Shown: piece by piece, positions 1 through 11,541 of the stretch | How positions within the stretch are numbered: the first letter of the stretch is position 1 | Layout of the letters: each line of letters opens with the position of its first letter | From: a virus | Lineage: Duplodnaviria; Heunggongvirae; Uroviricota; Caudoviricetes | Length of the DNA stretch: 11,541 bases | IMG/VR virus record: IMGVR_UViG_648276671_000001 | Span: 1-11,541 of that record | Reading direction: 5' to 3' (one strand) | The notes under the pieces: model-generated | What the model was told of the DNA's origin: nothing | Databases searched by the model: none | What the model saw: the letters and a program-made list of their open reading frames with translations, nothing else | Made by a program: the position numbers and the translations under genes

Positions 1-26
1 CTACAAAGGAAAGCTACCGGGAAGAA

Positions 27-299
27 TTACTGGTTCCCTGAAGACTCCGCCGAAATGGTAGTTTTGCCAGCATAATTTTCTTCCAGCAATGCCGCCAGCC
101 ACTTGAAAGAATTTTGTTGTTCCTGGGACCATTTGGGGTTGCGTGATTCAAAATGAATGGATGCCAGCGTTGGCAGCATTTGCTCCCTGGGAATTGATAA
201 GGCCAGATGTGAAAATGCGACCGTGAGGGCATTAACATCATCCCGAAGCCTGGAGATGCAGCCGAGCAACTCCTGTAGAGAAATGGTGCTATTGTCCAT
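27..299 (-). CDS. hypothetical small protein (90 aa), transcribed opposite to the lysis genes
   Basis: Complete ATG-to-TAA ORF on the minus strand. Reverse-complementing 300-317 gives AAGAGGA followed by a 6-nt spacer and the ATG, a strong Shine-Dalgarno arrangement. No family recognised by eye. Confidence 0.5.
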   Translation of the reverse strand: MDNSTISLQELLGCISRLRDDVNALTVAFSHLALSIPREQMLPTLASIHFESRNPKWSQEQQNSFKWLAALLEENYAGKTTISAESSGNQ

Positions 300-403
300 A
301 AATAATCCTCTTGATTGTATTTAACTATTACTTGCCTAATTCAACAGGCAGGGACAGATAAACATATCCAGAGTACAGAACCTGTAAATCCTGATAAATA
401 TCC

Positions 404-934
404 ATGAACGTAAAAGTCAGATACGGCCTGTCGGCAGCTGTACTGGTGCTGATTGGTGCAGGTGCGTCTGCTCCTCAGATACTTGATCAGTTTCTGGACG
501 AAAAAGAAGGTAACCACATAACGGCATATCGTGATGGTTCTGGGATATGGACCATCTGTCGTGGTGCCACGATGGTGGATGGTAAACCTGTTATTCCGGG
601 CATGAAACTGACGAAGGAAAAATGCGCTCAGGTTAATGCCATTGAACGCGATAAGGCGCTGGCATGGGTGGAGCGCAATATTAAAGTGCCGCTGACCGAA
701 CCTCAGAAAGCGGGTATCGCGTCATTTTGTCCCTATAACATTGGCCCCGATAAGTGTTTTCCGTCGACGTTTTATAAACGGCTGAATGCAGGTGATCGTA
801 AGGGTGCCTGCGAGGCGATTCGCTGGTGGATTAAGGACAGGGGACGCGATTGCCGCATTCGTTCAAATAACTGTTATGGTCAGGTTATTCGTCGTGACCA
901 GGAAAGCGCATTAGCCTGTTGGGGGATAGAGTAG
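404..934 (+). CDS. R: phage endolysin, T4-lysozyme-like (GH24) muramidase with N-terminal SAR (signal-anchor-release) domain
   Basis: 176-aa ORF. The N-terminus ([18 protein letters not shown]) is a Gly/Ala-rich weakly hydrophobic segment typical of SAR endolysins. The catalytic E-x8-D-x5-T spacing is present in [16 protein letters not shown]. Sits immediately upstream of Rz/Rz1. Confidence 0.9.
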
Positions 935-1371
935 TGAGCAGAGTTGTCGCGATTATTTATGCTCTGGTTATCTGCATCATCGTCTGCCTGTCATGGGCTG
1001 TTAATCATTACCGTGATAATGCCATCACTTACAAAAAGCAGCGTGATAAGGCCACATCCACAATCGCTGACATGCAGAAGCGTCAACGTGATGTAGCAGA
1101 ACTCGATGCCAGATATACAAAGGAGCTTGCTGATGCTAACGCGACTATTGAAAGTCTCCGTGCTGATGTTTCTGCTGGGCGTAAGCGCCTGCAAGTCGCC
1201 GCCACCTGTGCAAAGTCAACGACCGGAGCCAGCGGCATGGGCGATGGAGAAAGCCCAGGACTTACAGCAGATGCTGAACTCAATTATTACCGTCTCCGAA
1301 GTGGAATCGACAGGATAACCGCGCAGGTTAACTATCTGCAGGAGTACATCAGGACGCAGTGCTTAAAATAA
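934..1371 (+). CDS. Rz: i-spanin Rz (inner-membrane spanin subunit)
   Basis: GTG at 934 overlaps the R stop (taGTG). Product begins [34 protein letters not shown], an N-terminal TM segment followed by a coiled-coil-like periplasmic domain, closely matching lambda Rz as I recall it. The ORF track extends it to a TTG at 919, which I consider less likely. Confidence 0.85.
1133..1318 (+). CDS. Rz1: o-spanin Rz1 (outer-membrane lipoprotein), embedded in the +1 frame of Rz
   Basis: ATG at 1133 is preceded by AGGAG (1121-1125). Product [20 protein letters not shown] has a lipobox (VSAC) followed by a proline-rich mature peptide ([13 protein letters not shown]), and lies entirely inside Rz in another frame, which is the classic Rz/Rz1 arrangement. 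Confidence 0.8.
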
Positions 1372-1408
1372 TTTTAATTTCACTGAAATTTAACAAGTGA
1401 CTTTCAGG

Positions 1409-1437
1409 AAAATGCCTCGCAGATGCGGGGCATTTTT
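1409..1437 (+). terminator. rho-independent terminator-like hairpin downstream of Rz/Rz1
   Basis: Stem AAAATGCCTCGC (1409-1420), loop AGAT, stem GCGGGGCATTTT (1425-1436), then a T-run. The A-run on the 5' side and T-run on the 3' side make it potentially bidirectional. Confidence 0.5.
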
Positions 1438-1589
1438 GTACCGGTATTTCACCGCGCACCGCAGCGCACAATAAACACCGAACCTGACCCTTTGGAATGG
1501 GCCTTTGAGGATACCAGTTAGTGCTGGCGAGCCTCGGTGGGCTGGTTTCCTGTGCGGCAAAGGTTCATTTCAAAGAGTAGGCATACGAC

Positions 1590-2138
1590 ATGAGTGAATT
1601 AATTGAGACTTCTGATTTTGACTTTCGCCAGTTAGTTACCGCAGCAGAGGGTGAGCCGGTAACTGACACCTTCCAAATCGCAAAGGCTTTTGGTAAGCGT
1701 CACGCGGACGTATTGAGGGCGCTGAAAAATTGTCATTGCTCAGAAGATTTCCGGAGAGCGCATTTTTGCGTTGCCGAAAAAATCAATGGCTTAGGGATTT
1801 TCGACAAGAAGCAGACTTACTACCGCATGGACTTTAGCGGCTTCGTTATGCTGGTTATGGGATTTAATGGCGCAAAAGCCGACGCCGTTAAAGAGGCCTA
1901 TATAAATGCCTTTAACTGGATGTCAGCAGAACTCCGTAAGTACAGCGAAAGTTATGAAGCAGAACGCAACGCCATAATGCTGGAGTATATGAAAGAGAAG
2001 GATGTCGCCAGTATGTCTGGCCGCCTGCTCAATCGCTGGGGGAGAACGAAAAAACCTCAATTGCTTGCAAAGCTGAAACGCCTGGAGAGACAGGGACAGT
2101 TTTTATTACCGGGATTCGATAAGGGTATTCAAGCCTGA
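1590..2138 (+). CDS. Rha-family phage regulatory protein (candidate)
   Basis: 182-aa ORF. The N-terminal region (TDTFQIAKAFGKRHADVLRALKN) matches the conserved FGKRH-x-VLR motif of the Rha family (Pfam Phage_pRha) as I recall it. Occupies the locus where lambda carries bor. Confidence 0.65.
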   Translation: MSELIETSDFDFRQLVTAAEGEPVTDTFQIAKAFGKRHADVLRALKNCHCSEDFRRAHFCVAEKINGLGIFDKKQTYYRMDFSGFVMLVMGFNGAKADAVKEAYINAFNWMSAELRKYSESYEAERNAIMLEYMKEKDVASMSGRLLNRWGRTKKPQLLAKLKRLERQGQFLLPGFDKGIQA

Positions 2139-2325
2139 CACATCATGCGCTGTATCGTCGCTGTATTCCCGCATTAACCATGACCGTAGCCCGACAGGGA
2201 ATTCCTTCTGCGTGAGTGTGCGGGAATAATCAAAAACGATGCACACCGGGTTTTACTGTGCTGACAGACGCAGGGTTACCCTCATAGTCGCTTTTCCGGT
2301 GCGATGGTGGAAGAAACCGGGATGT

Positions 2326-2520
2326 TTATTCATCATCACTTTGGATTGATGTATATGCTCTCTTTTCTGACGTTAGTCTCCGACGGCAGGCTTCAATGAC
2401 CCAGGCTGAGAAATTCCCAGACCCTTTTTGCTCAAGAGCGATGTTAATTTGTTCAATCATTTGGTTAGGAAAGCGGATGTTGCGGGTTGTTGTTCTGCGG
2501 GTTCTGTTCTTAGTTGACAT
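2326..2520 (-). CDS. small basic protein (64 aa), YlcI/YnfO-like (DUF3950) candidate
   Basis: Minus-strand ORF MSTKNRTRRTTTRNIRFPNQMIEQINIALEQKGSGNFSAWVIEACRRRL, with a basic N-terminus and a short ribbon-helix-helix-like core. A homologous small ORF lies in the same place near the lambda right end and next to nohD-type terminase genes in E. coli prophages; both statements are from memory. Confidence 0.65.
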   Translation of the reverse strand: MSTKNRTRRTTTRNIRFPNQMIEQINIALEQKGSGNFSAWVIEACRRRLTSEKRAYTSIQSDDE

Positions 2521-2687
2521 GAGGTTGCCCCGTATTCAGTGTCGCTGATTTGTATTGTCTGAAGTTGTTTTTACGTTAAGTTGATGCAGATCAATTAATA
2601 CGATACCTGCGTCATAATTGATTATTTGACGTGGTTTGATGACGTAGATGCACGTTGTGACATGTAGATGATAATTATTATCATTTT

Positions 2688-2886
2688 GCGGGTCCTTTCC
2701 GGCGATCCGACAGGTTACGGGGCGGCGACCTCGCGGGTTTTCGCTATTTATGAAAATTTTCCGGGGAAAATCATGTCGGTACTTCTCGAACATAACTATT
2801 TGTTTTTTCTAATATCGAATCCGTAAAGGTCCGACATGAAAACGCCTAAAAAAGTCATTTTCGGGCACTTTCATGTCGGCCCCTGT
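2688..2886. promoter_or_regulatory. cos: cos site: lambda-type right end/cosQ region (2688-2719), cosN with the 12-nt cohesive end GGGCGGCGACCT (2720-2731), and a non-lambda cosB (about 2763-2886)
   Basis: 2688-2760 matches the lambda right-end/left-end junction as I recall it (GGGTCCTTTCCGG.GATCCGACAGGTTACG | GGGCGGCGACCTCGCGGGTTTTCGCTATTTATGAAAATTTTCCGG). Downstream of that the sequence diverges from lambda and carries three copies of TCATGTCGG. Confidence 0.85.
2771..2879. repeat. three 9-bp TCATGTCGG repeats in cosB, candidate terminase small-subunit binding sites (R3-, R2-, R1-like)
   Basis: TCATGTCGG at 2771-2779 (+), its reverse complement CCGACATGA at 2831-2839, and TCATGTCGG at 2871-2879 (+). 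These lie about +51, +111 and +151 from the cosN cohesive end, with the middle copy inverted and an AT-rich spacer (2780-2830) between the first two, the same architecture as lambda R3-I1-R2-R1. Confidence 0.6.
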
Positions 2887-2906
2887 ATTTATTGTGAGAC
2901 TGTTTC

Positions 2907-3426
2907 ATGAAGGTTAATAAAAAGAAACTTGCCGAAATTTTCAACGTGGATCCGCGAACGATTGAACGCTGGCAGTCTCAGGGACTCCCTTGCGTCTCCG
3001 GAGGTGGTAAGGGCGTTGAATCTGTATTTGATACCGCCATGGCAATTCAGTGGTATGCGCAGAGGGAAGCTGATATCGAAAATGAAAAACTCCGTAAAGA
3101 GGTTGAGGATTACAGGGCTGCCAGCGAGGCAGATCTCCAGCCTGGGACTATTGAGTACGAACGCCATCGACTTACGCGTGCGCAGGCTGACGCCCAGGAG
3201 CTGAAGAATGCCAGAGACTCCGCAGAAGTGGTGGAAACCGCATTCTGTACTTTCGTGCTGTCACGGATCGCAGGTGAAATTGCCAGTATTCTTGACGGGA
3301 TCCCTCTCTCGGTACAGCGGCGTTTTCCGGAACTGGAAAACCGACATGTTGATTTCCTGAAACGGGATATCATCAAAGCCATGAACAAAGCAGCCGCGCT
3401 GGATGAACTGATACCGGGGTTGCTGA

Positions 3427-3452
<26 letters not shown>
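2907..3452 (+). CDS. Nu1: terminase small subunit (Nu1-like); the N-terminal DNA-binding domain resembles the NohA/phage-21 type, the C-terminal part is lambda-like
   Basis: 181 aa. From about residue 75 ([57 protein letters not shown]...) it matches lambda gpNu1 as I recall it. The N-terminus ([29 protein letters not shown]) instead resembles the NohA/NohD-type prophage proteins. Confidence 0.9.
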
Positions 3453-7132
<3,680 letters not shown>

Positions 7133-7152
<20 letters not shown>

Positions 7153-8452
7153 TCTCCCGCATATTGCCAGCATGGCTTTTAATGAGCCGCTGATGCTTGA
7201 ACCCGCCTATGCGCGGGTTTTCTTTTGTGCGCTTGCAGGCCAGCTTGGGATCAGCCGCCTGACGGATGCAGTATCCGGCGACAGCCTGACTGCCGGAGAG
7301 GCACCCGCGGCGCTGGCGTTATCCGGTGATGATGACGGACCACGACAGGCCCGCAGTTATCAGGTCATGAACGGCATCGCCGTGCTGCCGGTGTCCGGTA
7401 CGCTGGTCAGCCGGACGCGGGCGCTGCAGCCGTATTCGGGAATGACCGGTTACAACGGCATTATCGCCCGTCTGCAACAGGCTGCCAGCGATCCGATGGT
7501 GGACGGCATTCTGCTGGATATGGACACACCGGGCGGGATGGTGGCGGGAGCATTTGACTGTGCTGACATCATCGCCCGTGTGCGAGACATAAAACCGGTA
7601 TGGGCGCTGGCCAACGACATGAACTGCAGTGCAGGTCAGCTGCTTGCCAGCGCCGCCTCCCGGCGTCTGGTCACGCAGACCGCCCGGACAGGCTCCATCG
7701 GCGTCATGATGGCTCACAGTAATTACGGTGCTGCGCTGGAGAAACAGGGCGTGGAAATCACGCTGATTTACAGCGGCAGCCATAAGGTGGATGGCAACCC
7801 CTACAGCCATCTACCGGATGATGTCCGGGAAACACTGCAGTCCCGGATGGATGCAACCCGCCGGATGTTTGCACAGAAGGTGTCGGCATATACCGGCCTG
7901 TCCGTGCAGGCTGTGCTGGATACCGAGGCTGCAGTGTACAGCGGTCAGGAGGCCATTGATGCCGGACTGGCTGATGAACTTGTGAACAGTACCGATGCGA
8001 TCACCGTCATGCGTGATGCACTGGATGCACGTAAATCCCGTCTCTCAGGAGGGCGAATGACCAAAGAGACTCAATCAACAACTGTTTCAGCCACTGCTTC
8101 GCAGGCTGACGTTACTGGCGTGGTGCAAGCGACGGAGGGCGAGAACGCCAGCGCTGCGCAGCCGGACGTGAACGCGCAGATCACCGCAGCGGTTGCGGCA
8201 GAAAACAGTCGCATTATGGGGATCCTCAACTGTGAGGAGGCTCACGGACGCGAAGAACAGGCATGCGTGCTGGCCGAAACCCCCGGTATGACCGTGGAAA
8301 CGGCCCGCCGTATTCTGGCCGCAGCACCACAGAGTGCACAGGCGCGCAGTGACACTGCGCTGGATCGTCTGATGCAGGGGGCACCGGCACCGCTGGCTGC
8401 AGGTAACCCGGCATCTGATGCCGTTAACGATTTGCTGAACACACCAGTGTAA
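7133..8452 (+). CDS. C: head maturation protease / minor capsid protein gpC (S49/ClpP-like)
   Basis: GTG at 7133 preceded by GAGGAGGAG. Product starts VTAELRNLPHIASMAFNEPLMLEPAYARVFF, 439 codons, matching lambda gpC. Overlaps the 3' end of B by 20 nt, as in lambda. The upstream extension to 6998 in the ORF track is not the real start. Confidence 0.9.
7847..8452 (+). CDS. Nu3: scaffolding protein Nu3, nested in-frame within the 3' part of C
   Basis: Internal in-frame ATG at 7847 (MDATRRMFAQKVSAYTGLSVQ...), 201 aa, sharing the stop of C. This is the lambda C/Nu3 nested arrangement. Confidence 0.7.
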   Translation: MDATRRMFAQKVSAYTGLSVQAVLDTEAAVYSGQEAIDAGLADELVNSTDAITVMRDALDARKSRLSGGRMTKETQSTTVSATASQADVTGVVQATEGENASAAQPDVNAQITAAVAAENSRIMGILNCEEAHGREEQACVLAETPGMTVETARRILAAAPQSAQARSDTALDRLMQGAPAPLAAGNPASDAVNDLLNTPV

Positions 8453-8461
8453 GGGATGTTT

Positions 8462-8794
8462 ATGACGAGCAAAGAAACCTTTACCCATTACCAGCCGCTG
8501 GGCAACAGTGACCCGGCTCATACCGCAACCGCGCCCGGCGGATTGAGTGCGAAAGCGCCTGCAATGACCCCGCTGATGCTGGACACCTCCACCCGTAAGC
8601 TGGTTGCGTGGGATGGCACCACCGACGGTGCTGCCGTTGGCATTCTTGCAGTTGCTGCTGACCAGACCAGCACCACACTGACGTTCTACAAGTCCGGCAC
8701 GTTCCGTTATGAGGATGTGCTCTGGCCGGAGGCTGCCAGCGACGAGACGAAAAAACGGACCGCGTTTGCCGGAACGGCAATCAGCATCGTTTAA
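8462..8794 (+). CDS. D: head decoration protein gpD
   Basis: 110 aa from the ATG at 8462 ([27 protein letters not shown]...), matching lambda gpD. The ORF track begins two codons earlier at 8456. Confidence 0.9.
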
Positions 8795-8811
8795 CTTTAC
8801 CCTTCATCACT

Positions 8812-8836
8812 AAAGGCCGCCTGTGCGGCTTTTTTT
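8812..8836 (+). terminator. GC-rich hairpin followed by a T7 run in the D-E intergenic region (terminator/attenuator-like)
   Basis: GCCGC (8816-8820), loop CTGT, GCGGC (8825-8829), then TTTTTTT (8830-8836). The same element is present between D and E in lambda, from memory. Confidence 0.5.
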
Positions 8837-8849
8837 ACGGGATTTTTTT

Positions 8850-9875
8850 ATGTCGATGTACACAACCGCCCAGCTGCTGGCGGCAAATGAGCAGAAATTT
8901 AAGTTTGATCCGCTGTTTCTGCGTCTCTTTTTCCGTGAGAGCTATCCCTTCACTACGGAGAAAGTCTATCTCTCACAAATTCCGGGACTGGTAAACATGG
9001 CGCTGTACGTTTCGCCGATTGTTTCCGGTGAGGTTATCCGTTCCCGTGGCGGCTCCACCTCTGAATTTACGCCGGGATATGTCAAACCCAAGCATGAGGT
9101 GAATCCGCAGATGACCCTGCGTCGCCTGCCGGATGAAGATCCGCAGAATCTGGCGGACCCGGCTTACCGCCGCCGTCGCATCATCATGCAGAACATGCGT
9201 GACGAAGAGCTGGCCATTGCTCAGGTCGAAGAGATGCAGGCAGTTTCTGCCGTGCTCAAGGGCAAATACACCATGACCGGTGAAGCCTTCGAACCGGTTG
9301 AGGTGGATATGGGCCGCAGTGCGGCGAACAACATCACGCAGTCCGGCGGCACGGAGTGGAGCAAGCGTGACAAGTCCACGTATGACCCGACCGACGATAT
9401 CGAAGCCTACGCGCTGAACGCCAGCGGCGTGGTGAATATCATCGTGTTTGACCCGAAAGGCTGGGCGCTGTTCCGTTCCTTCAAAGCCGTCAGGGAGAAG
9501 CTGGATACCCGTCGCGGCTCTCATTCCGAACTGGAGACAGCGGTAAAAGACCTGGGCAAAGCGGTGTCTTATAAGGGAATGTATGGCGATGTGGCCATCG
9601 TCGTGTATTCCGGACAGTACGTGGAAAACGGCGTCAAAAAGAACTTCCTGCCGGACAACACGATGGTGCTGGGTAACACTCATGCACGCGGTCTGCGCAC
9701 CTATGGCTGTATTCAGGATGCGGATGCATTGAGTGAGGGTATTAATGCGTCTCCCCGTTATCCGAAAAACTGGAAGACATCCGGCGATCCGGCGCGAGAG
9801 TTCACCATGATTCAGTCAGCACCGCTGATGCTGCTGGCTGATCCTGATGAGTTCGTGTCCGTTCAACTGGCGTAA
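8850..9875 (+). CDS. E: major capsid protein gpE
   Basis: 341 aa from the ATG at 8850 (MSMYTTAQLLAANEQKFKFDPLFLRLFFRESYPFTTEKVYLSQIPGLVNMALYVSPIVSGEVIRSRGG...), matching lambda gpE. The ORF track starts upstream at 8823. Confidence 0.95.
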   Translation: MSMYTTAQLLAANEQKFKFDPLFLRLFFRESYPFTTEKVYLSQIPGLVNMALYVSPIVSGEVIRSRGGSTSEFTPGYVKPKHEVNPQMTLRRLPDEDPQNLADPAYRRRRIIMQNMRDEELAIAQVEEMQAVSAVLKGKYTMTGEAFEPVEVDMGRSAANNITQSGGTEWSKRDKSTYDPTDDIEAYALNASGVVNIIVFDPKGWALFRSFKAVREKLDTRRGSHSELETAVKDLGKAVSYKGMYGDVAIVVYSGQYVENGVKKNFLPDNTMVLGNTHARGLRTYGCIQDADALSEGINASPRYPKNWKTSGDPAREFTMIQSAPLMLLADPDEFVSVQLA

Positions 9876-9877
9876 TC

Positions 9878-9900
9878 ATGGCCCTTAGGGGCCATTTTCT
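9878..9900 (+). other. perfect 7-bp stem hairpin followed by a U-rich tract just after the E stop
   Basis: ATGGCCC-TTAG-GGGCCAT (9878-9895) followed by TTTCT. Candidate 3' stabiliser or attenuator at the boundary between the highly expressed capsid gene and downstream genes. Confidence 0.45.
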
Positions 9901-9916
9901 CTCTGTGGAGGAGTCC

Positions 9917-10312
9917 ATGACGAAAGATGAACTGATTGCCCGTCTCCGGTCGCTGGGTGAGCAACTGAACCGTGATGTCAGCCTGACGGGGACGAAAGAA
10001 GAACTGGCGCTCCGTGTGGCAGAGCTGGAAGAGGAGCTTGATGACACGGATGACGGAGCCGGTCAGGACTCGTCTGTCAGCCCGGAAAATGCGCTGACCG
10101 GACATGAAAATGAGGTGGTATCAGCACAGACGGATACCGTGACTGATACGGCTGCTCTGGTCACGGTTGTGGCACTGGTGACGCTGCATACCGATGCACT
10201 TCACGCCACGCGGGATGAACCTGTGGCATTTGTGCTGCCGGGAACGGCGTTTCGTGTCTCTGCCGGTGTGGCAGCCGAAATGACAGAGCGCGGCCTGGCC
10301 AGAATGCAATAA
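9917..10312 (+). CDS. FI: DNA packaging protein gpFI
   Basis: ATG at 9917 preceded by GGAGGAG. Product MTKDELIARLRSLGEQLNRDVSLTGTKEELALRVAELEEELDD...RGLARMQ matches lambda gpFI. Confidence 0.9.
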   Translation: MTKDELIARLRSLGEQLNRDVSLTGTKEELALRVAELEEELDDTDDGAGQDSSVSPENALTGHENEVVSAQTDTVTDTAALVTVVALVTLHTDALHATRDEPVAFVLPGTAFRVSAGVAAEMTERGLARMQ

Positions 10313-10323
10313 CGGGAGGCGCT

Positions 10324-10677
10324 GTGGCTGATTTCGATAACCTGTTCGATGCTGCCATTGTCCGCGCCGATGAAACGATACGCGGGTACATGGGAACGTC
10401 AGCCACCATGACATCCGGTGAGCAGTCCGGCGCAGTAATACGTGGTGTTTTTGATGACCCTGAAAATATCAGCTATGCCGGACAGGGCGTGCGCGTTGAA
10501 GGCTCCAGCCCGTCCCTGTTTGTCCGGACTGATGATGTGCGGCAGCTGCGGCGTGGAGACACGCTGACCATCGGTGAGGAAAACTTCTGGATAGACCGGG
10601 TTTCGCCGGATGATGGTGGAAGCTGTCATCTCTGGCTTGGGCGGGGCGTACCGCCTGCCGTTAACCGTCGCCGCTGA
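10324..10677 (+). CDS. FII: head-tail connector / head completion protein gpFII
   Basis: GTG start at 10324. 117 aa (MADFDNLFDAAIVRADETIRGYMGTSATMTSGEQSGAVIRGVFDDPENISYAGQGVRVEG...) matching lambda gpFII. Confidence 0.9.
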   Translation: MADFDNLFDAAIVRADETIRGYMGTSATMTSGEQSGAVIRGVFDDPENISYAGQGVRVEGSSPSLFVRTDDVRQLRRGDTLTIGEENFWIDRVSPDDGGSCHLWLGRGVPPAVNRRR

Positions 10678-10688
10678 AAGGGGGATGT

Positions 10689-11267
10689 ATGGCCATAAAA
10701 GGTCTTGAGCAGGCCATTGAAAACCTCAGCCGTATCAGCAAAACGGCGGTGCCTGGTGCCGCCGCAATGGCCATTAACCGCGTTGCTTCATCCGCGATAT
10801 CGCAGTCGGCGTCACAGGTTGCCCGTGAGACAAAGGTACGCCGGAAACTGGTAAAGGAAAGGGCCAGGCTGAAAAGGGCCACGGTCAAAAATCCGCAGGC
10901 CAGAATCAAAGTTAACCGGGGGGATTTGCCCGTAATCAAGCTGGGTAATGCGCGGGTTGTCCTTTCGCGCCGCAGGCGTCGTAAAAAGGGGCAGCGTTCA
11001 TCCCTGAAAGGTGGCGGCAGCGTGCTTGTGGTGGGTAACCGTCGTATTCCCGGCGCGTTTATTCAGCAACTGAAAAATGGCCGGTGGCATGTCATGCAGC
11101 GTGTGGCCGGGAAAAACCGTTACCCCATTGATGTGGTGAAAATCCCGATGGCGGTGCCGCTGACCACGGCGTTTAAACAAAATATTGAGCGGATACGGCG
11201 TGAACGTCTTCCGAAAGAGCTGGGCTATGCGCTGCAGCATCAACTGAGGATGGTAATAAAGCGATGA
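10689..11267 (+). CDS. Z: tail completion protein gpZ
   Basis: 192-aa ORF (MAIKGLEQAIENLSRISKTAVPGAAAMAINRVASSAISQSASQVARETKVRRKL...) matching lambda gpZ. Confidence 0.9.
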   Translation: MAIKGLEQAIENLSRISKTAVPGAAAMAINRVASSAISQSASQVARETKVRRKLVKERARLKRATVKNPQARIKVNRGDLPVIKLGNARVVLSRRRRRKKGQRSSLKGGGSVLVVGNRRIPGAFIQQLKNGRWHVMQRVAGKNRYPIDVVKIPMAVPLTTAFKQNIERIRRERLPKELGYALQHQLRMVIKR

Positions 11268-11541
11268 AACATACTGAACTCCGTGCAGCCGTACTGGATG
11301 CACTGGAGAAGCATGACACCGGGGCGACGTTTTTTGATGGTCGCCCCGCTGTTTTTGATGAGGCGGATTTTCCGGCAGTTGCCGTTTATCTCACCGGCGT
11401 TGAATACACGGGCGAAGAGCTGGACAGCGATACCTGGCAGGCGGAGCTGCATATCGAAGTTTTCCTGCCTGCTCAGGTGCCGGATTCAGAGCTGGATGCG
11501 TGGATGGAGTCCCGGATTTATCCGGTGATGAGCGATATCCC
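11264..11541 (+). CDS. U: tail terminator protein gpU, 5' part only (runs off the window end)
   Basis: ATG at 11264 overlaps the Z stop (ATGA). Translation MKHTELRAAVLDALEKHDTGATFFDGRPAVFDEADFPAVAVYLTGVEYTGEELDSDTWQAELHIEVFLPAQVPDSELDAWMESRIYPVMSDI matches lambda gpU. No stop within the window. Confidence 0.85.
   Translation, partial: MKHTELRAAVLDALEKHDTGATFFDGRPAVFDEADFPAVAVYLTGVEYTGEELDSDTWQAELHIEVFLPAQVPDSELDAWMESRIYPVMSDI

Follow-up and report, generated by a model that had tools for sequence, protein, structure and literature searches.

An antisense gene between ydfR and the endolysin gene of a lambdoid lysis cassette, probably a reverse moron with a diverged expression cassette of its own

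The lysis region of a tailed-phage sequence (IMG/VR record IMGVR_UViG_648276671_000001, positions 1 to 11,541; this whole stretch of 11,541 nucleotides is referred to as the window) contains a reading frame of 90 codons, ORF90, on the minus strand directly upstream of the SAR endolysin gene R. In this study, we show that ORF90 is a genuine, conserved protein-coding gene. We regard it as a probable reverse moron which carries its own upstream expression cassette and lies antisense in the late operon between ydfR and R. ORF90 thus joins a known group, the reverse morons of lambdoid phages. Among the roles offered in a preliminary description of this DNA, the moron is favoured, since ORF90 is inserted DNA in comparison with the Qin prophage and phage 640R1 and is preceded by what appears to be a diverged cassette of the HK97 gp23 type.

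In the mechanism we propose, leftward transcription of ORF90 would start at a promoter of the sigma-70 type within the spacer next to R (-10 TATGTT, 366-361) as long as the late operon is silent, i.e. in the lysogen. The product, a predicted 10-kDa cytoplasmic three-helix protein, would serve as a factor of lysogenic conversion or fitness, with a target in the host or in an incoming phage, and would not belong to the lysis machinery. In the lytic phase, rightward transcription under Q antitermination would oppose ORF90 and shut it off. The function of the protein as a moron is proposed by analogy.

The annotation of the antisense ORF is herewith settled, as it is a bona fide accessory gene and neither noise nor a lysis component. 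Once a function is found for it, hundreds of genomes could be annotated accordingly. The cassette common to many reverse morons is a more novel by-product of the analysis than ORF90 itself: it provides a handle for a systematic search of lysogen-expressed phage accessory genes, and it is a candidate regulatory RNA of which neither Rfam 15 nor the searchable literature has a record.

Lysis cassette and insertion slot

The window is a lambdoid late region with the following features around and downstream of ORF90.

2-61, plus strand: 3' end of ydfR (DUF1327 family), last 19 codons and TAG at 59-61; the start lies upstream of the window
27-299, minus strand: ORF90 (ATG at 299), 90 aa, PHROG 2411
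275-415, minus strand: best match in the window to covariance model R1 of the reverse-moron cassette, 16 bits, E 0.53, a degenerate copy
306-310, minus strand: Shine-Dalgarno sequence GAGGA, 6 nt before the ORF90 ATG, read from the sequence
331-352, minus strand: leader hairpin with CTTGCCT/AGGCAGG arms and an 8-nt loop, read from the sequence
361-366, minus strand: -10-like hexamer TATGTT, in alignment with TAnnnT, which is invariant in the canonical reverse-moron cassette
383-388, minus strand: -35-like hexamer TTTACA, 16 nt upstream of the -10
388-401, minus strand: upstream box ATATTTATCAGGAT, counterpart of the AATATCAGG(G/A)T box of the cassette, abutting the R start codon on the other strand
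404-934, plus strand: R, SAR endolysin (PF00959 Phage_lysozyme, E 2.5e-23; phrog_7 endolysin)
934-1371: Rz
1590-2138: Rha-family gene
2326-2520, antisense: YlcI/YnfO-family gene

Both the Gly/Ala-rich N-terminal segment of R and its E-x8-D-x5-T triad can be read directly from the translation, and R is the late gene that bounds the insertion slot on the downstream side. Beyond the YlcI/YnfO-family gene the window continues with Nu1, terminase A, W, portal, protease/scaffold, D and the major capsid gene. At about 5148-5151 the frame of terminase A is interrupted, and the prophage of the window may therefore be defective.

According to the preliminary description, the approximately 375 bp upstream of R contain no plus-strand gene. 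This was wrong, since positions 2-61 are the 3' end of ydfR: they translate as YKGKLPGRITGSLKTPPKW, followed by a stop, and this tail is 100% identical to residues 96-114 of the 114-aa YdfR homologue of phage Chlobot. ORF90 and ydfR overlap tail to tail by 35 nt. The RefSeq label for the equivalent plus-strand gene is 'YdfR family protein'; this label belongs to the overlapping gene and not to ORF90, which matches neither the DUF1327 core nor any Pfam family. A plus-strand holin frame ending within positions 1-75, together with a lack of transcription or translation signals for the ORF, had been named as a sign that the ORF is fortuitous; a plus-strand frame does end there, but it is ydfR and not a holin, and ORF90 is real nonetheless.

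Loci with ORF90 were collected from RefSeq E. coli, phage Chlobot and 80 IMG/VR contigs, 83 in all. Every one of them has the same order, namely an S21-type pinholin, a 114-aa ydfR, the antisense ORF90, a spacer of 104-105 nt, R and Rz, and in every one ORF90 and ydfR share the 35-nt overlap. In nearly all related loci a 71-aa S21-type class II holin lies about 800 bp from the ORF90 start, in agreement with the pinholin that had been postulated upstream of the window. The idea that a holin is absent from the position upstream of R finds no support, as related loci have the S21-type holin upstream of ydfR. Since ydfR intervenes, the pinholin never abuts R in this cassette type, and the rule that a holin normally abuts R is inapplicable here: even the uninterrupted cassette of K-12 Qin reads essQ-ydfR-rrrQ. 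The lysis cassette, which is of the Qin/phage-21 type (pinholin S, ydfR, R, Rz/Rz1), is complete, and nothing is absent beside R.

In K-12 Qin, from which ydfR has its name, ydfR and rrrQ overlap by 4 nt with nothing between them, and in phage 640R1, which lacks ORF90, ydfR is followed by a 63-nt gap and R, the indel corresponding to about 53-340 of the window. The overlap of ydfR with rrrQ in Qin and the absence of ORF90 from 640R1 identify ORF90 as inserted DNA. Its last eight codons or so (27-52) are the antisense of sequence common to insert-free ydfR genes. Other cargo is found in the same slot. Phage 2H10 has an extended ydfR and another reverse ORF of 88 aa there, which was considered as an ORF90 homologue and rejected for want of any similarity. 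Loci L450 and L485 likewise hold other cargo, and their R-proximal sequence is as in the window and is then followed by a full canonical leader. As the slot takes unrelated cargo and the cassette precedes at least 26 unrelated cargo families, the position marks an insertion hot-spot and not a function.

Extra DNA between genes that are adjacent in related phages, one hallmark of morons in the Juhala/Hendrix sense, is thus found at this site. A promoter of their own and expression from the repressed prophage are hallmarks too, and for ORF90 both are putative. A terminator of its own and a distinct base composition, two further hallmarks, are not seen for ORF90: its GC content (0.48) is not distinct from that of its neighbours R and Rz (0.50 each). 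The only AT-rich part is the spacer at 300-403 with a GC content of 0.34, compared with about 0.50 in R and Rz, so that the 104-bp AT-rich spacer reported earlier stands. Morons have also been defined as including genes with bacterial homologues outside prophages (PMC3594210), and the pattern of ORF90 agrees with this.

The gene, its protein and its family

ORF90 matches PHROG 2411 over its full length (E 7.1e-54, residues 1-90 on profile positions 1-90 of 90). The minus-strand ORF of 90 aa at 27-299 with a strong ribosome-binding site, as first described, was confirmed: the GAGGA motif 6 nt from the ATG is unchanged in 17 of 17 distinct spacer variants, which represent 82 loci. Of 27 distinct homologous DNA sequences, 26 have an intact frame. 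Over the 27 sequences, the variable sites are distributed among the three codon positions as 12/15/32 (chi-square p 0.003), and pN/pS is 0.34 for ORF90, 0.12 for R and 0.20 for Rz, the constraint on ORF90 being relaxed relative to R. In shuffles of bases 1-403, an ATG-initiated ORF of at least 90 aa arose in 57 of 5000. The plus-strand frame that shares the wobble positions of ORF90 has a pN/pS of 0.31 and is open in 14 of the 27 distinct sequences; because it scores alike, selection statistics alone are insufficient to choose the frame. This plus-strand frame contains two stops in the window, has neither start nor ribosome-binding site and is out of frame with ydfR. The matter is settled in favour of ORF90 by these stops, by the ribosome-binding site and by distant homologues, with conservation at the protein level being decisive.

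At 70% identity or more, ORF90 is found only in Escherichia and Shigella. The segment is present in 642 of 5426 complete E. coli genomes (about 12%), including REL606 and BLR(DE3), and the laboratory B strain BL21 is among the carriers; in complete E. coli genomes the gene is always annotated as "hypothetical protein". The isolated, plaque-forming phage Chlobot has it as well. About a third of the clusters formed at 90% identity are truncated or frameshifted and contain few sequences each (1-8), whereas the intact clusters comprise 70, 81, 183 and 370 sequences.

The predicted protein is acidic (10 kDa, pI 5.2, GRAVY -0.33). No transmembrane segment was detected in it, the maximum 19-residue Kyte-Doolittle hydropathy being 0.83, and no holin family among the Pfam and PHROG profiles matches. 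Structure prediction, which had been proposed as a check, yielded a model but no relative of known fold: AlphaFold2 run on the family alignment predicts three helices (8-34, 38-52 and 59-77) at a mean pLDDT of 82, with residues 11-70 exceeding 90 and residues 80-90 forming a disordered tail, and no fold match to this model was found. Searches of Pfam, NCBIfam, PADLOC and PDB sequences with ORF90 and the family alignment gave no usable match; in PADLOC no family member scored below E 0.001, and one member matches PDC-M71B at E 0.005. The heptad spacing of the conserved leucines L11, L18, L25 and L32 and the lack of a catalytic signature suggest, by analogy, a small modulator which binds other proteins or oligomerises.

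An exhaustive profile search and a second one detected relatives of 24-40% identity which align in full length and without gaps over about 80 residues. Their sources are Citrobacter, Atlantibacter, Serratia, Sodalis, Chania, Gibbsiella, Acerihabitans and metagenomes, and the motif ELL..I..LR..VN.L..AFSYL.FS...AL.FES.N is common to them. When viral contigs were scanned with a profile for distant members carried by phages, only the E. coli ORF90 type was retrieved. ORF90 thus belongs to an unnamed, uncharacterised family of Enterobacterales without a Pfam entry, whose members are located as follows.

P0067 (Atlantibacter) and P0070: antisense, between lambda-like tail genes M and L
P0064: divergent from a late operon, beside the small terminase gene
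P0083 (Citrobacter): antisense, directly upstream of holin-lysozyme-Rz
P0081 (E. coli): adjoining an AIDA-type autotransporter
P0075 and P0087: chromosomal in Serratia, same strand, between dinI and bssS; the gene is present in many Serratia species
P0071: chromosomal in Sodalis ligni

As relatives occupy tail operons and chromosomal loci, a lysis-specific role of ORF90 is unlikely.

The leader and the reverse-moron cassette

The leaders of the phage-borne distant family members have conserved strings in common, and pattern scans for the resulting cassette returned at least 120 matches in viral contigs and at least 120 in metagenome contigs. Its 5' part consists of a CTGAT-N5-ATCAG / AATATCAGG(G/A)T box, about 20 nt and a (C)CTGG-TAnnnT block, in which the -10-like T, A and T do not vary. 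The middle part begins 6-7 nt after TAnnnT and comprises TCAGCCC, a covarying hairpin, about 10 nt and GAGG-GATGGCTGATTA-CCTC. At the 3' end follows a Shine-Dalgarno sequence, with the ATG 19-22 nt later. In the covarying hairpin, 5 of 7 pairs keep their pairing through double changes. RNAalifold suggests in addition a TCAGCC:GGCTGA pairing over a long range; combined with GAGG/CCTC, this would give a pseudoknot. These strands are nearly invariant even where left free (94 of 110), and variants alter one side only; covariation gives this pairing no support, as both strands are almost invariant.

At least 128 distinct small proteins (median 73 aa) in at least 26 unrelated clusters form the cargo of the cassette, and among the matches listed the convergent gene ends at or overlaps the 3' end of the cargo in 84%. 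A conserved two-gene module was considered and rejected, the convergent partners being not homologous and their C-terminal tail not general (1 of 108). The 14-mer loop motif alone was likewise discarded as a marker: its matches in viral contigs are mostly due to chance, and 3 of 120 listed matches come with a family gene. The upstream regions of family members showed no LexA box, the spacing being CTG-N9-CAG and not N10 (alignment A8). Searches of Rfam 15 with the leaders, the window and the HK97 and ES18 loci returned nothing relevant. The searchable literature yielded nothing on the gene and the leader under accession, PHROG id, gene name or sequence strings, and a survey of the lysis cassettes of Stx phages makes no mention of such a gene.

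To judge from its sequence, the leader of ORF90 has diverged from the cassette found in front of HK97 gp23 and ES18 gp25. ATATTTATCAGGAT (401-388) and CTGGATATGTT (371-361) align with the canonical ATATCAGG box and the CTGG(A/T)TATGTT -10 block, respectively. The upstream box is kept in all ORF90 loci, and T51, A52 and T56 of the -10-like block are conserved (alignment A8). The hairpin is found at the position of the canonical covarying hairpin with a different sequence (alignments A1 and A6), near the right-hand edge of the insertion relative to 640R1; in most relatives it reads CCCGGCCTG-TTGAAT-CAGGCGGGG. The aligned stretch of the leader reads AATAGTTAAATAC, with TCTGTCCC in place of TCAGCCC (alignment A6), and the loop motif GATGGCTGATTA with GAGG/CCTC has no match within two mismatches in the ORF90 leader.

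A covariance model, R1, was built from 48 cassettes. It scores ES18 gp25 at 132 bits, HK97 gp23 at 91 bits and the reverse ORF of 2H10 at 19.9 bits. The spacers of Chlobot, E. ruysiae and REL606 reach 26.2 bits (E 0.006), and in the window as well as in every ORF90 locus tested the top match of R1 is the ORF90 leader on the correct strand. Regarding promoter elements, TTTACA is found only in the window and its relatives have TTTATC; the promoter-like site 388..361 has 9 of 12 consensus matches, and a scan for such sites gives no excess over shuffles. The REL606 copy of ORF90 shows no consensus promoter. An intrinsic terminator after ORF90 was found neither in the window nor in REL606, and the 3' end of the gene overlaps ydfR. 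The degenerate state of the leader could mean that expression is decaying.

A wider reading of these data can be offered tentatively, as we consider it somewhat less than an even chance that all of its parts hold together. The ORF90 leader may have decayed from an undescribed cis-regulatory unit which is widespread among the temperate phages of enterobacteria. Such a unit would be a portable promoter followed by a structured 5' leader of about 85 nt with TCAGCCC, and it would control translation or stability for at least 26 unrelated small reverse-moron proteins whose genes lie antisense in late operons. Its loop GAUGGCUGAUUA could pair back to UCAGCC as a pseudoknot, beside the covarying and the GAGG/CCUC hairpins, and the 3' arm of the latter might be seen as resembling the anti-Shine-Dalgarno end of 16S rRNA. 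The ORF90 family would then be one host-derived cargo, with core-genome members beside dinI in Serratia.

Alternative readings and known systems

One may suppose that ORF90 and YdfR form a single convergent functional pair of forward and reverse moron, which travels and works together; ORF90 or its antisense transcript might, for example, control YdfR. We consider such a pair, including this version of it, unlikely. One argument for it comes from phage ES18, whose genes 24 and 25 are both annotated as "possible moron" and resemble ydfR and ORF90 in that a forward DUF1327 gene converges on a small reverse gene, which in ES18 is driven by the cassette. ES18 gene 24 is homologous to YdfR (blastp E 2e-4), and gp25 may be remotely related to ORF90 (hhalign probability 26%, E 7e-4). 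In contrast to ydfR and ORF90, the ES18 pair is situated in the tail operon, between tail genes M and L; gp24 consists of the DUF1327 core only, without the C-terminal extension, and the relation of gp25 to ORF90 is suggestive, homology between the two being not established. The constancy of the 35-nt overlap in the 83 loci would fit a pair, and so would the similar tails of three otherwise unrelated forward partners of ORF90-family genes (ITGSLKTPPKW, IFGDLKKPPSY and ITGSLRAPIKL), but apart from this short tail the forward partners are not homologous, and the motif occurs in 1 of 108 partners of other cargoes. [quoted passage not shown] On the other hand, ydfR occurs without ORF90 in K-12 Qin and 640R1, and family genes occur without a DUF1327 neighbour in Serratia, in Sodalis, at the E. 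coli autotransporter locus and in L086.

It is likewise unlikely that ORF90 is a decaying passenger, i.e. a former reverse moron, now poorly or not at all expressed, which is young and hitch-hikes with the lysis cassette. The leaders of ORF90 score 16-26 bits with R1 versus 91-132 bits for canonical ones and are devoid of the loop motif, pN/pS is, at 0.34, roughly threefold the value for R, truncated and frameshifted variants are many, the close family (at least 70% identity) is limited to Escherichia and Shigella, and the broken terminase A frame leaves the window's own prophage possibly defective. All this speaks for a passenger. Against it, 26 of 27 distinct sequences, which diverge by about 10% at the DNA level, retain the frame, the start and the Shine-Dalgarno sequence, the excess of third-position substitutions is significant, the intact form dominates by member count (70, 81, 183 and 370 sequences versus 1-8), and Chlobot, which forms plaques, carries the gene.

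A modulator of lysis timing, as brought forward in the preliminary description, is improbable in our view. ORF90 could exert such an effect as a protein acting on the pinholin or the SAR endolysin, or through antisense transcription across ydfR and R which damps leaky or late expression of R. ORF90 lies directly upstream of R, with its putative promoter and upstream box abutting the R start codon, and transcription from the spacer would oppose late transcription. Moreover, reverse genes repeatedly occupy the slot upstream of R, and the Citrobacter homologue lies beside a lysis cassette, antisense just upstream of the holin. Other homologues, however, are found in tail operons and at chromosomal loci without lysis genes, and the slot accepts unrelated cargo (the 88-aa ORF of 2H10, L450, L485), just as the cassette drives at least 26 unrelated families. 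The protein lacks a transmembrane or signal segment through which it could reach a pinholin or a SAR endolysin tethered to the membrane. ORF90-free cassettes are common, and functional phages exist with the gene (Chlobot) and without it (640R1). The proposal of a timing function thus found no support in the location of the relatives, in the protein or in the phages.

That ORF90 is a fortuitous antisense frame of non-coding or plus-strand-coding DNA is hardly conceivable and is effectively refuted by the distant homologues, for although an ORF of this length arises in about 1% of shuffles and the wobble-sharing plus frame shows a pN/pS of 0.31 and is open in 14 of 27 sequences, that frame has two stops, no start or ribosome-binding site and no register with ydfR, the structure prediction for ORF90 is confident, and the minus frame is conserved at 24-40% identity across genera and contexts, which hitch-hiking of DNA cannot yield.

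Among described genes, gp23 of HK97 (NC_002167, "reverse moron product", 86 aa) is one of the closest to the reverse moron that we favour for ORF90. It lies between tail genes I and J and converges on gp22, a "moron product". Like ORF90, it is antisense in the late operon and overlaps the 3' end of a forward accessory gene, and the cassette that precedes it appears to have a diverged counterpart in the ORF90 leader. The proteins are unrelated (hhalign probability 0.1%), and gp23 is located in the tail operon, whereas ORF90 is located in the lysis cassette. The HK97 leader is canonical and putative terminators are annotated, while the leader of ORF90 is degenerate and a terminator was not found. 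Another HK97 moron, gp15, confers superinfection exclusion at the inner membrane, and its expression from the prophage has been demonstrated (Cumby et al. 2012, reviewed in PMC3594210). The YebO homologues of gp15 are mostly chromosomal genes of Enterobacteriaceae outside prophages (PMC3594210). ORF90 resembles gp15/YebO in having chromosomal homologues, in its case in Serratia and Sodalis; gp15 is an inner-membrane protein, whereas ORF90 is predicted to be soluble, and its function and expression are putative and proposed by analogy.

The essQ-ydfR-rrrQ-rzpQ/rzoQ cassette of K-12 Qin corresponds to the cassette of the window in its S21-like holin, DUF1327 gene, R21-like lysozyme and spanins. 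It differs in the lack of an antisense gene, and the YdfR of Qin and that of the window type are alike only over residues 1 to about 70. We know of no sequence relationship between ORF90 and lambda Bor, an outer-membrane lipoprotein whose gene is situated downstream of Rz. The bor gene is an accessory gene beside the lysis genes, oriented against the late operon and expressed in the lysogen.

Conserved sequences ahead of reverse-moron genes

Small antisense genes of the reverse-moron type are preceded by a widespread conserved promoter/leader cassette. At least 26 mutually unrelated cargo families lie behind this predicted promoter/leader, which was located in the following compared loci and in more than 150 further ones (L310-L572).

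Cassette copies (coordinates within each locus)
L538 1499-1643, phage HK97
L539 1499-1644, phage ES18
L089 4865-5009
L086 4859-5007

The cassette has a ATATCAGG box, an invariant TAnnnT and the motif TCAGCCC, as well as two hairpins: one that covaries, and one of the form GAGG-GATGGCTGATTA-CCTC, the 3' part of which is similar to the anti-SD end of 16S rRNA. The TCAGCC and GGCTGA strands are both nearly invariant, and their pairing in the leader would be a possible pseudoknot. Rfam 15 holds no entry for the cassette, and its sequence strings were not found in the searchable literature.

In the window, a one-base deletion together with substitutions changes the TTTATC of relatives to TTTACA (383-388), a better -35 match at a 16-nt spacing from TATGTT. 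Among the 17 spacer variants compared, this change is present in the window only.

The slot between ydfR and the endolysin gene

In phage 2H10 (L004 2217-2982), the slot between ydfR and R is occupied by an insert other than ORF90, the 90-aa reverse gene of the window. Here ydfR is extended (183-190 aa), and its end is overlapped by an unrelated reverse gene:

L004 2716-2982, minus strand, 88-aa ORF unrelated to ORF90

The leader of this ORF is matched by R1, our covariance model of the cassette, at 19.9 bits. In phage 640R1 the 63-nt gap between ydfR and R (L002 2568-2630) still contains the cassette's R-proximal half (ATATTTATCAGGATTTATCGGTTTCTG...) and no cargo, and looks like what a deletion has left of an earlier reverse moron. 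This R-proximal sequence is missing from K-12 Qin, since ydfR overlaps rrrQ there. In E. coli 14EC007 (L001 3611-4823) ydfR, upstream of ORF90, carries an IS3-family insertion that splits it into two pseudogene fragments; ORF90, R and Rz are intact.

Three otherwise unrelated forward genes abutting ORF90-family genes share a similar C-terminal tail of about 20 aa (...ITYKGKLPGRITGSLKTPPKW, ...FSIKGNIFSDQIFGDLKKPPSY and ...FSTKINGETRNEKITGSLRAPIKL), which is absent from K-12 YdfR and ES18 gp24.

Forward genes with the similar tail
Window 2-61, 3' end of ydfR
L089 5261-5476
L103 4239-4430

Because three unrelated partners end alike, the comparison suggests that the mobile unit reaches about 60 nt past the cargo stop codon and would re-cap whichever forward gene receives it.

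Chromosomal relatives and neighbouring genes

A conserved chromosomal gene of 92-93 aa represents the ORF90 family in Serratia and its relatives; it lies in the dinI/bssS interval, on the same strand.

Chromosomal ORF90-family genes
L111 4001-4282, Serratia marcescens
L095 5001-5279

No LexA box was seen in the short region upstream of this gene. The gene itself offers a possible way in to the cellular function of the family.

A Citrobacter freundii prophage carries, about 1.7 kb from its ORF90 homologue, a match to the Hfq-binding sRNA isrI (RF01392) that exceeds the gathering score of 45:

L103 5929-6026, isrI, 51.7 bits

The Rz-terminase interval of the window contains two more accessory genes, and the cassette is absent upstream of the second.

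1590-2138, forward, Rha/ORF11CD3 regulator
2326-2520, antisense, YlcI/YnfO-family gene (64 aa)

The terminase large-subunit gene switches reading frame within an A-run (GGCAGGAAAAAATAC, about 5143-5151): frame 1 encodes residues 1-576, and frame 3 supplies the C-terminal residues, about 65 of them. The switch may be a sequencing error; otherwise the gene is frameshifted, which would make the prophage defective.

Follow-up and report, generated by a model that had tools for sequence, protein, structure and literature searches.

A P22-type rha gene in the late-operon cargo slot of a lambdoid prophage is flanked by two conserved, apparently uncatalogued candidate RNA elements

The region between the lysis genes and cos of a lambdoid prophage, positions 1372–2325 of the window (the whole 11,541-nucleotide stretch of DNA analyzed here), is likely to represent the standard, exchangeable cargo cassette found in late operons of the lambdoid and P22 type, loaded in this case with rha and expressed only late and under the control of a structured leader. 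The cassette is laid out in the order Rz, intrinsic terminator, small hairpin, a leader of ~100 nt, an ORF, an element of ~180 nt, and packaging genes. The gene, P22 rha joined to a lambda-type head module, adds nothing new in itself; the interest lies in the two conserved RNA elements on either side of it, which have apparently not been catalogued. More tentatively, and with a confidence that we place a little below an even chance, we propose that the leader and the right-hand element, designated EL, represent two families of cis-acting phage RNAs not described before and, together with the terminator, form a late-operon 'expression socket', in which the leader gates potentially toxic antirepressor-type cargo (Rha, KilA-N, P22_AR_N, T5orf172) in P22, phi80, and prophages of Enterobacterales, and EL acts as punctuation in the late transcript ahead of the packaging genes.

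Gene order and domain matches identify the window as the late region of a lambdoid prophage, with the following features:

404–934: lysozyme gene of the lysis cassette
934–1371, plus strand: Rz spanin gene (Pfam Phage_lysis, 123 bits; homology to P22 and E. coli annotations)
1133–1318: Rz1, embedded in Rz
1409–1437, plus strand: hairpin of the intrinsic-terminator type with a T-run, directly after Rz
1454–1467, plus strand: small hairpin GCGC-ACCGCA-GCGC, between terminator and leader
1483–1581, plus strand: structured leader, a long predicted hairpin (the covariance-model match spans 1480–1589)
1590–2138, plus strand: rha, 182 aa, ATG start (Pfam, PHROGs, NCBIfam)
2146–2323, read as plus-strand RNA: conserved non-coding element EL
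2152–2158/2236–2242, plus strand: outer stem of EL
2164–2174/2218–2228, plus strand: H1, the main stem of EL, which contains the inverted repeat
2256–2260/2269–2273, plus strand: H3 of EL
2294–2300/2316–2322, plus strand: H4 of EL
2326–2520, minus strand: YlcI/YnfO (DUF3950) gene, right neighbor of the slot (Pfam DUF3950, 72.8 bits; NF041551)
2720–2731: cohesive end of the lambda-type cos
2907–3452: Nu1, followed by terminase A, W, portal, and head genes

The ORF, the terminator-like hairpin, and the inverted repeat (2164–2173 with 2219–2228) were all recovered exactly where the first-pass annotation had placed them. Rz is the final gene of the lysis cassette and forms the left edge of the cargo slot, and the cohesive end is assigned to 2720–2731 because the final 411 bases of lambda align with window 2309–2719 at 95.6% identity. 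The terminase gene carries an apparent frameshift, from A7 to A6.

That the Rz-to-cos interval is a hotspot for accessory cargo, and that rha stands here in the position occupied by bor in lambda, had been suggested beforehand, and comparison of the slot among relatives upholds both statements. Annotated relatives carry at this site Rha, a KilA-N protein with an 85-aa ORF, iss/bor on the opposite strand, DUF6979, a GIY-YIG-like gene, or nothing recognizable; at 127 loci with the right-flank element, Rha accounts for ~15, Bor/Iss for ~22, and KilA-N for ~11. Gene content also marks rha as accessory and not core, again in line with the earlier suggestion: some part of 1372–2325 is matched by 3795 of the 5426 E. 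coli RefSeq genomes, and 292 of these 3795 (about 8%) carry at least 80% of it. Among relatives the ORF is exchanged and the flanks are retained, and both flanks sit exactly at mosaic junctions.

The assignment of the ORF to the Rha family is borne out by profile searches, which detect Phage_pRha (PF09669) over residues 25–112 at 79 bits (Pfam cutoff 29.9), TIGR02681 of NCBIfam at 68.2 (cutoff 45.95), and phrog_518 of PHROGs at 280 bits. The C-terminal half had been described as lacking a recognizable motif; it is instead an ORF11CD3 domain (PF10549; residues 121–174, 82.8 bits against a cutoff of 25, E = 2e-23), the same domain that is found on the KilA-N and P22_AR_N proteins replacing Rha in relatives. 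A model of the protein predicts two long helices, 95–140 and 144–169, and comparison of the Rha fold gave no informative match. Nor is the insertion a novel one: window 1372–2059 is 94–95% identical in DNA to positions 39426–40113 of Salmonella phage P22, which is the DNA directly after gene 15/Rz1 with rha (ORF201) included, and the encoded protein is ~93% identical to P22 Rha over 178 residues. By these sequence comparisons the gene is an orthologue of P22 rha/ORF201, long known, with P22 upstream DNA and in the usual post-lysis position that it has in both P22 and phi80, whose Rha shares 38% identity with the window protein. The final ~25 residues are unlike P22 Rha because the 3' junction sits in the shared right flank, homology to which starts at 2118, within the last 7 codons of rha. 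The two-domain form of Rha, ~180 aa long, is common throughout Enterobacterales; homologues from Klebsiella (74% identity) and Yersinia (69%) are flanked by lysis and terminase genes, and a clade at 52% identity occurs in P22-like phages, with injection genes on one side and the tailspike on the other, which is the immI position, the site of P22 ant.

In P22 and phi80 alike, rha is annotated with a GTG start that falls inside the leader hairpin, a non-coding sequence; in the window, a TAG at 1578–1580 closes the in-frame extension that the P22 annotation begins at GTG. Judged from sequence, the real start is the ATG that follows the hairpin.

The phenotype published for rha of phi80 and orf201 of P22, as quoted in PMC4936722, is growth inhibition of phi80 and of P22 hybrids in IHF-deficient hosts. 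In the phi80 record the order is Rz, a post-Rz hairpin with a terminator annotation, rha (annotated 'DNA synthesis inhibition in IHF- hosts'), and cos. No match to the IHF consensus WATCAANNNNTTR with at most one mismatch was found in 1372–1600, and the published link to IHF is thus unexplained by the sequence. A distinct view of the protein is that Rha is a true antirepressor, one that binds a CI/C2-type repressor of its own phage or of a co-resident prophage, inactivates it, and so spreads induction as the Gifsy antirepressors and P22 Ant do. Database entries do call such proteins 'anti-repressor' or 'putative antirepressor', names that are annotations and not tests; the homologues at 52% identity occupy the place of P22 ant; and the same leader and ORF11CD3 tail are found with a protein bearing the N-domain of the P22 antirepressor. 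The Gifsy antirepressors act in trans, and expression of AnrP raises transcripts of the antQ operon (PMC4825925). Set against this, the Pfam search of the Rha protein shows neither P22_AR_N nor ANT (KilAC), domains that are both present in neighboring family members; Rha, if produced only late in lytic growth as predicted, would appear too late to relieve its own repressor; and the sole genetics on record is the inhibition of growth and DNA synthesis in IHF-deficient hosts. We regard a true antirepressor function as unlikely.

Directly after Rz, the hairpin at 1409–1437 reads AAAATGCCTCGC-AGAT-GCGGGGCATTTT followed by T/G and has a predicted stability of −21.4 kcal/mol (z = −4.04; 0 of 200 shuffles as good). 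A simple pattern scan for terminators did not pick it up; in our reading, the stem as extended may consume the T-run that the scan requires. Relatives carry a hairpin followed by T5–8 at the same place after different Rz genes, with unrelated stems (GCCTCGC/GCGGGGC, GCCCACG/CGTGGGC, GCCAGC/GCTGGC; three or four unrelated stem sequences overall), and in most of 37 rha loci from many genera a terminator hairpin lies about −150 to −160 from the start codon. With its G+C-rich stem-loop, its U-run, and its retention in relatives, the hairpin is predicted from sequence to be an intrinsic (Rho-independent) terminator. Most rha loci also show a small hairpin at about −130, of the general form GCGC-N6-7-GCGC but with varying stems (GCGCC/GGCGC, TTGCC/GGCAA, GCGT/ACGC).

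The insertion had been termed moron-like, and a further reading of the locus would make rha an autonomous moron, transcribed in the prophage from its own promoter in 1440–1589 for the benefit of the lysogen, for example through superinfection interference. Presence/absence polymorphism among closely related prophages, as observed for rha, and an upstream terminator are both features of classical morons; a weak TTCACC-16-AATAAA arrangement can be read at about 1446–1473 (8/12 by our reading), and some relatives have an A/T-rich, TATAAA-like stretch after the small hairpin that could be a weak −10 element. The scan of 1440–1589 for sigma-70-like promoters nevertheless found nothing, and much of this interval is taken up by the covarying leader. 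Across relatives, conservation does not extend to the candidate hexamers, but the RNA stems that lie between them and beyond them covary, implying that transcription comes in from upstream. Searches against the PADLOC-DB 2.0 defense models returned no match to Rha, and the gene is co-oriented with the late operon. The Pfam/TIGRFAM family description also treats phi80 rha as a late-operon gene, as does PMC4936722. An autonomous moron is quite improbable; with no promoter found, a position on the late-operon strand behind an intrinsic terminator, and a structured leader as its 5' region, rha is not a classical moron, and the term does not hold in its strict sense.

We turn to the leader that separates the terminator from rha. 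Its predicted minimum free energy in the window is −45.3 kcal/mol, and its shape consists of a lower stem, P1, of 20–23 bp, an internal loop of 6–7 nt on the 3' side (UGYGRR; 6 nt in the window), upper stems, and a small apical hairpin. P1 pairs the ribosome-binding site AGG at 1579–1581 with CCUG at 1483–1486, and in relatives the ribosome-binding site AAAGG pairs with CCUUU at the base of the lower stem. When divergent leaders were folded singly, 20 of 21 adopted the same hairpin with the ribosome-binding site paired, and z-scores for 12 leaders ranged from −2.0 to −5.1. Because MAFFT alone misaligned the divergent leaders, a covariance model, R1, was used, built from 8 sequences. R1 scores 122.9 bits in the window, its matches abut the start codon in nearly all of 36 species-level loci as well as in P22 and phi80, and they are always far better on the plus strand; at E 0.01 the model misses the leaders of two loci (L134 and L137), though these fold alike. 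Pairing holds in 88.1% of cells of the alignment but in no more than 52.9% once the partners are slid, compensatory changes occur in 35 of 39 pairs, and 239 cells are doubly changed compared with 71 ± 8 in shuffles, none of 500 of which reaches the observed values; as this alignment was fitted to the structure of the model, its pairing is inflated, and the unbiased support comes from the independent folds.

The leader has no family in Rfam 15, where the only hit was a chance-level match to DUF805b at 1559–1583 (15.7 bits, gathering threshold 35.6, E 0.6), and a search at the leader in 8 diverse loci gave no Rfam match at E up to 0.1. At locus L137 alone, a weak isrK-like Rfam match (32.9 bits, gathering threshold 50) lies after the rha homologue. 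The element is found upstream of rha-type genes across Enterobacterales and is shared by cargo of several kinds, preceding genes for Rha+ORF11CD3, KilA-N+ORF11CD3, P22_AR_N+ORF11CD3, Rha+ANT, and T5orf172 proteins; in the KilA-N cassette it is nearly base-for-base the same up to the start codon. As modeled, the structure probably keeps translation of rha switched off. An ORF within the leader (GTG at 1521 to TAG at 1580, 19 codons) was considered as a translational coupling device and set aside, as neither its frame nor its peptide is conserved; about two thirds of leaders contain a comparable upstream ORF, where ~40% would be expected by chance to hold such an open frame. The predicted shape is also consistent with an RNase III site, having a coaxial helix of ~20 bp or more interrupted by an asymmetric internal loop.

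On the right of the gene, the first-pass annotation had seen a long inverted repeat which, with the terminator, brackets the insertion. Both structures are real, and the repeat arms, TATTCCCGCA at 2164–2173 and TGCGGGAATA at 2219–2228, are exact complements 45 nt apart; the repeat is not, however, a specific bracket of rha, because it is part of EL and is present whatever the cargo, lambda included. By chance, 11.5 kb of DNA should contain about one perfect inverted repeat of 10 bp within 80 nt (11541 x 80 / 4^10 = 0.9), and 15 comparable repeats occur in the window, so that the repeat taken alone carries no significance; what makes it significant is its conservation and compensatory changes in 87 relatives. 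EL is present in 432 phage records, among them lambda (between bor and lambdap78) and many Shiga-toxin phages, and probably also in most of the 3795 E. coli genomes mentioned above, a figure that counts matches to any part of 1372–2325 and not to EL alone. It carries no annotation and is always co-oriented with Rz, whatever the cargo on its left or the packaging module on its right.

Over 87 distinct copies, 97% of cells in the EL structure are paired, against at most 61.5% with partners slid; 7 pairs show compensatory changes, and doubly changed cells number 52 compared with 14.1 ± 2.8 in shuffles. In H1, for example, TATTCCCGCA/TGCGGGAATA becomes TATTCCCGGA/TCCGGGAATA in lambda, and in H4, TCCGG/CCGGA becomes TCCTG/CAGGA. 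One-sided changes yield 274 G-U and 41 broken pairs when EL is read on the plus strand, versus 12 and 303 on the minus strand, and this strand-specific retention of G-U pairs points to EL acting as an RNA within the late transcript. A terminator scan of 2139–2325 found no terminator-like site, the element having hairpins and short U-runs and no canonical terminator, and Rfam 15 has no match over EL at E up to 1.

That the conserved flanks are not RNAs, and are either DNA-level recombination linkers or, on the right, the coding sequence of a small minus-strand protein (ORF 2246–2106, 46 aa), is very improbable: the flanks do coincide with mosaic junctions, homologous recombination has been described for the module borders of temperate phages (PMC3945230), 76 of 85 relatives keep the minus-strand frame open over 34 codons or more, and RefSeq annotates an ORF there at two loci (L003 and L010), with a 60-aa hypothetical protein in some genomes, but the frame lacks codon periodicity (column entropy 0.33, 0.20, and 0.32 at positions 1, 2, and 3), synonymous changes make up 36% of its codon changes, few and similar to another frame, and linkers alone would not yield wobble pairs specific to the plus strand or the accompanying double changes. 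The minus-strand ORF was accordingly rejected as a candidate gene. A recombination role for the flanks is compatible with the cassette interpretation and is included in it.

Taken together, the cassette probably works as follows. The terminator after Rz would block ordinary RNA polymerase, and as no promoter follows it, we infer that rha is transcribed only by polymerase antiterminated by Q/gp23; Rha would then be made late in lytic growth only, the gene being silent in the lysogen. In the late transcript, the leader would sequester the ribosome-binding site and hold translation low until opened, and by analogy the most likely means of opening would be processing by RNase III, proposed because a long continuous helix with a one-sided internal loop is also found in the lambda N leader and T7 R1.1. 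Rha is predicted to be a DNA-binding regulator of the antirepressor type that may harm phage DNA synthesis when over-made, a property that would account for such tight gating and would fit the phenotype of phi80 and P22 in IHF-deficient hosts. The conserved flanks could double as homology arms through which cargo is swapped between phages, in keeping with the homologous recombination documented at module borders of temperate phages (PMC3945230). The layout of terminator, leader, ORF, and element would explain how unrelated cargo is exchanged at one site and yet placed under late and tightly limited expression. The phenotype of Rha was defined in P22 and phi80, and in both of these phages rha is preceded by the strongly covarying leader, which gives a testable handle on the host-dependent harm caused by Rha; loss of control over Rha synthesis is suggested as an angle on why that harm arises in some hosts only.

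Among known systems, the closest is P22 rha (ORF201), which shares with the window gene its family, two-domain build, position after Rz/Rz1, upstream terminator, and leader; P22 has gene 3/pac packaging, whereas the window joins rha to a lambda-type cos/Nu1/A module. The phi80 rha gene likewise shares the slot, the terminator, and the leader. Lambda bor/iss and other moron cargo occupy the same slot and have the same right-hand element (lambda 46868 to about 47040), but bor/iss lie on the opposite strand and are expressed in the prophage from their own promoter, whereas rha, for which no promoter was detected, shares the strand of the late genes and follows a terminator and a structured leader. 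The KilA-N+ORF11CD3, P22_AR_N+ORF11CD3, and Rha+ANT proteins represent alternative cargo of the same cassette and leader, often with the same C-terminal ORF11CD3 domain, the KilA-N and P22_AR_N forms differing from the window Rha in their N-terminal domain; all belong with the phage regulators with shuffled domains described by Iyer et al. 2002 (cited through PMC6145125).

A mechanistic parallel is offered by the isrK-orf45-anrP mRNA of Gifsy-1, which is translationally inactive through RNA structure (PMC4825925). There, as in the window, an antirepressor-like gene lies in a Q-controlled region behind a terminator, and the silencing of translation by structure that is described for Gifsy-1 is predicted for rha. 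The Gifsy-1 locus differs in lying between Q and the lysis genes, in producing a trans-acting sRNA from the same promoter, and in coupling translation to orf45; no isrK-equivalent sRNA was seen in the window, the Rfam isrK model has no match there, and the leader contains no conserved upstream ORF. Two further sets of phage RNAs were considered and set aside on location: the EHEC anti-sRNAs AgvB/AsxR map to the pR' moron site and not to the rha locus, and the Pas sRNA (described in a preprint) does not overlap it.

Finally, the lambda N leader and T7 R1.1 are RNase III processing signals. They bear no sequence relationship to the leader described here, and the resemblance is one of predicted shape only; it extends to a coaxial helix of about two turns, a one-sided internal loop, an intercistronic location, and overlap with the ribosome-binding site.

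In two relatives, P22 and phi80, the annotation begins rha within the conserved hairpin of the leader, the P22 gene from a GTG 23 codons early (L001, the P22 locus, 2650-2718) and the phi80 gene from a codon 12 codons early (L175, the phi80 locus, 2240-2275). The true start of both genes is likely the conserved ATG located 3' of this hairpin. Leader copies also stand before genes other than rha, as another copy precedes ORF x171.28 of phi80 (L175 3765-3855; 27.7 bits) and one precedes a P22_AR_N+ORF11CD3 gene (L005 670-775; 37.2 bits) that in E. coli 2013C-3181 forms an insertion separating lysozyme from Rz.

Two small ORFs lie in the 5' part of the window:
1521-1580, upstream ORF of 19 codons, GTG to TAG, spanning the 3' half of the leader
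27-299 (-), 90-aa ORF 5' of the lysozyme gene, matching phrog_2411 (E 7e-54)

The first of these is preceded by GAGGA, and similar ORFs were found in about two thirds of the relatives; when the ORF was compared among them, neither frame nor peptide was conserved. The second belongs with a family of unknown function (phrog_2411) and was without match in Pfam, NCBIfam, and PADLOC.

In a P22-like prophage of Atlantibacter (L137), a weak match to Rfam isrK (4004-4087; 32.9 bits, E 0.002, under the gathering threshold of 50) overlaps the 3' end of an rha homologue, which occupies an immI-like position.

Among complete E. coli RefSeq genomes, none matched window 300-3500, from lysis genes to Nu1, over the whole stretch above about 92-93% identity; therefore, the source genome lies outside this set or its mosaic is unusual. 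Interval 1372-2325 alone found its top match in E. coli Rb-50, at 97.7% identity. Other features lie downstream of this interval:
2771-2784/2826-2839, further repeat arms between cos and Nu1
2828-2882, 25-nt inverted repeat between cos and Nu1, 80% complementary with a 5-nt loop
3427-5351, terminase large-subunit gene (gpA homologue) with a 1-base deletion in an A-run at 5146-5151

By sequence comparison, this A-run is A6 here versus A7 in E. coli Rb-50, and the deletion thus places the final 69 residues out of frame (ORF 5130-5351). The frameshift stems from a sequencing error, or else the prophage is defective. The 25-nt inverted repeat drew only chance-level miRNA matches from Rfam, and falls in the region that holds cosB in lambda.

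Follow-up and report, generated by a model that had tools for sequence, protein, structure and literature searches.

A natural lambda/21 mosaic at the cos site and Nu1 gene of a lambda-like Escherichia coli prophage with predicted phage 21 packaging specificity

The cos region and its neighbouring genes

The DNA analysed here, referred to as the window, is a stretch of 11.5 kb (11,541 nucleotides) and belongs to a lambda-like E. coli prophage; late-region genes are followed there by a cos site and by terminase and head genes. The late-region cargo between positions 404 and 2520 is unlike lambda, to which identity starts only at around position 2309. Its genes encode a phage lysozyme (404-934) and an Rz-type lysis protein (919-1371); next comes a protein resembling Rha/ORF11CD3 antirepressors (1590-2138), and the minus strand holds an ORF of the DUF3950 YlcI/YnfO family (2326-2520). 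Directly downstream of the Rha-type antirepressor ORF, the segment 2146-2254 is nearer to phage 21 (97%) than to lambda (83%) and forms another small mosaic piece. To the right of the cos site, the plus strand carries the gene for the small terminase subunit Nu1 (2907-3452; 181 amino acids), and a frameshifted copy of the gene for the large subunit gpA (3427-5394); they are followed by lambda-type head genes, which include W, B, C, D and E. A promoter and terminator scan of the region 2300-3000 yielded nothing that exceeded the expectation from shuffled sequences.

The packaging-termination subsite cosQ (GGGTCCT) is located at 2690-2696 on the plus strand, as far from the right chromosome end as the cosQ annotated in phage 21 (positions 42902-42908 of 42931 in OL657228). 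This 7-bp element, which lambda and phage 21 have in identical form, lies about 30 bp upstream of the 12-base cohesive end, as is characteristic of lambda-like cos sites, whose cosN is partly symmetric. According to the definition of cosN used here (PMC9026076), this subsite covers 2718-2733 on the plus strand and consists of the 12-base cohesive end GGGCGGCGACCT at 2720-2731 with 2 bp of flank on either side; the left ends of lambda and phage 21 have exactly this cohesive-end sequence.

An earlier sequence-only reading of this DNA had reported three copies of the 9-mer TCATGTCGG to the right of cosN and had proposed that they correspond to R3, R2 and R1, the sites at which the small terminase subunit binds cosB. 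The three copies are exact and are found at 2771-2779 and 2871-2879 on the plus strand and at 2831-2839 on the minus strand; no further copy is present in the whole window, in which 0.12 copies would be expected, and none of 200 dinucleotide-preserving shuffles contained three. R3 and R2 were detected by a repeat finder as a 14-nt inverted pair, which was named I3, R3 and R1 constitute a 22-nt direct pair with a spacing of 100 bp, named D1, and R2 and R1 form a 25-nt inverted pair (2828-2852 and 2858-2882), which is 80% complementary and has only 5 nt between its arms. Since the result of the shuffle test is joined by a similarity that extends past the 9-mers, the repeats can be regarded as real and non-random. 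The likeness of the flanks is seen upstream of the cores, where TTTCCGGGGAAAATCATGTCGG (2758-2779) and TTTTCGGGCACTTTCATGTCGG (2858-2879) lie 100 bp apart, and more than the 9-mer core may belong to the functional R elements.

The identity of these repeats became apparent from a sensitive DNA search of the segment 2760-3110 against deposited phages, which retrieved phage 21 and with it two records with curated cos annotation. From bp 1 through R1, the window and phage 21 are collinear without a single insertion or deletion, and the spacing from cosN is identical; the annotated elements R3, I1, R2 and R1 of phage 21 therefore map directly onto the window, and the TCATGTCGG copies coincide base for base with the annotated R sites, as had been proposed. 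R3 (AATCATGTCGGTACTT; 2769-2784, plus strand), the predicted critical site for the small subunit, is collinear with bp 50-65 of phage 21 and differs from the phage 21 sequence (AATCGTGTCGGTACTT) at one position, bp 54, which is A here and G in phage 21. R2 (TTTCATGTCGGACCTT on the minus strand; 2826-2841) is inverted with respect to R3 and R1 and is identical to phage 21 R2 (bp 107-122) in all 16 bp. R1 (TTTCATGTCGGCCCCTG; 2869-2885, plus strand) is collinear with bp 150-166 of phage 21 and shows two differences. Between R3 and R2, a predicted site for the integration host factor IHF, I1 (AAACAAATAGTTA on the minus strand; 2793-2805), occupies the position of phage 21 I1 (bp 74-86) and matches the IHF consensus WATCAANNNNTTR with one mismatch. 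The sequence-only reading had anticipated an IHF site between 2780 and 2830, and the position of I1 agrees with this; however, the pattern as such is not enriched in the window (six matches versus 7.3 expected), so that I1 counts as positional evidence only. The resulting order of R3, I1, inverted R2 and R1, with R3 beginning at bp 50, is that of a lambda-like complex cos site, and this layout is typical of lambda-like cosB sites (PMC4669245, PMC9026076).

The phage-21-type island and the chimeric Nu1

The extent of the relationship to phage 21 was determined in a three-way alignment of the window, lambda and the joined cos of phage 21, which was assembled from the right and left ends of OL657228. 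A site was considered informative if it distinguishes lambda from phage 21 and the window shares the base of either phage. In the segment 2570-2764, lambda-like sites outnumber 21-like sites by 62 to 5, the ratio is reversed to 18 to 115 between 2765 and 3119, and it returns to 127 to 4 between 3120 and 3447. Thus, a phage-21-type island of 355 bp (2765-3119), which comprises cosB and codons 1-71 of Nu1 on the plus strand and is 87.9% identical to phage 21, is embedded in lambda-like DNA. The last lambda-type site to the left of the island is position 2763 (bp 44) and the first 21-type site is position 2765 (bp 46), which places the left joint at the boundary of cosN and cosB, immediately to the left of R3. 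On the right, the last 21-type site is position 3118 and a long lambda-type run starts at 3122, with an ambiguous zone from around 3101 onwards, and the joint falls between codons 71 and 72 of Nu1. The sequence-only reading had let the match to lambda end at about 2760; the DNA left of the joint is indeed lambda-like, but the divergence starts at 2765. The alignment also bears out that neither cosB nor the N-terminus of Nu1 is identical to lambda.

From 2309 to the end of the window, the DNA outside the island is 95.8% identical to lambda overall and 96-100% identical in nearly every 100-bp bin. Over the whole range of 2309-11541, no other departure from lambda comes close to the island in length or depth; the remaining stretches of 100 alignment columns with less than 88% identity are brief. 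In the terminase and head genes, the DNA identity of the window to phage 21 is only 66-71%, and since the flanks are lambda-like, it is accurate to speak of an otherwise lambda packaging machine. The cosQ and cosN sequences are nearly the same in lambda and phage 21, and assigning them to lambda relies on only four to five diagnostic bases and on the clearly lambda-like DNA upstream of them.

Nu1 matches the Pfam family Phage_Nu1 (PF07471) over profile positions 1-164 of 164 (E = 6.9e-91; 302.6 bits with a cut-off of 30). In a six-way alignment, residues 1-71 are 87% identical to gp1 of phage 21 and around 60% identical to lambda Nu1, whereas residues 72-181 differ from lambda at two positions only (I132 and D181). 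Accordingly, codons 1-71 specify a 21-type winged-helix DNA-binding domain and codons 72-181 the lambda-type part for oligomerisation and gpA binding. The recognition helix (residues 17-24) reads RTIERWQS, as in phage 21 gp1 and in the PDB entry 7LWR, while lambda has RTIQNWQE. The sequence of 7LWR corresponds to residues 1-54 of phage 21 gp1 and the entry was assigned to phage 21 by this sequence identity only; a literature search for the primary description of 7LWR, 7LXS and 7LW0 found none. Phage 21 gp1 and the window protein agree in 49 of their first 54 residues, and four of the five differences (V30, G32, G34 and V37) lie in or beside the wing, where they produce a lambda-like GGGKG wing: the window has SGGGKGVES, phage 21 has SKGSKGIES and lambda has RGGGKGNEV, and the lysine K35 is conserved. 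The solved DNA-binding domain of lambda Nu1 (PDB 1J9I) covers residues 1-68. The right joint therefore lies at the end of this domain, and the swap respects a domain boundary.

According to the sequence-only reading, the first 60 or so residues of Nu1 resemble NohA or phage 21 and the remainder resembles lambda. The relationship of the N-terminal part to phage 21 and that of the C-terminal part to lambda were confirmed; however, the 21-type part extends over about 71 residues and NohA does not belong in this comparison. NohA of the Qin prophage and NohD of DLP12, both in defective lambdoid prophages of E. coli K-12, are Nu1 homologues encoded beside a cos site and are nearly identical to the window protein in their C-terminal part, but their N-terminal domain is that of lambda Nu1 (MEVNKKQLADIFGASIRTIQNWQE...) and their R sites are lambda-type. 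Both were rejected as the source of the N-terminal domain of the window protein.

With the two joints at the boundary of cosN and cosB and at codon 71/72, the supposition of a coherent exchange of cosB and the Nu1 N-domain held up, and the data support the view that a 21-type cosB and a 21-type Nu1 DNA-binding domain were swapped as a unit into a lambda packaging machinery. The flanks are 97-100% identical to lambda while the island is only around 88% identical to phage 21, so that the donor was not phage 21 itself but a relative that is about 12% diverged from it.

The large terminase subunit and the occurrence of the mosaic

The gpA copy of the window matches the Pfam families GpA_ATPase and GpA_nuclease and shares 98% of residues 1-575 with lambda gpA, after which it runs out of frame. 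One A is absent from a homopolymeric run near 5146-5151, which has six As in the window and seven in lambda, in the O157:H7 TR01 prophage and in the Escherichia phage IdasGreatGrand. The frameshifted product has 655 amino acids and lacks the normal C-terminal 66 residues with the coiled-coil and the portal-binding end. The shortened run is either a homopolymer sequencing error or a sign of an inactivated terminase in a defective prophage. The N-terminal, Nu1-binding region of gpA is lambda-type and is paired with a lambda-type Nu1 part (residues 72-181), in agreement with the earlier claim that gpA and the remainder of Nu1 are lambda-like. Over residues 1-80, gpA is 93% identical to lambda, and the differences cluster at residues 8-21.

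These gpA residues are encoded in a divergent patch at 3448-3490, which lies amid lambda-identical DNA and also affects the end of Nu1 (...EQSD in the window versus ...EQSG in lambda); the lambda counterpart of gpA residues 8-21 is VNRLRHFVRAGLRS (also written QVNRLRHFVRAGLRS). The patch variant is common to IdasGreatGrand and the O157:H7 TR01 prophage, where it occurs alongside the 21-type module, and is absent from lambda and the nohD locus. The variant residues 8-21 are close to the N-terminal end of gpA, to which PMC9026076 assigns the small-subunit-binding domain.

Phage 21 (OL657228, M81255) shares with the window the spacing of R3, I1, R2 and R1, the CATGTCGG cores, R2 and the recognition helix. 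It differs in residues 72-182 of gp1 and in gp2, which are around 50-57% identical over the compared parts, and has its own head genes. Lambda (PDB 1J9I, 6HN7), in turn, shares the DNA upstream of cos, cosQ, cosN, Nu1 residues 72-181, gpA and the head genes (96-100%), whereas its R sites are of the CGTTTCC type and its Nu1 N-domain is only about 60% identical. The closest counterpart of the whole architecture is lambda-21 hy51, a hybrid from the Feiss laboratory, which contains cosB of phage 21 and a small-subunit gene whose 5' half derives from gene 1 and whose 3' half derives from Nu1 (PMC4669245, PMC9026076). The hybrid is viable and 21-specific and works with lambda TerL and lambda heads (PMC4669245, PMC9026076), and it serves as a '21-specific helper' (PMC4669245); the combination of a 21-type cosB with a gene-1/Nu1 chimera is therefore known to work. 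Like the window, hy51 combines a 21-type cosB, a chimeric small-subunit gene and lambda gpA. In hy51, however, around 600 bp of the left end were replaced and the crossover lies about half-way through the gene, whereas the 21-type piece of the window is natural, stretches from bp 46 to codon 71/72 and stems from a donor that is about 12% different from phage 21. Since the 21-type piece starts only at bp 46, cosN of the window keeps its lambda-diagnostic bases. The view that the locus is a natural counterpart of the lambda/21 hybrid exchange, put forward in the sequence-only reading, is thus matched by hy51, which has the same architecture. An explicit description of the natural hybrid was not found in a literature search, which returned only the laboratory hybrids hy51, hy33 and N15 hy4 (PMC4669245, PMC9026076); PMC4856287 contained no pertinent information.

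In the collection of complete E. coli genomes, a 358-bp island sequence was found at an identity of at least 95% in 568 records, including O157:H7, O26 and O121 strains, and roughly one in ten complete E. coli genomes has the same mosaic. In a second class of 815 records, the best match to the island has 80-90% identity; the inspected copies of this class represent the phage 21 allele proper, and some of its records are partial matches only. For a 651-bp query across both joints, 1138 of 5426 genomes had matches that cover 80% or more of the query. Among evenly spaced matches that were listed, about one in eight reached at least 97% in both identity and query coverage, O157:H7, O26, O121 and O103 strains among them. 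The exact 181-amino-acid Nu1 sequence occurs on at least 1000 contigs and in a protein cluster of 837 members, which is named 'terminase small subunit'. Carriers of the phage 21 allele were considered as further hybrids, namely Lambda_4C10, PhiR57_1 and a prophage of E. coli IAI39, but were rejected because all three have a full 21-type gp1 of 182 amino acids. Their large subunit is a 21-size gp2 in Lambda_4C10 and PhiR57_1 and a truncated pseudogene in IAI39, and no second, independent joint was found among these inspected carriers.

The only deposited phage with the allele of the window is Escherichia phage IdasGreatGrand (PP925829.1), which was isolated from swamp mud. It is 99.5% identical to the window from cosQ rightwards and encodes an identical Nu1, while the DNA left of around 2688 is unrelated. 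The lambdoid prophages of O157:H7, O26, O121 and O103 strains (TerS WP_000867498.1) contain the same mosaic with 99.1% identity across both joints. In IdasGreatGrand and these prophages, Nu1 is identical to the window protein or one residue off, and unlike in the window, gpA is intact with 641 amino acids. The identical Nu1 and the intact gpA ORF of IdasGreatGrand suggest that the module works in a living phage. In the deposited annotation of IdasGreatGrand, the large terminase gene appears as two entries, one for a 'hypothetical protein' (3782-3925) and one, in shortened form, for the 'terminase large subunit' (3922-5667), although an uninterrupted ORF of 641 amino acids with a GTG start, equivalent to lambda gpA, spans 3742-5667.

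Predicted packaging specificity and its alternatives

Phage 21 packaging specificity means that 21-type DNA is preferred to lambda-type DNA more than 1000-fold in vivo. Feiss and colleagues reported that the discrimination between lambda and phage 21 is carried by residues 20 and 24 of TerS and by bp 56 and 59 of R3, and that E24 of lambda clashes with the G:C pair at bp 56 of the phage 21 R3 site (PMC4669245). At all four positions, the window is in the phage 21 state: residue 20 of Nu1 is E and residue 24 is S, where lambda has Q20 and E24, and bp 56 (position 2775) and bp 59 (position 2778) of R3 are both G, where lambda has T and C. Moreover, bp 55-63 of R3, the segment reported to contact the DNA-binding domain (PMC9026076), are identical to phage 21. 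From these observations, it is very probable that the cos and Nu1 region of this lambda-like E. coli prophage is a natural lambda/21 mosaic with predicted phage 21 specificity. Points that speak against the assignment are the DNA identity of only about 88% to phage 21 and the differences in five of 54 Nu1 residues, at bp 54 of R3 and at two bases of R1.

We infer the binding of Nu1, the packaging specificity and the function of this copy from the sequence and from the established biology of lambda and phage 21 (PMC9026076). By this analogy, IHF would bend the DNA at I1, and a dimer of 21-type Nu1 DNA-binding domains would recognise the CATGTCGG core in R3 and in R2, the inverted site, while R1 would serve as a putative accessory site. 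The lambda-type C-terminal part of Nu1 would hold the lambda-type gpA over cosN, where gpA would introduce staggered nicks that generate the 12-base cohesive ends. Taken together with the biology of both phages, the mosaic suggests that such a phage should package its DNA with the specificity of phage 21, while gpA and the head proteins are those of lambda.

The weakest alternative is that the three repeats are chance matches or serve a regulator that is not involved in packaging. Their number far exceeds the expectation for exact 9-mers, they share the layout of lambda-like cosB sites, and their collinearity with the R sites annotated in phage 21, which includes the distance from cosN, effectively refutes this explanation. 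It also seems very unlikely that the specificity of the module is distinct from that of both lambda and phage 21, a reading that could draw on the wing sequence, which differs from that of phage 21, and on the deviating bases in R3 and R1; the recognition helix, bp 55-63 of R3 and all 16 bp of R2 are those of phage 21, and K35 is conserved. Likewise, because the recognition helix and the contacted bases equal those of phage 21, there is little probability that the combination of a GGGKG wing with a 21-type helix and the variant gpA residues 8-21 creates a packaging specificity, or an interface for terminase assembly, that departs from the plain '21' type. If it did, the wing and gpA variants could alter the susceptibility to cross-packaging or to the Rpp proteins of phage-inducible chromosomal islands (PICIs), and this could help to explain the spread of the allele in poly-lysogenic O157, O26 and O121 lineages. 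The Rpp proteins of PICIs capture the DNA-binding domain of the small subunit.

More weight belongs to the reading, still a rather improbable one, that the mosaic is real but arose in another direction, with lambda being the recombinant and the present configuration being older, or with the island representing a third, independently diverging lineage. The moderate identity of the island to phage 21 next to near-identical flanks would fit such a history, and no parent was found that joins this allele to a non-lambda C-terminal part, Lambda_4C10, PhiR57_1 and IAI39 being carriers of the phage 21 allele. The steps in identity at 2764/2765 and at around 3120, however, are abrupt, which is a signature of recombination rather than of gradual divergence, and either direction of the exchange would leave the nature and the working of the module unchanged. 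The alternative to be taken most seriously, although it is on balance unlikely, concerns this copy: the prophage would be defective and its cos/Nu1 module a dead relic, since gpA has lost its 66 C-terminal residues. The run of As is one base short, the frame leaves that of lambda gpA after residue 575, and the lost C-terminus of TerL holds the coiled-coil helix and the portal-binding tether (PMC9026076); because of the frameshift, the prophage may not package anything. On the other hand, homopolymers often lose a single base through errors of sequencing or assembly, the other compared head genes are 96-100% lambda-like with no further disruption noticed, and a 21-specific phage residing in the same cell could still use the cos site in trans.

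A natural lambda/21 mosaic with predicted phage 21 specificity is thus the preferred interpretation. As the mosaic has a laboratory equivalent in the lambda-21 hybrid and is carried by roughly one in ten complete E. coli genomes, it is an ordinary finding: it is already known in kind, as the natural and very common counterpart of a classic laboratory hybrid, and it opens no new question, the architecture having been known for decades from laboratory hybrids and the sequence being abundant in databases. It provides a natural illustration of textbook modularity, in which cosB and the N-domain of the small subunit are exchanged together while the C-terminal part stays matched to the large subunit. 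Lambda-like prophages whose protein is labelled just 'terminase small subunit' can differ in packaging specificity, which has a bearing on predictions of how the many lambdoid prophages that reside together in pathogenic E. coli cross-package and interfere with one another.
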